Of a DNA stretch of 64,000 bases, positions 1-64,000 are shown piece by piece. The notes under the pieces are model-generated. The model worked only from the letters and a program-made list of their open reading frames with translations. It ran no database searches and was not told where the DNA came from. Position 1 is the stretch's first letter, and each line of letters starts with the position of its first letter. The stretch comes from Candidatus Latescibacterota bacterium (GTDB lineage Bacteria; Latescibacterota; UBA2968; UBA8231): NCBI GenBank assembly GCA_965206595.1, contig OZ242214.1, positions 4,512,001 to 4,576,000 of the forward strand, in the 5' to 3' direction. The position numbers were made by a program, and so were the translations under genes.

Positions 1-2
1 TC

Positions 3-1820
3 GACGACGACGATCGCGGGGCGGTGGATTATTACAGGAAGGTCGCTGACGGCGAGGTCCGCGTGAGTCAGGCCTCGCATGAGTCGATAAGCAGTGAGGA
101 CCGGGGATCGGTGCGGCATTACCGTCGAGAGCGTCCGCGCCTGACGGAGCTCGAGGTGATCAGTGTCGGGGAAAATCTGGCCCTGGGAATAAAAAACCGG
201 GGGGGCATTGCGCTGGATTACCTCGGAGAGTCGATCTTCACGCTGATCGACGGGGACTTCGGGAGCCTGAAGAACATCAACGCCGGCGACCCTGGCATCC
301 GCAGGCGCCTCTTCTTCGACCTGAACTCCAGCTACTGGATCGACACCTTTCAGGCCTACTACAATACTTTCCGGGCTTCTTTCGGGAATTTCATGGTGCA
401 GACCTCGGACGGCACGCTGGCACCGGACGGCAGCCTCGCGTGGGTGACCCAGGCGACCGAGACGGGGGGAAACGAGTCTCCGGGGGCCGACGCCTACGAG
501 TTCACTACCTTCGCCCCGGTCCCGGCTCGCTACGTCCAAATTCTTTACTGGTCGCCGTCGGCCGGGACAGAATACTACATCCCGCGAGAGCTGCAGCTGT
601 TCGGTGAGGGGTATCAGCCCGAGGTCGAGCTGGTCACCGCCGACCCGATCCGTCTCGGGGAGTCGATGAATCTCGTCTCCGTGGAGTGGGACGCCACCGC
701 TCCTCCCGGCTCCCGGGTGGAGATCCAGACACGCACGGGAAACCGCCTCGCCGAGAAATTCCTCTACTACAACAGCTCCGGAGTAGAGGTGACCGAGGAG
801 GCGTACCGCAAACTCGGCTTCTTCTCCAGGGGGGACTCGGTGGGCGTCTTCATCCCCGGCCCCGACTGGAGCAGCTGGAGCCGTCCCTACCGGGTCTCGG
901 GGGAGCGCATCACCTCTCCCAGTCCGCGCAGCTCATTGATGATGCGGGCGCGCCTGCTTTCCTCGGACCCGCAGGCGGGGGCAAGGCTCGATGCCGTCCG
1001 TCTCAATTTCGTCGAACCCGTGGCCGCGCAGCTTCAAGGTGAGATGGTTCCGGCCGTCGTCGAGGCGCTGGGAGTTGAGCAGGAGTTTTCCCTGTTCGTC
1101 AAGATCAGCGATCAGGCGGATCCCTTCGACGACATCCTTCTGGAGGCGCCGGCGAGCGTCCGCATGCAGTTCGGGCAACTCCTGGTGGGCAGGGAGAGTC
1201 AATGGGAAAGCGAAGATGTCCGACGGGTCGCCGACTCGGAACTGCGGATCATGTCCACGGACGCCGACTCCCTGTGGATTCAACTGGATGAGCCCATACT
1301 TCCCGGAAGCGCGGACCTGATCGAGCTGAAGTTCACCTCCGCGTTGTACGCGCCGGGAGCGGTTTTCACGACCCTTCTCGGCAACTCGAGCCGGGCCGAC
1401 TCGTGGCAGCGCGTCGACGCGGGCGATGCCACCACCCTCGCCGCAGGGGACGGGATGGCCGTGGTGGGACCGATCGGCGGCCGCAGGGTCCTCAGCGAGG
1501 TCGCTATCTCATCTTCCGTGATGACGCCGAACGGGGACGGTGTAAACGACGAGACGACCTTCGAATTCTCGGTGATCAACCTCACCGGGCGCCAGGAGGT
1601 GGAGGTGCGGATCTACGATCTGTCCGGGCGCCTGGTGAACCGGATTACCGAGGAGAGACCCCAGGTGAGCGGAGAATACGAAATATCCTGGAATGGCCGG
1701 GGAGCCGGCGGCGGCACGGTGGTACCCGGCATCTATCTCGTGGCCATCGAGGTCGACACGGACGAAGTCGTAAGCGTCGAGAGTGCGGCGACGCACCGGT
1801 TGGTCCACGTGGTGCATTGA
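3..1820 (+). CDS. Large putative secreted protein with C-terminal FlgD-Ig / gliding-motility (T9SS-like) CTD; 5'-truncated by window edge
   Basis: Frame open from base 3. C-terminus MTPNGDGVND...VRIYDLSGRLV...SWNGRG...VPGIYLV is the FlgD-Ig/CTD pattern. Shares blocks with the ORF at 1954-3930. Confidence 0.75.
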   Translation, partial: DDDDRGAVDYYRKVADGEVRVSQASHESISSEDRGSVRHYRRERPRLTELEVISVGENLALGIKNRGGIALDYLGESIFTLIDGDFGSLKNINAGDPGIRRRLFFDLNSSYWIDTFQAYYNTFRASFGNFMVQTSDGTLAPDGSLAWVTQATETGGNESPGADAYEFTTFAPVPARYVQILYWSPSAGTEYYIPRELQLFGEGYQPEVELVTADPIRLGESMNLVSVEWDATAPPGSRVEIQTRTGNRLAEKFLYYNSSGVEVTEEAYRKLGFFSRGDSVGVFIPGPDWSSWSRPYRVSGERITSPSPRSSLMMRARLLSSDPQAGARLDAVRLNFVEPVAAQLQGEMVPAVVEALGVEQEFSLFVKISDQADPFDDILLEAPASVRMQFGQLLVGRESQWESEDVRRVADSELRIMSTDADSLWIQLDEPILPGSADLIELKFTSALYAPGAVFTTLLGNSSRADSWQRVDAGDATTLAAGDGMAVVGPIGGRRVLSEVAISSSVMTPNGDGVNDETTFEFSVINLTGRQEVEVRIYDLSGRLVNRITEERPQVSGEYEISWNGRGAGGGTVVPGIYLVAIEVDTDEVVSVESAATHRLVHVVH

Positions 1821-1953
1821 GTCTTCTCCGGCAAGCCGAAACCGGCGGAAGCCCGCGATCCTGGATGATCCTGACGGAGGAATCCTGGTTGCCGAGCAGG
1901 TGCGTGGGCGGTAAACCGTTGGGAGGTCGGGGCAGTCTCTGCGATGCGGAGAC

Positions 1954-3930
1954 TCAATAAGCGATGGCGACGAGACGCTGGGCGCGGTCCCGGCCGGTGT
2001 CGGTTTCGACCTCGAGCTGCAGCAGGTAGAGCCCCGGTGCCAGCCGGCCCTTGTCGCCTGTACCATCCCAGGAAACGCTGGAAGGTCCGCTGACGACCCT
2101 TCTTCCCAGCCCGACCCCACGGACCTGCCGGCCTGTCAGATCGTAGACGGCGATGGATGCGGGCACCGCGCCGCTCAGATTCACCAACTCGTACTCTATC
2201 TGCAGGACATCGTTGACGCGATCTCCATTCGGGGAAAACACAGACGAAGACAGGCGCATGCTCCGGATGGACTGATCCGGAATGACCGTGAGGGCTACCC
2301 GGGTCCGGTTGCTGTCGTTCAACTCGTCCGCGTCTCCCTCGGAAACCACTTGCGGCACCTCGAACGGCGCGTCGCCGTCGGAGAGACGGGCGGCGAAGGG
2401 GGTGTCGTAGTCGAAGACCCGGGCCTGGAAGGTCAGCTCGATGAGCATTCCGTTGTGGTTCGAATCGACTCGCGGGATCTGCACGGCGAAGCCCTTTTCA
2501 TCCAGCCGCGTGACCGTGAGGTGGAGGTCGGCGCCGTCCAGGCGGGCAACGGGCTCGACGCTGACGATGCGGGCAGGGGTATCGATGGCGATGCCGTCGA
2601 ATCCGGGATCACCGGGCTCGATCCGGGGCCGCACCTGGTAGGTGAAGGAGGTAACCTCGCCAACCGCGGCAGCGGCGGGGGCGATCTCGCCTGTTGCGCG
2701 CGTGACCAGGGGCGGCGAGGCCGCAAACTGCAGGTAGTCGACCCGGCCGCCCGACTCGGGGGTCGAATGGAAGGCGACTTCGAACTGCACGAAGCGGCGT
2801 GGGCGGTCGGCGTGAACCTTCCCCCTTTCGGCGGGGAAATCGTAGGCGGCGTTCCAGGTTACCCAGTTTTCGTTGTCGTGGTTGACATCCCCTCTCTCCC
2901 CCGATTCCAGGCGCTTGTACTGGGGGCCCGTAAGCGGCGCGCCGGTCCTTGAATAGGGGACCTGTTCGTCCCCCCGGAAGGTTTTGCGCCAGTATACGTT
3001 GGGCTGGTCGTCGTCACCGCTGCGCATGGTGATGTCGACGCGGGCATCCGGGTCTTCCCCCTGCTGTCCTGCCCAGGTCAGCTCTCCCAGGTTGAGAGCT
3101 TCGCCAAGGTCGATGATGTTGGATGTGTATCTCGCGAACGGGGCAAGGCCGCTGGCGTAGATCTCGAATTCTGCGACCTCCCACCACAAGTCTCCCTGGC
3201 CGAAAATCTGGAAGAGCAGGCGCTGGGTGGGGATGGAAGGGAACCTCAGATCGACCACGTCACGACCCGGGCCCTCGTGAACGACTTCGAAGTCGTAGCG
3301 CATCGCCGGGTCGACGGTGCCCGCATACGACAGTTTGTATGGCCGCGTCCCTTCCTTGACAGGGTTTCCGTCGTTCGTGGCGATCAGAAACCGGGGAACC
3401 GGGTCCTCGCCGCCGGATCTGCACGTGGCCGCTGCCCTCCAGCCAAAGCCACACGTGATGAGGTTGCCGTCATCATGACGAGTGTAGAAACGTATGCGCT
3501 CGAGGTGGACCTGCCGCTGCAGATCGAACATGTAGATAATGCCGGTGTTATCCGTGTAATAGGAATCGGCATCCTCGTCGGCCATTCGAACCGACAATCG
3601 GCGGTACGAGGATCCTGAACGCGCAGCGATCTCCCACTTTCCCCCCAGGTAACGGAAGTTTTCATCCAATGTGGCAGGCGTCAGATTCACGTTGGACTCC
3701 ATAGTCTCCGGAGCGATCGCGCCGGGTTGGATATCCAGCCCGACCGAACCTCCGAAGCGGTCGGCATCGACGTCTTCCCAGGAAAGTTGCACGAAATCGA
3801 AAGCCCCGCCTTGGAGGCCGGGCTCCGGCGCATCTGCCCCGCCCAGACGATATACGGTCAGTGCGTCTCCGGTGGCCGCCGCGCAAACCACCGCAAAAGC
3901 GATGGCCGGCAGTCGAAGGTTCAGAGGCAT
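1954..3930 (-). CDS. Secreted protein with signal peptide and C-terminal FlgD-Ig / T9SS-like CTD (paralog of 3-1820)
   Basis: ATG at 3930 gives MPLNLRLPAIAFAVVCAAATGDA (signal-peptide-like). C-terminus FSPNGDRVND...VYDLTGRQV...SWDG...APGLYLL. Confidence 0.8.
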   Translation of the reverse strand: MPLNLRLPAIAFAVVCAAATGDALTVYRLGGADAPEPGLQGGAFDFVQLSWEDVDADRFGGSVGLDIQPGAIAPETMESNVNLTPATLDENFRYLGGKWEIAARSGSSYRRLSVRMADEDADSYYTDNTGIIYMFDLQRQVHLERIRFYTRHDDGNLITCGFGWRAAATCRSGGEDPVPRFLIATNDGNPVKEGTRPYKLSYAGTVDPAMRYDFEVVHEGPGRDVVDLRFPSIPTQRLLFQIFGQGDLWWEVAEFEIYASGLAPFARYTSNIIDLGEALNLGELTWAGQQGEDPDARVDITMRSGDDDQPNVYWRKTFRGDEQVPYSRTGAPLTGPQYKRLESGERGDVNHDNENWVTWNAAYDFPAERGKVHADRPRRFVQFEVAFHSTPESGGRVDYLQFAASPPLVTRATGEIAPAAAAVGEVTSFTYQVRPRIEPGDPGFDGIAIDTPARIVSVEPVARLDGADLHLTVTRLDEKGFAVQIPRVDSNHNGMLIELTFQARVFDYDTPFAARLSDGDAPFEVPQVVSEGDADELNDSNRTRVALTVIPDQSIRSMRLSSSVFSPNGDRVNDVLQIEYELVNLSGAVPASIAVYDLTGRQVRGVGLGRRVVSGPSSVSWDGTGDKGRLAPGLYLLQLEVETDTGRDRAQRLVAIAY

Positions 3931-4171
3931 TGGGTAGGGTCTGGGAGACTCGGCAAATAATGGAAGGGAGCGGAGAGCGGTCGGTGTCGGGCACCCCGAT
4001 GGTTGATCAAACTCTGCAACTCCCGGACGGTCTGCAATGTTCAGCTTCGAAATGAGACGGTCTCTTCGTGGCTGATACACCGGAAAAGAACCCGGGCTGC
4101 CGGACCCGCGCGTTTCCGCCCGGATTGCCCGATGCCGAGATGTCGATGCCATATGTGTGAAATTGCCGCGG

Positions 4172-4666
4172 CTATACCAAAATGGATTCGTTCAGGCGCA
4201 CCCCGAAGCCCGGGCCATCGCCGAGAGTCAGGCAGCCGTCCTCCGGCTCAGGCGCGTCCAGCCACAGCTTCTCCTGCGCCCTGTGCCGGTTGCCCAGCAC
4301 CAGCTCGGCCAGGTCCGCACAGGCCGTTCCCGCGATGACGTGAAGCCCCCAGGGCTCCCCGCCCCGATGCAGAACCGCGGGCACGCCGGCCGCCTGTGCC
4401 TGCTCGACAATGCGCAGGGTCGCGGTGATGCCCCCGTACCAGGTCACGTCCGGCTGCCAGATGTCGAGCGCACCCGCCCGGGCGATGGCGGCGAAGCGAT
4501 GCGGGGTGAGGTCGTGCTCCCCCCCGGGAGGCCTCCGCCGCAGCCGCAGCCAGCTGACGCCCGCGTCGGTCTCCACGCGCACGACGATCTGCCACAGGTA
4601 AGGGCGCCAACCCTTCAGCGGCTGGCGGTAGTTCGGGTACCCGGCCTGCACTTCGGTGATCTTCAC
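4172..4666 (-). pseudogene. Mandelate racemase/enolase-superfamily gene with large internal deletion
   Basis: N-terminal MKITEV...VVRVETDAGV joins directly to the C-terminal barrel part GEH...DIWQPDVTWYGGIT...GPGFG. Only 164 aa; the central barrel is missing. Confidence 0.75.
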
Positions 4667-4751
4667 TGGGTTGTTCCGGTTTTGCGGTTGTTGTGTACTG
4701 TTTGGACCGGCCGGACCTGGGGACAGCCGGTCCTCCCGGGACTCTTCGCCG

Positions 4752-5396
4752 CTACGCGGTCAGGGCGTCCATCAGGGCTTGGGCGATCACCAGGTGTCCG
4801 GCCTGGTTGGGGTGGACCGGTTCCGGACAGAAGGTATCGGCATCGCGGTATTGGAGCTGCCGTTGGAAGATTTCGTGGAGGCGCACCAGGCGGGCGTCGA
4901 AGCGCTCCGCCAACCCCTCCACCGCTTCGATGTACCGAGGCAACAGTTCGAGCACCTGGCTGCGAATGTTCCGGCCGCCGTGGTCGGTGGAAATGTAGAA
5001 CGGAGTCAGAATTACGAGAGGACAGCCCAACTCGTCCCGGGTGATCTCCAGAATCTGTTCATAGACGGCGGCGAAACAGGCTGGATCGACGCCGTCTTCG
5101 GCGCCGCGCAAATGACTGTGCAGGTCGTTGATGCCGATCTTGACGGACAGCCGGTGCGGCCGGTGGTAGAGCACGTCGTCCCGCCAGCGGGCGGCCAGGT
5201 CGGTGACGCGGTTGCCGCCGATACCCTTGTTGATGTAGCGGACCCGCCGCTCGGGGAAGCGGGCATTGGCCAACTCGGCGAACAGGCGAACGTACCCGTT
5301 GCCCAGTGGGGCCTCGGCACCGCGCCGGCCGCAGTCGGTTATGCTGTCGCCGATGAACAGCAGAGTTTGTCCGTCTTCAATCCAATGGTGGTCCAT
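4752..5396 (-). CDS. SGNH/GDSL hydrolase (lipase/esterase)
   Basis: FIGDSITD (block I), NKGIGG (II), IGIND (III), EPVHPN (V). Confidence 0.9.
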   Translation of the reverse strand: MDHHWIEDGQTLLFIGDSITDCGRRGAEAPLGNGYVRLFAELANARFPERRVRYINKGIGGNRVTDLAARWRDDVLYHRPHRLSVKIGINDLHSHLRGAEDGVDPACFAAVYEQILEITRDELGCPLVILTPFYISTDHGGRNIRSQVLELLPRYIEAVEGLAERFDARLVRLHEIFQRQLQYRDADTFCPEPVHPNQAGHLVIAQALMDALTA

Positions 5397-5470
5397 GGAT
5401 ATTCCTCCCGGTTTGGAGTAAGTGCCTCAGAGAGCCGACTATCATTCATATAGCCAAAAGGGGATACAGG

Positions 5471-6376
5471 ATGAGCGAAGCTTACGTAGTGGACAAGAAC
5501 CTGGGGCAGCCGTTGCTGGTGGAAGAAGGCGACCTGCCGCAGAAAAACGCCGACGGCGAGCCGGTCGTCGAGCTGACCGACGAGCAGAAATACCTTTTCG
5601 ATGTACACGGGTGGCTCCTGGTGCCCGGGGTACTGGCCGGCGACGAGATCGAGGCCATGCGCGAGTACGCGTTGCGCGTCCTGAACCAACCGGAGGCGCT
5701 GCCGGAACACGAGCGTTCCTTTGTCGCCGGGCCGCTGGAGAAGCTGACCGACCATCCGGTGGTAGTGGGGTTCCTCAACGAGTTCCTGGCGTTTCCGGGG
5801 CTTTCGAGCGCCGAATGCTACGGGTTCCGGATGGAGGGCAGCGGCTTGCGCAATCCGGCGGCGGCCCCCGGGCGGGAGGGGGCTTTCAATCCGCACAACG
5901 GCAGCGGCTTCTTCCGCTTCGCCGTGGACTCCCACCACTACCAGAGTATTCCCGGCAAGTCCTTCAGCGGGTTGACGCGGGTGGTGTGGGAACTGGCACC
6001 GGTCAAAATGAGGCAGGGCGGTACGCTCCTGGCCACGGGAAGCCACAAGGCCGCGTACCCCGCTCCCGCCGCCATTCAGGATCCGCATTCGGCCGTGTGG
6101 GAAACCTACGAATGCCCGGCAGGGTCGGTGCTTTTCTTCACCGAAGCCCTTGCGCACAGCACCTCTCCGTGGACCAATACCGGAAACGAGCGGACGGCCA
6201 TCTTCAACCTCTACAACAGCGTCGGCTCGCGCTGGAGCTCGTGGTCGCCGCCGGCCGAACTCGTCGAGCGGATGCCCCCGATGCGGCAGACCCTCTTTCG
6301 CGGAACCTACTGCGCCGACAACGTGCCGGGCTTTCGCTACGGCGGGCAGAACCAGCGGGACCGCCCGCTGGCCTGA
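5471..6376 (+). CDS. Phytanoyl-CoA dioxygenase (PhyH) family Fe/2OG-type enzyme
   Basis: LTDEQKYLFDVHGWLLVPGVL, GGT...GSHKA, AGSVLFFTEALAH, ERTAIF. Confidence 0.85.
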   Translation: MSEAYVVDKNLGQPLLVEEGDLPQKNADGEPVVELTDEQKYLFDVHGWLLVPGVLAGDEIEAMREYALRVLNQPEALPEHERSFVAGPLEKLTDHPVVVGFLNEFLAFPGLSSAECYGFRMEGSGLRNPAAAPGREGAFNPHNGSGFFRFAVDSHHYQSIPGKSFSGLTRVVWELAPVKMRQGGTLLATGSHKAAYPAPAAIQDPHSAVWETYECPAGSVLFFTEALAHSTSPWTNTGNERTAIFNLYNSVGSRWSSWSPPAELVERMPPMRQTLFRGTYCADNVPGFRYGGQNQRDRPLA

Positions 6377-6514
6377 CGGCAAGCACTTGCTGCAGGCAGA
6401 CCTCCTTTTCCTGAGGACCGGGCTCGCTCCGGGAAGAGGGAGAGCCTGAAGAACCACATTTCGCAGGTCGTTCTGTCGCGCTGGCACAGGGCGGTCTCAG
6501 AAGGAAGTCGGTTT

Positions 6515-7528
6515 ATGTATATCCAGGACCAGGTTTCCATCGACGATCTCGACGACGGTCATTTGAGCTTCTTCCATGCGATCGGAGTGGACTCGATCCA
6601 TCTGGAACTGCGCGGGGGAGCCCCCGCTGCAGGACACCGAGGCGGTACCGGCGCGGCCAGTACCTCGCTGGCGCGGGACTTGAAGGCCGGCAAGGACTGC
6701 ACCGACGTGTTGGCGCAGGCGCGGGAGAAGGTCGAGGCGCACGGCATGAAATTGAACAACATCTTCATGCCCGCCTGGGAGGAGATCACCCTGGCCGAGG
6801 AGGACGTAGACGAAAAGATCGGCCACTGGTGCAGGATGCTGACGAGTGTCGGCCAAGCCGGGATTCCCTGCGTCGGCTGGAACTTCAAGCCGATGGGCAA
6901 CTTCCGCACCCCTGCGGACAGGGGCAGGGGCGGTGCGCGATACAGCACCTTCGACTACGCCATTTTCGACAGGAACCGGCCCGAGCCGCACGAGCCCGCG
7001 GTGGACGAGGCGCAGATGTGGGCGCGGATGGAGCGGTTCCTGGCCGCGGCGATCCCCGCGGCCGAGAAGGCGGCTGTGCGCATGGCCCTGCACCCGGACG
7101 ACCCGCCGATTCCCGAGCCGCTGGCAGGCGTGGCGCAGATCTGTTCCACCCTGGAGCAGTTCCGCAGGATCTTCTTCGAGATCGCTCCGAGCGACAGCAA
7201 CTGCATGCTCTTCTGCCAGGGGTGCATGACCGAGCTGCTGGGGCCGGAAAAGATCTACGACGCCATCGCCGAGATGGCTTCAGAGGGCAAGATCGCCTGG
7301 GTGCACTTCCGCAACGTGCGCGGGCAGCTGCCGCGGTTTACCGAGGTGTTCGTCGACGAGGGGGAGGTGGACATGCGGCGGGCGATGGAGGCCTACCGGG
7401 ACAACGGGTTCAACGGGCCGTACATGATGGACCACACGCCGTCATTTGCGCACGGGTACGGCCCGTTGCACGGGAAGGCGTATGCCATCGGGTACATCCG
7501 GGCATTGATACAGATGGTGTACGGGTAG
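6515..7528 (+). CDS. uxuA: Mannonate dehydratase (UxuA) family protein
   Basis: MALHPDDPP, FCQG, VHFRNVRG, FxEVFVDEGEVDM, MMDHTP, AYAIGYI. Confidence 0.8.
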   Translation: MYIQDQVSIDDLDDGHLSFFHAIGVDSIHLELRGGAPAAGHRGGTGAASTSLARDLKAGKDCTDVLAQAREKVEAHGMKLNNIFMPAWEEITLAEEDVDEKIGHWCRMLTSVGQAGIPCVGWNFKPMGNFRTPADRGRGGARYSTFDYAIFDRNRPEPHEPAVDEAQMWARMERFLAAAIPAAEKAAVRMALHPDDPPIPEPLAGVAQICSTLEQFRRIFFEIAPSDSNCMLFCQGCMTELLGPEKIYDAIAEMASEGKIAWVHFRNVRGQLPRFTEVFVDEGEVDMRRAMEAYRDNGFNGPYMMDHTPSFAHGYGPLHGKAYAIGYIRALIQMVYG

Positions 7529-7640
7529 GCAGGGGCGTTGACCTGAGCGATCGATCCTGGGACTGGCCGTGAGAATATCTCCGGTCCTCTCCGACCGCAT
7601 CCCCTTCAGACAGGCAAGCGCTTCCGGAACGGATATGGGA

Positions 7641-8450
7641 TCATCCCCGGTAGAGCCGTGAGCCTTTGTCCTCCCCCCGGTAGTGCGGTGCCGAGATGAC
7701 GGCCTTCTGGGCAGCGGTCAGTTCGTCGTAGAACGGCGGCGGTGTGTAAGTCCCCATCAGCGACTCACCCATGGCACCGGAGTTGTAGCGGATAATCACC
7801 GCACGCCGCTGGTGTTTGGCGGTCCACGGCAGTGCGCCGTGCATCAGGCATTCGACAAACAGGATGGCATCGCCAGCTTTCGCGGAAGGTGTGACGATCC
7901 GATCCTGATGCGTGTGATAGAGCCGGATATCGTCCGGGCACGGGAAGTTCGCCTTATGGCTTCCGGGCAGGCAGGCGAAGCCGCCATCTCCCGGCTCCAC
8001 ATCGGTCAACTGAACAGCCATGTTGGTCATGCCGCAGTACATGCGCCCGTTGCGATAGAGGAAACCCCGTGAACGGTCATGCGGCTCGCCCCCTTCGTGG
8101 AACCAGAAGCCCTCCGCTCCCTCGTCCATCGTGATGATGCCGAGCCCCTCGAGTCGGAATCCCGGTCCCAGCAACTCCTGCAGGTACGGCGTGAGTCGGG
8201 GGTGGGCGATCATTTCGCGGAACACATCGCAGTGGGGCTTTTCCCACGTCAGCATTCCGCCCAGATCGCCGCGCCCGGTAGTCCCGCGCAAGGTTGCCGA
8301 TTCGTTGGCGAGGTCGTTCTGACGGATGCCGATCTCACCTGCGTGGTGGTCGACTGCCGCATTCGCCGCCGCGACTTCCGCCGCTGGGAGGGCTGCTTCT
8401 ATCACCAGGTATCCGTGTACGTCGAACAGGTATTTTTCCGCTTCGGTCAT
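7641..8450 (-). CDS. Phytanoyl-CoA dioxygenase (PhyH) family protein
   Basis: EKYLFDVHGYLVI, DGGFACLPGSHKANF, KAGDAILFVECLMHGALPW, RRAVIIRY. Confidence 0.85.
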   Translation of the reverse strand: MTEAEKYLFDVHGYLVIEAALPAAEVAAANAAVDHHAGEIGIRQNDLANESATLRGTTGRGDLGGMLTWEKPHCDVFREMIAHPRLTPYLQELLGPGFRLEGLGIITMDEGAEGFWFHEGGEPHDRSRGFLYRNGRMYCGMTNMAVQLTDVEPGDGGFACLPGSHKANFPCPDDIRLYHTHQDRIVTPSAKAGDAILFVECLMHGALPWTAKHQRRAVIIRYNSGAMGESLMGTYTPPPFYDELTAAQKAVISAPHYRGEDKGSRLYRG

Positions 8451-8667
8451 GTCTCGTTCCTCCCATTATCCTGCCGGACCGACAACTATGGTTTCATGTC
8501 TGTTTCGGGATCCGCAGTCAGTCCAGGAGAGGGTCCTCCTGCCACGACCCGGGCCCCGCGAGGGGCTGTGCCCGTGTAAAACTCGGGCGAAGAGCGGTCT
8601 CATCAACCGCTAGCACATTTCCGGCGGAGAGAATGGCAGCTGCCTCCGCCAGCGGACCGACCCCCGG

Positions 8668-9420
8668 TCACAGGTTTCCGTCCAGCCAGTCCGGCACTCC
8701 GGGCACCAGGTCTGCAAGCACCCGGCGACTGAGCACCAGGCCCCAGTGCGAGGAGTCGCGAACGACAACCTGGTCATCGGCCAGGCCGACCCCGCGATAA
8801 CTCGGCTCCGTCGGGTAGTAGCCGTCAAGCCCCCCCATGATTTCGAGCATCGGGCAGGGCATCTGCTCGATGAGAATCCCCCTGCGCCGCTGACATCCCA
8901 CCAACATCGACTCGCTGCACAGGGACGACTGGGCGATGCGCCGTTCTTCCACCGTCAGGTCGGGCATGTACGGCAACAGGAATGGATCGCCGTCCAGGGT
9001 GTAGCCGATCTCTGCCGGCGTTTGCACGCCGTAGACCATTTCCACGGACTCATCCACCCTGTCGGCCGGCGGGTCGGGGTCGAGCGCGACACATCCGGCG
9101 TACCCGCCCCGGGACGCGGCGATGACGGCGATGTGACCGCCCATGCTCCACCCCACCACGACCGGCGGGGCATCCAGCTGGCGGGCGACGGCGTTGACGT
9201 CGTCGACGTATTCGAAGATGCCGACCCGGGAAAGATCGACCGCGGCGCTGTCCCCGTGGCCCCGGAGATCGAGGTTGAAGGTCGGCCATCCCGCCTCGGC
9301 GAATGCCACCTCCCAGAAGGTCCAGACAGAACCTGACGTCCCCGCCCCGTGTACGAAGACGACCGGCGGCCTTCCGGTCGACCTGGACGGGACCCTGGCG
9401 GTAACGGAAATCACGGTCAT
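8668..9420 (-). CDS. Alpha/beta-fold hydrolase
   Basis: VFVHGAG, DLRGHG, nucleophile elbow GWSMGG, C-terminal His (SSHWG). Confidence 0.85.
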   Translation of the reverse strand: MTVISVTARVPSRSTGRPPVVFVHGAGTSGSVWTFWEVAFAEAGWPTFNLDLRGHGDSAAVDLSRVGIFEYVDDVNAVARQLDAPPVVVGWSMGGHIAVIAASRGGYAGCVALDPDPPADRVDESVEMVYGVQTPAEIGYTLDGDPFLLPYMPDLTVEERRIAQSSLCSESMLVGCQRRRGILIEQMPCPMLEIMGGLDGYYPTEPSYRGVGLADDQVVVRDSSHWGLVLSRRVLADLVPGVPDWLDGNL

Positions 9421-9591
9421 GCCGTTATCCTCCGAAATACGCGAGCGGATTGGTCGAGAAACCCGATCTCGCTTGGGAAAGTCGGAACGAATCGAGGAGG
9501 ATCATGAGGGGGAGGGAGCCAGCCCAACGTATGTGGGCCCCGTTCGAGGCGCCGCAAAGGGACCGGATCACGGCGCAGCCGGTCCTGAAAT

Positions 9592-11769
9592 TCAGAAGCG
9601 GGAACTGACGGTAACGCGAAAGCTCCGGGAAGCTCCCGGGTTGCGCTCCTGGATGTCGACGTATTCGGCCTGAAGCAGGTTGGCGACCTTGGTCCACAGG
9701 TCAATGCCCATGACCCTGAAATTCAGCCGCAGGTCCACCACCGTGAAAGCGCCGCGCTCGTCGAACGGGTAGACGAGGACCACCTCCGGCCGGCTGCGGT
9801 AGCGCACGTCGAAGGCGACCGCATCGTCCCAGCCGGAAAAGGTCGCGGTGACGATATGGCGCGACCGGTAGGCGAGTTGCCCGCCCGTGCGAAGGTCCTC
9901 GGAATCGATGAAGAGGTAGTTGGTCTGCACATTGAGCTTGTCGGGGACCAGTCCCGCGCGCAGGCCGGTGTCGATACCCCTGACCCTGGCTTCGACAAGG
10001 TTCCGGAACTGAAAGGCGATTTTCTTCTTGCCTTCCGGGCCAGCCACCATGACTGGCACCACCTCGATCAGGCCGGAGTATTCGCTCCAGAAGAGCCCCG
10101 CGTCGAGCCAGAGCCGGTCGCTGGGACTCGCCGTGGCCCCGATCTCGCCTGCCCAGGCGGATTCGCCGCGCAACGCCAGATTCTGAACGACGCGAAACCC
10201 GAACACCGTCGTCGAGGAGAACTGCTCCGAGACGCTCGGGGCCCGGTACCCACGGCTCAGCGAAGTCCGCAGGCTCAGGCGGTCGAAGGGATGGTAGACG
10301 AGGCCGATCTTGGGATTGAGCGCAAGGTCGCTTTCGACGAACGACGCCCTGTGCATGTCGAAGCGGATCCCGACCGAACCCTGCAACCGCTGGGAAAACT
10401 CGATCTCGTCCTGACCGAACAGCGCCAGGTCGGTCACGTTCGGGTTCGGTTCCAGGAAGTTCGACGCCACCCCGGTGTAGGCCGCCTCTCCGCCGACCGT
10501 CACCGTGTGCCGAATACCCGTGAACAGGGAAAGCTGAAGATCGGTGCCGTAGCGGGTGGAGCTGTGGAAATCATCGTTGTCGTGAAAGTGATTCCGCGAA
10601 CGGAAATGCAGGATCTGGGGCCGCAGCTCGAGCTTGACCTTTGGCGTGACAACCGGGGTGGCCGTAAGACCGACGATCAGGTCCGACTCCCGCTTCGAGT
10701 CACCCAGGTAGGCTGGATCGACTTCGAGCCGGCGATTCTTGGACCGCCAGGTGAAGAACTCCTCCACGTCCTCGCGCTTCCAGTTCGCAAACAGCTTCCA
10801 GGGGGTCGCCGACTTCGCCCCGAAAATCGCTTTGGCGCGCAGGCGCCATCCGTCCACCTTGCCGTTCTGGCGAAAGCCGGCGGAGCCCTCGCGCCCCGCG
10901 AACAGCGTGGTGTGGGCGCTGCCGACCTTGCGGGAATGCTGGAGCTGAATTCCCTGTATGCTGAGACGTTCGTCGGAGAAGGCCAGGTGGTCGCCCGGGG
11001 TATCGAAGAGGCCGTAGTACCCGCGCACCGTGGTTTGGGTTTCCCCCAGCGGCGGCCTCGTGATCACGTTCACGACGCCCCCCATGGCGTTGGTGCCCCA
11101 GAGCGTCGAGTGCGGCCCCTTGACGATTTCGATGCGTTCCACGTCCAGGGTCGGGAGGATCCCGAAGTCGACGGACGAGCCCACTCCAGCCAGGGTCCGG
11201 TGGCCGTCGAGAAGCATGAGCACCCTGCTGCCCACGCCGCGCGACAACCCGCTGGAACCGCGGATGTCCATCTGGCCGGCGTTGAAGGTCACGCCCTGCG
11301 CGAAGGGAAGGGCCTCGGTGAGGTTGGCGACGCTTCGCCGCTCCAGCTCGTGGCCGCTGATCACGGCGACGCTTGTCGGAGCGTCACCCGGGTGGGTCCC
11401 CCGGTTCGCCGTAACGGTCAGGCCCGGCGCCTCGAAGAAGAGCCGCTCCAGCGCGAAGCGCAGCGGACCTTCCTTCTCCGCGGCGGACGACTCGACCCCG
11501 CGCTCGGCCGTACGGAACCCCTCGGCCACCACGACCAGAGTGTAGCCCCCGCCGCCGGGCAGATCGATCTCGAAGCGCCCGTCCTCTCCCGATGAAGTCC
11601 ACAAGTGCGTCGAGCGCACCAGCACATCCGCGCCGAAGACCGGCTCCCCGGTCCCGGCATTAACGACGATGCCGCGGATCGTCGCCGACTCCTGCGCATC
11701 CAGCCAAAAGGGCGCCAGGAGCGCGGCCAGGGGAATCCACGCGGATCGGATGCGGGCGGGCAAAGCCAT
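9592..11769 (-). CDS. TonB-dependent outer-membrane receptor with N-terminal carboxypeptidase-regulatory-like domain
   Basis: Signal peptide, TonB-box-like LTVTANR, plug motif IRG...VLMLLDG...ERIEIVKGPHSTLWGTNAMGGVVNVIT, C-terminal Phe. Confidence 0.9.
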   Translation of the reverse strand: MALPARIRSAWIPLAALLAPFWLDAQESATIRGIVVNAGTGEPVFGADVLVRSTHLWTSSGEDGRFEIDLPGGGGYTLVVVAEGFRTAERGVESSAAEKEGPLRFALERLFFEAPGLTVTANRGTHPGDAPTSVAVISGHELERRSVANLTEALPFAQGVTFNAGQMDIRGSSGLSRGVGSRVLMLLDGHRTLAGVGSSVDFGILPTLDVERIEIVKGPHSTLWGTNAMGGVVNVITRPPLGETQTTVRGYYGLFDTPGDHLAFSDERLSIQGIQLQHSRKVGSAHTTLFAGREGSAGFRQNGKVDGWRLRAKAIFGAKSATPWKLFANWKREDVEEFFTWRSKNRRLEVDPAYLGDSKRESDLIVGLTATPVVTPKVKLELRPQILHFRSRNHFHDNDDFHSSTRYGTDLQLSLFTGIRHTVTVGGEAAYTGVASNFLEPNPNVTDLALFGQDEIEFSQRLQGSVGIRFDMHRASFVESDLALNPKIGLVYHPFDRLSLRTSLSRGYRAPSVSEQFSSTTVFGFRVVQNLALRGESAWAGEIGATASPSDRLWLDAGLFWSEYSGLIEVVPVMVAGPEGKKKIAFQFRNLVEARVRGIDTGLRAGLVPDKLNVQTNYLFIDSEDLRTGGQLAYRSRHIVTATFSGWDDAVAFDVRYRSRPEVVLVYPFDERGAFTVVDLRLNFRVMGIDLWTKVANLLQAEYVDIQERNPGASRSFRVTVSSRF

Positions 11770-12029
11770 CCTACCGCCACTCCCGAATATTCCAGACGGC
11801 AAGCGAGGATTCTGTGACATCGGCGGCCAGAGAATTGCCGTCGAGGGTGCTGGTGCCCTTTGTCTCCAGATGCAGCACGCAATGCTCCAAACTGTGAGTC
11901 GGGTTCAAGGCGGTGCGCCACCCCTGCTCCGCGCACCTTTGAACAGGAAAATAAGGCACCTTTCCGGGCCCTCCATCAATAAAATGGCGTCGGATCGGGG
12001 CCGGATCCTCCAGACCGGCGGAGTTCAAC

Positions 12030-12827
12030 TCATGCCGAGTGCGACATTGAGGCCTGCACAATATCTCGTGCCCTCACCAGTTCATCGCGGCTTTTGTAGT
12101 ACTCCAGGACGAAACAGGGGACCTGAGTCCATTCCTGCAGCGCGCCGATATAGGCCGGATAATCCAGACATCCCGACCCCGTCGGCCCGTAGCCGGCGAC
12201 CTCGCCGTTCCCGGCGAAGCGGGCGTCCTTGCCGTGGGCGATGGCGATATCGGGGCCGAGCATCCGCACCGCGCGCACCAGCGGGGTGCGGTCGGGCGCG
12301 AAGTTCGCCGCGTCCATGCAGACTTTGAGTGCCGCGGACCCCACCCGGTCCCGCACCCGCAAAAAGCGCTCCGCACCGTCGATGCTCCCCGCCCGCGTCA
12401 TTTCCACGGCGATGACCACGCCCAATCTCTCCGCGGCCGCGCAGGCCGTCCCCAGCCCTGTGCACAGCCCCTCGAACACCGCCCGGTCGTCGACGCCCTC
12501 CTCCGGATACTCCGACGGATGCCACACAAGCACCGGCCGCGCGTTGTCGCCGAAACGCCCGTCGAGGGCTGCGGTCTTCTCCAGGCAGCGCACCAGCCTT
12601 GCGACATCCCCCCCGATCACCCCCTTCGCCCCGACCAGATCGACGTGCAAGGTCATCGCCGCCAGCACGATACCGGCCGCCTGCAGCAGTTTGTCGATAT
12701 CTTCCGCCGACGGATCTTTCGCATCCCCGTCCGCTCCCCCGCCGAAAAACATCTGCACCGCCTCGAATCCCTCGGACCGCATCTCTGCCGGCGACAACAG
12801 GTCTCCTGCCATCAACCCAAGTTTCAC
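12030..12827 (-). CDS. Sugar-phosphate isomerase/epimerase (xylose-isomerase-like TIM barrel)
   Basis: GTG start after GGAGG; metal motifs IAVE, MDAAN, AHGKD, VLEY. Confidence 0.8.
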   Translation of the reverse strand: MKLGLMAGDLLSPAEMRSEGFEAVQMFFGGGADGDAKDPSAEDIDKLLQAAGIVLAAMTLHVDLVGAKGVIGGDVARLVRCLEKTAALDGRFGDNARPVLVWHPSEYPEEGVDDRAVFEGLCTGLGTACAAAERLGVVIAVEMTRAGSIDGAERFLRVRDRVGSAALKVCMDAANFAPDRTPLVRAVRMLGPDIAIAHGKDARFAGNGEVAGYGPTGSGCLDYPAYIGALQEWTQVPCFVLEYYKSRDELVRARDIVQASMSHSA

Positions 12828-13045
12828 GGTTGCCTCCTTCCAGAATTTCGAGCAAGCGGCGGGTTCAACTCCCTTCCGCTTCTGTTTGAAACAACGAGCC
12901 GACACCGGATCGGTCAGGCACGACGATCCTCAGACGACCGCCTCAGGCCGAGCATGGGCGGAGCTCGGAATAACACAACACCCGGGCGGGCATGGCCACC
13001 CACTCCAGCCGATGACCGCGGGACCCCTCGAAACTTCAGGTCCCG

Positions 13046-13361
13046 TCAGCCCAAGTATCTCTGGATGCCGACGACCATCGCGATGGTCAGGGCGGACAAG
13101 AGTGCGACCCCGACGAGCACGATGGTCAGGGTCTTGCCGATAAACAGCCAGATCCCCAAGCCCATCAAAATGGTCACTGCTCCGAGAAGGAAAAGCATCA
13201 GCCCGACCCAGCGGCCCAAACCCCTCCCTGTCCGCCACCCGGTTCGGGTCGAGACCGGCGATCAGCCCGAACTGTTTCCTGCCCCTGATCAGATAGGCGA
13301 TGACAAAGAGGGGCAGGGCAGAGAGCAGCATGACGAGGAAGATGAAAATGCCTGACTCCAT
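13046..13361 (-). pseudogene. Small 3-TM membrane protein (DUF3784-like), single-base frameshift in a G run
   Basis: MESGIF...LIAGLDPNRVADREG continues in another frame as LGRWVGLMLFLLGAVTILMGLGIW...IQRYLG* once one G is removed from GAGGGG near 13222. May be a sequencing error. Confidence 0.6.
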
Positions 13362-13377
13362 GGGAGTGTCCTCTCGG

Positions 13378-14259
13378 TCAGAGATCCCTTCTTCTCATGC
13401 TGACGAAAGCAGTCAGGAGAAAAATGGTGCTGTAGGCGAGCGCCACCACGGCCAGTAGCTCGAAATCGTGGAATTCCAGCAGCGGCCGGCTCTGCTCGGC
13501 GCGCATTGCGTTTTCCAGCGCCAGCATTTCCGGGTAGTGCAGCCGGCGATCCGCGAGCTCCTCGAACACCTTGGCCGGGAGGAAAGCGAGTGCGGAGTGC
13601 AGAGCCTCACTCGCCTCGGCCAGCACCTGTGACAGGATCTTCTCCACGAGCAGGTACACGAACAGGATCCCCATGGCCGCTCCCGAAGAGCGCAGCAGCG
13701 CCGCCAGCATGAACGCCCCGCTTCCCCACAGCAGCAGCCCCAGCCCGCAGGCGAGCATGTAGTTGAAGTCGCCGAGCCTTATGAGCGGCCAACCGCTTTC
13801 GCCCGGGCTGACCAGCGCGGCGGCTCCCCCGATGGCGATGGGCAGGACGAGGAAAAGCGCCACCAGGATGGCGAGCAGGATGAGCTTCCCTGCGTAGAAG
13901 CGCTCCTTGCTGAGACCGTCGATGACGTTCTGCCGCGCGGTCCGCCACGAGAACTCCGGGGCGAACAGGAGAATCATCGTCACCCCGAGGAAGAACGGCC
14001 CGATATTGGCGGGAACCTGGAGGATCTCCGGCCAGGCGCCGGGGAGCGAAAACGAAGGGTGGGGGCTGCGAATCGCGTTGTGCACGCCGTGTGCGATGAA
14101 GATCGCATTTACCGCGGCGAAGATCCCGGCCGTCACCCAGAAGGCCAGGCGCCTGGTCGTCTTGAGCGCCTCGATCCGTATCAGCACCCCGAGGATCCGG
14201 AGACGGAGGCCCCCGTCAGGTCCGGGCGGCGATGAATCCCCTGGGGCGGCCCCGGTCAC
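13378..14259 (-). CDS. ABC-2 type transporter permease
   Basis: GTG overlaps the ATPase stop (GTGA). About 6 hydrophobic segments, EFSWRTARQNVIDG motif, ends RRDL. Confidence 0.85.
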   Translation of the reverse strand: MTGAAPGDSSPPGPDGGLRLRILGVLIRIEALKTTRRLAFWVTAGIFAAVNAIFIAHGVHNAIRSPHPSFSLPGAWPEILQVPANIGPFFLGVTMILLFAPEFSWRTARQNVIDGLSKERFYAGKLILLAILVALFLVLPIAIGGAAALVSPGESGWPLIRLGDFNYMLACGLGLLLWGSGAFMLAALLRSSGAAMGILFVYLLVEKILSQVLAEASEALHSALAFLPAKVFEELADRRLHYPEMLALENAMRAEQSRPLLEFHDFELLAVVALAYSTIFLLTAFVSMRRRDL

Positions 14260-15194
14260 GACGCGATCTCCGTCATGGAGTCGAAGTCTCCCTCGGTCAG
14301 GTCGATGAAGGCTTCTTCGAGGCTCTGGCGGTGCGGGGCGAGGTGGGATACGTGGATCCCCCGACCGGCCAGGTAGCGGTTCAGGCCGGAGAGGTCGTCC
14401 GACTTCAGGGTCACGACGACCCCGTCCTCGGACTGGCGCACCGAAGTCGCCTCGGAGTAGCCCTGCAGCACCGCGGCGAGCGCGTCTTCGTCTTCTGCTC
14501 GCAGCAGGGCGGCGATGCCGCCGCCCACGACCTCCTCGACGGTCCCGGTGGCGACGATCCTCCCCTTGCGCACGATGGAGACGTGGGTGCAAGTGCGCTC
14601 CACCTCCCACAGCAAGTGGCTGGAGAGAAAGATGGTCTTCCCCCGGTCCGCCAGGATGCGGATGACCTCGCGGATCTCCCGCATGCCCTGGGGGTCCAGG
14701 CCGTTGGCGGGCTCGTCGAGGACGACCAGCTCGGGGTCGTTGAGCATGGTGGCGGCCAGGGCGAGGCGCTGCTTCATGCCCAGCGAGTAGGTGCGGAAGC
14801 GGTCTCTGGCGCGGTCCGCCAGGCCGACCAGCTCCAGGCACTCTTCGATGCGCGGGCGGCCCACCCCCTTCACCGCAGCGGCGACGCGGAGGTTGTCGCG
14901 TCCGCTCATGTAGGGGTAGAAGTTGGGCGTCTCCAGGGTGGCGCCGACGCGGGCGCGGGCGGCGACCAGGTCCCGGGGCTCGGAGGCCCCGAAGAGCCGG
15001 AAGCTCCCGCCGGTGGGGTTGATGATCCCCATGAGCATGCCGATGGTGGTGGTCTTGCCGCTCCCGTTCGGCCCGAGGAAGCCGAAGACCTGGCCCCGCT
15101 CCACGGCGAAGGAGACCTGGTCCACGGCCAGCACGGACTCGCCGCGCCGGGTACCGTACCGTTTGCTGAGGTCGAAGGTTTCGATGACGCTCAT
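14256..15194 (-). CDS. ABC transporter ATP-binding protein (BcrA/lantibiotic-immunity-like)
   Basis: Walker A GPNGSGKTT, signature YSLGMKQR, Walker B VVLDEPANGLDP, H-loop SSH. Confidence 0.95.
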   Translation of the reverse strand: MSVIETFDLSKRYGTRRGESVLAVDQVSFAVERGQVFGFLGPNGSGKTTTIGMLMGIINPTGGSFRLFGASEPRDLVAARARVGATLETPNFYPYMSGRDNLRVAAAVKGVGRPRIEECLELVGLADRARDRFRTYSLGMKQRLALAATMLNDPELVVLDEPANGLDPQGMREIREVIRILADRGKTIFLSSHLLWEVERTCTHVSIVRKGRIVATGTVEEVVGGGIAALLRAEDEDALAAVLQGYSEATSVRQSEDGVVVTLKSDDLSGLNRYLAGRGIHVSHLAPHRQSLEEAFIDLTEGDFDSMTEIAS

Positions 15195-15346
15195 GGGATT
15201 GACGATAGGGGGGCGGGTCCGGGCTGACAACATCCAAGGATCATTGCTTCATTTGGGGGGCGTGTCCACCCGATCTGTTTCGTCCGACAGGCAAGCCATC
15301 ATCGTGGTTTTCCCGACAGCGCGTTTGAAAGCCTGATCCTCCCCGC

Positions 15347-17308
15347 ATGAGCGCTTCGCTCAATCCCCGCCCGGATAGCCAGCCGAAGTCGGCCTTCAGC
15401 TGGAAGGGCCTGCTTGTCGGCGCTCTCCTCTCCCTGTTCATCGGCATCGCCGCGCCGTACGGGGCCATCATCCTGCGGGGATCCTGGTGGGGATTCAACA
15501 GCTCCTCGCCGGGTGCCATCTGCAGCTTCTTCGTCCTCACCTTCGGCGTCAACGTGCTGGTCGGCCTGATCGGCCGGCAGCACTCCCTGAAGAAGGCGGA
15601 CCTGGTGATGGTGTACGCCATGCTGTTGATGGCGGTGAGTGTGTCGATCGCCTTCGTCGGCTACCTGATACCCCACATCAGCGGCGTCTACTACTACGCC
15701 ACAGCCGAAAACAACTGGTCCGGGATCTTCTTTCCCCACATCCCGAAATGGCTGGCGCCGCAGGACTCCGAGGCCGTCAAAGATCTTTACGAAGGCCTGC
15801 CTCCCGGAGCGGGCATGCCCTGGGAGGCCTGGTTGAAACCGCTGGCCTGCTGGTACGGCTTCTACCTGGTGCTCAGTTTCACCATGATCTGCATGGGTGT
15901 GGTCCTGCGCAGGCAGTGGTCGCACCACGAGCGGCTCGCCTATCCGATGACGCAGCTGCCCATCCAGATGATCGAGGGAATGGACGGGCCGCTGACCCGC
16001 ATCCCCCCATTCTTCAAAAACAGGATGATGTGGCTCGGCTTCCTGCTGCCTTTCAGCCTGCTCAGCCTGAGCGGGATGAGCCACTACATCCCCGAGGTTC
16101 CGGACGTGCCTTTCTTCCTGGGGGACCTCCGGCTCTTCGACGTTGTCCGCCTCGAGTTCGCGTTCAGCTGCGCCTGGGTCGGCTTCTCCTACCTCGTGCA
16201 TCTCAACGTCACCTTCAGCATCTGGTGCTTCTATCTGCTGGGCAAGGTTCAGGACGGCCTGTTCCATACCCTCGGGGTCTCCAGTAGCGAACAGCTCAGC
16301 CTCTACTCTTATGCGCAGTCAGCGGACCTGACCCACCAGCAAATGGGAGCCTGCCTGATCTTCGTGCTCTACGGTCTGTGGATTGCGCGGCCACACCTGC
16401 GCCGGGTGTGGGACAAGGTCAGGCGCAGCGACGGGATCGACGATTCGGACGAGGCGCTGCCGTACAGGTTCGCCGTTCTCGGCTTCTTTGGAGGCCTGCT
16501 CCTTGCCGGAGTCTGGCTGTGGGCTTCCGGTATTCCGCTGATCGTGCTGCCGGTGTTCCTGGGAGTCTGCCTGGTCTTCTACCTGGTGGTAACGCGGGTC
16601 GTGGCCACAGCCGGGCTGGCGACAGCCCGGGCGCCCATGGTATCGGCGTTCTTCGTGATTTCCGGGATGGGCACCTCCCTGATCGGCACCAAGGGCCTGG
16701 TGGCCCTGACCTTCACCTACGTCTGGCAGGCGGACATGCGCGTCTTCCCCATGGTGGCCTGCGCCAACGCACTCAAGCTGGCCGAAAGCATCCCGGGACC
16801 CAAGGGTCGGCTGTTCTGGGGCATGCTCGCCGCCGTCGTTTGCGGACTGGCGGGAGCGACCTGGATCATCCTGAGCACCGCGTACGCGGAAGGCGGCATC
16901 AACCTCCACAGCTTTTTCATGAGTCACCTGCCGCAGCGAACCTTCGTCGACATGGCCCGGCCGATTCTGAACCCTACCGGGCCGGACGCGCGCGGCTGGC
17001 TTTTCACCGGGATCGGGGCCGCTTTCGAGGGATTCCTCATGCTGGCGCAGAAGCGGTTTCACTGGTGGCCGCTGCACCCCCTGGGGCCCGTCGTCGGTAT
17101 CGGCTGGCTCACCGGACAGATCTGGTTTTCCGTCTTCACCGCCTGGCTGGTGAAGCTGGTGATTGTCAAGTACGGAGGCCCTCGACTCTTCGACCGGGCA
17201 AAGCCGTTTTTCCTGGGGTTGATTCTGGGGGAGGCGGTGGTGTCAGGGACGTGGCTGCTGATCGACTTCCTGATGGGGGAAAGCGGCAATCACATTACGG
17301 GGATGTAG
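15347..17308 (+). CDS. Polytopic membrane protein, DUF6785/DUF6784-like (putative peptide/OPT-related transporter)
   Basis: 653 aa with many TM segments; motifs RRQWSHHERLAYP, WWPLHPLG, KYGG...KPFFLGLILGE. Family assigned from recall. Confidence 0.7.
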   Translation: MSASLNPRPDSQPKSAFSWKGLLVGALLSLFIGIAAPYGAIILRGSWWGFNSSSPGAICSFFVLTFGVNVLVGLIGRQHSLKKADLVMVYAMLLMAVSVSIAFVGYLIPHISGVYYYATAENNWSGIFFPHIPKWLAPQDSEAVKDLYEGLPPGAGMPWEAWLKPLACWYGFYLVLSFTMICMGVVLRRQWSHHERLAYPMTQLPIQMIEGMDGPLTRIPPFFKNRMMWLGFLLPFSLLSLSGMSHYIPEVPDVPFFLGDLRLFDVVRLEFAFSCAWVGFSYLVHLNVTFSIWCFYLLGKVQDGLFHTLGVSSSEQLSLYSYAQSADLTHQQMGACLIFVLYGLWIARPHLRRVWDKVRRSDGIDDSDEALPYRFAVLGFFGGLLLAGVWLWASGIPLIVLPVFLGVCLVFYLVVTRVVATAGLATARAPMVSAFFVISGMGTSLIGTKGLVALTFTYVWQADMRVFPMVACANALKLAESIPGPKGRLFWGMLAAVVCGLAGATWIILSTAYAEGGINLHSFFMSHLPQRTFVDMARPILNPTGPDARGWLFTGIGAAFEGFLMLAQKRFHWWPLHPLGPVVGIGWLTGQIWFSVFTAWLVKLVIVKYGGPRLFDRAKPFFLGLILGEAVVSGTWLLIDFLMGESGNHITGM

Positions 17309-17311
17309 CCG

Positions 17312-17421
17312 ATGACGGCCATAGCGGAGATTCAGCAGGCGGTCATGAACCTTTCCAAATCCGACTGTGACCGAGGCCCTGGCTCACCGAATACGACCGG
17401 GAAGAGTGGGATCGGCAGATC
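17312..17421 (+). pseudogene. Frameshifted, truncated fragment of a small addiction-module/antitoxin-like protein
   Basis: MTAIAEIQQAVMNLSKSD then, in a shifted frame, RPWLTEYDREEWDRQI, a pattern of small helical TA-associated proteins. Confidence 0.45.
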
Positions 17422-18519
17422 TATGTTGCACCGAGACCTCCACCCAGGTGATCTCGAATTCTTCCTCGCCTTTCACTTCGACCAGGTTGTATCCGTCGCT
17501 GAGGGCTTCGGGGGGCACGTGGTAAGCCTGGCGTTGCGGTTGCTCCTCCGGCCATGCGGACTCGCGGATGTGCGCTGCTTCGACGATACCCGACCACGAA
17601 CAGGGCGTATCGTTGAGCAGCACTTCCAGCGGCTCATCCCGGTCTGTCGCGACGAGCTCGATGCGGGTGTCCTGCCGGTCCGTCGGAAGCGGACCGATGT
17701 GAATGCGGAAGAACCCGTGCCTGCCGCTGCAGGAAAGCGCACTGTCGGCGCCCGGCCTGAGTCGATACCGTCTTCCAGGTGGACGGCGACGGAAGCCCGT
17801 GCCGTCGGGCGATCCAGGGAGTTGACGGTACGCGAACGTCGAGCTCGACCGGGTGCCCCAGGCGCGTCGCGGCCCGGTCCGTCGCCTGCCGCGCTCGCTG
17901 CACGAGAGCCGTCATCAAGGCCACCCCCCGATGCCCGCGCCCCTCGCGGAAGTAGAGCCAGAAGCGCAGAAAATCGAGCTCGAGACCATCGAGGTCGTAA
18001 CGCTCGCACACTTTCCTCGATCAGCTTGACGTAGTGCTCGCGCACTCCGGGCTGTTCGTAGTCCAGGCCGTAGCTCAGACGCCATTCCGGGTGCGACTTC
18101 CACAGGGTGCTGTGACTCGGGTGGCCGGGAAGGTTCGGACTATGGTCGTCGTTCATCCTCAATAGAGATCCACGCCTTTGCCTGTTCCGCCTGGCGCCAT
18201 CGATCATCCGTTCCGGGTAGTCGCAACCCTGGTCGTGCAGCGCCAGCATGTTCTTGAAGAGCTCCGTCTCGAATCGGCGCTGCGGGTCGAGACCGTCAAA
18301 GAACGGCTGCTCGTCACCGGGGGCGGGATCGTACCCGTCCCAGTACGCCTCCCAGACCGAGCTGCGGTAGTTGGTGCGCTTGGCATTGACGTTGATGAAC
18401 AGGTCCGTGATCCCGAGGGCGGCGTGTTCGTCCGTGAACGCGTCGATCGTCCCGGGAAGATTCGGACCGAACGTGCCGACGAAGAACTCGGTACAATCGA
18501 GGTTATAGATCACCCGCAT
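17422..18519 (-). pseudogene. GH10-like (GHL10/DUF187-type) glycoside hydrolase, multiply frameshifted and deleted
   Basis: MRVIYNLD...RMNDDH...HPEW...LDYEQPGVREH continues in another frame as CERYDLDGLELDFLR, with a third-frame tail (LSDGYNLVEV). Confidence 0.7.
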
Positions 18520-18649
18520 GGTCTTCGGCTCCGCTTCACCGGTTCTACGGCGCAAACGGTGTCATTGGGACGGACTGCGGCAAGCGCCATCCATGGGTCG
18601 AATCACAGATGCCTTGTGGAAGCAGGTGGGTCCTATCTGTAATCGGCGG

Positions 18650-19600
18650 TCAGCGGGGAGAAGGGTCAACCTTTCGACGGCGTCGCCCAGGACCGTGACC
18701 TCCACTTCCGTACGGGTACCGGTCGAGACCATCCTCGGGTGAGCTCAGATAGAAACCCGAGCCAACGACAAAGTCGACTTGTACTACGCGTCCGCCTGCA
18801 CTGTACTCACCTTTGAACTCGCGGGCGTAGCCCACCTTGGGGATATCGGCGCTGTCGGTGTCGTCACTGGGATCGTCCCAGTAATACTGAACGAAGCCTC
18901 CTTCCGGGCTACCGGTCGCCGCGTCGATGATCTGCGGCAGAACGAGCTCTCCGGTAACGATGTCTCGGACAGGAAGTATCAGAGGATTAAGCTCGTATCT
19001 GTCCGGAAACGCTGCGTGTAACAGGATTATGTTGCTGGTAAGATCCAGGATGTAGAGGTACACGGAACCGTGTCTCCAGGGTCCATTCGGATCCCGCAAG
19101 GCGATCCTGGCTTTCGAGGAAGCGGCTATATCGCCGCTCCTTTGGAGTTCGAGAAAGTACTCCCCCGCTTGCGTGACGAAGGTCTTCAAGGTTTCCCGGT
19201 CCTCCACGTCCCTGGCAGTAATGGCCGGGTCGCCGTGATCGATGTCTTCTTCAATCAGGTGAGATTCATTGAGATCGAATCCGGCGAGCAACACGATCGG
19301 GAGGCCGAAATTGACCGAGAGATATAGGGCGGCATAGCCGGAGGCGCCTGGGACATCGGCTATATTGAACGGGCCTCCATCCCCGGATGCGGCGCCAGCG
19401 AAGGCGGTCAGGGCCGTCGCAGGATTGGCCAGGTCGGCTGGATTGATTCCCAATGCTTGAAGGATCGCTCCATAGATCAAGGGGTTGAGTTGCCTGCCCG
19501 ACAATGCCATGTCCTTCGAGTGAACGAACACCCTGCCGTCGGGCGTCAGTTGCACAAGGTAGGTGGAACCGGAATGCCAATGGCTCTCCTCTGGCGATCG
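18650..19600 (-). pseudogene. Fragment of a protein with tandem Cache-like domains, 5' end replaced by IS remnant
   Basis: Two related units (HWHSGSTYLVQLTPDGRVFVH; PWRHGSVYLYILD...LLHAAFP) and GGFVQYYWDDP...KVGY...VVGSGFY. No native start codon. Confidence 0.6.
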
Positions 19601-20312
19601 CAGCCGCATCGCCCCTGGCCGGCACGCACCACCGTCTGCGACATCCTCAAACGCCATGGCCTGGTGTCGACGGCTACAGCCGCTTCCTGCTGGGGTGCCA
19701 AGCCCTCGAGGCGCCCCAGGGGCAACTGAGCCGGCCGGTCTTCCACCGGCTCTTCCGCACCTACGGCCTGCCCCGCATCCTCCGCACCGACAACGGCGCC
19801 CCCTTCGCCTCCTCCCAGGCGCTGGGACGGCTCTCCCAACTGTCGGTCTGGTGGATCCGGCTCGGCATCTTGCCCGAGCGCATCCAGCCCGGCTGCCCGC
19901 AGCAGAATGGGCGCCACGAACGCCTGCATGGCACGCTCAAGCGGGAGGCGACCATTCCCCCCGCCGCGTCCCGCTTCGGACAGCAATACCGCTTTACCCG
20001 CTTCCGTCACGAATACAACCAGAAACGACCCCACGAGGCCTTGGAACAAAGACCTCCGGTCGAGTTCTACCAGCCCTCGCCACGTCCTTTTCCCAGAAAG
20101 CTGCCGCCCCTACCCTGCGCACTGGGAAGTTCGGCTGGTCAGTACTAACGGAGGCATCCGACGGAGTCTGGGAGGTGTGGTTCGGTCCCCTTAGACTGGG
20201 TCGCATGGACGAACGACAGCTCACCATCACCGACGCTTTGGGTAAAGCCGCTCCCCGGAAACTGTAAACCATGTTGCCGGACTATTCTGTAAAGGATGTG
20301 CCCGACCGCTCA
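19601..20312 (+). mobile_element. Degenerate IS481-family (rve integrase) element remnant with right end
   Basis: PWPARTTVCDILKRHGL, VDGYSRFLL, RTDNGAPF, PGCPQQNGRHER, YNQKRPHEAL in shifting frames. Subterminal tandem CTGTAAA.. boxes at 20262 and 20287; ends ...TCA at 20312. Confidence 0.85.
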
Positions 20313-20561
20313 GAGGTTCTCCTGGTGAGAGGAGGCCGACAACAAGAACCATCGATGTCGGGGTGGGCAATGTTCCGGTTCTCATCATGAGGGTTCTCCT
20401 GGTGATTGGCCTGCAGCGGGATGCGCGGCGGGCAAGAGACTGGCTAGTCCTGCAATGAACACTGCGATCGGAGCGATCGGACGCTTCATGGTGGCTTACT
20501 CCCTGTTGTAACGGTGGAAAATACGGCCGTAAGGAAAGTCGTTTCTTCAAACATAGTGTGC

Positions 20562-20745
20562 CTATCCCTCCTGCCTACCAGTCCACGACCACCCGTCGTC
20601 GGGATCAAGGCTGACTCGATAGGGGCTCGGTTCGCCTACCTGGTCCATGAGCTTGTCTTCGTCGATGATGATGCCGAGGCCGGGATCCGTGGGCAGGGGC
20701 CGGTGCCCGGTGGCGACCGGCGGCAAGGATTTGGCGAGCAGGTCC
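20562..20745 (-). pseudogene. C-terminal fragment of an enolase-superfamily dehydratase (DgoD-like)
   Basis: GHRPLPTDPGLGIIIDEDKL...DPDDG resembles the C-terminus of galactonate dehydratase-type enzymes. Confidence 0.5.
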
Positions 20746-20749
20746 GAGT

Positions 20750-20925
20750 CCCGTTGCATCGCCGGGAATTACGCTCTGAGGCACTTCCAGCGGTCGCTCG
20801 CTGTTCCATACCCGTGCTTCGAACCCCGTTCCGTAGCGCAGAACCTGCGCGCTGAATTCCACCTCGACGAGAGCACCGCCGTCCCCCGGGTCCAGCCGCG
20901 GAATGGCGACCGCCGCGAATTGGAA
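20750..20925 (-). pseudogene. Internal fragment of a third FlgD-CTD family paralog
   Basis: FAAVAIPRLDPGDGGALVEVEFSAQVLRYGTGFEARV...LEVPQSVIPGDA aligns by eye to FAVQIPRVDSNHNGMLIELTFQARVFDYDTPFAARL...FEVPQVVSEGDA of 1954-3930. Confidence 0.7.
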
Positions 20926-20929
20926 TCTG

Positions 20930-21246
20930 TTTTCTGCCTGGGCGACACTGCTGGTTGCACCTGCGGATGCGATCCGGACCTTGATAGGGGAGGCAGACTT
21001 CCGGCTTTTTCCCGCTGGGCGGAACTGTCCGGGTTGGGCTCTGAGGAAGACTTGCGAAACAAGGGGATCGGCGCCTGGGTTGGCCGGCATGCAGTCCAAT
21101 GGCTCGTCATGGCAGGGAAGACGCCCTGTGTGTTGTGTGTCGCAATGGATGATGGGAAGAACGGCGCGGGGAGATTCTATCGGCGATTCGGATGGTCCCC
21201 GGTTGTCCGGCTGAAAAGAGGATGGACCAGAACCATATCAAGTTGA
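20930..21246 (+). pseudogene. C-terminal fragment of a GNAT acetyltransferase
   Basis: EDLRNKGIG (motif A R/QxxGxG) and AGRFYRRFGW (motif B). No N-terminus. Confidence 0.55.
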
Positions 21247-21338
21247 TCCTCGGCCAGCCGCCTTTCCGCGCTGTTTTCCCGGCGCCGCCGTGGCGGTCCG
21301 TGACCGACTGAATCCCTTCCTTTCCACGAAAGCGAGCC

Positions 21339-22349
21339 ATGCATCTGCAGGATCTGTTCACTTCCGGACTTGAAGGCTACCACACCTACCGCATACCCGC
21401 CCTGGCCGTGGCGTCGGACGGAACGGTGCTGGCCTTTTGCGAGGCGCGCCGCCACACCGGGCACGACGACGACGAGATCGACATTCTCCTGCGCCGCAGC
21501 ACCGACGGGGGGCGCACCTGGAGCCCCCGGCAGCTGGTCGTCGCCGACGGAGATCGCACCTGCGGCAACCCCTGCCCGGTTGTCGACCGCGTCCGCGGCG
21601 AGGTGTTGCTCCCCTTCTGCAAGGACAACCAGGAGGTTTTCGTCACCCGTAGCACCGACAGCGGGGGAACTTGGTCCGCTCCGGTGGAAATCACAGCCCA
21701 GGTGAAGGTTCCTCCATGGTCCTACCTCGGCACCGGACCCGGCCACGGCATCCAACTGCAAAGCGGGCGTCTGCTCGTGCCCTCCTGGGTCGACGAGAGC
21801 CCCGGCCCGGCAACCTGGCGCCAGCCGCCCCCCAGGTGGGGCAAGGTGCAGTCCTCCATCGCTCTTTTCAGCGACGACGGCGGTAATACGTGGAAGTCCG
21901 GCTCCAAGCTGACCCACGACGCCTCGGACGAATGCGAGGCGGTGGAAACCGCCGATGGCTCGGTGTACCTGACGCTGCGCAGCCGCGGCGGCCGCAGGTG
22001 CAGGGGCTGGTCGCGCAGCACCGACGGGGGCGAAACCTGGTCGGAGGTCGCCTTCGATCCAGGCCTGCCGGAACCATCCTGCCAGGGCAGCGTTGTGGCC
22101 CTCGGAGACGGTCGCCTTCTACTGGCGCATCCCGGCAGGCCCTACGCGCGCGCCGAGTTGACCCTGCGGCTGAGCAGGGACCAGGGGCGGAGCTGGTCCT
22201 CGGCGGGGGTGCTCGAGCCGGGGGCGGCAGCCTATTCCGATCTGGCGGTCACTTCCGAGGGGCAGGTTTTGTGCCTGTACGAAGCCGGGCAGTACGGCTG
22301 TCTGCGCCTGACCCGCTTCCATCCTTCCTGGATTGAGGCGGGTGCTTGA
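21339..22349 (+). CDS. Sialidase family protein (GH33 / BNR repeats)
   Basis: YRIP motif, five Asp-boxes (STDGGRTW, STDSGGTW, SDDGGNTW, STDGGETW, SRDQGRSW), AAYS, CLYE. No signal peptide. Confidence 0.9.
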   Translation: MHLQDLFTSGLEGYHTYRIPALAVASDGTVLAFCEARRHTGHDDDEIDILLRRSTDGGRTWSPRQLVVADGDRTCGNPCPVVDRVRGEVLLPFCKDNQEVFVTRSTDSGGTWSAPVEITAQVKVPPWSYLGTGPGHGIQLQSGRLLVPSWVDESPGPATWRQPPPRWGKVQSSIALFSDDGGNTWKSGSKLTHDASDECEAVETADGSVYLTLRSRGGRRCRGWSRSTDGGETWSEVAFDPGLPEPSCQGSVVALGDGRLLLAHPGRPYARAELTLRLSRDQGRSWSSAGVLEPGAAAYSDLAVTSEGQVLCLYEAGQYGCLRLTRFHPSWIEAGA

Positions 22350-22452
22350 TGATATGGCCGCAGCAAAGATTTGAGGGTAAATTGCGAGACCTGTCCAATC
22401 AGGTCTCTGATGACGGACGGAAAACCGTTGGCCTACAATTTAGGCATTTCGC

Positions 22453-23917
22453 GGCTATATCCGGGTTTTTCAAAGGATATTTTATAGCATGTAACAGAGA
22501 GAGATATTGAGTGATTCACACGGTACGGAATCGGGTCGGGATCTGCGCAGGGATATCGAGGTCTCCGACGCACAGGTAAATGAGGTCGGCAAAGGCATCC
22601 AGAGATTTAAATCCACTGGCTCGATTCTTGACCATGCGGATGATGCGGTTGAGGCCTTCGGCGGCGGCGTTGGTCAGGTGCGTGTCGACGAAAGCGGTGA
22701 TGCCGGCCGCATGCTTTCGCACGGTGCCCACAAACCTGCGCAAGGGCTCCAGGCGGCTGCGCAGGGCCGCCGTCGTCCACTCCTTGAGGAAGCGTTCGGC
22801 GGCCCAGCGCGCCTTGTAGCGTCAGAAGTGCTCGAACTCGTCCTTCAGGCGCCAGGCGCGGTAGATGCGGCGGTTGGCCTTCTCCAGGGTTTTGAGCGTG
22901 CGCCGGTCCTTTGGCGAGCGCCGGGCGGAGTGATGCAGCAGCACCCAGCGCAGGCCCTTGAGCAGCTTGCGGTCCTCGCCGCAGGCTTGCCGCCACTGTT
23001 CCTTGCGCACCTCCTCGACGGCTTCGTTGAGGGCCTTGACGACGTGGAATCGGTCCAGGACGAGCTGGGCGTTGGGGCCGTGCTGCCGGATGGCGCCGAT
23101 GAAGGTCTCGCTCATATCGCAGCAGGCCCAGCGGATGCGGTCCTTCCGGAAGGCGCTGAGATGGTCCCGGAAGAACGTATCGATGGTCTCCCGTGCCTTG
23201 CCCTTGCCGACCCAGACGACGCAGGAGCGCTCCAGGTCGTAGACCAGGGTGGCGTATTTATGGCCCTTGGCGTAGGAGATCTCGTCGATGCCGAGGGTCG
23301 TCAGCGCGCGAATGCGGTGCCCCGTGCGCCGGCGCGCGATGAGCCGGTGCAACTGATCGGACAGGGTCGAAGGAGCCAGGCCCAGCAAGCGCGCGGCGGT
23401 GACCTGCGGCATCCACTGGCAGTACTTCAGCAGCAGGTATTCGAAGCGGTAGCTGACCCGGGCCGAGGGCGCCGCCCAGGGCACCTCCTCGACGTGCCGG
23501 CCGTGGGTCGGACAGCGGATCTCTCGAGGGCGGTAGTACAACCAGACGGTACGGCCGCAGATGCGGACGTCGCGCCAGCGGCGGGGCTCCATGACCCGTA
23601 CGATCTTGCCCCGGCGCCCACACTGGGGACAGCGGCACCCATTGTTGTGGGGCTGCACCGAGACCACGACGGCCGCTTCCTCCCCGTGTCCTTCGAAGCA
23701 CACGCCCACAGCGCCAAACCCCTTGAACTTGAACAGCTTGGAGACGAACTTCATAGCGGTCATAGGTCGGCTTCCCTTCCCTTTCCTGGGGAGTGCTTGA
23801 TGGGGATACACCAAGCATAGGGAACGACCTATGGCCTTGTCATGTACTCAGATGAACAGCAAGGGCTCAGGTGCTTTCCGTACTTACGTTTCGGCGTTGA
23901 AAAACCCGGATAGACCC
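22453..23917 (-). mobile_element. ISL3-family insertion sequence, 1465 bp
   Basis: Terminal IRs GGCTATATCCGGGTTTTTCAA and revcomp GGGTCTATCCGGGTTTTTCAA (19/21). Flanking 8-bp repeat CATTTCGC (22445-22452) and CATTTCAC (23918-23925). Confidence 0.92.
22516..23763 (-). pseudogene. ISL3 transposase with in-frame TGA at 22822-22824
   Basis: Zn-finger CPQC...CPTH, GIDE, CCDM, DRFHV, TNAAAEGLN. Reading continues in frame past KDEFEHF*RYK (likely TGG>TGA). Confidence 0.9.
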
Positions 23918-23942
23918 CATTTCACCATACGAAGAGGACAGA

Positions 23943-24414
23943 ATGGCTATTAAATGCTTTGAATGGGATATACAAGAAATTGCAAAGGCTTTGAAAATTT
24001 CGGAAAAGGCCGTCAAAGAGTATTTCAGGGATGGAAGGAGGATCTCCTTTTTGCTTGAAAGGCGGATAGCTTACGAAATGTTGGATGGTTCACTTGCACA
24101 CAGTGAAGGAGCAGGCTACGATGTTCTTGACTCTGAAGGCAAGAAATGGGAAGTTCGAAGTGTGTCGTCTGGTGGGGTATATTTCTGCCCCAGTTGTATG
24201 GTTGGTTCAGGACGAAGGTTTGAAGAATCGGGGTTTCTTAAAAAAAATGAACGAAATAGCAGGATATATTGTCTCTGATATACAGGAGTTTCCTGCGGTT
24301 CCTTGTTGGATAATTCCGGTTGAAACAGTGAGTGAATGGTGGCAAAAGGGCGAATTGGGTACCACCACCAAAATCACCAGGGATAAAGCCCTGAAGCTAA
24401 TTCGGAGGATGTGA
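23943..24414 (+). pseudogene. Small (~156 aa when repaired) putative restriction endonuclease, frameshifted in an A8 run
   Basis: ORF 23943-24278 joins the frame ending 24414 if A8 (24240-24247) is A7. GYDVLDSEGKKWEVRS resembles PD-(D/E)XK. Abuts the MTase; AT-rich. Confidence 0.6.
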
Positions 24415-25695
24415 ATGAAAGTAAATCAATTACAAATTTTTGATCAGTCTGACCCCCAGACTGAATCACTTTCCTTCGAAAATTTCCAGTCAGCCGTCGA
24501 AAGATTCAATGACTTTCACAAAACGACGGTTGTTCTAAAATTCCCGGACCCAGACTTCGACATTCCCGTCTACGTAAATGAATTCTGGACTTCCCAGCAA
24601 AGAGCAGCTCATTCACTTCACGAAGTCTCGTATCGTGCTTGCTTCAAGCCTCAGCTACCAAGGTTTTTTATTCAAAGACTTTCTTGTCAAGGCGACATTG
24701 TCTACGATCCTTTTATGGGGCGGGGAACTACAGTCATTGAGGGTGCCCTGTTAGGGCGAACACCCGTTGGTACGGATATCAACCCTTTAAGTAAAATCTT
24801 TGTAGCTCCTCGACTCAACCCCCCTTCGACAGAGGCTATCTTTGAGCGACTCAAATCGATTCCCTTAGAAAAGAGATGTAGCACTTGGGAAGAATTGCTA
24901 GCTTTCTATCATCCTAGTACACTACTCCAAATAACCAACTTGCGAAACTACCTACTTGAAAAACAAGAGGATGGCAGCCTCGATGTGATCGACGAATGGA
25001 TAAGAATGGTTGCCACAAACAGGTTGACAGGTCATTCACCCGGGTTTTTTTCCGTCTATACACTACCCCCTAATCAGGCGGTTACGATTGAACGACAGAA
25101 AAAAATAAACCAGAATAGAAACCAGACGCCTCCCCAAAGAAATCTCAGAAACCTGATTTTTAAAAAATCTGTTTCACTACTTAGTAAGATGAGCAGGAAT
25201 GACGCTGAAATGCTGTGTAAATCCAGTATGAATGCTTTACTTATAACAGGGTCATCCGAAAACACACCAGAAATTGAAGGCGACTCCATTAGTTTAGTTG
25301 TTACCTCACCACCCTTTTTGGATGTGGTTGACTATCAAACAGACAACTGGTTGCGATGCTGGTTTAATGGGATAAACGCCCAATCCGTGGACATTTGGCA
25401 TATTAAGAAACCAGAGGACTGGGAAGCTGCAATGACTCGGGCCTTTCTTGAGCTGAGAAGAATCCTCAAACCAAATGGTTATGTTGCTTTTGAAGTAGGA
25501 GAGGTTCGTAATGGGAAAATCCTGTTGGAATCTCTTGTGGTGCCTGCTGCAACTGAAGCTGGCCTAGATCCCCTTCTTGTTTTGGTTAATGACCAGATAT
25601 TTACAAAGACTTCAAATTGCTGGGGCGTAGACAATCTGAAAAAAGGAACCAACACCAACCGGATAGTCCTACTAAGGAAGCCCGATATGTTGTAA
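24415..25695 (+). CDS. Site-specific amino DNA methyltransferase (probably N4-cytosine; motif I before motif IV)
   Basis: DPFMGRGTT (SAM binding) followed by VVTSPPF (catalytic), RILKPNG. AT-rich. GGAGG RBS; ATG immediately after the upstream stop. Confidence 0.9.
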   Translation: MKVNQLQIFDQSDPQTESLSFENFQSAVERFNDFHKTTVVLKFPDPDFDIPVYVNEFWTSQQRAAHSLHEVSYRACFKPQLPRFFIQRLSCQGDIVYDPFMGRGTTVIEGALLGRTPVGTDINPLSKIFVAPRLNPPSTEAIFERLKSIPLEKRCSTWEELLAFYHPSTLLQITNLRNYLLEKQEDGSLDVIDEWIRMVATNRLTGHSPGFFSVYTLPPNQAVTIERQKKINQNRNQTPPQRNLRNLIFKKSVSLLSKMSRNDAEMLCKSSMNALLITGSSENTPEIEGDSISLVVTSPPFLDVVDYQTDNWLRCWFNGINAQSVDIWHIKKPEDWEAAMTRAFLELRRILKPNGYVAFEVGEVRNGKILLESLVVPAATEAGLDPLLVLVNDQIFTKTSNCWGVDNLKKGTNTNRIVLLRKPDML

Positions 25696-25917
25696 CCTGC
25701 CCTTTGATCCGTTCGCGGGCAACAGTGGAGTTATCCTAATCCGGCTGGAAAAGGCGCGGAAAAACTCCTTGGATCGTCCGTTCGGCGAGGAGTTGCATAA
25801 ATGAAGTTCGGCAGGCCAGACAACACATGTTAACCTTGGCATCGACGGGTGCTGTGCTTGGTGGATAAACAGCAAATCGAACGCTAGTCCCGCCCGCGGT
25901 GCTTCCCGTCGAGCTAT

Positions 25918-26665
25918 TCAGGTACTGTCGCGCAGGTAGCGCGCAACCGCCCCCACCGGCGCCGTCCAGATGGAATCCCGCCACTCCCCGATAGTCGACC
26001 AGGTCCTGGTGCACCCCGGGATCGATGTACAGGCTGTGAGTGCCTTCGCCGACTCCGTGGATCATGTAGATGATCCAGCCGCCTGAGGCGACGGCGGCGG
26101 CGATTTCCTGCCGGAGAGGGGCGAAACCGCGGCCGTCGCCGCTGAAATGCCCCAGGGCGTTGAAGTTGATTGTCGCCGCATCGACGGCCCGGTTGTTGAA
26201 GGGGCCGCGGCCGGCGACGAACAGTTTCTCGATCAGCGGCTCGAGGCTGTGAAGCGCATCCCCCTCGCCGAGATCGGTGTTGCAGCAGGTGTTTCCGAAG
26301 GAACGCTCCTCCCTGCCGTCCAGCGACGACAGGATGGCGTTCGCGGTGCGCATTTCGTCCGTCCACCGGCGGGGGGTGTACCTGCGCAGGTCGTACTCGT
26401 CGGCGAGCCAGTCGTTGCCCGGGTTCTTGCGGCACGGGTGAAAGATGCTGTGGTTGCCGAGCTCGTGGCCCCTGGCGGCGACATCGCACCAGGCACCGGG
26501 GTTGTTCATCAGGTTGGTAATGTGGGTGTAGAAGGTCACCTTCAGTCCATGGGTTTCCCATGCGGAAGCGACCCTCTCGTAGTGACAGGGCAGGGCGTCG
26601 TCGTAGCTGATTGATACGGCTCCCTGCAGACCTTTCGGCCAGGAAAATGCCGGCTTTTCAGTCAT
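25918..26665 (-). CDS. Polysaccharide deacetylase family protein; frameshift near C-terminus
   Basis: SISYDD, GHELGNHS..HP, GGWIIYMIHGVG. The natural-looking tail GEWRDSIWTAPVGAVARYL* is out of frame after ~25990. Confidence 0.75.
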
Positions 26666-26671
26666 TCGGAA

Positions 26672-28486
26672 CTATTCCCCGCCCAGGGGATCCCGCGCGA
26701 GGATCCCTTCTCCCTGGGTAACCAGGTAACTGAAACCGGGGTCCATTTTTTCCCTTAGCACCTCTTCGGTCCCGTCGGGCCACCACACCCTCAGGCTGTC
26801 GACCGATGTGGCCTCTCCCAGTCCATAGGTCAGAACCAGGCTGCTCTGGCTCAGGTAGGAGGAGCCGGTGCGCACCATCCCCTGCTGCCGCTGCCCCCCC
26901 GCGGTCAGGGCGACGCGCGCGCCGATGGCGTCGCGGTTGGAAGGTCGGCCCTGCAGGCGGAAAGCGATCGCCCGGGAGCCGGAGCCTCCCTCGTTGCGCA
27001 GCAGGCGGGCGGCGCCCCCGTTCTCCGTCATCAGGACGTCCGGTCTGCCGTTGCCGTCGATGTCTCCGATGGCGAGGCCGCGCGCGACCATGGGCTGCTG
27101 AAAGACCTCTCCCGACTGCTCCGACACCTCGACCAGGATTCCCTCTCCGTCGTTCCAGAACAGCTGCGGAGCCTGGGCGTACTCGATCTCCTTCTGCACG
27201 GTGTTGATGTCCGGCTCGATGTGGCCGTTGGCGATGATGAGATCCTGGAAGCCATCGAGGTCGTAGTCGAAGAAGCGCAGGCCGAAGGTCAGGGTGGGCA
27301 GCGTCGGCTGCACCAGGCGGCTGCGGCCGGCCACGTCGAGGAACGCCGAGCTCGTCTGCCGGCGGTAGAGCGACAGGGCCTCGCGGCTGAAGTTGCCGAT
27401 GCCGATCGTGGCCACGCCGTCGTTGGCCAGCGACGCCACGTCGACCCCCATACCGGCGCGCGCCCGGCCCGATTCGTCGTAGCCGATGCCGACAGCGAGG
27501 CCGACCTCCTCGAAGCGGCCCCCGGTGTTTCTCAGCAGGAAGTTCGGCTGCGTGTCGTTGGTCACCACGAGGTCGGGAAAGCCGTCCTCCTCGAAGTCGG
27601 CCACGGCGACCCCCATCGACTTGGCATGCGGTAGTAGCACTCCCGCTTCTTCGGTGATCTCGTCGAAGTCCCCGTCGCCGCGGTTGCGGTACAGGCGGCA
27701 GGTCGAGCCGGGGTACTGCTGCGGCGTGGCGTACGACTTGTTCTCGCCGTCGAAGGAGAAGAACAGGTCGGTATCGGGGGACCAGCGCACGTAGTTGGTG
27801 ACGAACAGGTCGAGCCAGCCGTCGCCGTCGATGTCGGCCCATACGGCGCTCGTCGACCACTCGGGGTGGCTGCCTCCGGCCTCGTCCTCCCACAGGTTTC
27901 CCTGCACCCCGGAGGCCGCGGCCCTGTCGGCGAAGCGGCCGTTGCTGTTCTCGAGCAGCAGGTTCGGCCCGAGGGTGGTCAGGTAGATGTCGAGGTCGGC
28001 GTCGGCGTCGTAGTCGGCCGCGGCGACCCCCATGCCGTAGACGGAAAAGCCGAGCCCGGCGGCGTCGGTGACCTCGGCGAACGACTCGCTGCCGTCGTTG
28101 CGGTAGAGCTCGCTGGTCGGGGAGGCCCCGGCCGTGGGGGCGTGCTTTTTCCAATGGGTGCTGTTGACGAGAAGGATATCGTCGTCGCCGTCGCCGTCGT
28201 AGTCGAGGAAGGCGCAACCGCTGCCCATCGTCTCCGGCATCCACTTGTCCCCTGCGGCACCGGTTTCGTGGGCGAACTCGATGCCGGCTTCCGCGGCGAT
28301 GTCGGTGAAGCGGACGCCGGGCGGCTGCTTCCGCTCGCTTACGGAGGTGTAGTCGGGCCCCGGATCGGTCCGGGTGTACGCCGGAGGCGGGGCGGCCTCC
28401 TCGACCTTCTCTTCACCGCAGGCGGAAAGCAGGAGCAGGGCCGCGGCGCCAGCCAGCGCCGGGCGCAGCGAAGGCGGGACGGTCAT
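26672..28486 (-). CDS. CRTAC1-like FG-GAP repeat / ASPIC-UnbV lipoprotein
   Basis: Lipobox LLLSAC, repeated DxDGDGxxD motifs, C-terminal SNRDAIGARV...GSSYLSQS...YGLG...VWWPDG. Confidence 0.9.
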   Translation of the reverse strand: MTVPPSLRPALAGAAALLLLSACGEEKVEEAAPPPAYTRTDPGPDYTSVSERKQPPGVRFTDIAAEAGIEFAHETGAAGDKWMPETMGSGCAFLDYDGDGDDDILLVNSTHWKKHAPTAGASPTSELYRNDGSESFAEVTDAAGLGFSVYGMGVAAADYDADADLDIYLTTLGPNLLLENSNGRFADRAAASGVQGNLWEDEAGGSHPEWSTSAVWADIDGDGWLDLFVTNYVRWSPDTDLFFSFDGENKSYATPQQYPGSTCRLYRNRGDGDFDEITEEAGVLLPHAKSMGVAVADFEEDGFPDLVVTNDTQPNFLLRNTGGRFEEVGLAVGIGYDESGRARAGMGVDVASLANDGVATIGIGNFSREALSLYRRQTSSAFLDVAGRSRLVQPTLPTLTFGLRFFDYDLDGFQDLIIANGHIEPDINTVQKEIEYAQAPQLFWNDGEGILVEVSEQSGEVFQQPMVARGLAIGDIDGNGRPDVLMTENGGAARLLRNEGGSGSRAIAFRLQGRPSNRDAIGARVALTAGGQRQQGMVRTGSSYLSQSSLVLTYGLGEATSVDSLRVWWPDGTEEVLREKMDPGFSYLVTQGEGILARDPLGGE

Positions 28487-31416
28487 CTCTGCCCGACCGA
28501 AGCGTGAGCCGCAGCCAACTGGTGAATGTGGATCGCCTGGACTTCGCGGTTGTCGTCGTCGTGCTGCAGGCGGTAGGCCCGGGTGACGGCCTGGGCGGAC
28601 TCGTCTATCTGGTGGTACTGGTAGGCCGCTTCCGCAAGTTGCGCCTCCGCTTCCCGCCCGAGGGCGCGCAGCGACAGCATGCGGTGGTAGTGGGCGACGC
28701 GGTCCTCCGGATCGATGACGAGCACCCGGTCGAGCGCCTCGAGCGCGGCGTCGAAGCGCCCGTCGAGGTAGAGGACCCGCCCGAGGTTGCGCCAGGAGGC
28801 GCGGTCGTCGGGAAAGGAGGCGAGCACGTGGCGATAGGCGAGCTCGGCGTCGGCATAGCGCCCGTTCTTCTGATGCGTCACTCCCCACACCCATGCGGTC
28901 TGGGGGTCGCCGGACTTCAGCTCCTCGCAGCGCTGTAGGTGGCGGTAGGCTTCGTCTAGGTGGCCGTCGCGCAGCGCCGTCTTCGCCATGTTGCGCGGAC
29001 CGTCGAGGCGTTGCGGCGCCAGCTGGGCGACGGTCTCGAAAGCGAGCATGGCTCCCCGGGTGTCCCCCTGCAGCAGCAGGCCGATGCCGTAGTCGTTGAA
29101 GCGGACCCAGTCTTCCGGCACCGGAAAGCCGGGACCGGCCGCGTTCCCTTCGGCGGTAACCGCCAGGACAAGGGTGTCGGCGGCGATTTCGGTCACCGGC
29201 AGGTCGGGGACGGCGTCGAACCCGGCGAAACCGGCGCGGTTGTTGTTGAACGCGAACTCGGTGTAACGGCGGTCGAATTTCCGCCACAGCAGGCGCGCCC
29301 TGATGGTGATCCGGGAACCGGACAGATCCCCGGGCACCTCGAGCCCGTAGTGGGCGACGTCCGCGGTTCCCGGGCCGATAACCCTGACGTAGACGGGGGC
29401 GAAGATGTCCTGGGCATTGCGCTTGTGGATCGCCTCGCCGTGGCGGTCGACCAGGAGCGCCTTGTAGAAGTGGGCCCCGGGGTCGATGTGCCCGTCCTGC
29501 CTGACCCGGCCGCTGGCGGCCAGCGCGCGCCCCTCTTCGTCGGCGATGGTCACCTCGAGCCAGCCTTCGTTGGAGTCGTTGGTGCCGCCGGGGAAGGTGT
29601 GACCCACGCCCTTGTTGCGGACGACGAGGTCGAACTGTATGCGCTCACCCGGGGCAACTGAGACCTCCCCGGCCGGGGCGAGGATCTCGCCGCCGTCCTC
29701 GCGGCGCACCGCGAACAGGTCGACGCGGAGCTTCTCGTCCCGCAGGAACTCCTCGATGCGGGCGATGGTTTCGGTGTCCCCGCGCAGGAAGGGAAGGGCG
29801 GTGTTGACGGCGATGAAACGGTGCGATTTCACCATGCCGTCCTTGGCCGCGACGTCGCCGAGAACCGACTCTTCCAGGGGCATGTGGCAGTCCTGGCAGA
29901 CCCGCCTTGCCCCCGGCAGGTAGAAGGTGCGGGCGGCATTCAGGGACACGCCGCTGTCGTGCCAGTTGTCGTACTCGTCCTGGCCCCGCAGCCAGCGGTA
30001 GTTGTTGAGGCGCGTGTCGAGACTGACCTTGTGGCAGGTGGCGCAGAACTCCGAGGTGCGGAAGAACGGCTTGAGCATCTGCCGCTTGTGGACCTCCGGG
30101 CGCGCTTTCAGTGCGGTGTCGTGCACGAAGTGGCCGAGGCCGTCCTCCGAGGCGGCGAACAGGTAGGGGTCCTCCTGCTCGTCGGCGATGTTGTAGTTGC
30201 CGTTTCCCGTGACCCCGTCTATCTGGTCGATGGCGTGACAGGCCAGGCAGGTCAGTCCGGCCTGGGCCTGCGGGGTCTCCCGGTCGATCTCGCCGGTCAT
30301 CTTGCCGGCGAGCATCAGCGCCGGGTCGTGGCATCCCGAGCACCACTTCGACTTGACCAGGGCCTCCTTGTCTTCGAGGTCCTCGCGCAGGCTTTCGGGA
30401 GCCCGTTCCCTGAAATAGGCAATGTGGGCGGCGACTTCGGCGTTCCCCCCGGTCGAAACCTCCCTCATGTTTTCGATCGTCGCCTCGTAGAAGGGGTTGT
30501 TGAAAGAGGCGAAGCGATGCGCCGATTTCGACCACTGCTCGACGATGTCGGCGTGGCAGCCGGCGCACTGGGCGGCACCGATCCGCTCTTCGACGACGAA
30601 ACCGTGCCTGCGCAGATCGTCCGACAGCTGCTCGGCGTCCGGAAGGTTGCCGCGCGTGATGATGCGGGACGGCAGGTAGGATCCGGTGGTGGTCGTGGTC
30701 GCCGCGGGAAAGAACGGGCTTTCCGCCGGAACGTAGTTGGCGGGCACGAACGCGTCCGGGGCGTACTCGGCGACGTCGCGGAGCTTCGATCCGGCCCCGA
30801 GATGGGTGCCCTCGGCGAACGCCTTTTCCGCGGCCTCGGTGTAGGCCTCGCGAACGTAGGTGATTCCGTGAAGGGCCACCGCGACCAGGGCGATTCCGGC
30901 GATGGCCGCGGGCACGACGCGGTAGCTGAGGGACGACGGCTTCCAGCGCGAGGTGCGCCTGTGCAGGAGGTAGAACAGCGGCAGCAGCGCCGCGGCCCCG
31001 ACGTGACTCCAGAAAGCCCACCGGTTCTCGCGATTGTTGGCGGCGCTGAGGATGAACAGGCCGGTGACGGTCAGGAGCAGTCCCAGCCCGATGGTGACGA
31101 TGCCGGTGGCGATGGCGCGGCGGCGGCTGCGCCGCCAGACGGCCGGCAGGTGCAGCTCGACGAAGGCGACCGCCAGCACCACCAGCAGCAGGCCGGCGCC
31201 GGTGTGGGACAGCACCATCACCTGGTAGAACTTGGGAAGCGAGGTCTCGGTGACGGCGAAGTAGCCGATCTGCAGGCTGTCGGCCAGCCTGTTGACGAGG
31301 AGATAGAGGGTGTCGGCGAACATGAAGACGCCGAGACCCAGAACGACCAGAAGCAGCTGGCGCTGCCGCGGCCCGAGCCGGCTGGAGGACCTTCTTTGTG
31401 GACTGGGGTTGCTCAT
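28483..31416 (-). CDS. Membrane-anchored multiheme cytochrome c with C-terminal TPR repeats
   Basis: About 5 N-terminal TM helices; five CxxCH (CAGCH, CSGCH, CLACH, CATCH, CQDCH); GHTFPGG; TPR-like helices at the C-terminus. Confidence 0.9.
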   Translation of the reverse strand: MSNPSPQRRSSSRLGPRQRQLLLVVLGLGVFMFADTLYLLVNRLADSLQIGYFAVTETSLPKFYQVMVLSHTGAGLLLVVLAVAFVELHLPAVWRRSRRRAIATGIVTIGLGLLLTVTGLFILSAANNRENRWAFWSHVGAAALLPLFYLLHRRTSRWKPSSLSYRVVPAAIAGIALVAVALHGITYVREAYTEAAEKAFAEGTHLGAGSKLRDVAEYAPDAFVPANYVPAESPFFPAATTTTTGSYLPSRIITRGNLPDAEQLSDDLRRHGFVVEERIGAAQCAGCHADIVEQWSKSAHRFASFNNPFYEATIENMREVSTGGNAEVAAHIAYFRERAPESLREDLEDKEALVKSKWCSGCHDPALMLAGKMTGEIDRETPQAQAGLTCLACHAIDQIDGVTGNGNYNIADEQEDPYLFAASEDGLGHFVHDTALKARPEVHKRQMLKPFFRTSEFCATCHKVSLDTRLNNYRWLRGQDEYDNWHDSGVSLNAARTFYLPGARRVCQDCHMPLEESVLGDVAAKDGMVKSHRFIAVNTALPFLRGDTETIARIEEFLRDEKLRVDLFAVRREDGGEILAPAGEVSVAPGERIQFDLVVRNKGVGHTFPGGTNDSNEGWLEVTIADEEGRALAASGRVRQDGHIDPGAHFYKALLVDRHGEAIHKRNAQDIFAPVYVRVIGPGTADVAHYGLEVPGDLSGSRITIRARLLWRKFDRRYTEFAFNNNRAGFAGFDAVPDLPVTEIAADTLVLAVTAEGNAAGPGFPVPEDWVRFNDYGIGLLLQGDTRGAMLAFETVAQLAPQRLDGPRNMAKTALRDGHLDEAYRHLQRCEELKSGDPQTAWVWGVTHQKNGRYADAELAYRHVLASFPDDRASWRNLGRVLYLDGRFDAALEALDRVLVIDPEDRVAHYHRMLSLRALGREAEAQLAEAAYQYHQIDESAQAVTRAYRLQHDDDNREVQAIHIHQLAAAHASVGQR

Positions 31417-32014
31417 GCGAGGGGCTGCAACGGACCCGGCGGGGGCCGCAGGAGAGCGGTGGAGCTGCTGGAAGGGGGGCGGTTCCGCCGCTCCTGAAAT
31501 ACTCGTAACTCAAAATAATTCAGATAGTTCGGGCCGGCAAACCGCACGGCGGCGGCGGGCGGACCAGGGCTCTGGGGGAGCGCGCCGGAACCTCTTGGGA
31601 CGCACATGGCGTCCGCCCCCCCAGGCACTGCGGGACCGCGCCGGACCCGCGCTTGGGGCACACCAGTCCGCCGCCGGAAAACGCTTCCCGAGCTGCTCGA
31701 TGGAGGTCATGGAAACCTTTCCGGGCCGCCCCCGGGCTTTGGGGAGCGCCGGACTGACTCTTGGGCAAACCCGTGCGAGGCCGCCCGGACCTCGCGGCTG
31801 CTCCGGGAGCGGGTGAAAACCCGCGTGCGCGCTCCGGGGAATTTACCCGCAGTGGAGGGTACGGACGGTCGAAGCGATCCCGGGGAAGCAGAACGGCCCA
31901 ACCGCCGCGGGCAGGCTGCGAGATCCTGGGCAGGGACGGTTGCCAGCCGGCAGTGGCTTGTCCAGGCGGGGCACCGGGGGTTAGTATTGGCTCCTCTCCA
32001 CGCTGCCGATACCC

Positions 32015-32827
32015 ATGACAATTACGCAGTCGCTCGTGCTCGGGATCGTCCAGGGATTGACGGAATTCCTGCCGATCAGCAGCACCGCCCACCTCCTGAT
32101 CGTCCCCTACTTTGTGGGATGGCAGGACCCCGGGACCGCGTTTTCCGCCGCCATTCAGCTCGGCACCCTGGCCGCGGTCTTCATCTATTTCGCCGGGGAC
32201 ATAAAACGCCTGGCGTCGGCCGCCTGGGAGGGCCTGCGACGGCGCGACCTGCGCCACAGCCAGGACTCGCTGCTCGCCTGGGCGATCATCCCCGGCACCC
32301 TGCCGATCGCGGTGCTGGGCCTGGGCTTTCGCGGTTTTATCGAGGACGAGGCGCGCGGTCTGTCGATCGTGGCCTCTGCGCTGATTGCGGGGGCGGTCCT
32401 GCTTCTGTTTGCCGAAAAAACCGGGAAGCGCAACCGCGGTATGGAAGGCCTGCGCTTCTGGCACATCCAGTTCATCGGCGTCTGCCAGGCCCTGGCCCTG
32501 ATTCCCGGAAGCTCGCGCTCCGGCGTAACCATCGCCGGGGGGATGCTCGCCGGACTCCGCCGGGAGGCGGCGGCCCGTTTCTCCTTTCTGCTCGGGCTCC
32601 CCGCGATCGCCGCCAGCGGGCTGCTGCAGCTGATCGAGGTCATGCGCGGGGAGACCGGCGATCTCCTCGATCTCGCCGTCGGCATCGCCGCCGCGGGAAT
32701 CAGCGGCTACCTGGCGATAGGTTTCCTGCTCCGTTTCCTCGAGCGCTACGGAACCCACGGCTTCGCCTGTTACCGACTGGCACTGGGGGCTGCGCTCCTT
32801 GTGATGAATTTGGCGTGGCAGGGATGA
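32015..32827 (+). CDS. uppP: Undecaprenyl-diphosphate phosphatase
   Basis: GIVQGLTEFLPISSTAH, QALALIPGSSRSG, AARFSFLL. Confidence 0.97.
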   Translation: MTITQSLVLGIVQGLTEFLPISSTAHLLIVPYFVGWQDPGTAFSAAIQLGTLAAVFIYFAGDIKRLASAAWEGLRRRDLRHSQDSLLAWAIIPGTLPIAVLGLGFRGFIEDEARGLSIVASALIAGAVLLLFAEKTGKRNRGMEGLRFWHIQFIGVCQALALIPGSSRSGVTIAGGMLAGLRREAAARFSFLLGLPAIAASGLLQLIEVMRGETGDLLDLAVGIAAAGISGYLAIGFLLRFLERYGTHGFACYRLALGAALLVMNLAWQG

Positions 32828-32975
32828 GTCGCCGCAAGCGGGTCTCTTGCGCACGCCGTCGCGTCCGTTTCAGCTCGGCTCGAAAACCATATTGAATGCC
32901 CAACACAAGCCTAATCGTCTCCGCGACGGTACGGCATTGTGCCATCAATCTCACCAACCGCGATGAGAAAGGACC

Positions 32976-33767
32976 ATGTATCCGAATCCACTGAAGCAGA
33001 AACTGCAGGACGGAGAGCTGGTGCTCGGCACCGGTCTTTCCGCCTTCACGCCGCAGGTCGCCGGGATGACCTGCAACGCCGACATCGATTTCGTCTGGAT
33101 CTGCACCGAGCACTCTCCGTACTCGTTCGAGACTCTCGACGTCATCCCCTCGCTGATCCGTCAGCGCGGGGTGGCGCCGATGATTCGCGTCGCCAACAAC
33201 GACGCCGGGTTGATCAAAAAGGCGTATGACGTAGGGGCTGTGGCGGTGATGGTTCCGCAGGTCGACACGCCCGCAGAGGCCGCCGCGGCGGTGGAGCACG
33301 CCCACTACCCGCCCGAGGGGAAACGCGGCATCACCCCGAACTGGCCCTGGGTCGTCGGGGTCGACTGGACCCACGTCATCCGTACGGCAAACGAGGAGAC
33401 CGTGCTGATCCTGCAGCTGGAAAGCCGGAAAGCCTACGACAATCTCGACGCCATCGTCGAAGTCGGCGGTTTCGACGTCCTGCTGGTCGGGCCGATGGAC
33501 CTGTCCGCTTCCGTCGGACGCATCACCGAAACCGGCTGCGAAGAGGTGCAGGGCATCATGGAGGAGGTGCCCCGCAGAATCGCCGGATCCGGCATCGTCG
33601 CCGGCACCACCCTCGGCTTGGTCGCCGAAGTCCAGGAGAAGTACCGCTGGGGGTACCGCTTTCTCAACGTCGGCAATCCGCTGGCGTACGGCATGCAGGT
33701 GCTGAGCCGGAACCTCGCGACATTGCGCTCCGATCCGGCGGGGGAAAGGGGCGTACACGGGGGATGA
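32976..33767 (+). CDS. HpcH/HpaI aldolase family protein
   Basis: DFVWICTEH, MVPQV, YPPEGKRG, LQLES, VGPMDLS. Confidence 0.9.
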   Translation: MYPNPLKQKLQDGELVLGTGLSAFTPQVAGMTCNADIDFVWICTEHSPYSFETLDVIPSLIRQRGVAPMIRVANNDAGLIKKAYDVGAVAVMVPQVDTPAEAAAAVEHAHYPPEGKRGITPNWPWVVGVDWTHVIRTANEETVLILQLESRKAYDNLDAIVEVGGFDVLLVGPMDLSASVGRITETGCEEVQGIMEEVPRRIAGSGIVAGTTLGLVAEVQEKYRWGYRFLNVGNPLAYGMQVLSRNLATLRSDPAGERGVHGG

Positions 33768-33883
33768 CGGGCGGCCCGGTCCCCGGAAATTGGCGGCTGG
33801 GGGGGTACCGCGGATGCCTGAATAGCGATGAATTCCACCGTTCCAAGGGAAAATGTGGAAGAACCTCCGAAATGCACAGCCGA

Positions 33884-33892
33884 TGTGGATAA
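33884..33892 (-). promoter_or_regulatory. Perfect DnaA box (TTATCCACA) with nearby degenerate copies
   Basis: TGTGGATAA on + strand in a relatively AT-rich intergenic stretch. Confidence 0.4.
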
Positions 33893-34338
33893 GTTGTGAG
33901 GGCAAATGTGAGTAGCGCGGGGTTTGCGGATTAAGACCGAAATAGGACTATGTAGAAAAGGCTTTTAATTGGAATTCCACCCTGGGTTTGGTCCTCGCCC
34001 TAGTGTCCTCTCCCATCCAAATCTTGCCATTCTTCCGCCGATCTTCAGGGTAAAATCGCGGTTCAATCCAACCCAGGTCATATGTGCGGTTTTTCTTCAA
34101 TCCCGGCTCGAGGCGTTGCCATTGTTCGCAGTACACCCCGGTACGACTCGTTTCGGGACGTCTTGGGAGCGGGCGGGGTGCCTCGGCCTTTCCATCCATT
34201 TCGGAACAGGAGGCCGATTCCAGCCGCGGTTCAGCCGGCTGGAGCGCCAGACGGTTTACCCTTGGGGTGGCGCTGCAGACCCTGCCCTTCAGGCAGTTGC
34301 GGCGCTGACAGGCATCGTACGGAAAGGAGATTTCGCTG

Positions 34339-35706
34339 GTGAGCAGCGCCTGGCATGAGATCGACCGCTACCTGATCGGCGAGGCCTGGGCGGGCTCCCG
34401 CATCGGTCCCCACCTGAAAAAGCTCTGTGACGAGATCGGCCCTCGCTGGGCATCGTCCGCTCAGGAGTGGCGGACGATCGACTACATCCGCGAGCAGTTT
34501 TCGGCCTGCGGCCTCGACGCAGTGGATGTCGAGGAGTACGAGATGGACACCTGGTCCTGGTCTGCCGCCGGGGCGACCCTCGAGAACGGACGCGAACTCG
34601 ATCTGCTGCCGGTGATCTGGTGCCCCTCGTTCGACGTCGAGGCGCCGGTGGTCGACGTCGGTTTCGGGACCGGGCGGGAAATCGCCGCGGCCGCGGGTTT
34701 GCCCGGAGCCGTCGCGGTGATGGCACTCGTCCACGCGCCCTTCACGAGGCCGTCTCCCCATGCCTGTCGCCTGCGCAACCTCGCCGACGCGGGGGCGGCC
34801 GCGGCGGTCGTCATCGACGTCAAGGAGGGCGGTCGCAAGGAGTACCACAGCGCCCACGACCTCGCGGATCCGGATTTTCCCGATCCGCCGCTCCCCGCAG
34901 TCACCGTCTCAAGGGAAGATGGGCAGTTGCTGCGCCGGCAGGCAGGCTCGCGCCTGCACTTGCGCGCCGAGACCAGCACCTTCCGGGCTCCGTCCGCCAA
35001 CGTCGTCGGCGAGCTCGAGGGGGCCGGAACGGGCGGCGAACACCTCGTCCTCGGCGCCCACCACGATACCGTGTACGGGGCCCCGGGCGGCAACGACAAC
35101 TCCTCGGGAGTCATCGCGGTTCTCGAGACGGCGCGGGTGCTGGCCGGTTTGCGCCGCGAAACCGGGGAGGCTCCGGGATGCTCCCTGCGTTTCGTCACCT
35201 ACAGCGCCGAGGAGCAGCGTTTCCAGGGATCCTTCGCCTTCGTCAACCGCCACTATGGTCCGGAGAGACCGCCGCGGCTGGCGCTCAATCTCGATGAGCT
35301 GAGCACCGGGCACATGAAGGGGGTCGTCCTCGGCTTCCCCCACCTGCAGCCGCTCCTGCAGCGGCAGCTCGACGACATGGGGGAAGGCCACCAGTGCCAC
35401 GTCATGTCACAGCTCGACGCCTCTTCCGACCACTTTCCCTACCTGGCGGCAGGGCTGGATGCGGGACACCTGTGGCGCTGGCGGTTCGTCGGCCGCCACG
35501 GCGACTCCGACTTCCACCACGAGCCGGGAGACAGCGCCGACAAGCTGAACGTCCGGGAACTGAAGGAGTACGTCGCCCACCTGGCGCGGCTGCTACTGCG
35601 GCTTTCGCGGGTACCGGCGCCGGAGTGGCCGCCGAATCCTGTGACCCCGGAGGAAGCCGCGGCCCGCCTCGAGCGGGAGCGCGGTTCCGTGGTCAGGGTG
35701 TTCTGA
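34339..35706 (+). CDS. M28 family metallopeptidase with PA domain
   Basis: GAHHDT, DNSSG, AEEQ, NLDE, SDH, HHEPGD. Confidence 0.88.
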   Translation: MSSAWHEIDRYLIGEAWAGSRIGPHLKKLCDEIGPRWASSAQEWRTIDYIREQFSACGLDAVDVEEYEMDTWSWSAAGATLENGRELDLLPVIWCPSFDVEAPVVDVGFGTGREIAAAAGLPGAVAVMALVHAPFTRPSPHACRLRNLADAGAAAAVVIDVKEGGRKEYHSAHDLADPDFPDPPLPAVTVSREDGQLLRRQAGSRLHLRAETSTFRAPSANVVGELEGAGTGGEHLVLGAHHDTVYGAPGGNDNSSGVIAVLETARVLAGLRRETGEAPGCSLRFVTYSAEEQRFQGSFAFVNRHYGPERPPRLALNLDELSTGHMKGVVLGFPHLQPLLQRQLDDMGEGHQCHVMSQLDASSDHFPYLAAGLDAGHLWRWRFVGRHGDSDFHHEPGDSADKLNVRELKEYVAHLARLLLRLSRVPAPEWPPNPVTPEEAAARLERERGSVVRVF

Positions 35707-35737
35707 GCCGGCGACCGCCACGGGATCGCCCGGCATT

Positions 35738-37198
35738 TCAGCGGGTGCTTTTTCCGGCGAGGACGAACCAGATCGTCCGCAGCATGATCTTGAAATCGAG
35801 AGCGAGGGATACGTTCTCGATGTAGTACAGATCGTACTCCAGGCGCTCCTGGGCGATCCCGTGCAGATCCTTCGAGTCGAGATCGAACTCATGCTTCGAC
35901 TGGGCCCATCCGAGCAGGCCCGGCTTGACGTTGAAGCGGCGCATGTAGAACGGGATTTCGCGGGAGAACTGGTCGACGAAAAAGGGCCGCTCCGGACGCG
36001 GACCGACCAGGCTCATGTCCCCCTTGAGGAAGTTGATGCACTGCGGGATCTCGTCGAAATGCAGGGCCCGCAGCAGGCGGCCGATCTGGGTGATCCTCGG
36101 ATCGTCGCTCCCAGCCCAGACCGGCCCGGTTTCCTCTTCGGCGTCGACCCGCATCGAGCGGAACTTGTACATCGTGAACACCCGGCCGCCGCGGCCGACC
36201 CGCTCCTGCCGGAACAGCACCGGACCCGGCGAGGACGCCTTTATGACCACAGCGGTCAGCACCCAGACCGGCAGCAGGCCGACCAGCACGACAAGGGCGA
36301 CGGCGACGTCGATCAAGCGCTTGGTCGCCTCCTGCCAGGGAGCCATCAGCCGGGGCTTCAGCTCCATCAGTGGCATACCGTAGATCTGGTTGGTGCGCAC
36401 GTGCCCGGTGACGATGTCGTACAGATCCGGGATGATGCTGAACGACACCGGGTGGTCGCCTCCGGCCTCGACGATCTCGAGGATTTCCTCGTGCGTGTTG
36501 GAGCGCAGGGCGATCAGCACCGCCTGCACGGAGCGTTCGCGCAGGATGCGGTCGAGATCTTCAACCTGCCCCAGCACCGGGACGTCGCCGACCGATGGAC
36601 GCTCCGCGTCGTTGCGGGCGCGCACGAATCCGATGACGTCGTGCACGCGTACGGTCCGCGAGTGAAGATCCTGCAGCAGCCGCTCGCCGCGCTCGTCGGT
36701 GCCGACGATCAGCGCCTTCAGGCGGCCGATCCCGGAAATCAGCAGGTGGCGCTGGAGAGACCGCAGGGCGAAGCGGCCTCCCCCGACCAGGCAGACCATG
36801 GAGAGCCAGTACGACACGAGGAGGAAACGCGTGAAGGAAAAGCCGCTCTCGAGGTCGAAGGTGGCGATCAGCAGTAGCAGGAATCCCGTGGTCACCACCT
36901 TGATCACGGCGAAGGTCTCATCGAGACGGGACAGCGGCTGCTCCAGGCGGTACATCCCGGAAAAGATGAACAGAACCAGCCAGCAGCAGTACACCAGCGG
37001 CAGGGCGTCGTAACTGTAATACTGCAGAGCGAAAGAGAACGGCATCTCCCCGTCGCCGCGCGCCTGCTCCTGCCAGGCGGCTGCGGCGCCGGCAAGCTTC
37101 CCGCCGGCGAACCGCAGCCAAAGGAGGGCCACGGTCGCCAGGTTGATGGCGGCGAGATCGATGGCGATCAGCAGCAGCTTTTCCTGGATTTTCGGCAT
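35738..37198 (-). CDS. Undecaprenyl-phosphate sugar phosphotransferase (WcaJ/WbaP-like priming glycosyltransferase)
   Basis: N-terminal TMs, KRLID, KFRSM, DPRIT, DEIPQ, GDMSLVGPRPE, KPGLLGWAQ. Confidence 0.95.
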   Translation of the reverse strand: MPKIQEKLLLIAIDLAAINLATVALLWLRFAGGKLAGAAAAWQEQARGDGEMPFSFALQYYSYDALPLVYCCWLVLFIFSGMYRLEQPLSRLDETFAVIKVVTTGFLLLLIATFDLESGFSFTRFLLVSYWLSMVCLVGGGRFALRSLQRHLLISGIGRLKALIVGTDERGERLLQDLHSRTVRVHDVIGFVRARNDAERPSVGDVPVLGQVEDLDRILRERSVQAVLIALRSNTHEEILEIVEAGGDHPVSFSIIPDLYDIVTGHVRTNQIYGMPLMELKPRLMAPWQEATKRLIDVAVALVVLVGLLPVWVLTAVVIKASSPGPVLFRQERVGRGGRVFTMYKFRSMRVDAEEETGPVWAGSDDPRITQIGRLLRALHFDEIPQCINFLKGDMSLVGPRPERPFFVDQFSREIPFYMRRFNVKPGLLGWAQSKHEFDLDSKDLHGIAQERLEYDLYYIENVSLALDFKIMLRTIWFVLAGKSTR

Positions 37199-37244
37199 CG
37201 AGGTTACTGGTTGATCCGCCCCGGAAGGGGCCGCTTCGGAGCGG

Positions 37245-38582
37245 TCAAGAGCGGATTACGCCCAGGACTTCGTCGCGCCTGGCAGTCATCGTCTCCTGCG
37301 ACCTGCCTTCCAGGTTCAGCCTCAATAGCGGCTCGGTGTTGGAGGACCGCACGTTGAAGTGCCAGTCGTCGAAGCTGACCGAGATGCCATCGATGTACTC
37401 GATCTCGCCTTCGCCGTAACGTTCGGCCAGCTCGGCGATCTTGGCCTGCGGGTCGGCCACCTCGGAGTTTAGCTCCCCTGAGATGAAGTAGCCGGACTCG
37501 AAAGGGGCAAGCAGCCGGGAAAGCTTGCCCCGCAGCGACAGGATTTCGAGCAACAGCAGCGAAGGCAGGATGCCTGAGTCGGCGCCGAAGAAATCGCGGA
37601 AGTAGAAATGGCCGCTCACCTCGCCGGCGAAGATCGCCCCTTCTTCGAACATCCGCGGTTTGATGAAGGCGTGGCCGACGCGCTCGACGAGGGCCTCCCC
37701 GCCGGCGGCGGAGATGAAGTCACGTACCGCCCAGGAGCAACGCACGTCGTAGAGAATCCGGGATCCCGGGTGGCGCTCCAGCAGATACCCCCCCATCAAC
37801 GCGGTCAGGAAGTCGCCCGGCACGAACTGCCCGCGGTCGTCGATGACGAAGAAGCGGTCGCCGTCGCCGTCGAAGGCAAACCCGACGTCGGCCTGCTCTT
37901 CCCGCACCCGCCGCACCAGATCGGCGCGGTTCTCCTCCTCCATGGGGTCGAGTCCGTGGTTCGGCAGGCGGCCGTCCGGTTCGAGGTACATCCCGATCAG
38001 CTCGACCGGCAGGGATTCGTACACCCGCTCGAGGATGGGGCCGACCATTCCGTTTGCCGTATCTGCGACCACTTTCAGCGGCCGCAGCCGGCTGGGATCG
38101 ATGAGGTCGAGGAGCTTGTCGACGAACTGGGAGCTGAGGTCGATCCGGCGCACTTCACCCCGCCTCGTCGCCGAAGCATAGCTCTCGTTTTCGACGATTC
38201 TCCGCAGGTCCTGAATGCCGGCGTCGCCGCTTAACAGGTAGGGCATGTCGCGCACCATCTTGAAGCCGGAGTAGGCCGCGGGGTTGTGCGACGCGGTGAC
38301 CATCATCCCCGGCCTGCAGAGGGTGGCGCAGGCGAAGTAGAACTGATCGGTGCTGACCATGCCGAGGTCGAGTACATCGGCGCCTTGCCGTGTCAGACCA
38401 TTGACGACGGCTTCGAATATCGTCGGGCTTGACAGGCGCATGTCGCGGCCGGCGACGACCTCTTGCGGCTGCAGGAACGTCGCGAAGGCGCGTCCGATCG
38501 CTTCGGCCGCCTCCTCGTTCAGCTGTTCCGGGTAGATGCCGCGAATGTCGTACGCTTTGAAAATCGACGGATCTACGTGCAT
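37245..38582 (-). CDS. Phosphomannomutase/phosphoglucomutase
   Basis: FKAYDIRG, TASHNP, DGDGDR, GEVSGH. Confidence 0.95.
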   Translation of the reverse strand: MHVDPSIFKAYDIRGIYPEQLNEEAAEAIGRAFATFLQPQEVVAGRDMRLSSPTIFEAVVNGLTRQGADVLDLGMVSTDQFYFACATLCRPGMMVTASHNPAAYSGFKMVRDMPYLLSGDAGIQDLRRIVENESYASATRRGEVRRIDLSSQFVDKLLDLIDPSRLRPLKVVADTANGMVGPILERVYESLPVELIGMYLEPDGRLPNHGLDPMEEENRADLVRRVREEQADVGFAFDGDGDRFFVIDDRGQFVPGDFLTALMGGYLLERHPGSRILYDVRCSWAVRDFISAAGGEALVERVGHAFIKPRMFEEGAIFAGEVSGHFYFRDFFGADSGILPSLLLLEILSLRGKLSRLLAPFESGYFISGELNSEVADPQAKIAELAERYGEGEIEYIDGISVSFDDWHFNVRSSNTEPLLRLNLEGRSQETMTARRDEVLGVIRS

Positions 38583-38658
38583 GGGACCTGTGGCGGGGAC
38601 GAAGCGCGTGGTGCCGTTTCTTCGACGCGCGCGGTTGCCGATGGGTTGCAGGTAAGTG

Positions 38659-39723
38659 CTAGTCGAATCTGGAGACCGTGACGTCGAGGTAGCGGACGCC
38701 GCATTCCGGACGGTGATGCTCAACGAGAATGGGGGTTTGGTAGGTGCCCTGGACGATCCGCTGGGGTCCTGTCTCGCTGCTGGAAGAGACCAGCAGGCTG
38801 ATCGATCTCTTGAGGAGGAGGCGGTAGGCAGGCGTCGACAGCACGGAAATAATGCGATCGACCACGGAGCGGCCGGTCGGCAGTATGTCCATGAACTCGT
38901 TGTAGAGGCGAATCAGGTCGTAGGTCGCGTAATCCAGCGTCTTCTCCGGGATGGGGCTCGGTTTCCCGAGCAGCTTGCGGCCTCGCCGCACCATGTAGCG
39001 CAGTGGATCCGCCAGTACTGCGGGCAGGTCCTTGCGGATCAGCAGAGTCTCGTACTCGTTTACCGTCAGGCCGGCGTTCTTTTCCCCGGGCGCCAGATGG
39101 ATCTCGATCCGGCCTTTTTCGATTCCGAATCGGTCGAGCCACTCCTCGAACTGTTGAAACAATCCGTAGCGGGGATCTTTCAGGTTGTGGGATTCGATCG
39201 GGTGATCGGCAGCAACCGGCAGCGCCAGGCGTTCGCGGTGGACGACCTGCTCGTCGTTGTATCCGAGCACCGTGGTGTGACGCCGGCGAACGATTTCCTT
39301 GTAGATACCATCGAGCTCGACGAAGTACACTGGTTCGGTCGGTTTGTGAAGATAGGTCACGCAGTTCTTGAGACCGGCGCTCATGAAAGTCAGATGGGAA
39401 TCGGCGTTTACCGGTTCAGTCTGCTTCTGGGAATCGCTCAACTCGTCGCGCAGCTGCATGCGGTCGTGGAAATACCCGGCGTCGTGGGGGAATATTCGCT
39501 GCAGAATACGGAAGAAGGGGGCCAGCTGTTTCCGGCTGTGCCCCAAGCGTGCACAAAATCCCTGCTCGAGGTAGCCGGCGGTGGTGTGGAACGAGCAGTA
39601 GACGGCTTTCCGGAAGGCATCGAGTGCGTCGCCGGCCTCTTCGCGTACATGTCCGGATACGTCGATCAGCTGAAAGCGGGACGTCGGGATCAGGTCGAGG
39701 TTGATTTCGAGGGGTTGCACCAT
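38659..39723 (-). CDS. Hypothetical protein with apparently two YjbQ/UPF0047-like domains
   Basis: HTTAG, YFHD, NADSH, FVELDG in the first half; AGLTVNE and QGTYQ in the second half. Confidence 0.65.
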   Translation of the reverse strand: MVQPLEINLDLIPTSRFQLIDVSGHVREEAGDALDAFRKAVYCSFHTTAGYLEQGFCARLGHSRKQLAPFFRILQRIFPHDAGYFHDRMQLRDELSDSQKQTEPVNADSHLTFMSAGLKNCVTYLHKPTEPVYFVELDGIYKEIVRRRHTTVLGYNDEQVVHRERLALPVAADHPIESHNLKDPRYGLFQQFEEWLDRFGIEKGRIEIHLAPGEKNAGLTVNEYETLLIRKDLPAVLADPLRYMVRRGRKLLGKPSPIPEKTLDYATYDLIRLYNEFMDILPTGRSVVDRIISVLSTPAYRLLLKRSISLLVSSSSETGPQRIVQGTYQTPILVEHHRPECGVRYLDVTVSRFD

Positions 39724-39854
39724 GATTCGGGATGAAAGTGGTGCGATTGGAACAGCAGAAAAACGCGGACTTTTTTCAAAATCTAAACATAATACAAGAC
39801 CACATTTCAGGGACAAGACCAGGCAAGGTCAGTTGCTCCCGGGGAGAATTCCGC

Positions 39855-40361
39855 ATGCCTGCATTGTACGTATTGCGTCATGCCAAGTCCGATTGGACGG
39901 GTCCGGACACCAGTGATTTCGAGCGGCCACTCAACAAGCGGGGAGTGAAGGACGTTCCCCGGGTCGGCCGCGCCCTGCAGAGAACGGGGCTTCTTCCGCA
40001 GCGGGTGATCACATCCCCGGCGGCGCGGGCGCTGGCGACAGCCGAAGGAATCGCCGCCAGGCTGACCCCGGCGCCCGAGGTGGTTCCCGACGAGCGTCTC
40101 TACCACGCCGCTCCGCACGCCTTGAGCGCCGTGGTAGCCGAATTCGGCGCCGGAGCCGAATGTGTCATGGCGGTGGCACACAACCCCGGCATGGAGGAGT
40201 GGATCGGAATGCTGTGTGGAGGAGCGGCGGTGCGGCTGCCGACTGGCGGCCTTGCCCGGGTCGCGCTGGAGATCCGCGACTGGTCGGAGCTGAAGGGAGC
40301 GCTGGGGGAGCTTGAGTGGCTGGTAACCCCCCGGTTGCTGAAGGGGATGGGAGTCAGGTAG
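39855..40361 (+). CDS. sixA: Phosphohistidine phosphatase SixA family
   Basis: LRHAKS, RPLN.RG, SPAARA, VAHNP. Confidence 0.88.
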   Translation: MPALYVLRHAKSDWTGPDTSDFERPLNKRGVKDVPRVGRALQRTGLLPQRVITSPAARALATAEGIAARLTPAPEVVPDERLYHAAPHALSAVVAEFGAGAECVMAVAHNPGMEEWIGMLCGGAAVRLPTGGLARVALEIRDWSELKGALGELEWLVTPRLLKGMGVR

Positions 40362-40378
40362 GCCTGTGCGGCGCGGGA

Positions 40379-41344
40379 CTAGCGCTTGTAGTCCTCGACT
40401 ATTCGCCCCAGGGCCTCGTCCAGGTCGACCTTGGGATCGTACCCGACGAGGGAGCGGATTTTCTCCAGGTCCGGGGCGCGGTACGACAGGTCCTCGTAGC
40501 GCCCGTTACGGCGGGTCTGGTCGTAGGGAGTGAACTGGATCTCCGATTCGCTTCCGGTGATTTCTTTGATTTTGGAAGCAAGGTCCTTGATGCTGCTCTC
40601 GAAGTTCGATCCAAGGTTGACGATCTCGCCGATCGCATTGTCGCTGAGGGCGAGCCCGACAAACCCGTCGATGGCGTCATCGATGTAGGTCCAGCAGCGG
40701 CGCTGTTCGCCGCTGTCGTACACCGTAATCGGATGACCCAGCACAGCCTGTTTGATCAGACGCGGAACTACCATTCCGAAGTGCCCCGTCTGGCGCGGGC
40801 CGATCACGTTGAAGGGCCGTACGATGACTATCGGCAAACGCTTTTCCTTCCAGTAGGCCAAGGCAAGCAATTCGTCGACTGCCTTGGTCGTCGAATAGCT
40901 CCAACGCACGACCGTTGTGGGTCCCAGAATGCGGTCGCTGTCCTCCCGGAACGGGACGTTGCCGTTTTTCTTGCCGTAGATCTCCGAAGTCGAGGCGAGG
41001 ATGACCTTTTTCTTTTTTTCGTTTGCGAGCTCGAGGACGTGTTCGGTACCTCGGATGTTGGTAGCGAGCGTTTGCAGCGGATTCTCGAGCACGTATTCCA
41101 CCCCGACGGCCGCGGCGAGATGGTAGATCATGTCGCAGCTGTTCACGAGGGGGCGCAACGACTCGAAGTTGAGTATGTCGTCGATCTTGCAGGTGAATCT
41201 GTCGTTGCCCTCGAGATGCTGAACGTTGGTGATGTCGCTGGTGGAGAGATTGTCGATGACCGCCACCTCATCCCCCATCTGCAGATGCCGCTCTGCGAGA
41301 TGGGAACCGATGAACCCTGCCCCTCCCGTGATCAGTACTCTCAT
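40379..41344 (-). CDS. NAD-dependent nucleotide-sugar epimerase/dehydratase
   Basis: GGAGFIGSH, STSEIYG, YSTTK, RPFNVIGPRQ. Confidence 0.95.
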   Translation of the reverse strand: MRVLITGGAGFIGSHLAERHLQMGDEVAVIDNLSTSDITNVQHLEGNDRFTCKIDDILNFESLRPLVNSCDMIYHLAAAVGVEYVLENPLQTLATNIRGTEHVLELANEKKKKVILASTSEIYGKKNGNVPFREDSDRILGPTTVVRWSYSTTKAVDELLALAYWKEKRLPIVIVRPFNVIGPRQTGHFGMVVPRLIKQAVLGHPITVYDSGEQRRCWTYIDDAIDGFVGLALSDNAIGEIVNLGSNFESSIKDLASKIKEITGSESEIQFTPYDQTRRNGRYEDLSYRAPDLEKIRSLVGYDPKVDLDEALGRIVEDYKR

Positions 41345-41349
41345 ATGCG

Positions 41350-42003
41350 TCAGCGCGCCGTCGCGTGGACGAAGTAATCCCGACTCAGCCGGGTAACGGC
41401 GACATCGGTCCAGCCGGCGGCCGTCATCGTTTCCATCACTTGCCTCTCGTCGTAAAAGTGGACGGGACAGCGCCTCGAGGTCAGCCGCAGCCACCGCGGC
41501 AGCGAGCGCAATGTCCAGCGAATCGGAAAGCTGAAAACCCCTTGCCCCGTCGTCACCCCGCGCATTTTGGCAAGCACGTCATGAGGATCTGAAATGTAAT
41601 CAAACAAGCCGATACCGAGGGAAATATCGAATCGGTCCGGTGCCTGCCAATCCGTGAAGTCGGCCGTTTCCAGGCGAGTCCGCCCGCTGACGCCGGCTTC
41701 AACGGCGGCGGCGCGGGCAATTTCTATCATGGCCGGTGCGAGGTCGAGGCCCACGACCTCTGCCCCCCGCCGCGCAAATTCGACAATGTAACGTCCGGAG
41801 CCGCAACCCACCTCGAGAACCCGTTTACCCGCCACGGCCCCGCAATGTTCGAAAGTCAAGGCAAATCGTCTGTGGATGACGCGGTGAAAGAGCAGGTCGA
41901 CGATATGCTGGGGTAACTTCTTCCGATCCTCGTAGATCGCGTCGAAACGCTTCGCTTCGCCGTCGAAGTAGCGCCGAACCAAGTCTGCAGAGGTGAGTTC
42001 CAT
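41350..42003 (-). CDS. Class I SAM-dependent methyltransferase
   Basis: VLEVGCGSG, GLDLA. Confidence 0.85.
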   Translation of the reverse strand: MELTSADLVRRYFDGEAKRFDAIYEDRKKLPQHIVDLLFHRVIHRRFALTFEHCGAVAGKRVLEVGCGSGRYIVEFARRGAEVVGLDLAPAMIEIARAAAVEAGVSGRTRLETADFTDWQAPDRFDISLGIGLFDYISDPHDVLAKMRGVTTGQGVFSFPIRWTLRSLPRWLRLTSRRCPVHFYDERQVMETMTAAGWTDVAVTRLSRDYFVHATAR

Positions 42004-42014
42004 GGTCGGGTCTT

Positions 42015-42857
42015 TCACACCGCCTCCTGCGGCCTTTCCCGGATATCCGTTGCTCCGAGAACTTGGCTCACCGTGCCGAACCGGAAGTCCTGCAGCAGGT
42101 TCCGCAGGCGAGAGACTGTCTGGCTCAGGCCCCGGTAATGGGGAACGCGGATACGGAGGGCCAGGTTCAAACGCGGGTGATCGGGATCGAGTTCCCACGG
42201 ATGGATATAAAACACCGCAGCCTGCCCGGATCGATTGATCCGCCGCAAGCCGAACCTCGTAAGAGTATAAGGAAATAACCGGAAATAGGCACCTCCGGCG
42301 ATCGGAATGTTGCGTCCTCCGAGGCGGTAGGTGGAGAGGGGATACTCGACCAATCCGGGGCGAATCCGATGGATTTCTCTCGGGGCTCCGGGGAAGCCGT
42401 AGCGGTAGTTGGCAACCGGAAAGAGGCTGGAATCGAAACGGATACCGCATTCGCAAAGAACCTCGAGGGCCCACTCCGATTGGGGGGTAATCGAGAAATA
42501 GGGGGCTCGGTGGCCGACGACCGGCGCCTCGGCGAGAGGTTCGAGGATGGCGATCGATCGCTTCAAATCCTCTCGGAAACGGTCCGGGGTCAGCTTGTAC
42601 ACGAACTGGTGGCCGTACCCGTGGGTGGCGATCTCGTGGCCGAGGCCCATGATCTCGCGAATCAGTCCGGGAGCCCGCTCTGCGGCGTATCCGAGGACGA
42701 AAAAGGTGGCCCGGACCCCGACTTCGTCGAGCAGACCGAGGAGCCGCCGGGTGCCGATCTCGATACGGTCCTCGTACCTTTCCCACTGGTCGCAGTCGAT
42801 CTCGAGCCCCTGGTACCAGTCCTCGAGATCGACGGTGAATGCGTTGAGCACGGTCAC
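42015..42857 (-). CDS. Polysaccharide deacetylase (DUF3473 / PEP-CTERM-locus type)
   Basis: TVDLEDW, ATFFVLG, HEIATHGYGH, RAPYFS, GGAYFR, YIHPWELD. Confidence 0.92.
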   Translation of the reverse strand: MTVLNAFTVDLEDWYQGLEIDCDQWERYEDRIEIGTRRLLGLLDEVGVRATFFVLGYAAERAPGLIREIMGLGHEIATHGYGHQFVYKLTPDRFREDLKRSIAILEPLAEAPVVGHRAPYFSITPQSEWALEVLCECGIRFDSSLFPVANYRYGFPGAPREIHRIRPGLVEYPLSTYRLGGRNIPIAGGAYFRLFPYTLTRFGLRRINRSGQAAVFYIHPWELDPDHPRLNLALRIRVPHYRGLSQTVSRLRNLLQDFRFGTVSQVLGATDIRERPQEAV

Positions 42858-43072
42858 CCTCCGCGGCCGCTGGGATGACCCGATTTCCAGTCAGGTTCCT
42901 GTGTCGAGCCGGTCGAATGCGGGAATGGCGCGGTCGGATGGGGATGTGATGCTTGGCCGCTGCTTCCTCCGGGTTCGAGTTCCGGAAGGTGCCGGGATAC
43001 TCTGAAAAAACAGCATGCCGCCGGGAAACCGTGCCTGGAGACGGAGAGAACGGACATCGGGGCGCCGCCGGT

Positions 43073-44236
43073 TTACCTACGGCGCTTGGAGACGAAACTG
43101 AGCACCGCGGCGATCACCCGGTCCTGTTGCTCTTCGCTCAGCTCGGGGTGCAGCGGCAGCACCAGAATGCGTTCCCATTCGCTTTCGGTCACCGGGAGAC
43201 GCGTGGTGTAGGGTTTGAAAATGCCCATCAGGTGGTTCGGATAGAAATGGACGTTGGAATCGATGCCCTGTTCGTCGAGGTGGCGGTAGAGTTCGTCGCG
43301 ATCCCCGACCTTGATTACGGCACTGTAGCAGGCGCTGAGGGCGTAATCCCGGTTCGGCAGCACCTCGACCCCATCGACGCCGGCGAACCCTTCGCGGTAC
43401 CGCTGAAGGAGGTTTCGGCGCCGCGCGTTCAGGGCTTCGAGCTTGTCGAGCTGCACCAGCCCTATCGCCGCGGCGAGGTCGTTCATCTCGTACTTGTACC
43501 CGATCTCCTCGACTTCGTAGATCCAGGAGCGATGCGGTTCTCCCGAACGAAAGCGCTCCCAGGTCGGCCTGGAAATGCCCGCCCAGCGCAGCTTGCGGAC
43601 CCGGTCGGCAACCGCGGGGTCGTCGGTCACGAGCATGCCGCCGTCGCCTGTAGTCAGGTTTTTCGTCGCCTGAAAGCTGAAACAGCCGATGTCCCCGAGA
43701 GCGCCGAGCATGCGCCCCTTGTAGCGGCCACCGCAACCGTGGGCGGAGTCCTCGATAACCGTGAGGCCGTGCTCGCCCGCAAGCGCCAGAATCGGGTCCA
43801 TGTCGCAAGCGTGTCCGCCGTAGTGGACGACCATGATCGCCCGCGTGGTCGGTGTGATCTTCTTGCGCAGCTCGCCGGCGGTGACGTTGAGGGTGCCGGG
43901 ATCGATGTCGCAGAACACCGGACGCCCCCCGGCGTGGAGGATGGCCTGGGTCGCGGAGACGAAGGTCATCGAGCTGGTCAACACTTCCTGCCCCTCGACC
44001 TGTGCGGCGATCATGGCCAGGTGCAGGGCCGCGGTAGCGGAGTTGAGGGATACGGCGTGGCGGACACCGAGGTAATCGGCAAAGCGCTCCTCGAACGCGA
44101 GCGTTCTGGGACCGCGTCCGATCCAGCCTCCGGCCAGAACCTCGGTTACGGCGCGGCGCTCCTCCTCTCCGAATGCCGGCTTGAACAGCCGCAAGCGTTC
44201 CCCGTACGCAGCCCTCGAAGCTTCCGATTCCGACAT
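43073..44236 (-). CDS. DegT/DnrJ/EryC1/StrS PLP-dependent sugar aminotransferase
   Basis: NSATAALH, IEDSAH, FSFQATKNLTTGDGG. Confidence 0.95.
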   Translation of the reverse strand: MSESEASRAAYGERLRLFKPAFGEEERRAVTEVLAGGWIGRGPRTLAFEERFADYLGVRHAVSLNSATAALHLAMIAAQVEGQEVLTSSMTFVSATQAILHAGGRPVFCDIDPGTLNVTAGELRKKITPTTRAIMVVHYGGHACDMDPILALAGEHGLTVIEDSAHGCGGRYKGRMLGALGDIGCFSFQATKNLTTGDGGMLVTDDPAVADRVRKLRWAGISRPTWERFRSGEPHRSWIYEVEEIGYKYEMNDLAAAIGLVQLDKLEALNARRRNLLQRYREGFAGVDGVEVLPNRDYALSACYSAVIKVGDRDELYRHLDEQGIDSNVHFYPNHLMGIFKPYTTRLPVTESEWERILVLPLHPELSEEQQDRVIAAVLSFVSKRRR

Positions 44237-44253
44237 CTAACGGTCCTTTCCGG

Positions 44254-45222
44254 TCAATCCCGGCGAGTCCCCGGTGATAGCGGCGCCCAGTAGGATCGGT
44301 CCGTCACGGTGCGCCGCAGGATCCTCCAGTACGCCCGGAGCCGCTGTGCTCCCTCGTTCCTGCGGCGAGACGACAACAAGGCGGGAACGATCCACAAGGC
44401 GGATCGCAACAGCATCTCGACCACCGTGAGCAGCCTGAGGGCGTGCAGGCGGCCCTTTCCGAAGTGTTTTTCGAACAGGTAGAACAGACTTTGCTGACTG
44501 ACAACCAGCATCTCACCGAGGTTTTTGCGGATGCTTTGGCCGTCGTGATGGACGACGCGGCTCGACGGCAGGTATACCACCGACCAGCCCTTTTTCCTCA
44601 GTCGCATACACCAGTCGAGATCCTCGAAGCACATGAAAATGTTGGGATCGAGGAATCCCGTTTGGGCGGCTGCCTCTCGGCGCACCATCAGGCAGGCCCC
44701 CGTCACCCATCCGACGCGGCGGCGCTCCCCATGGTGCCAGCGGCCCAATCTAAAAAAGGGGAACATTCTGTGCAATAACAGTTTATGCACGATTTCGGAG
44801 TGTAAGCCCGGGGTCCTTCCGCACGACAATTGCAGCGATCCGTCAGGGTAGACCAGCCGGGGGCCGACGGCTCCCGCATTGGGATCGGAGTCGAGGTAGT
44901 CGACGAGCCCTCCGAGGGCTCCGACCTCGACCGCGCTGTCGGAATTGAGCAACAGGAAGCAGCGGCCGGTGGCGCGTTCCAGTGCGAGGTTGTTGCCGCG
45001 GCTGAAGCCGAGATTCTCCGAGGAGCGAATCAGCTCGACCTGGGGAAAGCGTTCTTCCACCATGTCCGGGCTGCCGTCGCTCGAGGCGTTGTCGACAACC
45101 AGCACCTGCCATCCGGCGCTGTCCGGGTCCGCGTAGACGGAACGCAGGCAGTCCTCGAGAAGGTCTCGGGTGTTCCAGCTGACGATGCAGATGGACAGCG
45201 AAATCTCACCCGTTCCTGTCAC
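44254..45222 (-). CDS. GT2 family glycosyltransferase
   Basis: SICIVSWN, VVDNASSDG, NLGFSRGNN, LLNSD, GACL, EDLD. GTG overlaps the upstream stop. Confidence 0.92.
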   Translation of the reverse strand: MTGTGEISLSICIVSWNTRDLLEDCLRSVYADPDSAGWQVLVVDNASSDGSPDMVEERFPQVELIRSSENLGFSRGNNLALERATGRCFLLLNSDSAVEVGALGGLVDYLDSDPNAGAVGPRLVYPDGSLQLSCGRTPGLHSEIVHKLLLHRMFPFFRLGRWHHGERRRVGWVTGACLMVRREAAAQTGFLDPNIFMCFEDLDWCMRLRKKGWSVVYLPSSRVVHHDGQSIRKNLGEMLVVSQQSLFYLFEKHFGKGRLHALRLLTVVEMLLRSALWIVPALLSSRRRNEGAQRLRAYWRILRRTVTDRSYWAPLSPGTRRD

Positions 45223-46538
45223 TTGAGCCCACCCGCTTCCAGGAGGCCGAGCAGCGCGGTGCGGGCCCGGCCTTCCCACAACCAGACGAAACCGTTGGCG
45301 GCAACCAGGCACGCCAGCAAGGCCGCGGTTCGCGCGGCCCCCCAGCGCTGCCAGGCGAAGTGCGCGAAGGCGGAAGCAAACAGGATAAACAACGGCTCCA
45401 GAGGCAGGCGGAAGCGCGCCGAGCCGTACAGGAGGGTCGAGAAGGTGAAGACGAAGGCGACGATGGCAGCGGCCAGCAGATCGAACCCCGGGCGTCTCCA
45501 GAACAGGAGAAAGCCCGCGGCGAACAGCGGCAGGATCACCATGAAGGAGAGGTTGTACCCGGGCTCGAAAAAGTACCAGAAACGCAGCAAACGCTCCCCC
45601 ACCCGGTGCAGGTAGAGAGCGGGGTCCCCGGAGACGAGCCGCATCCCCTGGGCGAGCCAGTAGCGGTCGCGCTCGACCTCTTCCGGAATGCGCTCGAAGG
45701 TGAGTTTCTCGATCCGCCAGCCGTCCGCCTGTTTCCAGTCCGGACTCGGTCCGTTGCTGCGGGCGAACACGAAGCCGCCGTGCGTCGATATCGGCACAAA
45801 GGCGGAGTGCACGTGGAAGTTCCGCGCCGTCCAGGGGGCCACGGTGGCGGCGATCCCGAGGGATATCCACAGGCACCGGCGCCAGCGGCCCCTGCCGGTG
45901 AACTGCGAGTGCAGCATTTCGACCGGCCACAGGACGAGGGCCACTGGTCTGGTCAGGGCCGCGAGACCGATCGCCACCCCGGTCGCCATCAGCCGCGGGC
46001 GGCCGGCATCGGCGGTGAGGCGGGTGGAGATCGACAGGTAGAGGGCCAACACCAGCAGAAACGCGAACAGCGTCTCCGTCATCACCTCGCTGGCACTCGC
46101 CACCAGCGGCATGTAGAGAGAGGCTGCCACTCCCGCTATCAGCGACGCCTGCGGGCAGATCGCCCTGGCGGTCGCGTACACGGTTACCGCCGTGCCCGCG
46201 CCGAGCAGTGACTGCGCGACTTTGACGGCGCCGTGAGAAAAACCGAAAAGACCGTACACCCCCGCCAGAAAGCCGGGGAACAGCGGGGCCCTCCATGATC
46301 TCATGTCGTAGCCGAACCAGTTTTCCCGCGCCACGAAACCTTCCCCGGCGAGCAGGTTGGCGGCGATCTCGTCGTAGTCGGGCGTGTCCTGCGCGGGTAC
46401 CTCCATGCCGAGGGAGGCGTATCCCAGCCGCATGGCCGCGGCCAGGGCGAAGAGCGCGATCCCCCATTGGCGCGGGGTCAGGCCCCGGTTCTTTTCCCGG
46501 GACACCGCCGGTCCGGAAGGCGGGTCGGGGCGGTTCAC
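45219..46538 (-). CDS. GT-C fold (ArnT/GT39-like) membrane glycosyltransferase
   Basis: D..DY...A, RAPLFP, MTETL, LTRP, PWTARN, RFRLP; multiple TMs. Confidence 0.8.
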   Translation of the reverse strand: MNRPDPPSGPAVSREKNRGLTPRQWGIALFALAAAMRLGYASLGMEVPAQDTPDYDEIAANLLAGEGFVARENWFGYDMRSWRAPLFPGFLAGVYGLFGFSHGAVKVAQSLLGAGTAVTVYATARAICPQASLIAGVAASLYMPLVASASEVMTETLFAFLLVLALYLSISTRLTADAGRPRLMATGVAIGLAALTRPVALVLWPVEMLHSQFTGRGRWRRCLWISLGIAATVAPWTARNFHVHSAFVPISTHGGFVFARSNGPSPDWKQADGWRIEKLTFERIPEEVERDRYWLAQGMRLVSGDPALYLHRVGERLLRFWYFFEPGYNLSFMVILPLFAAGFLLFWRRPGFDLLAAAIVAFVFTFSTLLYGSARFRLPLEPLFILFASAFAHFAWQRWGAARTAALLACLVAANGFVWLWEGRARTALLGLLEAGGLK

Positions 46539-47911
46539 CTGATTCCCAGGACGCGGTCGAAACAGGCAGCGAGCCGTCGCGTCAGCTCGCGCCGGTGAAA
46601 CGGCCTGAGCGCCGCCGGGTCGGCACCTTGGGCGGCGCCATCGCGGCACTCGCGGTATAGCCGCACCAGGGCGCCGCGGATAGCCTCTACGTCGTCCGGG
46701 GGAACGCAGATACCGGCATGCAGTCCTGTCATCATGCGAGCAACCATACCCTCCCCGCACAGGGCGAGAATGGGGCGGCCCGTCGCCGCGTACTCGAAGA
46801 ACTTGCCGGGAACGTTCGACGACGGCCACGGGCGCGCGTGATCGACGAGCAGCAGGACGTCGGCCCGGCGCTGAAGCTCGAGCGCCAACTCCCGGTCCAC
46901 CTCACCGGGAATCGCGGCCATTCCGGCGCGCAGCAGCGGCCCTGCCGCCTCCCGCTCCGGCGTGCTCAGGCTGCCGACCAGCTCGAGCCGGATGCGCCTG
47001 CGCCACTCCGCGTCCTCTTGAAGCAGGGACTCCAGGGCAGCGAACAACGCCAGCGGCGATCGCTGCGGATGGCTCCCGGAAAAACTGCCGGTGTGAAGGA
47101 CACGCATCGGACCTGGGCCGCACTCGTCCGGCGCGGTCGACCCCGGATCCTGGGTGCCCGGGGCTCCCTTGGACAGGGGCCATGCAGGCCCAGGGCTGTC
47201 CTCTCCAGTCTCCCGGGGATCGAAACCGTTGGTTATCACCTCGATTTTGCCTCCACTGTCCGGATACGCGGCGCCCAAATACTCGGCGCTGATCTCCGTC
47301 GTCGCGATTACCGCGTCGGCGGCGCTGACGACCAGTTCCTCGAGCCGGCGTTCGAGCCCGCGGCGGATCGGCCTTTCGTCGAGCCTCGGGTCAAGCGGGT
47401 CGTATATCCAGCTGTCGCGGAAATCGGCTACCCAGGGCAGGGCTGTCCACCGTTGAAGAAACAGGCCGGCCAGGTGGGCGCTTGCCGGCGGCGACGTCGT
47501 GTAGATCAGGTCGACCTCGTGCCGGCGCAGGTAGCGGAGTGCCTTTACGGCCGCGGCCGGAGCCCAGGTGATCTGGCCATCGGGAACCAGCAGCCGGCGT
47601 CCCAGCAGCCGAATGGCGTCTGTCAGGGGGGATCGGGTCCTCGCCGTCGATGGCGGAGGTTGGCCGCCGGTGCCGCGGTTGAAAAGAAACCGGTAGGCGT
47701 GGAGCGGTTCCCAGGCCCGCAACGTCCCGTCCTCCCTATCCGGGCGGCCGAAAGCGGTGGTAGTGAGCACTACCGGCCTGTACCCGAATTCCGGCAGGTA
47801 TCGGGTGAATTTGAGAGTGCGTTCGACGCCCCCCGACCTGATCGGGGGATAGTGGTAGGCGACAAAGAGAACGGTTCTCGCGGCGGGAACTCTCTCCTGC
47901 CGATCGGTCAT
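46535..47911 (-). CDS. GT4 family glycosyltransferase
   Basis: YHYPP...GVER, TSPP, WVADFRDSW, TNGFD, PGKFFEY. Confidence 0.9.
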   Translation of the reverse strand: MTDRQERVPAARTVLFVAYHYPPIRSGGVERTLKFTRYLPEFGYRPVVLTTTAFGRPDREDGTLRAWEPLHAYRFLFNRGTGGQPPPSTARTRSPLTDAIRLLGRRLLVPDGQITWAPAAAVKALRYLRRHEVDLIYTTSPPASAHLAGLFLQRWTALPWVADFRDSWIYDPLDPRLDERPIRRGLERRLEELVVSAADAVIATTEISAEYLGAAYPDSGGKIEVITNGFDPRETGEDSPGPAWPLSKGAPGTQDPGSTAPDECGPGPMRVLHTGSFSGSHPQRSPLALFAALESLLQEDAEWRRRIRLELVGSLSTPEREAAGPLLRAGMAAIPGEVDRELALELQRRADVLLLVDHARPWPSSNVPGKFFEYAATGRPILALCGEGMVARMMTGLHAGICVPPDDVEAIRGALVRLYRECRDGAAQGADPAALRPFHRRELTRRLAACFDRVLGIR

Positions 47912-48082
47912 GAATTGCTCGCTCTCGAAGGGGAACCTGCGCGAACTCCCGGAAAATGGAGAGGGAAAAAAATAAGCGGCTTAGACTTTCCAGCCTCAAG
48001 GAATCGGCGCACAGACCGATGGCCGCCCGCCGGTGATTGGGTTATAATTTGGTAACCTCGTTTTGCAGGAGTCGAGCCGAAA

Positions 48083-48556
48083 ATGACCTTGCTGGAAATC
48101 CTGTCTTCCGAGACCATGATCGTCGGTCTCAAAGGCAACAGCAAAGAAGAAATCATCGAGGAACTGGTCGATTGTCTCGATGCCGGTGATGCGATCTCTG
48201 ATCGCGACAAGGTGTTGCAGGCGGTAGTCGAGCGCGAAAAAATCATGAGTACGGGGATAGGCGACGGGATCGCCATCCCCCACGGGAAGTCGGATGCCGT
48301 TCAACGGCTCGTCGCTGCTTTGGGAACCCATCGGCGTGGCGTCGATTTCGAGGCCCTCGACGGCGAGCCGGCCTTCGTGTTCTTCCTGCTGGTCTCACCC
48401 GCCAACGTCTCCGGTCCGCACATCAAGGCGCTGGCGCGCATCTCCCGGCTGCTGAAAAACGACGAGTTCAAGAAGAGCTTGACCGAGGCTTCGACACCCG
48501 CAGAGGTGCTCGAAGCGATTGCAGAAGAAGAGAAGCAGTACCCTGCTTCCGGATAG
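48083..48556 (+). CDS. PTS EIIA-2 domain protein (PtsN/fructose-type)
   Basis: ERE..MSTGIGDGIAIPHGK, VDFEALDG.P, HIKALARIS. Confidence 0.92.
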   Translation: MTLLEILSSETMIVGLKGNSKEEIIEELVDCLDAGDAISDRDKVLQAVVEREKIMSTGIGDGIAIPHGKSDAVQRLVAALGTHRRGVDFEALDGEPAFVFFLLVSPANVSGPHIKALARISRLLKNDEFKKSLTEASTPAEVLEAIAEEEKQYPASG

Positions 48557-48646
48557 CTCCGCCCGGGAGACCGCAGCCCGCCGCGGCCCCGGATCCCCTC
48601 CCTTTCCCGCTTCCAGCAGTACAAGGATCCCCGCCGGTCGGGTGCC

Positions 48647-50713
48647 GTGCAGTTCCTCAATCCCGCGGCGCTGATCGCACTGGCGGCCGCGGCAGTTCCC
48701 CTGGCCGTTCACCTGCTGCATCGCGGCAGTTCCGAGCCCCTTCCGTTTAGCAACCTCCGTTTCCTGCGCCACCTGCACCAGAGCCGGATGCGCAGCATCC
48801 GCCTGCGCCAGTGGCTGGTTCTCCTGCTGCGCACTCTCGCTGTGGCCGCACTCGTCCTCGCCTTCGCGCGTCCTGCCTTGCGCGGCGGAGAGGGGGGATG
48901 GTTCGGCCGGCCGGCCCCGGTGGCTGCGGCGATCCTGCTCGACGTCTCGTACAGCACGGGATACCGGCCGGGATCGGTGCGCAACTTCGATCGCCTGCGG
49001 TCCCAGGCGATCGACCTGCTGGAGCTGTTTACCCCCGGGGACGAGGTTGGCGTCATTCCATTCGCCTCCGAGGTGGCCCCGATCGACGGGGAGCTGCCGC
49101 AGGCGCTGCGGGAGCTTGCGGTGCGCCAGGAAGGGACCGACATCGAGGCGGCGCTGCGCGCCGCCGAGCGCCACTTCGAGGAGGCCGGCCTGCAGCGAGA
49201 GCTCTTCATCTGTTCCGATCTCGCGGTCCCGGGCTGGCTGGAGGTCACCGCCAGACGGTCCGCGGAATGGTCGCAAACCGCGATTTACACCACCGATCTC
49301 CAGCTCTCCGGCCGCGGCAATCGCTATCTCTCGGCCGTGGACGCCGGCATCTGGCTGGCCGCTCCGGGCGGCGGATGGCGGATCCGGGCGGAGGTGATCA
49401 ACGCCTCGGAAAACCACTCGGAGGAATTGAGCGCCGACCTTTTCATCGACGGGGAGAGGGTGCAACGGCGCGCGGTCGAGCTTCAACCCGGCGAGCGCTC
49501 CGAGCTGGAGTTCTCAACCACTCCCCGCCGCGACGGTTTCACGAGCGGCTACGTAGAAATCGAAGAGGATGCCTTGACGCTCGACGACAGGCGCTACTTC
49601 ACCGCCTTCATACCGCGGCATGTCCGCGTGGTGGTGGCTGGCGATCCCGGAGATCTCTACTTCCCGCAGCAGGCGCTGGCAGCCGCCGCCACTGGCGATC
49701 CCAGCCTGGAGCTCGACAGCATTTCCCCCGGTTCTCTCGGTTCCGGGGTTCTGGACGAGGCCGGGGTGCTGATCCTGTGCAACGTCTCGCGGCTCGGCAG
49801 CGAGCAGATCGGGGCCGTTCGCGATTTCGCGGCGCGGGGAGGGGGGGTCGTTGTATTTCCCGGCCCGGACGCCGACATCAGCTACCTCAACCGCCATCTC
49901 CTTTCCACCTTGATTCCGGCCTCGATCGTGAAAGCGGTCGGGCGCCCGGGGCCCGCGGGCCGGAGACCGGCTTCCTTCCTCCGGCTCGATCCCGCGGCCT
50001 CGGATGAGGTCCTGCTCGAGGGTCTGACCGAGGCTGCTGCCAGGCCTCGTTTCTTCGCCGCCTTCTCTCTGATGACCAACCCCGGCGTTTCGGCGCTGCT
50101 CTCTTTCGGGGATGGCTCCCCGGCCGCGGCCATGGCCTGGCGCCGGATGGGGCGCGTCGTCCTGTTCGCGGTCCCGCTGTCGCTCGAGTGGAGCGAGCTG
50201 CCGTCGAGCGCGCTGTTCGCCCCGTTGCTTCAGCGTCTCTGCCGGCTGCTGGGCACTCCCTCGCAGGGCGGACGCGGTTACCTGGTCGGTCAGACGGTTC
50301 GCCGCCGTCTCCTCGGGGTAGTTCCCGGCGACCGTGTCGAGGTCCGGACTCCGAGCGGCCGGCGCTACTTCCAGTCGGCCGAGGCGAACTCCGAGGGGAC
50401 CTTCTGGACCGGGCGTCCTGCCGAAGCGGGGGTGTGGCGTCTCGAAAAAGGGGGCGAGGTCGTCGACCGCTTCGCCGTCAATGTCGACACCCGCGAGTCG
50501 AATCTGGAGGAGGTCTCTCCCGGCCAGCTCGAGCGCATCTTCGGCCCGGCGCGGGTCGTGCCGCTAGCGTCGGACGCGGACCTGCGCGAACAGGTTCTTG
50601 TTCGGCGTTATGGCCGCGAACTGTGGCGGGAGTTCCTGCTCGCCGCCCTGGCGCTCCTGCTTGCGGAATCCTGGCTCGCGCGAGCGCCCCCGATCGGCAA
50701 GCCAGACGGCTGA
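48647..50713 (+). CDS. BatA-domain / vWA protein with N-terminal double TM and C-terminal TM
   Basis: MQFLNP...PLAVHL...F.NLRFL, AFARP, MIDAS-like DVSYS, C-terminal ELW...LLLAESWL. Confidence 0.85.
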   Translation: MQFLNPAALIALAAAAVPLAVHLLHRGSSEPLPFSNLRFLRHLHQSRMRSIRLRQWLVLLLRTLAVAALVLAFARPALRGGEGGWFGRPAPVAAAILLDVSYSTGYRPGSVRNFDRLRSQAIDLLELFTPGDEVGVIPFASEVAPIDGELPQALRELAVRQEGTDIEAALRAAERHFEEAGLQRELFICSDLAVPGWLEVTARRSAEWSQTAIYTTDLQLSGRGNRYLSAVDAGIWLAAPGGGWRIRAEVINASENHSEELSADLFIDGERVQRRAVELQPGERSELEFSTTPRRDGFTSGYVEIEEDALTLDDRRYFTAFIPRHVRVVVAGDPGDLYFPQQALAAAATGDPSLELDSISPGSLGSGVLDEAGVLILCNVSRLGSEQIGAVRDFAARGGGVVVFPGPDADISYLNRHLLSTLIPASIVKAVGRPGPAGRRPASFLRLDPAASDEVLLEGLTEAAARPRFFAAFSLMTNPGVSALLSFGDGSPAAAMAWRRMGRVVLFAVPLSLEWSELPSSALFAPLLQRLCRLLGTPSQGGRGYLVGQTVRRRLLGVVPGDRVEVRTPSGRRYFQSAEANSEGTFWTGRPAEAGVWRLEKGGEVVDRFAVNVDTRESNLEEVSPGQLERIFGPARVVPLASDADLREQVLVRRYGRELWREFLLAALALLLAESWLARAPPIGKPDG

Positions 50714-50725
50714 GGAGGAGCCGGT

Positions 50726-51061
50726 TCAGCCGGCCTCCCGCAGCGCCTCGAAGGTGTAGATCCCGGTGTCGTGGCCGTCGGCCCAGGTGATGCGGATGCC
50801 GTAGCGGCCGACGTGCTCGAACCTCAATGCCTCGGCGGTCGCGGTCTCCGCCTCTCCCTCCAGTACCGGCAGCTCCCCGGTTGCGGACGGCTCGCTGTCC
50901 CGGCGCGCCTCCCGGCACATCGCACAGGGACAGCTGCGGCGCAGCTCGCTCAGGAGGGCCTGCGAGCTGGTTCCGTCGCTCCAGGCGATTTCCAGGTGCT
51001 CCCCTGTCAGGGTGATGGCGGTGGGTCGCGTCCTCCTCTGCCTGGCCACGGGCAGCCTCAC
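50726..51061 (-). CDS. DUF971 / gamma-butyrobetaine-hydroxylase-like N-terminal domain protein
   Basis: LRRSCPCAMC, VGRYGIRITWADGHDTGIY. Confidence 0.88.
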   Translation of the reverse strand: MRLPVARQRRTRPTAITLTGEHLEIAWSDGTSSQALLSELRRSCPCAMCREARRDSEPSATGELPVLEGEAETATAEALRFEHVGRYGIRITWADGHDTGIYTFEALREAG

Positions 51062-52389
51062 CAGACAGGGCCGAGGGCGCGCGCAGTCAACTCGTACGGG
51101 TAGGCCCCGGTGATCTCGACTTCCGCAAAATTCCCCGGTCGCAGCTCTGTTTCGCCGGCGTCGATGCCGACGCTGCCGTCGATCTCGGGGGCGTCGCGCT
51201 GCAGGCGGCCGTTGAAATGGCCCTCTGCCTCGGCATCCCGCTCGTCGATCAGCGCGGTGTGACGGGTGCCGACGTGGCCGAGGTTGATCTCCGCGGAGAT
51301 GCGGTCCTGAAGCTCGGTCAGGCGGCGGTAGCGCTCCTCCTTCACCTCCTCGAGGACCGGCTGGTCGAGGTCCGCCCCCGCGGTTCCCTCTTCCGGCGAG
51401 TAGATGAAACAGGTCGCGTTGTCGAAGCGGCTGTCCTCGATGAATTGGAGCAGCTCCTCGAACTGGGCGTCGGTTTCGCCGGGAAAGCCGACGATGAACG
51501 ACGATCGCAGTCCAACTCCGGGCAGGCGGGTGCGCAGCTTTTCAAGCAACTCGAGGGTCTTGCGCCGGGTGGTCGCCCGCTTCATGCGCGCCAGCACCGG
51601 GTCCGAGATGTGCTGCAACGGCATGTCGATGTAGTTGCACATGACTGGCGTGGCGGCGAAAAAATCGATCAGCTCATCGCTCCAGAACGCCGGGTAGGTG
51701 TACATCAGGCGCATCCACTCGAGGCCCTCGACCGCGGCCAACTTGCGCAGCAGGGGCAGCAGCTCGAAACGGCCGTAGAGATCCTTGCCGTAGCGCACCG
51801 AGTCCTGGGAGACGAGCACCAGCTCGCGCGCACCGCCGGCGGTCAACCGCTCCGCCTCGGCCACGAGGGCTTCCACCGGCTCGCTGCGGTGTCTGCCCTT
51901 GATCAGCGGGATCGCACAGAAGGCGCACTGATGGTCGCAGCCGTCGGAGATGCGGAGATAGGCCCAGTGGCGGGGGGTCGTCTGCAGCCGCGGGGCGCTG
52001 TCGATGTAGCGCTCTCGCGCCCGCCCGAGCAAGCGGTCGACGTAGCGGGCGATCTCCTTCTCCTGGCTGAGTGTCAGGATCTCGTCCGCTTCCTCGGCGA
52101 GTTCCCTGCGCAAATCAGGGCGGTAACGCTCGGCGAGGCAGCCGGTGACGATGACCCCCTTGCAGACCCCGGTCTCCCTGAGCTCGTGAGCTGCGAGGAT
52201 GGCATCTATCGACTCCTCCTTGGCGGGGCCGATGAACCCGCAGGTGTTGACGATGACGACATCGGCAACCTGCGGGTCGGAGGTCGTTTCGTAGCCGTTG
52301 CCGTCGAGCAGTCCCAGCATGCGTTCGGAATCGACGGTGTTCTTGGGACACCCGAGGCTGACGAGGTGGATTTTGGCTCTGGCGGTCAT
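51058..52389 (-). CDS. rimO: Ribosomal protein S12 methylthiotransferase
   Basis: SLGCPKNTVDSE, NTCGFI, GCL, CDHQCAFC, DAPEIDG, TRAM domain. Confidence 0.97.
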   Translation of the reverse strand: MTARAKIHLVSLGCPKNTVDSERMLGLLDGNGYETTSDPQVADVVIVNTCGFIGPAKEESIDAILAAHELRETGVCKGVIVTGCLAERYRPDLRRELAEEADEILTLSQEKEIARYVDRLLGRARERYIDSAPRLQTTPRHWAYLRISDGCDHQCAFCAIPLIKGRHRSEPVEALVAEAERLTAGGARELVLVSQDSVRYGKDLYGRFELLPLLRKLAAVEGLEWMRLMYTYPAFWSDELIDFFAATPVMCNYIDMPLQHISDPVLARMKRATTRRKTLELLEKLRTRLPGVGLRSSFIVGFPGETDAQFEELLQFIEDSRFDNATCFIYSPEEGTAGADLDQPVLEEVKEERYRRLTELQDRISAEINLGHVGTRHTALIDERDAEAEGHFNGRLQRDAPEIDGSVGIDAGETELRPGNFAEVEITGAYPYELTARALGPVW

Positions 52390-52399
52390 GTCGTTGTAA

Positions 52400-53500
52400 T
52401 CAGGGATACACCTCCTGAATGTACTCGACCCCGGCGCTTGCCACTCCCTCGTCGACGTCCTCGACCAGGCTCACCTCGCCGATGCGGCGGCCGAGAACGA
52501 AGCGCAGCCTGCCGTCGCGGCGCTTCTTGTCGGCATGGGTGCGGTCGACGATGCTCGCGGCTGGGACCTGACTGATTCCGGGCGGCACTCCCAGGCGCTC
52601 GAGCAGCGCGTCCTGGCGCCGCTGCTCCGCTGTCGACCAGGTGCCGAGCAGCGTGGCGATCTGTCCGGCCGCGGCCATGCCGAGAATCACGGCCTCGCCG
52701 TGACTGTACCCCTGGTAGCCGGTCGCCGCTTCGATCGCGTGGCCGATGGTGTGGCCGTAGTTGAGAATGGCACGCAGGCCGCCCTCCTTCTCGTCGCCCG
52801 AGACCACGGAAGCCTTGATGGCGGCGTTGCGGGCAATCAGCCAGTCGAGTTCCCCTGAATCGATCTCCAGGGCGACGACTTTTTCGATGTTTCGTTCGAG
52901 ATACTCGAAGAGCTCGGCGTCGCGAATGACCGCGTGCTTGACGACCTCCGACATTCCGGCGACGCGATCGGAAACCGGCAGGGTTCGCAGGGTGGAGGTG
53001 TCGGCCAGCACCAGTCGCGGCTGGTGGAAGGCGCCGATCGTGTTCTTGCCGAGTGCGTGATTGACCGCGGTTTTTCCCCCGATGCTGGCGTCGACCTGGG
53101 CGACGATCGTCGTCGGCACCTGCACGAAGTCGACGCCGCGCAGAAAGGTCGCCGCGACAAAGCCCGCGAGATCGCCGGCGACGCCGCCCCCGAGGGCGGC
53201 GATCCAGCAGCCGCGGTCCATGCGCGCTTCGATCAGCTGCCCGAAGATGCGCTCCGCAGCAGCGAGGTTTTTCTCCGAGTCGCCGCCGGGGAAGAGGATT
53301 TCGGTCACTCGAAAGCCGGCGCCGCGCAGACTCTCCGAAAGAATTGGAACGCAACTGTCCGCAAGGGCGGTGTCGGCGATCACCGCGGCGCGGTTGCCGA
53401 GGCCGAGTTCCCCGCAGCGCCGCCCGATCTCCGGGAGGATGCCGCTGCCGACCACGACCTCGTAGCCGCGTTCCCCCAGCTCGACGGTTACGGACGGCAT
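52400..53500 (-). CDS. aroB: 3-dehydroquinate synthase
   Basis: GGGVAGDLAGF, PTT..AQVDASIGGKT, LNYGHTIGHAIE, HGEAV. Confidence 0.97.
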   Translation of the reverse strand: MPSVTVELGERGYEVVVGSGILPEIGRRCGELGLGNRAAVIADTALADSCVPILSESLRGAGFRVTEILFPGGDSEKNLAAAERIFGQLIEARMDRGCWIAALGGGVAGDLAGFVAATFLRGVDFVQVPTTIVAQVDASIGGKTAVNHALGKNTIGAFHQPRLVLADTSTLRTLPVSDRVAGMSEVVKHAVIRDAELFEYLERNIEKVVALEIDSGELDWLIARNAAIKASVVSGDEKEGGLRAILNYGHTIGHAIEAATGYQGYSHGEAVILGMAAAGQIATLLGTWSTAEQRRQDALLERLGVPPGISQVPAASIVDRTHADKKRRDGRLRFVLGRRIGEVSLVEDVDEGVASAGVEYIQEVYP

Positions 53501-54036
53501 GGCGGCTTCCGCTCGAGAAATCGGTGAATTTCCTCCGCGGCCTCTTCGGGGGTCCGTTCCCGGCACGACTGCACCGTCATGTCGGCGGCGGCGTAGAAAG
53601 GGGCCCGCTCGATCAGCATGCGCACGATTCTTTCCCGTTTCTGCTCCATGGTCAGCCCGGCGAGCAAGGGGCGGGTCTCCTTGCGGCCGACCCGCTCTAG
53701 TATCGTGTCAGCGTCCGCTTGAAGACAGACGAGAAGGCCCGGCGATTCGCGAATGGCGTCGCGGTTGCGCTCCTGGGTGATGGCGCCGCCGCCGAGGGCG
53801 ACGACGACATCGCGGCGCGAAGCGACCTCGACTACGCAGGCGTGCTCGATATTCCGGAACCAGTCCTCCCCTTTTTCCGCAAAAATTTCCGCGATCGCCA
53901 TGCCGGCGCGCTCCTCCGCCATGTCGTCGGTATCGATGAACCAGCGTCCCATGCGCCGGGCGAGCAGGCGTCCCACCTTGCTCTTGCCGGTCGCCATGAA
54001 ACCGGTGAGGAAAACCGGGCCGTTCACGGGTAGCAC
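53488..54036 (-). CDS. aroK: Shikimate kinase (start uncertain)
   Basis: GFMATGKS, DTD, GE..FR..E, ALGGG, RPLL. Confidence 0.93.
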   Translation of the reverse strand: MLPVNGPVFLTGFMATGKSKVGRLLARRMGRWFIDTDDMAEERAGMAIAEIFAEKGEDWFRNIEHACVVEVASRRDVVVALGGGAITQERNRDAIRESPGLLVCLQADADTILERVGRKETRPLLAGLTMEQKRERIVRMLIERAPFYAAADMTVQSCRERTPEEAAEEIHRFLERKPPCRP

Positions 54037-54181
54037 CGGCTCCCCGCCGGCAGAAGCCGGGCTCGCGCATGGTACCACCGGGGCGTACTGGGAAAGACAC
54101 TGTCTTGTGAGCCGAAGCCGTGCCCGAACGGCTTCTCCCGCCGCCTGCAAACGCCGATGGTCAGCTGCGCCAAGCCCATTT

Positions 54182-55885
54182 TCACATCTCCTCCGGGGCT
54201 TTCATTCCGACCAGCTCCAGCCCCGTGCGCAGCACCGCGCGCACTGCGTCGACCAGCCTGATCCGCGCCTCGGCCAGCTCGGGGTCGCCGGGTACCAGCA
54301 CCTGAAGTTCGTTGTACATCTTGTTGGCGACCGCGGCCAATTCGAGCAGATAGGTGGTGATACAGGAAGGTTCGTCCTCGTCCGCGGCCTGTGCTACCTG
54401 TGCGGGAAACTCTGCGAGCTTTCGGGCGACTCGCATCTCGGCCTGTTCCCCCAGTCTGGCCGCGTCGCCGCGGTCCGGCGGTTTGCCGAATCGCCGCAGG
54501 ATGCTGCAGAAGCGCGCATGAGTGTACTGCAGGTAAGGCCCGGTCTCGCCGTCAAAGTTGAGGACCTCCTCCAGGGAAAAGCTCACGTCGCGAGTGCGCC
54601 GGTTGCTGACGTCGGCGAACACCACAGCCCCTATGCCCACCTGCCGCGCGACTTCTTCCCTGCCGGCGAGCTGCGGGTTCTTCTCGGAGATGATGCCCCG
54701 GGCAAGCTCGACGGCGCGCCCGAGCACGTCTTCGAGCAACAGCGCGTTCCCCTTGCGGGTTCCCATCGCTTCCCCTTTGAAGGAGAGCAACCCGAAGGGG
54801 GCGTGCACGCAGCGGCTGATCCAGTCGGCGCCGACCCGTTCCAGGGAGCCGAAAACCTGGCGGAAGTGCAGCTGCTGCCGGATGTCGGTGACGTATACCA
54901 TCTTGTCGAACCGGTAGCGCTCCCAGCGGTAGCGCAGGGCGGCCAGATCGCGGCTGTGGTAGGTGCTCGTACCGGCGCTGGTTCGCAGCATGCAGGGGGG
55001 AATGTCCTCTCCGAGGCGGACGATCAGCGCCCCCTCGCTCTCTTCGGCGAGCCCCTTTTCCGCGAAGAAGGCGATCGTCTCGTCGAGCCGGTCGGCGAAG
55101 TGGCTCTCGCCGAGGTAGTCGTCGAACTCCACTTCGAGAATGCGGTACATGCGCTCCGCTTCGCGGCGCCCTTCCTCTACGAAGTACCGCCACAGGGAGA
55201 CCATCTTCTCGTCGCCGGCGGCTAGGCGGACGAGTCGTGCCCGAGCTTCCTGGGCGAGCTCGGGATGGCTTTTCACCTCTTCGTTGAAGCGCACGTACAG
55301 GTTGGACAGCTCCGCCACCGGGTTGATTCTGACCTTGCCGGGATCGGCCCACAAGGTGTAGGCGGCGAGGAGCTGCCCGAAGTTGGCGCCGTAGTCGCCG
55401 TAGTAGTTGATGCCGACGCATTTCCATCCGAGGAAGGCGTGGATGCGGCGGATGGCGTTGCCGATTGCGGTCGAGCGCAGGTGCTGGATGCCGAACGGCT
55501 TGGCGAGATTCGGAGCGCCGAAGTCGATGGCGAGGGTCTTGCCCCGCCCCTGATTCCCGGACCCGAAGCAGTCCCCCGTGGCGGCGATTTCCTCGAGGGT
55601 GTGGCGAATGAAGGCGGTGCGGTTCAGCCTGAAGTTGACGTATCCCCCGGCTGCCTCGACGCCGTCGATCCGGTCGCTTGCGGTGCCGCTGAGCCGGGAG
55701 GCCACCTCGCCGGCGATCTGGGCAGGGTTCCGGCGCAGCTGCTTGGCCAGCGTGAAGCAGGGGAGCGCGTAGTCCCCCATTTCCTCCGCCGGCGGTACGG
55801 AAAGCAGTTCCCGCAAGGTCTCGGAGTCGACGCCGGTCGCCGACGCGGCACCTTCAAGTATTTCCTCTACGAACGGATTGGTCAC
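54182..55885 (-). CDS. argS: Arginine--tRNA ligase
   Basis: PNLAKP...HLRST.IG, GDYG..FG, GETGPYLQY.HAR, ends PEEM. Confidence 0.95.
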   Translation of the reverse strand: MTNPFVEEILEGAASATGVDSETLRELLSVPPAEEMGDYALPCFTLAKQLRRNPAQIAGEVASRLSGTASDRIDGVEAAGGYVNFRLNRTAFIRHTLEEIAATGDCFGSGNQGRGKTLAIDFGAPNLAKPFGIQHLRSTAIGNAIRRIHAFLGWKCVGINYYGDYGANFGQLLAAYTLWADPGKVRINPVAELSNLYVRFNEEVKSHPELAQEARARLVRLAAGDEKMVSLWRYFVEEGRREAERMYRILEVEFDDYLGESHFADRLDETIAFFAEKGLAEESEGALIVRLGEDIPPCMLRTSAGTSTYHSRDLAALRYRWERYRFDKMVYVTDIRQQLHFRQVFGSLERVGADWISRCVHAPFGLLSFKGEAMGTRKGNALLLEDVLGRAVELARGIISEKNPQLAGREEVARQVGIGAVVFADVSNRRTRDVSFSLEEVLNFDGETGPYLQYTHARFCSILRRFGKPPDRGDAARLGEQAEMRVARKLAEFPAQVAQAADEDEPSCITTYLLELAAVANKMYNELQVLVPGDPELAEARIRLVDAVRAVLRTGLELVGMKAPEEM

Positions 55886-56733
55886 GGTTCCACCTGGCCG
55901 AGCAGGGCCTGTTTCATTTCCTCCACCGGCGCGGCCACACCGGTCCAGATCTCGAAGGCGCGCGCTCCCTGGTGAACGAGCATTCCGAGCCCGTCGACGG
56001 TGCGCGCCCCGGCCTTTTCGGCCTGGGCCAGCAGGCGCGTGTGCCGCGGCTTGTAGACGATGTCGAGGACTGTGAGGCGGTCGTGCAATACCGACGGATC
56101 GGGTAGCGGGGAAGCATCCGGCCGCGGATGCATTCCGACCGAAGTCGCGTTTATCAGCAGGCCCGCTTCGCCCATGGCGCCCCCCCCGCCAAGAGTTCCG
56201 ACGCGCACGCGGCGGGCCTCCGGGTCGAGATCGGCAGCCAGGGCATCGGCTTTTTCCGCGGTGCGGTTGAGGAGCAGGACATCTTCTACTTCTTCGGCCT
56301 GCAGCAAGGCGTAGAGGATTGCCCGGGCGGCGCCCCCTGCCCCGAGCAGCACCACCGCCGCCGGCAGGGAATCGAGTCCGCCGTCGGCGCAGAGGCTGGC
56401 GATGACGCCTTCCGCATCGGTGTTGTACCCGGTCAGGCGCCCATCCTTGTTGGCGATCGTGTTCACCGCCCCGATGGCCCGGGCTTCTTCCGAGATCTCG
56501 TCCAGTCCCTCCATCACCGCCACCTTGTGCGGCACCGTTACGTTCAGGCCGCGGATGCCGAGCGTCCGCATAGCCACCGGAACCTCGGCGACGCGGTCCG
56601 GGGGGACGGCGAACGGCAGGTAGGCGAAATCGAGTTCCGTCCTGGCGAGCGCGGCGTTGTGCATCGCCGGAGAGAAGCTGTGCTCGACGGGGTACCCGAT
56701 CACCCCGAGCAGGCCGGTTCTCGAGGTGATCAA
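55882..56733 (-). CDS. aroE: Shikimate dehydrogenase
   Basis: HSFSP.MHN, NVTVPHK, GAVNT, NTD, GAGGAARA, NRT, MLVHQG. Confidence 0.97.
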   Translation of the reverse strand: MITSRTGLLGVIGYPVEHSFSPAMHNAALARTELDFAYLPFAVPPDRVAEVPVAMRTLGIRGLNVTVPHKVAVMEGLDEISEEARAIGAVNTIANKDGRLTGYNTDAEGVIASLCADGGLDSLPAAVVLLGAGGAARAILYALLQAEEVEDVLLLNRTAEKADALAADLDPEARRVRVGTLGGGGAMGEAGLLINATSVGMHPRPDASPLPDPSVLHDRLTVLDIVYKPRHTRLLAQAEKAGARTVDGLGMLVHQGARAFEIWTGVAAPVEEMKQALLGQVEP

Positions 56734-56870
56734 CCGAGGAGATCCTCGATGAACTGGTCGGCTATCTCCAGACTCTCGCTCCAGCTCGCACCGTAGAGGA
56801 GCTTGATAAACAACACGCCGCCTCCGAACAGCAGGGCGAGCAGCGCGAACAAGCGTATGAACCCACTCAT
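56730..56870 (-). CDS. 46-aa putative single-pass membrane protein (not in the ORF track)
   Basis: MSGFIRLFALLALLFGGGVLFIKLLYGASWSESLEIADQFIEDLLG*. AGGAGAGG RBS; ATGA overlap with the upstream gene and TTGA overlap with aroE. Confidence 0.75.
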   Translation of the reverse strand: MSGFIRLFALLALLFGGGVLFIKLLYGASWSESLEIADQFIEDLLG

Positions 56871-58153
56871 GTCACCTCTCCTTTCTTGTCCTGCAAAGCC
56901 TGCAACAGATCGCAGAAGCCGGGAAAAATCTCTTGCAGACAGCCGCTGTCTGCGAGAACCATCTCCCCTTCGGCGAGCAGTCCCGCAACCGCGAACGCCA
57001 TCGCGAGTCCGGAATTGTTCCTGCAGTCGATCTCCCCCCCTGTCAGGGGCCTGCCCCCTTCTATGACGATCCCCTCGGGATACTCCCCGACTTTCGCCCC
57101 GATTCTGCGCAGAGCGGAAACCAGGTGAGCGACCAGATCGTGGCTCCCCTGCCGCAGGGGGGCGATGTCACGAATGATGAATTCACCCTCCACCTGGGTC
57201 GCCAGCACCGCCAGCATCGCCATCTGATCGAGGAGGCGTTCGCTGCGCCCCCCGGCGACGCGAGTTCCCTTGAGCCTGGCGGCCCCGACAACGAGGTCCG
57301 CCGCACCGTCTTCCCGCTCTTCGACCGCGGCCTCGCCGCCGATCTGCCTGAGAAGGTCGAGGAACGGGCGCTGTGGCGAGCGCAGCTCGACGTTGCGGAT
57401 GCGGACCTTCGAGCCCTTCAGACTCGAAGCGGCGACAACAAGCGGCAACGCCAACCGCAGCTCACCCGGCACGGAGACCCGAACTGCCCGCAGGTGCGTT
57501 CCCCCCTCCACGGCAATCGCGCGCGCGCCCTCCCGCCGGCTCCGTGAAATTCCGCCGCAGCGGCGATCCAACAGCTCGTCGACGCGGTCCCTGGAGGAAG
57601 GCGGTTCCCTGACCTCGGTGGCGCCCTTTCCGTACAGGCCGGCGATCAGCAGCGCCAGCTTCACCGGTGCCTCGAGGTCGGTCTCGGGATGTGAAGCCCC
57701 CTTCATGCCGTCGCCGCGGTCGAAGGCGACTACATCGCCGGCTGCGAGACGGCCTGCCGCTCCCATTCTGCCGAGGAGCTCGAGGAGCCGGGTGCAGGAC
57801 TCCTGCTGAGCCGCGGGAATCCGGGCCCGAAAGGGAATGCCCTGCCCGGCGAGCACGGCCAGCGCCGGCAGAGCCGTTGCTCCGGTGTCGGTGAGATCGA
57901 CGATGCCTTCAACGCGGCGCAGGGCATGCGGGCCTGCCCCTCGAATCGCCAGGGTGGAGTTTTCCCGCCTGGTTTCGATGCCCGCCCTGTGCAGCCAGGA
58001 GACCAGGCGCTCCGAGCCCGGAGGGAGGTTGTCGACTTCCGAGTCCCCCTCGGCAACTGCGGCCAGCAGCAGAGCCAGGGCGGCTCCGTCCCGGTCGCCC
58101 GGGACGCGCGCCTCCCCCTCGAGCCTGTGCGCTGCGGCTACTCGCTGCCGCAT
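56867..58153 (-). CDS. EPSP synthase (AroA)-fold protein with degenerate active site
   Basis: Full length (428 aa) and collinear with class II AroA (LEGEARVPGD, VKLALLIAGL, SRD, VPG, AMAFAVAGL, FPGF), but catalytic motifs are replaced. Confidence 0.85.
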   Translation of the reverse strand: MRQRVAAAHRLEGEARVPGDRDGAALALLLAAVAEGDSEVDNLPPGSERLVSWLHRAGIETRRENSTLAIRGAGPHALRRVEGIVDLTDTGATALPALAVLAGQGIPFRARIPAAQQESCTRLLELLGRMGAAGRLAAGDVVAFDRGDGMKGASHPETDLEAPVKLALLIAGLYGKGATEVREPPSSRDRVDELLDRRCGGISRSRREGARAIAVEGGTHLRAVRVSVPGELRLALPLVVAASSLKGSKVRIRNVELRSPQRPFLDLLRQIGGEAAVEEREDGAADLVVGAARLKGTRVAGGRSERLLDQMAMLAVLATQVEGEFIIRDIAPLRQGSHDLVAHLVSALRRIGAKVGEYPEGIVIEGGRPLTGGEIDCRNNSGLAMAFAVAGLLAEGEMVLADSGCLQEIFPGFCDLLQALQDKKGEVT

Positions 58154-58181
58154 CTGTCAATCGGTTGGCGGGAAATGCGGA

Positions 58182-59312
58182 TCACGGCAATCGAGCCTGG
58201 TAGCCGAGGGAGTTGAGCACCACCAGCGACTGCTCGGCTGCCTCGGGGCTGTCGAACCCCAGGCGGATGGTGCCGCCTTCACCCTCGCGCACCTTCATCA
58301 CCTCGATGTCGTTGATGTTGAGATTCTCCGCGGCCAGACCGCCGGCAATTTCGGCAATCACTCCCGGTTTGTCCTCGGCGACGACGAGAATCTCGTGCAG
58401 GCGGTGCAGAAACCCCTTGGCGTCGCGCGGGATCGAGGCCCGCATTTCATTGGCGAAATCGAAATCCCGTTGCAGGCTCTCGTCCCCAACGCGTTCCCGG
58501 ACATCGCGCAGCATGGCCGAGAAACGGTCGATCAGCTCGCGAATGCTGTCGGCGTTGGTCCTGCATATGTCCTCCCACACAGGGGCGAAGGGACTGGAGG
58601 CGATGCGCGTCAGGTCGCGGAAACCTCCCGCTGCCAGCGGCAGATACAGGCCTCCTTCTTCCTCGTCCATGCGTCCCACCATCTCGACGAGCGAGGTCGC
58701 CAGCATCTGCGGCAAGTGCGAAATCGCCGCGACCACGCGGTCGTGCATCTCGGCGGACAACTCGACGACCCTGGCACCAATGCGCCCCAGCAGCAGCTGC
58801 AGGTCGGCATAGAGCCGTTCCGGGACGCGCTCATCCGGTATCAGGATGTAGATCGCATTCTGAAAAAGGAACGGATCGGCGGCGCGGACTCCCGATCGTT
58901 CGGAGCCTGCCATCGGGTGTCCGCCTATGAAGTATGCCTTCTCTCTGCCTGCGGCGCGCGCGGTTTGCGCGATCACCCGCTTGGTGCTGCCTACATCCGT
59001 TATCAGGGCATTTTCGCGGGCGAGGCGCATCACCTCGGGGAGGAGTTCCACGATGCGCCGGATCGGAGTGCAGAGCAGGACCAGATCGGCATCAGCGATC
59101 CCCCTGTCGAGCTCTTCGTAGGAATACCCTTCGTCGAGCACTCCCAGATCGAGGGCCTTGGCGATGGTCTCGTTGCGGCTGATGCCGACAACGCGCGTCG
59201 AGGGGGCGGCCTGCCTGACTGCGAGTCCAAGGGAACCGCCGATCAGGCCGACGCCGACTATGGCGATACGCTCGAAGACGTCAGCTCTCCTCGCGTCCTG
59301 GCTGCGGGCCAT
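58182..59312 (-). CDS. tyrA: Prephenate/arogenate dehydrogenase with C-terminal ACT domain
   Basis: GVGLIGGS, DVGSTK, GGHPMAGSE, HD...SHLP, GFRDLTRIA, DKPGVIA. Confidence 0.95.
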   Translation of the reverse strand: MARSQDARRADVFERIAIVGVGLIGGSLGLAVRQAAPSTRVVGISRNETIAKALDLGVLDEGYSYEELDRGIADADLVLLCTPIRRIVELLPEVMRLARENALITDVGSTKRVIAQTARAAGREKAYFIGGHPMAGSERSGVRAADPFLFQNAIYILIPDERVPERLYADLQLLLGRIGARVVELSAEMHDRVVAAISHLPQMLATSLVEMVGRMDEEEGGLYLPLAAGGFRDLTRIASSPFAPVWEDICRTNADSIRELIDRFSAMLRDVRERVGDESLQRDFDFANEMRASIPRDAKGFLHRLHEILVVAEDKPGVIAEIAGGLAAENLNINDIEVMKVREGEGGTIRLGFDSPEAAEQSLVVLNSLGYQARLP

Positions 59313-59324
59313 TCGACATTCCGG

Positions 59325-59582
59325 TCACTGCTGTTCGAGGTCGCGAGCTGCGGCGATAATGCGCGTGAAAACGTCGACCAATGCCCTGTCTCCCAGGGGG
59401 CCCTGGTTGTACTCCCGCAGCCGTTGCAACAGGTCGCGTTCCCGTTGCGGGTCGCGGACCTCCAACCCTTCCGCGCGCTTGATCTTCCCGATCTCCACGG
59501 CGTACTCGAGCCGCTTGTTGATAAGATCGACCAGCTCTTCGTCGACCTCGTCGATGCGGGCACGCCACTCACTGAGGTCCAT
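59325..59582 (-). CDS. Chorismate mutase (AroQ class, monofunctional)
   Basis: LSEWRARIDEVD...KR...IGKIK...VRDPQRE. Confidence 0.92.
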   Translation of the reverse strand: MDLSEWRARIDEVDEELVDLINKRLEYAVEIGKIKRAEGLEVRDPQRERDLLQRLREYNQGPLGDRALVDVFTRIIAAARDLEQQ

Positions 59583-59634
59583 TCGCAACTGCGCTCCTGT
59601 TCGGGACACCCCGTTTCCCGGCCGCGATCCCGGA

Positions 59635-60621
59635 CTAGCGAAAACCCATGACCGAGCGCACGCGATCCATCGTCCGCTCGACGACAGGGCCTGCCTTTCC
59701 CGCCCCCTGTTCCAGGATCCCGTCCAGGTAGTGCGGATCTGCGGTAATCTCGCGGTACTTCTCCTGCAGCGGTGCCAGCGACTCGGTCACGAGGTCGGCG
59801 AGCTCCCCCTTGAGGTCTCCGTACCCCTTGCCCTGGAACCGGGCTTCGATCTCCTCCTCGCTGCGTCCGGAAAGGGCCTGGTATATCGTCAGCAGGTTGA
59901 AGAGCCCGGGGCGCTGGGGATTGAAGACGATATCCCGCTCCGAGTCGGTGACCGCCCGCGCCAACTTCTTGCGTATAACCTTGGGGGCGTCGAGGAGGCC
60001 TATTGCGTGATTCCTGCCCGTTTCGGATTTCGACATCTTCCTGGTGGGGTCGTCCAGTCCCATTACGCGCGCCCCGACGGGCCGAATCAGCGGCTCGGGT
60101 ACGGTGAACACCTTTCCGAAGCGATTGTTGAAGCGATTGGCGATGTCGCGGGCGAGCTCGACGTGCTGCTTCTGGTCCTCCCCGACGGGGACCGCGTCAG
60201 CCTGGTAGATGAGGATGTCGGCAGCCATGAGCACGGGGTAGGCGAAGAGTCCGGTGCCGGTCGCCTCGTCGCGGCCTCCGGCCTTGTCCTTGAACTGCGT
60301 CATCCGCTGCAGCCAGCCCATCGGCGTCACGCAGGTGAGAAGCCAGGTGAGCTCGGTGTGTTCGGGGACGTGCGACTGCACGAAAAGGACGCTACGCTCC
60401 GGGTCGATGCCGGCAGCCAGGAGAACGGCGGCCATCATCCGGGTGTTCGCCCTGAGCTCTTCGGGATCGTAGTCGACGGTGATGGCGTGCTGATCGACGA
60501 TACAGAAGTAGTTCTCGTACTTCTCCTGGTCGGTTACCCAGTGAGCGATGGCACCGATGAGGTTGCCGATGTGGGGCTCGCCGCTCGGCTGGATGCCGGA
60601 AAGGACTCTTTTGCTTGCCAC
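59635..60621 (-). CDS. trpS: Tryptophan--tRNA ligase
   Basis: SGIQPSG, HIGN, YPVLMAADI, VPVGEDQ, KMSKS. Confidence 0.98.
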   Translation of the reverse strand: MASKRVLSGIQPSGEPHIGNLIGAIAHWVTDQEKYENYFCIVDQHAITVDYDPEELRANTRMMAAVLLAAGIDPERSVLFVQSHVPEHTELTWLLTCVTPMGWLQRMTQFKDKAGGRDEATGTGLFAYPVLMAADILIYQADAVPVGEDQKQHVELARDIANRFNNRFGKVFTVPEPLIRPVGARVMGLDDPTRKMSKSETGRNHAIGLLDAPKVIRKKLARAVTDSERDIVFNPQRPGLFNLLTIYQALSGRSEEEIEARFQGKGYGDLKGELADLVTESLAPLQEKYREITADPHYLDGILEQGAGKAGPVVERTMDRVRSVMGFR

Positions 60622-60629
60622 CTCGATTC

Positions 60630-61424
<795 letters not shown>

Positions 61425-61581
61425 GTTTCCTGGAACAATCCCGACAACCCCGCCGGGCGCCTTGTCCCCGAAACGGGTTGCCGAAGTTCGACCGCGGGGT
61501 CGCCCGGCTCGCAAGGAACCTGAGCGGGTCGCGGCGGGGTCGTACTGCGGGCGAATGGCCGGAAATGGATGAGACGGAACA

Positions 61582-62589
61582 CTAGGAGTTGCTGATTTCG
61601 ACGAGCTTTTCGAGCGCGGCGAGGGCCGCGCCGGAGGCGATGCTCTCCTCGGCCACGGGGGTCCCGGAAGGCAGATCCTCCGCAAGGTCTCCGGCGGCAA
61701 CGGCCGCTGCGGCGTTCATCACGACGACGTCCTTGGCCGGCCCCGGCTTGCCTTCGAGCACGGACCGCAGAATGGCGGCGTTGTCGGCAGCCGTCCCCCC
61801 CAGGAGATCGGCGGCTGTCGTCGTCTCGAAGCCAAAACAGCCCGGGGCGACCTCGAAGGTTCTCAGGACTCCGTTTTTCAGCTCGGTGACCTGCGAAGGC
61901 CCGGTCGACGTGATCTCGTCGAGGCCGTCGCTGCCGTGAACCACGTAGGCGCGCTCGGAACCCAGCATCTGCAGCACTCCGGCCAACTTCTCGGTGAGGC
62001 TGGCGTCGAAAACGCCGAGCAGCTGCCGCCTGGCCCCGGCGGGATTGGTCAGGGGTCCGAGGATGTTGAACACGGTGCGGGTGCCGATCTCCCTGCGAGG
62101 GCCGATGGCGTGCTTCATCGCCCCGTGCAACAACGGGGCGAAAAGAAAGCCGATGCCCGCTTCATCGAGACACTCGGCGACCTTCTCAGGGCCGGCCTCG
62201 ATGTTGACCCCCAGCTCCAGCAGCACATCGGCGGAGCCGCACCTGCTCGACATTGCCCGGTTTCCGTGCTTGGCAACGCAGAGCCCGGCGCCGGCGGCGA
62301 CGAAGGCGACCGCTGTAGAGATGTTGAAGGTCCCCGAACCGTCCCCTCCGGTGCCGCAGGTGTCGATCTTCGTTCCCCTGCCGCCGCCGATGCGCGTCGC
62401 CTTCTCCCGCATCACCTCGGCGAAGCCCGCCACCTCGGTCACGGTCTCGCCCTTGCAGCGCAGGGCGATCAGGAAGGCTCCTATCTGGGCGTCGGTCGCC
62501 TGACCGCTCATGATCTGGTCCATCGCCCCGCGGGCGCTATCGCGGTCGAAATCCACCCCGTCGAGCAGCTGTTGAATTACGGTCTGCAT
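61582..62589 (-). CDS. trpD: Anthranilate phosphoribosyltransferase
   Basis: DTCGTGGDG, NIST, KHGNR..SS..GSAD, RTVFNILGPL.NP, GLDE. Confidence 0.98.
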   Translation of the reverse strand: MQTVIQQLLDGVDFDRDSARGAMDQIMSGQATDAQIGAFLIALRCKGETVTEVAGFAEVMREKATRIGGGRGTKIDTCGTGGDGSGTFNISTAVAFVAAGAGLCVAKHGNRAMSSRCGSADVLLELGVNIEAGPEKVAECLDEAGIGFLFAPLLHGAMKHAIGPRREIGTRTVFNILGPLTNPAGARRQLLGVFDASLTEKLAGVLQMLGSERAYVVHGSDGLDEITSTGPSQVTELKNGVLRTFEVAPGCFGFETTTAADLLGGTAADNAAILRSVLEGKPGPAKDVVVMNAAAAVAAGDLAEDLPSGTPVAEESIASGAALAALEKLVEISNS

Positions 62590-62620
62590 CGCTCGCGCCC
62601 TTTCTCCTGGTCGGTGAGGG

Positions 62621-63170
62621 TCAGTTCTGGTTGAGAAAATTGGCGAGCAGCCGCTTACCGGCCCCGGTCAGGATGGATTCGGGGTGGAATTGGACTCCCT
62701 GAACCGGGAAGTCGCGGTGGCGGATGCCCATGATGACGCCGTCGCCGGTTTCGGCCACTACCTCAAGGCAGTCGGGCAGGGTCTCGCGCTCGACGACGAG
62801 CGAGTGGTAACGCGTAGCGGTGAAGGGGTTGGGCAAGGCGGCGAAGAGGCGCTGACCGTCGTGGTGGATTTCCGACGTCTTTCCGTGCATGATGCAGGGC
62901 GCGCGCAGGACGATACCGCCGAAGGCCTGGCCGATCGCCTGGTGCCCGAGACAGACGCCGAGCAGGGGTATTTTTGGGCCGAGTCGAATCGCCAGTTCCA
63001 TCGAGATGCCCGCCTCGTTCGGCGTACAGGGGCCAGGCGAGATGACGATCTTCTCAGGCTGGAGAGCGGCCACTTCATCGACGCTGATCTTGTCGTTCCG
63101 GTGCACCTGCAACTCGGCGCCGAGCTCTCCCAGGTACTGAACGAGATTGTATGTAAAGGAATCGTAGTTA

Positions 63171-63187
<17 letters not shown>
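62621..63187 (-). CDS. trpG: Anthranilate synthase component II (glutamine amidotransferase)
   Basis: [32 protein letters not shown]. Confidence 0.95.

Positions 63188-64000
<813 letters not shown>

Follow-up and report, generated by a model that had tools for sequence, protein, structure and literature searches.

The closest described relatives of the gene analysed here are the class II EPSP synthases (AroA, EC 2.5.1.19), known from structures of the enzymes of Coxiella burnetii (3roi/3slh/3tr1), Bacillus halodurans (3rmt) and Agrobacterium CP4 (2gg4). EPSP synthase also occurs joined to prephenate dehydrogenase in a bifunctional protein (NF011381, PRK14806), and laboratory-made N-terminal domains (PDB 1p88/1p89, a 216-residue chain, and 3ti2, 228 residues) show that half an EPSP synthase can be an independent folded protein. 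Elsewhere in amino-acid biosynthesis, HisZ, a catalytically dead paralogue of histidyl-tRNA synthetase, is the regulatory subunit of the short-form ATP phosphoribosyltransferase, with both its partner HisG and a ligand demonstrated. Full-text literature searches did not find a paper describing an EPSP-synthase pseudoenzyme, and a preprint on EPSPS classification speaks just of 'unclassified' EPSPS, with 0 occurrences of 'inactive', 'non-functional' or 'pseudogene'.

We analysed a 64,000-nucleotide stretch of a Candidatus Latescibacterota genome (the window), in which the position next to tyrA where aroA is expected holds a gene that we call psAroA. Like class II AroA, psAroA is tyrA-adjacent, collinear with the enzyme and built on its two-domain fold over the full length, but it lacks almost all substrate-binding and catalytic residues, falls below the family cut-off and is not the sole AroA homologue of its genome. 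Like HisZ, it appears to be an inactive paralogue of a housekeeping enzyme that an amino-acid pathway has kept for a role other than catalysis. This likeness in manner of working is an analogy only; the folds are unrelated, and it is for HisZ that a partner (HisG) and a ligand are demonstrated. With the bifunctional NF011381 proteins it shares the adjacency of tyrA and aroA; NF011381 is indeed its best NCBIfam match (model positions 305-724), but at 170.4 bits it lies far under the 902-bit cut-off and the gene is not fused. Frames of 656-796 aa at some orthologues looked like TyrA-psAroA fusions and were rejected as out-of-frame, Arg/Gly/Pro-rich read-through of tyrA.

Table 1. Features of the psAroA locus and the second AroA gene of the genome. 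Positions are those of the window unless a contig (C1) is named.
Feature	Position	Strand	Description
psAroA	56867..58153	(-)	Intact 428-aa ORF, class-II EPSP-synthase fold, ablated active site; stop codon 56867-56869
psAroA residues 1-20	58094..58153	(-)	N-terminal strand, structurally part of domain 1; kept in natural single-domain forms
psAroA residues 21-228	57470..58093	(-)	Domain 2, former shikimate-3-phosphate (S3P)-binding half, less constrained
psAroA residues 229-428	56870..57469	(-)	C-terminal half, most of domain 1; conserved core
sm46	56730..56870	(-)	ORF; 46-aa predicted membrane peptide, conserved
aroE	55882..56733	(-)	Shikimate dehydrogenase (PF08501, PF18317, PF01488); translationally coupled downstream of sm46
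tyrA	58182..59312	(-)	Prephenate dehydrogenase with C-terminal ACT domain (PF02153, PF20463, PF01842); immediately upstream of psAroA
AroQ-type chorismate mutase	59325..59609	(-)	PF01817, 85 bits; upstream in the conserved gene string
Class-I-like AroA	G000 C1:1290072-1291319		TIGR01356 360.4 bits, above the cut-off of 287.25

A reading made from the sequence alone had described psAroA as an uninterrupted reading frame directly after tyrA, collinear with class II AroA and with its fold retained, and each part of this description held. The frame opens with ATG 28 nt past the tyrA stop and contains no internal stops. PF00275 matches at 139 bits over residues 7-416 (profile positions 3-416 of 417), as expected for the two-domain enolpyruvyl-transferase fold. 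An AF2 model (pLDDT 91.4, pTM 0.87) returned only AroA structures among its top Foldseek matches (E 1e-40), the highest TM being 0.81, to 3roi_B. Contigs from three public runs, belonging to three studies, reach across positions 56700-58250 without a single difference or gap, and psAroA is therefore not an assembly artefact. On TIGR01356, the curated NCBI equivalog for aroA with a cut-off of 287.25 bits, psAroA scored 154.5 bits. Nor does it qualify as MurA: TIGR01072 matched just the C-terminal half, at 51.3 bits against a cut-off of 392.7. A separate PF00275 gene of the genome (C1:602805-604004) scored 269.7 bits but just 86.9 bits on the aroA profile, and is therefore presumed to be murA. 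Relatives of psAroA are labelled 3-phosphoshikimate 1-carboxyvinyltransferase by JGI pipelines and 'hypothetical protein' by NCBI.

When psAroA was aligned in HMMER, residue by residue, with the AroA of Coxiella burnetii (3roi/3tr1, E 5e-51), the motif replacements listed in the sequence-only reading were confirmed. In psAroA, PGDKSISHR has become PGDRDGAAL, GNSGT has become TDTGA, RRPM reads QESC, SAQVK reads EAPVK, and SRDHTE, PGDISSA, IDE, LRVKETDR and DHR are replaced by SRDRVD, PGELRLA, LDQ, LRQGSHDL and NSG, respectively, with a further change of K to Q at the K411 position. The class-II motif RPMXR is missing, ESCTR standing opposite RPMKR. Within the set that we take to bind PEP and S3P and to carry out catalysis (K22, S23, R27, N94, R124, S169, Q171, D313, K340, E341, R344, H385, R386 and K411), the changes in what we take to be E. 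coli numbering are K22R, S23D, R27L, N94D, R124E, S169E, Q171P, K340G, E341S, R344L, H385S, R386G and K411Q. Opposite D313, psAroA retains a D, the sole unchanged member of these 14. Taken alone, the K22 change is conservative, and that position alone stays cationic (R) while most other aligned cationic residues contacting PEP, phosphate or S3P are replaced. Passages of PMC3411725 place Lys22, Arg124 and Lys411 in the PEP/glyphosate site, and, according to the title of a reference cited there, activity depends on the RPMXR motif of class II.

The losses extend to relatives. In a table of 23 positions, all nine sequences from the window's family (f1) carried varied non-canonical residues at most canonical positions: seven of the nine have an acidic residue at the R124 position, and from genus to genus R, L, F or I is found at K22 and L, Q, E, R or K at R27. 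Full-length dead copies from families f2 and f4 follow another pattern, with P at K22 in 9/10, M at R27 in 10/10 and R386 kept in 10/10, while the SRDHxE positions are occupied by the string G-D/E-D/E-D-E. With nearly every substrate-binding and catalytic residue replaced, psAroA is most likely a dead EPSP synthase, as predicted from its sequence; it combines homology to an enzyme family with loss of the catalytic residues, as pseudoenzymes do.

A working aroA had been expected elsewhere in the genome, and a canonical copy was found 3.3 Mb from psAroA in the same 7.05-Mb genome (Table 1). Its catalytic positions are intact at all aligned sites, and it is class-I-like, with V. cholerae 3nvs as its best PDB match (1.3e-53). 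An AroA above the TIGR01356 cut-off was present in 113 of the 121 sampled genomes of the window's class, and the eight genomes lacking one are all drafts of 110-980 contigs. Since this class-I-like AroA is the sole canonical copy in the class, it most likely carries out the EPSP-synthase reaction there.

Genomes sampled from other classes of this phylum have what looks like a live class-II enzyme in the slot. All eight genomes compared (families f5, f6, f9, f11, f12 and f13) had a slot-copy match of 393-417 bits, and their other AroA-profile matches reached at most 87 bits, so that the slot copy is their sole AroA. The six that we aligned (L107-L111 and L116) keep the canonical residue at almost every one of the 23 positions, and flanking aroE, tyrA or sm46 was seen at five of six loci fetched. 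Where the flanks are visible, these live copies sit in the same slot as psAroA, between tyrA and sm46-aroE, and they have the lineage-specific domain-1 motifs AKVGE and IRD..LR in common with it. They differ from psAroA in their retained positions, their scores and their status as only AroA, and are ~33% identical to it. A quick tree, for which SH-aLRT is the only branch support, grouped the slot copies, dead and live, in one clade apart from the AroA encoded elsewhere (SH-aLRT 98), as expected of a single gene lineage. As to the branch order of live slot copies, dead f1 copies and dead f2 and f4 copies, this tree is compatible with one loss or with several losses of the canonical residues. 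Of the best 150 representatives in a profile search, 107 have 12 or 13 of the 13 canonical positions and 35 have no more than 3. The source labels available, for 3 of the 10 clusters looked up from this search, were Latescibacterota, Gemmatimonadota and Zixibacteria.

The sequence-only reading had asked whether relatives keep the degenerate copy at this locus with dN/dS below 1, and both parts were borne out. A copy of the psAroA type is present in 23 of 24 genomes of the same family and in all 36 related loci, where gene order is alike as far as the contigs extend. Across the class (records labelled Latescibacterota), a degenerate copy occupies the tyrA-X-46aa-aroE slot in 116 of 121 sampled genomes, mostly as a full-length 1.3-kb ORF, over a span in which TyrA proteins are just 56-59% identical to that of the window. 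Omega was 0.11-0.32 for psAroA in 13 pairs (bootstrap interval 0.16-0.30 for one pair), whereas the two shifted frames gave 1.05-2.31 in 6/6 pairs; the neighbours tyrA and aroK gave 0.05-0.23 and 0.10-0.45. These values are NG86 pairwise estimates from overlapping lineages in a genome of ~66% GC, and not a codon-model test. psAroA evolves faster than its neighbours, with 38-50% identity between genera compared to ~60-70% for tyrA and aroE. Purifying selection across lineages is a further mark of a pseudoenzyme, and psAroA has most likely been kept by selection for a very long time.

Constraint is unevenly distributed between the two domains, whose boundaries (Table 1) we take from the known AroA fold and the alignment. 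Omega is 0.04-0.23 in domain 1 and 0.16-0.50 in domain 2, with domain 2 higher in 12/12 pairs, and mean pairwise identity is 52% versus 37%. The conserved core of domain 1 has invariant alignment columns LLAVLATQ..GEFIIRDI..LR..D..AHLV..LR...AKVGE[YF]PEG. Conserved residues of this domain (IRD, LR, D339 and AKVGE) are likewise conserved in the live slot enzymes, and comparison with these copies revealed in psAroA domain 1 no newly gained surface motif that would mark a new function.

Domain 2 has been removed altogether in some lineages. It is absent from 21/21 genomes (species) of the sister genus g19 and from G028 and G030; in terms of lineages, the deletion is found in g19 and in the sister family f3. 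The resulting ORFs are ~215 aa long, and in G025 and G028 their N-terminal strand runs straight into the second PGD-type motif. The single-domain form had a median omega of 0.16 over 208 of 210 pairs, and its AF2 model (pLDDT 91.6) matched one half of AroA at TMq 0.79. The laboratory-made domains correspond to the S3P-binding half, at residues 26-240 and 17-243 of the class-I-like AroA of the genome; unlike these, the natural forms keep the other half, the N-terminal strand and the C-terminal half. Further reduction occurs in two genomes: the one-contig genome G050 retains just a 174-aa remnant, and in G063 psAroA is lost, with sm46 following tyrA after ~250 nt. Both deletions that affect domain 2 only could stem from recombination at the pair of PGD-type repeats inside the gene, in which case they would not require selection for an intact domain 1.

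The sm46 ATG overlaps the psAroA stop (ATGA), the sm46 stop overlaps the TTG start of aroE (TTGA), and a Shine-Dalgarno sequence for sm46 (GGAGAGG) lies within the psAroA 3' tail just ahead of the first overlap. sm46 has no match in Pfam or NCBIfam; 35 of 36 related loci carry it, 34 with a 46-aa ORF and one truncated at its contig end, with ATG (33) or GTG (2) starts, invariant residues W30, E32, Q39, F40 and D43, and an NG86 pairwise omega of 0-0.27. The idea that sm46 partners the dead copy specifically was rejected, as this peptide also adjoins live slot AroA in other classes and persists where psAroA is deleted. A complex prediction for psAroA and sm46 returned 'no answer' (score 0.00), which is evidence neither way. 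On the upstream side, the tyrA product scored 300 bits on NF005107, under that model's own 414-bit cut-off, and the synteny of the chorismate mutase gene is kept across related loci. Rfam gave no match anywhere in the window, a promoter and terminator scan around psAroA yielded nothing notable, and none of the 24 runs listed was an RNA run with the locus.

We consider it probable, though well short of assured, that psAroA became, after a class-I-like AroA displaced the slot enzyme, a non-catalytic pseudoenzyme with a function in domain 1. According to this scenario, drawn from comparison of sequences, psAroA would descend from a class-II-type EPSP synthase that first held the aroA position of the phylum's operon for aromatic amino acids (tyrA-aroA-sm46-aroE). 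In the window's class, a class-I-like EPSP synthase encoded elsewhere most likely does the chemistry, and the slot copy would then have shed its cationic PEP- and S3P-binding and catalytic residues. The gene has nevertheless stayed an expressed-looking, foldable ORF under purifying selection, which is concentrated on domain 1 (the N-terminal strand and residues ~229-424), with domain 2 relaxed and, in sister lineages, precisely excised. Domain 1 may thus be a structural or regulatory module that acts as a partner and is produced along with the operon neighbours to which its translation is coupled, in a role probably already present in the ancestral enzyme. We infer that the protein is made and that it binds a partner. 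Because selection is concentrated on domain 1 while domain 2 is relaxed or excised, a non-catalytic mode of action is most likely. The loss in G063, the remnant in G050, the faster evolution than neighbouring genes, the lack of a newly gained surface motif and the possible origin of the domain-2 deletions by recombination speak against this reading.

A more far-reaching proposal, which we regard as possible but put forward tentatively, is that domain 1 of the operon-encoded class II EPSP synthase carries a second, non-catalytic function that predates the death of the enzyme, the single-domain form being the surviving module. Domain 1 could then act, as HisZ does, as an assembly or regulatory subunit for another protein of the aromatic pathway. 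After the class-I-like takeover, just this module would have stayed under selection, and it may now exist as a free-standing protein of ~215 aa.

Alternatively, psAroA could be a functionless relic in slow decay, whose frame is held open by coupling to sm46 and aroE and by the cost of misfolding, while tolerated in-frame deletions gradually remove it. The independent reductions (domain 2 missing in g19 and f3, the 174-aa remnant, the complete loss), the faster divergence than neighbouring genes, the stop/start overlaps with an sm46 ribosome-binding site inside the psAroA 3' end, and the lack of a new conserved motif compared to live copies all fit such a relic. We nonetheless think it unlikely. 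Polarity alone places no constraint on amino acids, yet omega in domain 1 and in the single-domain form is as low as in neighbouring enzymes, and exceeds 1 in the shifted frames. A 1.3-kb ORF has also stayed full length in most of the 116 genomes despite the divergence of TyrA, and a misfolding cost does not account for the stronger constraint on domain 1 compared to domain 2.

More doubtful still is a new catalytic or small-molecule-binding role in the old interdomain cleft, which would make psAroA either a sensor of ligands or a relative of enolpyruvyl transferases that has been neofunctionalised. The predicted structure suggests that both domains and the cleft geometry are kept, omega in domain 2 is still below 1, and among the full-length dead copies from f2 and f4 there is conservation at the positions that were replaced. 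Within the window's own family, however, the former active-site positions vary by genus, and most of the cationic residues that contact PEP, phosphate and S3P are gone. Moreover, g19 and f3 have deleted all of domain 2 while the remainder is under selection; the conserved function therefore cannot need the cleft, and the new activity that the sequence-only reading had offered as one option is unsupported. It is very improbable that psAroA still works as an EPSP synthase and represents a highly divergent class so far overlooked, as the full-length PF00275 match in the aroA slot and the JGI name might suggest, given its score below the TIGR01356 cut-off, the replacement of R27, R124, K340, E341, R344, H385, R386 and K411, the change at all three PEP/glyphosate-site residues and the missing RPMXR motif singled out in passages of PMC3411725, the canonical AroA in the same genome and the NCBI name of its relatives.

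Preferring a non-catalytic domain-1 function for psAroA bears first on annotation, where JGI and NCBI labels for its relatives conflict. Class-I EPSPS enzymes are described as glyphosate-sensitive in passages of PMC3411725; surveys of glyphosate sensitivity by EPSPS class would pick psAroA as a class-II look-alike, although the sole canonical copy is class-I-like. The phylum offers a natural series from live enzyme through dead two-domain protein, selected single-domain form and remnant to complete loss, which is useful for asking how enzymes turn into pseudoenzymes once displaced by a paralogue or xenologue. The single-domain form is a natural stable half of the inside-out alpha/beta-barrel fold, and a ready object for folding and design work. 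If domain 1 does carry a second function that predates the death of the enzyme, the EPSP synthases of this bacterial group would be bifunctional, and the single-domain form would be the smallest unit of a shikimate-pathway mechanism, regulatory or scaffolding, that has yet to be described.

The slot between tyrA and the small gene sm46 in the aromatic operon holds a gene, psAroA, whose product matches the Pfam EPSP_synthase profile from end to end (139 bits) and scores 154.5 bits on the NCBI aroA equivalog TIGR01356, below its cut-off of 287.25. Its closest solved structures are class-II enzymes, that of Coxiella burnetii first (E 5e-51), followed by B. halodurans, S. pneumoniae and CP4. Structure prediction, which the sequence-only reading had put forward as a check, gave an AlphaFold2 model (19 orthologues; pLDDT 91.4, pTM 0.87) whose top Foldseek matches were AroA only, the best being unliganded Coxiella AroA with a TM-score of 0.81. 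That reading had also listed replacements of the known AroA motifs, and every one was borne out by alignment to solved class-II AroA. In what we take to be E. coli AroA numbering, the changes are K22R, S23D, R27L, N94D, R124E, S169E, Q171P, K340G, E341S, R344L, H385S, R386G and K411Q, and the Asp aligned with D313 is the sole survivor among the binding and catalytic positions compared. A passage of PMC3411725 includes Lys22, Arg124 and Lys411 among the PEP/glyphosate-site residues, and a reference title in the same source calls the class-II RPMXR motif necessary for activity; the corresponding position in psAroA reads ESCTR.

Features of the aromatic operon, in window coordinates
Feature	Position	Strand	Description
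psAroA	56867-58153	-	uninterrupted 428-aa ORF, ATG start
sm46	56730-56870	-	46-aa ORF; hydrophobic N-terminal stretch, then conserved acidic helix (YG.SW.ES.EIADQF.EDLL)
argS	54182-55885	-	arginyl-tRNA synthetase
trpC	60630-61700	-	ORF as listed, 356 aa, TTG start

The observation of an intact aroA-like frame with replaced motifs is real, and the region showed no differences in spanning contigs from three runs and three studies. One low-depth contig of run X9 (depth 3.8) has two one-base insertions lying two bases apart (window 56880-56882), affecting the last psAroA codons, which encode a disordered tail and contain the sm46 ribosome-binding site; either an error or strain variation could account for them. 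The gene starts 28 nt after the stop of tyrA (prephenate dehydrogenase-ACT), its own stop overlaps the sm46 ATG (ATGA), the GGAGAGG ribosome-binding site of sm46 sits within its final codons, and the sm46 stop overlaps the TTG start of aroE (TTGA). Within the same gene string, argS lies between aroE and aroK, and trpS between chorismate mutase and trpC, placements that recur in most related loci reaching that far. The listed trpC overlaps the trpD 3' end by 119 nt, and its N-terminal ~100 aa are mostly unaligned in relatives outside the genus, whose matches begin near residue 101; the true start is probably further downstream.

The prediction that a second, canonical aroA would exist elsewhere proved correct. 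The genome is a single contig of 7.05 Mb with three PF00275 genes, psAroA included. One is presumably murA, with 269.7 bits on PF00275 versus 86.9 on the aroA model. The canonical AroA (C1:1290072-1291319 of this genome, G000; locus L004) scores 360.4 bits on TIGR01356 and retains K22, R27, N94, G96, R124, S169, Q171, D242, D313, K340, E341, D343, R344, H385 and R386 in the alignment. It is nearest to class-I enzymes, with V. cholerae 3nvs (1.3e-53) ahead of those of Klebsiella, E. coli and plants. In the class, 113 of 121 sampled genomes encode an AroA that passes the cut-off, the other eight being drafts of 110-980 contigs. These working enzymes form two score groups, one of ~331-373 bits comprising the window's genus and several genera of its family, f1, and one of ~413-469 bits comprising families f2-f4 and the f1 genera g14, g2 and g17. 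The window genome's own working AroA sits on a long branch in a quick tree (1.47), which could reflect fast evolution or a second replacement.

The degenerate copy is also kept by relatives, which the sequence-only reading had proposed as a check. Orthologues were present in 23 of 24 same-family genomes, and the exception, 86% complete, lacks the aroE match too. A pattern scan with one genome per species yielded 36 psAroA loci, all from metagenome-assembled genomes labelled Latescibacterota, Gemmatimonadetes or similar, with the common gene string, within contig reach, trpD-trpC-trpS-CM-tyrA-psAroA-sm46-aroE-argS-aroK-aroB-rimO. Outside the genus, identity to the window's protein is 38-50% for psAroA versus ~60-70% for tyrA and aroE. 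Across the class, 116 of 121 genomes have a true slot copy; among the other five, three have no match (one holds a slot-copy fragment at a contig end) and two, G026 and G063, match working AroA only.

The suggestion that dN/dS (omega) at the locus lies below 1 likewise held. In 13 closely related pairs, which share lineages and so are not independent, NG86 omega was 0.11-0.32 for psAroA, 0.05-0.23 for tyrA, 0.04-0.31 for aroE and 0.10-0.45 for aroK; a codon bootstrap of psAroA in one pair gave 0.16-0.30. Both shifted frames of the psAroA alignments, used as a control, gave 1.05-2.31 in six of six pairs, in contrast to the true frame, and constraint therefore acts on the psAroA amino acids. The view that psAroA has lost catalysis as an EPSP synthase and is nonetheless kept by purifying selection has good support.

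The key new finding is that the two domains are unequal. Within the window's family, mean pairwise identity is 52% in domain 1 (residues 1-20 and 229-424) versus 37% in domain 2 (21-228), the former shikimate-3-phosphate-binding half; in live slot enzymes the values are 62% and 58%. Omega is 0.04-0.23 for domain 1 versus 0.16-0.50 for domain 2, and all 12 pairs have the higher value in domain 2. Sister lineages have dispensed with domain 2 altogether: the slot gene is only ~215-226 aa in all 21 sampled species of g19, a genus of f2, and in G028 and G030 of f3, where the N-terminal strand is joined straight to the second PGD-type motif, a precise excision. Because full-length dead copies are kept in other f2 genera and in f4, domain 2 was, by parsimony, excised at least twice. 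Both deletions fall between internal repeats of the fold, an arrangement that could promote recurrence of one deletion for mechanical reasons. For the single-domain genes, omega has a median of 0.16 and spans 0.05-0.44 (208 of 210 pairs), and an AlphaFold2 model (pLDDT 91.6, pTM 0.89) superposes on one AroA half with TMq up to 0.79. Close homologues of this length on megabase-size contigs make up ~16 clusters at 74% identity or more; most other short matches are gene fragments from 1-3 kb contigs.

Live slot copies in other classes of the phylum bear on the origin of psAroA. In eight genomes from six families (f5, f6, f9, f11, f12 and f13), the slot-type gene scores 393-417 bits on TIGR01356 and remaining matches reach at most 87 bits, so it is their only AroA-like gene above the cut-off. 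Six such copies, when aligned, have the canonical residue at nearly all 23 checked positions, and five of six loci retrieved show flanking slot genes, with aroE present at four, tyrA at two and sm46 at three. Family f10 has a slot copy more degenerate still (62-82 bits) and a canonical AroA elsewhere (401-433 bits). A quick maximum-likelihood tree (SH-aLRT support only, three single-domain sequences left out) places dead and live slot copies together across a 98% branch from the elsewhere type, with long stems to the dead groups (f1 0.67, f2+f4 1.09, f10 1.82), and does not order the live slot copies, f1 and f2+f4 relative to one another. The simplest reading is that a working class-II AroA would have been the original slot gene, that a class-I-like AroA then became available, and that the slot copy would have lost its chemistry afterwards, no later than the origin of the window's class, and in f10 either as well or earlier. 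Position K340 reads G in 7/9 f1, 10/10 f2/f4 and 3/3 single-domain sequences, a pattern compatible with a single early loss in the class, though not proof of it. The full-length dead copies of f2/f4 (L064, L088-L096) have conserved residues of their own at former active-site positions, with P at K22 in 9/10, M at R27 and a retained R386 in 10/10, and SRDHxE replaced by a G-D/E-D/E-D-E string; residues at these positions vary in f1, and constraint may differ between the two groups.

The variable active site, the loss of domain 2 and an amino-acid constraint focused on one domain together lead us to prefer, as reasonably likely, a reading in which domain 1 acts non-catalytically. It would be a structural or regulatory partner, a role probably inherited from the live ancestor. 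Some observations count against this reading. The motifs conserved in domain 1 of the dead copies are equally kept in live enzymes, with no sign of a newly evolved site, and the gene is dispensable in some lineages. In G063 (L120, G063:C15:216000-227000) it is gone, tyrA being followed after ~250 nt by sm46, and in the one-contig genome G050 (L119, G050:C1:3369000-3378000) all that is left is a 174-aa ORF corresponding to the last ~160 residues of a congener's full-length copy (80% identity). Both cases would fit slow decay with translational coupling as its only brake, but decay explains neither why the amino acids are constrained to the degree found in neighbouring enzymes nor why this is focused on one domain, and we regard it as unlikely. 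The sequence-only reading had also offered a new activity. A new ligand or activity in the cleft is quite improbable for the window's family, because former active-site positions vary among its genera, 7/9 f1 sequences have an acidic residue at R124, and whole lineages do without domain 2. That psAroA is a still-working enzyme is barely credible. Among the 24 sequencing runs listed as containing the sequence, none was an RNA run.

By position, sm46 is an obvious candidate partner. Of the 36 related loci, 35 contain it, at its full 46 aa in 34 and truncated by a contig end in one; the start is ATG in 33 and GTG in two, omega is 0-0.27, and Pfam and NCBIfam gave no match. However, across the phylum sm46 follows live and dead slot AroA alike, and it survives psAroA loss. 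It resembles a small membrane protein, so far undescribed, belonging to the aromatic operon.

Full-text literature searches on EPSP synthase/EPSPS and MurA pseudoenzymes or inactive paralogs gave no description of a dead EPSP synthase among the papers listed, and an EPSPS classification preprint contains the word 'unclassified' 10 times, with no occurrence of 'inactive', 'non-functional' or 'pseudogene'. In a profile search over 1.84 billion representatives, the best 150 were scored at 13 canonical positions: 107 retain 12 or 13 and 35 retain three or fewer, which shows that degenerate AroA, as gauged by these residues, is not a tiny phenomenon. The few source labels obtained were Latescibacterota, Gemmatimonadota and Zixibacteria. 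One cluster with a Zixibacteria label (P0258, 456 aa) keeps 9/13 positions, with K22 replaced by R, R27 by Q, Q171 by L and R386 by L, and could represent partial degeneration or an intermediate stage. Public names of psAroA relatives differ, 'hypothetical protein' at NCBI versus '3-phosphoshikimate 1-carboxyvinyltransferase' at JGI. The interpretation of psAroA as a real pseudoenzyme is well supported; the locus has a practical consequence for annotation and offers an unusually clear natural reduction series.
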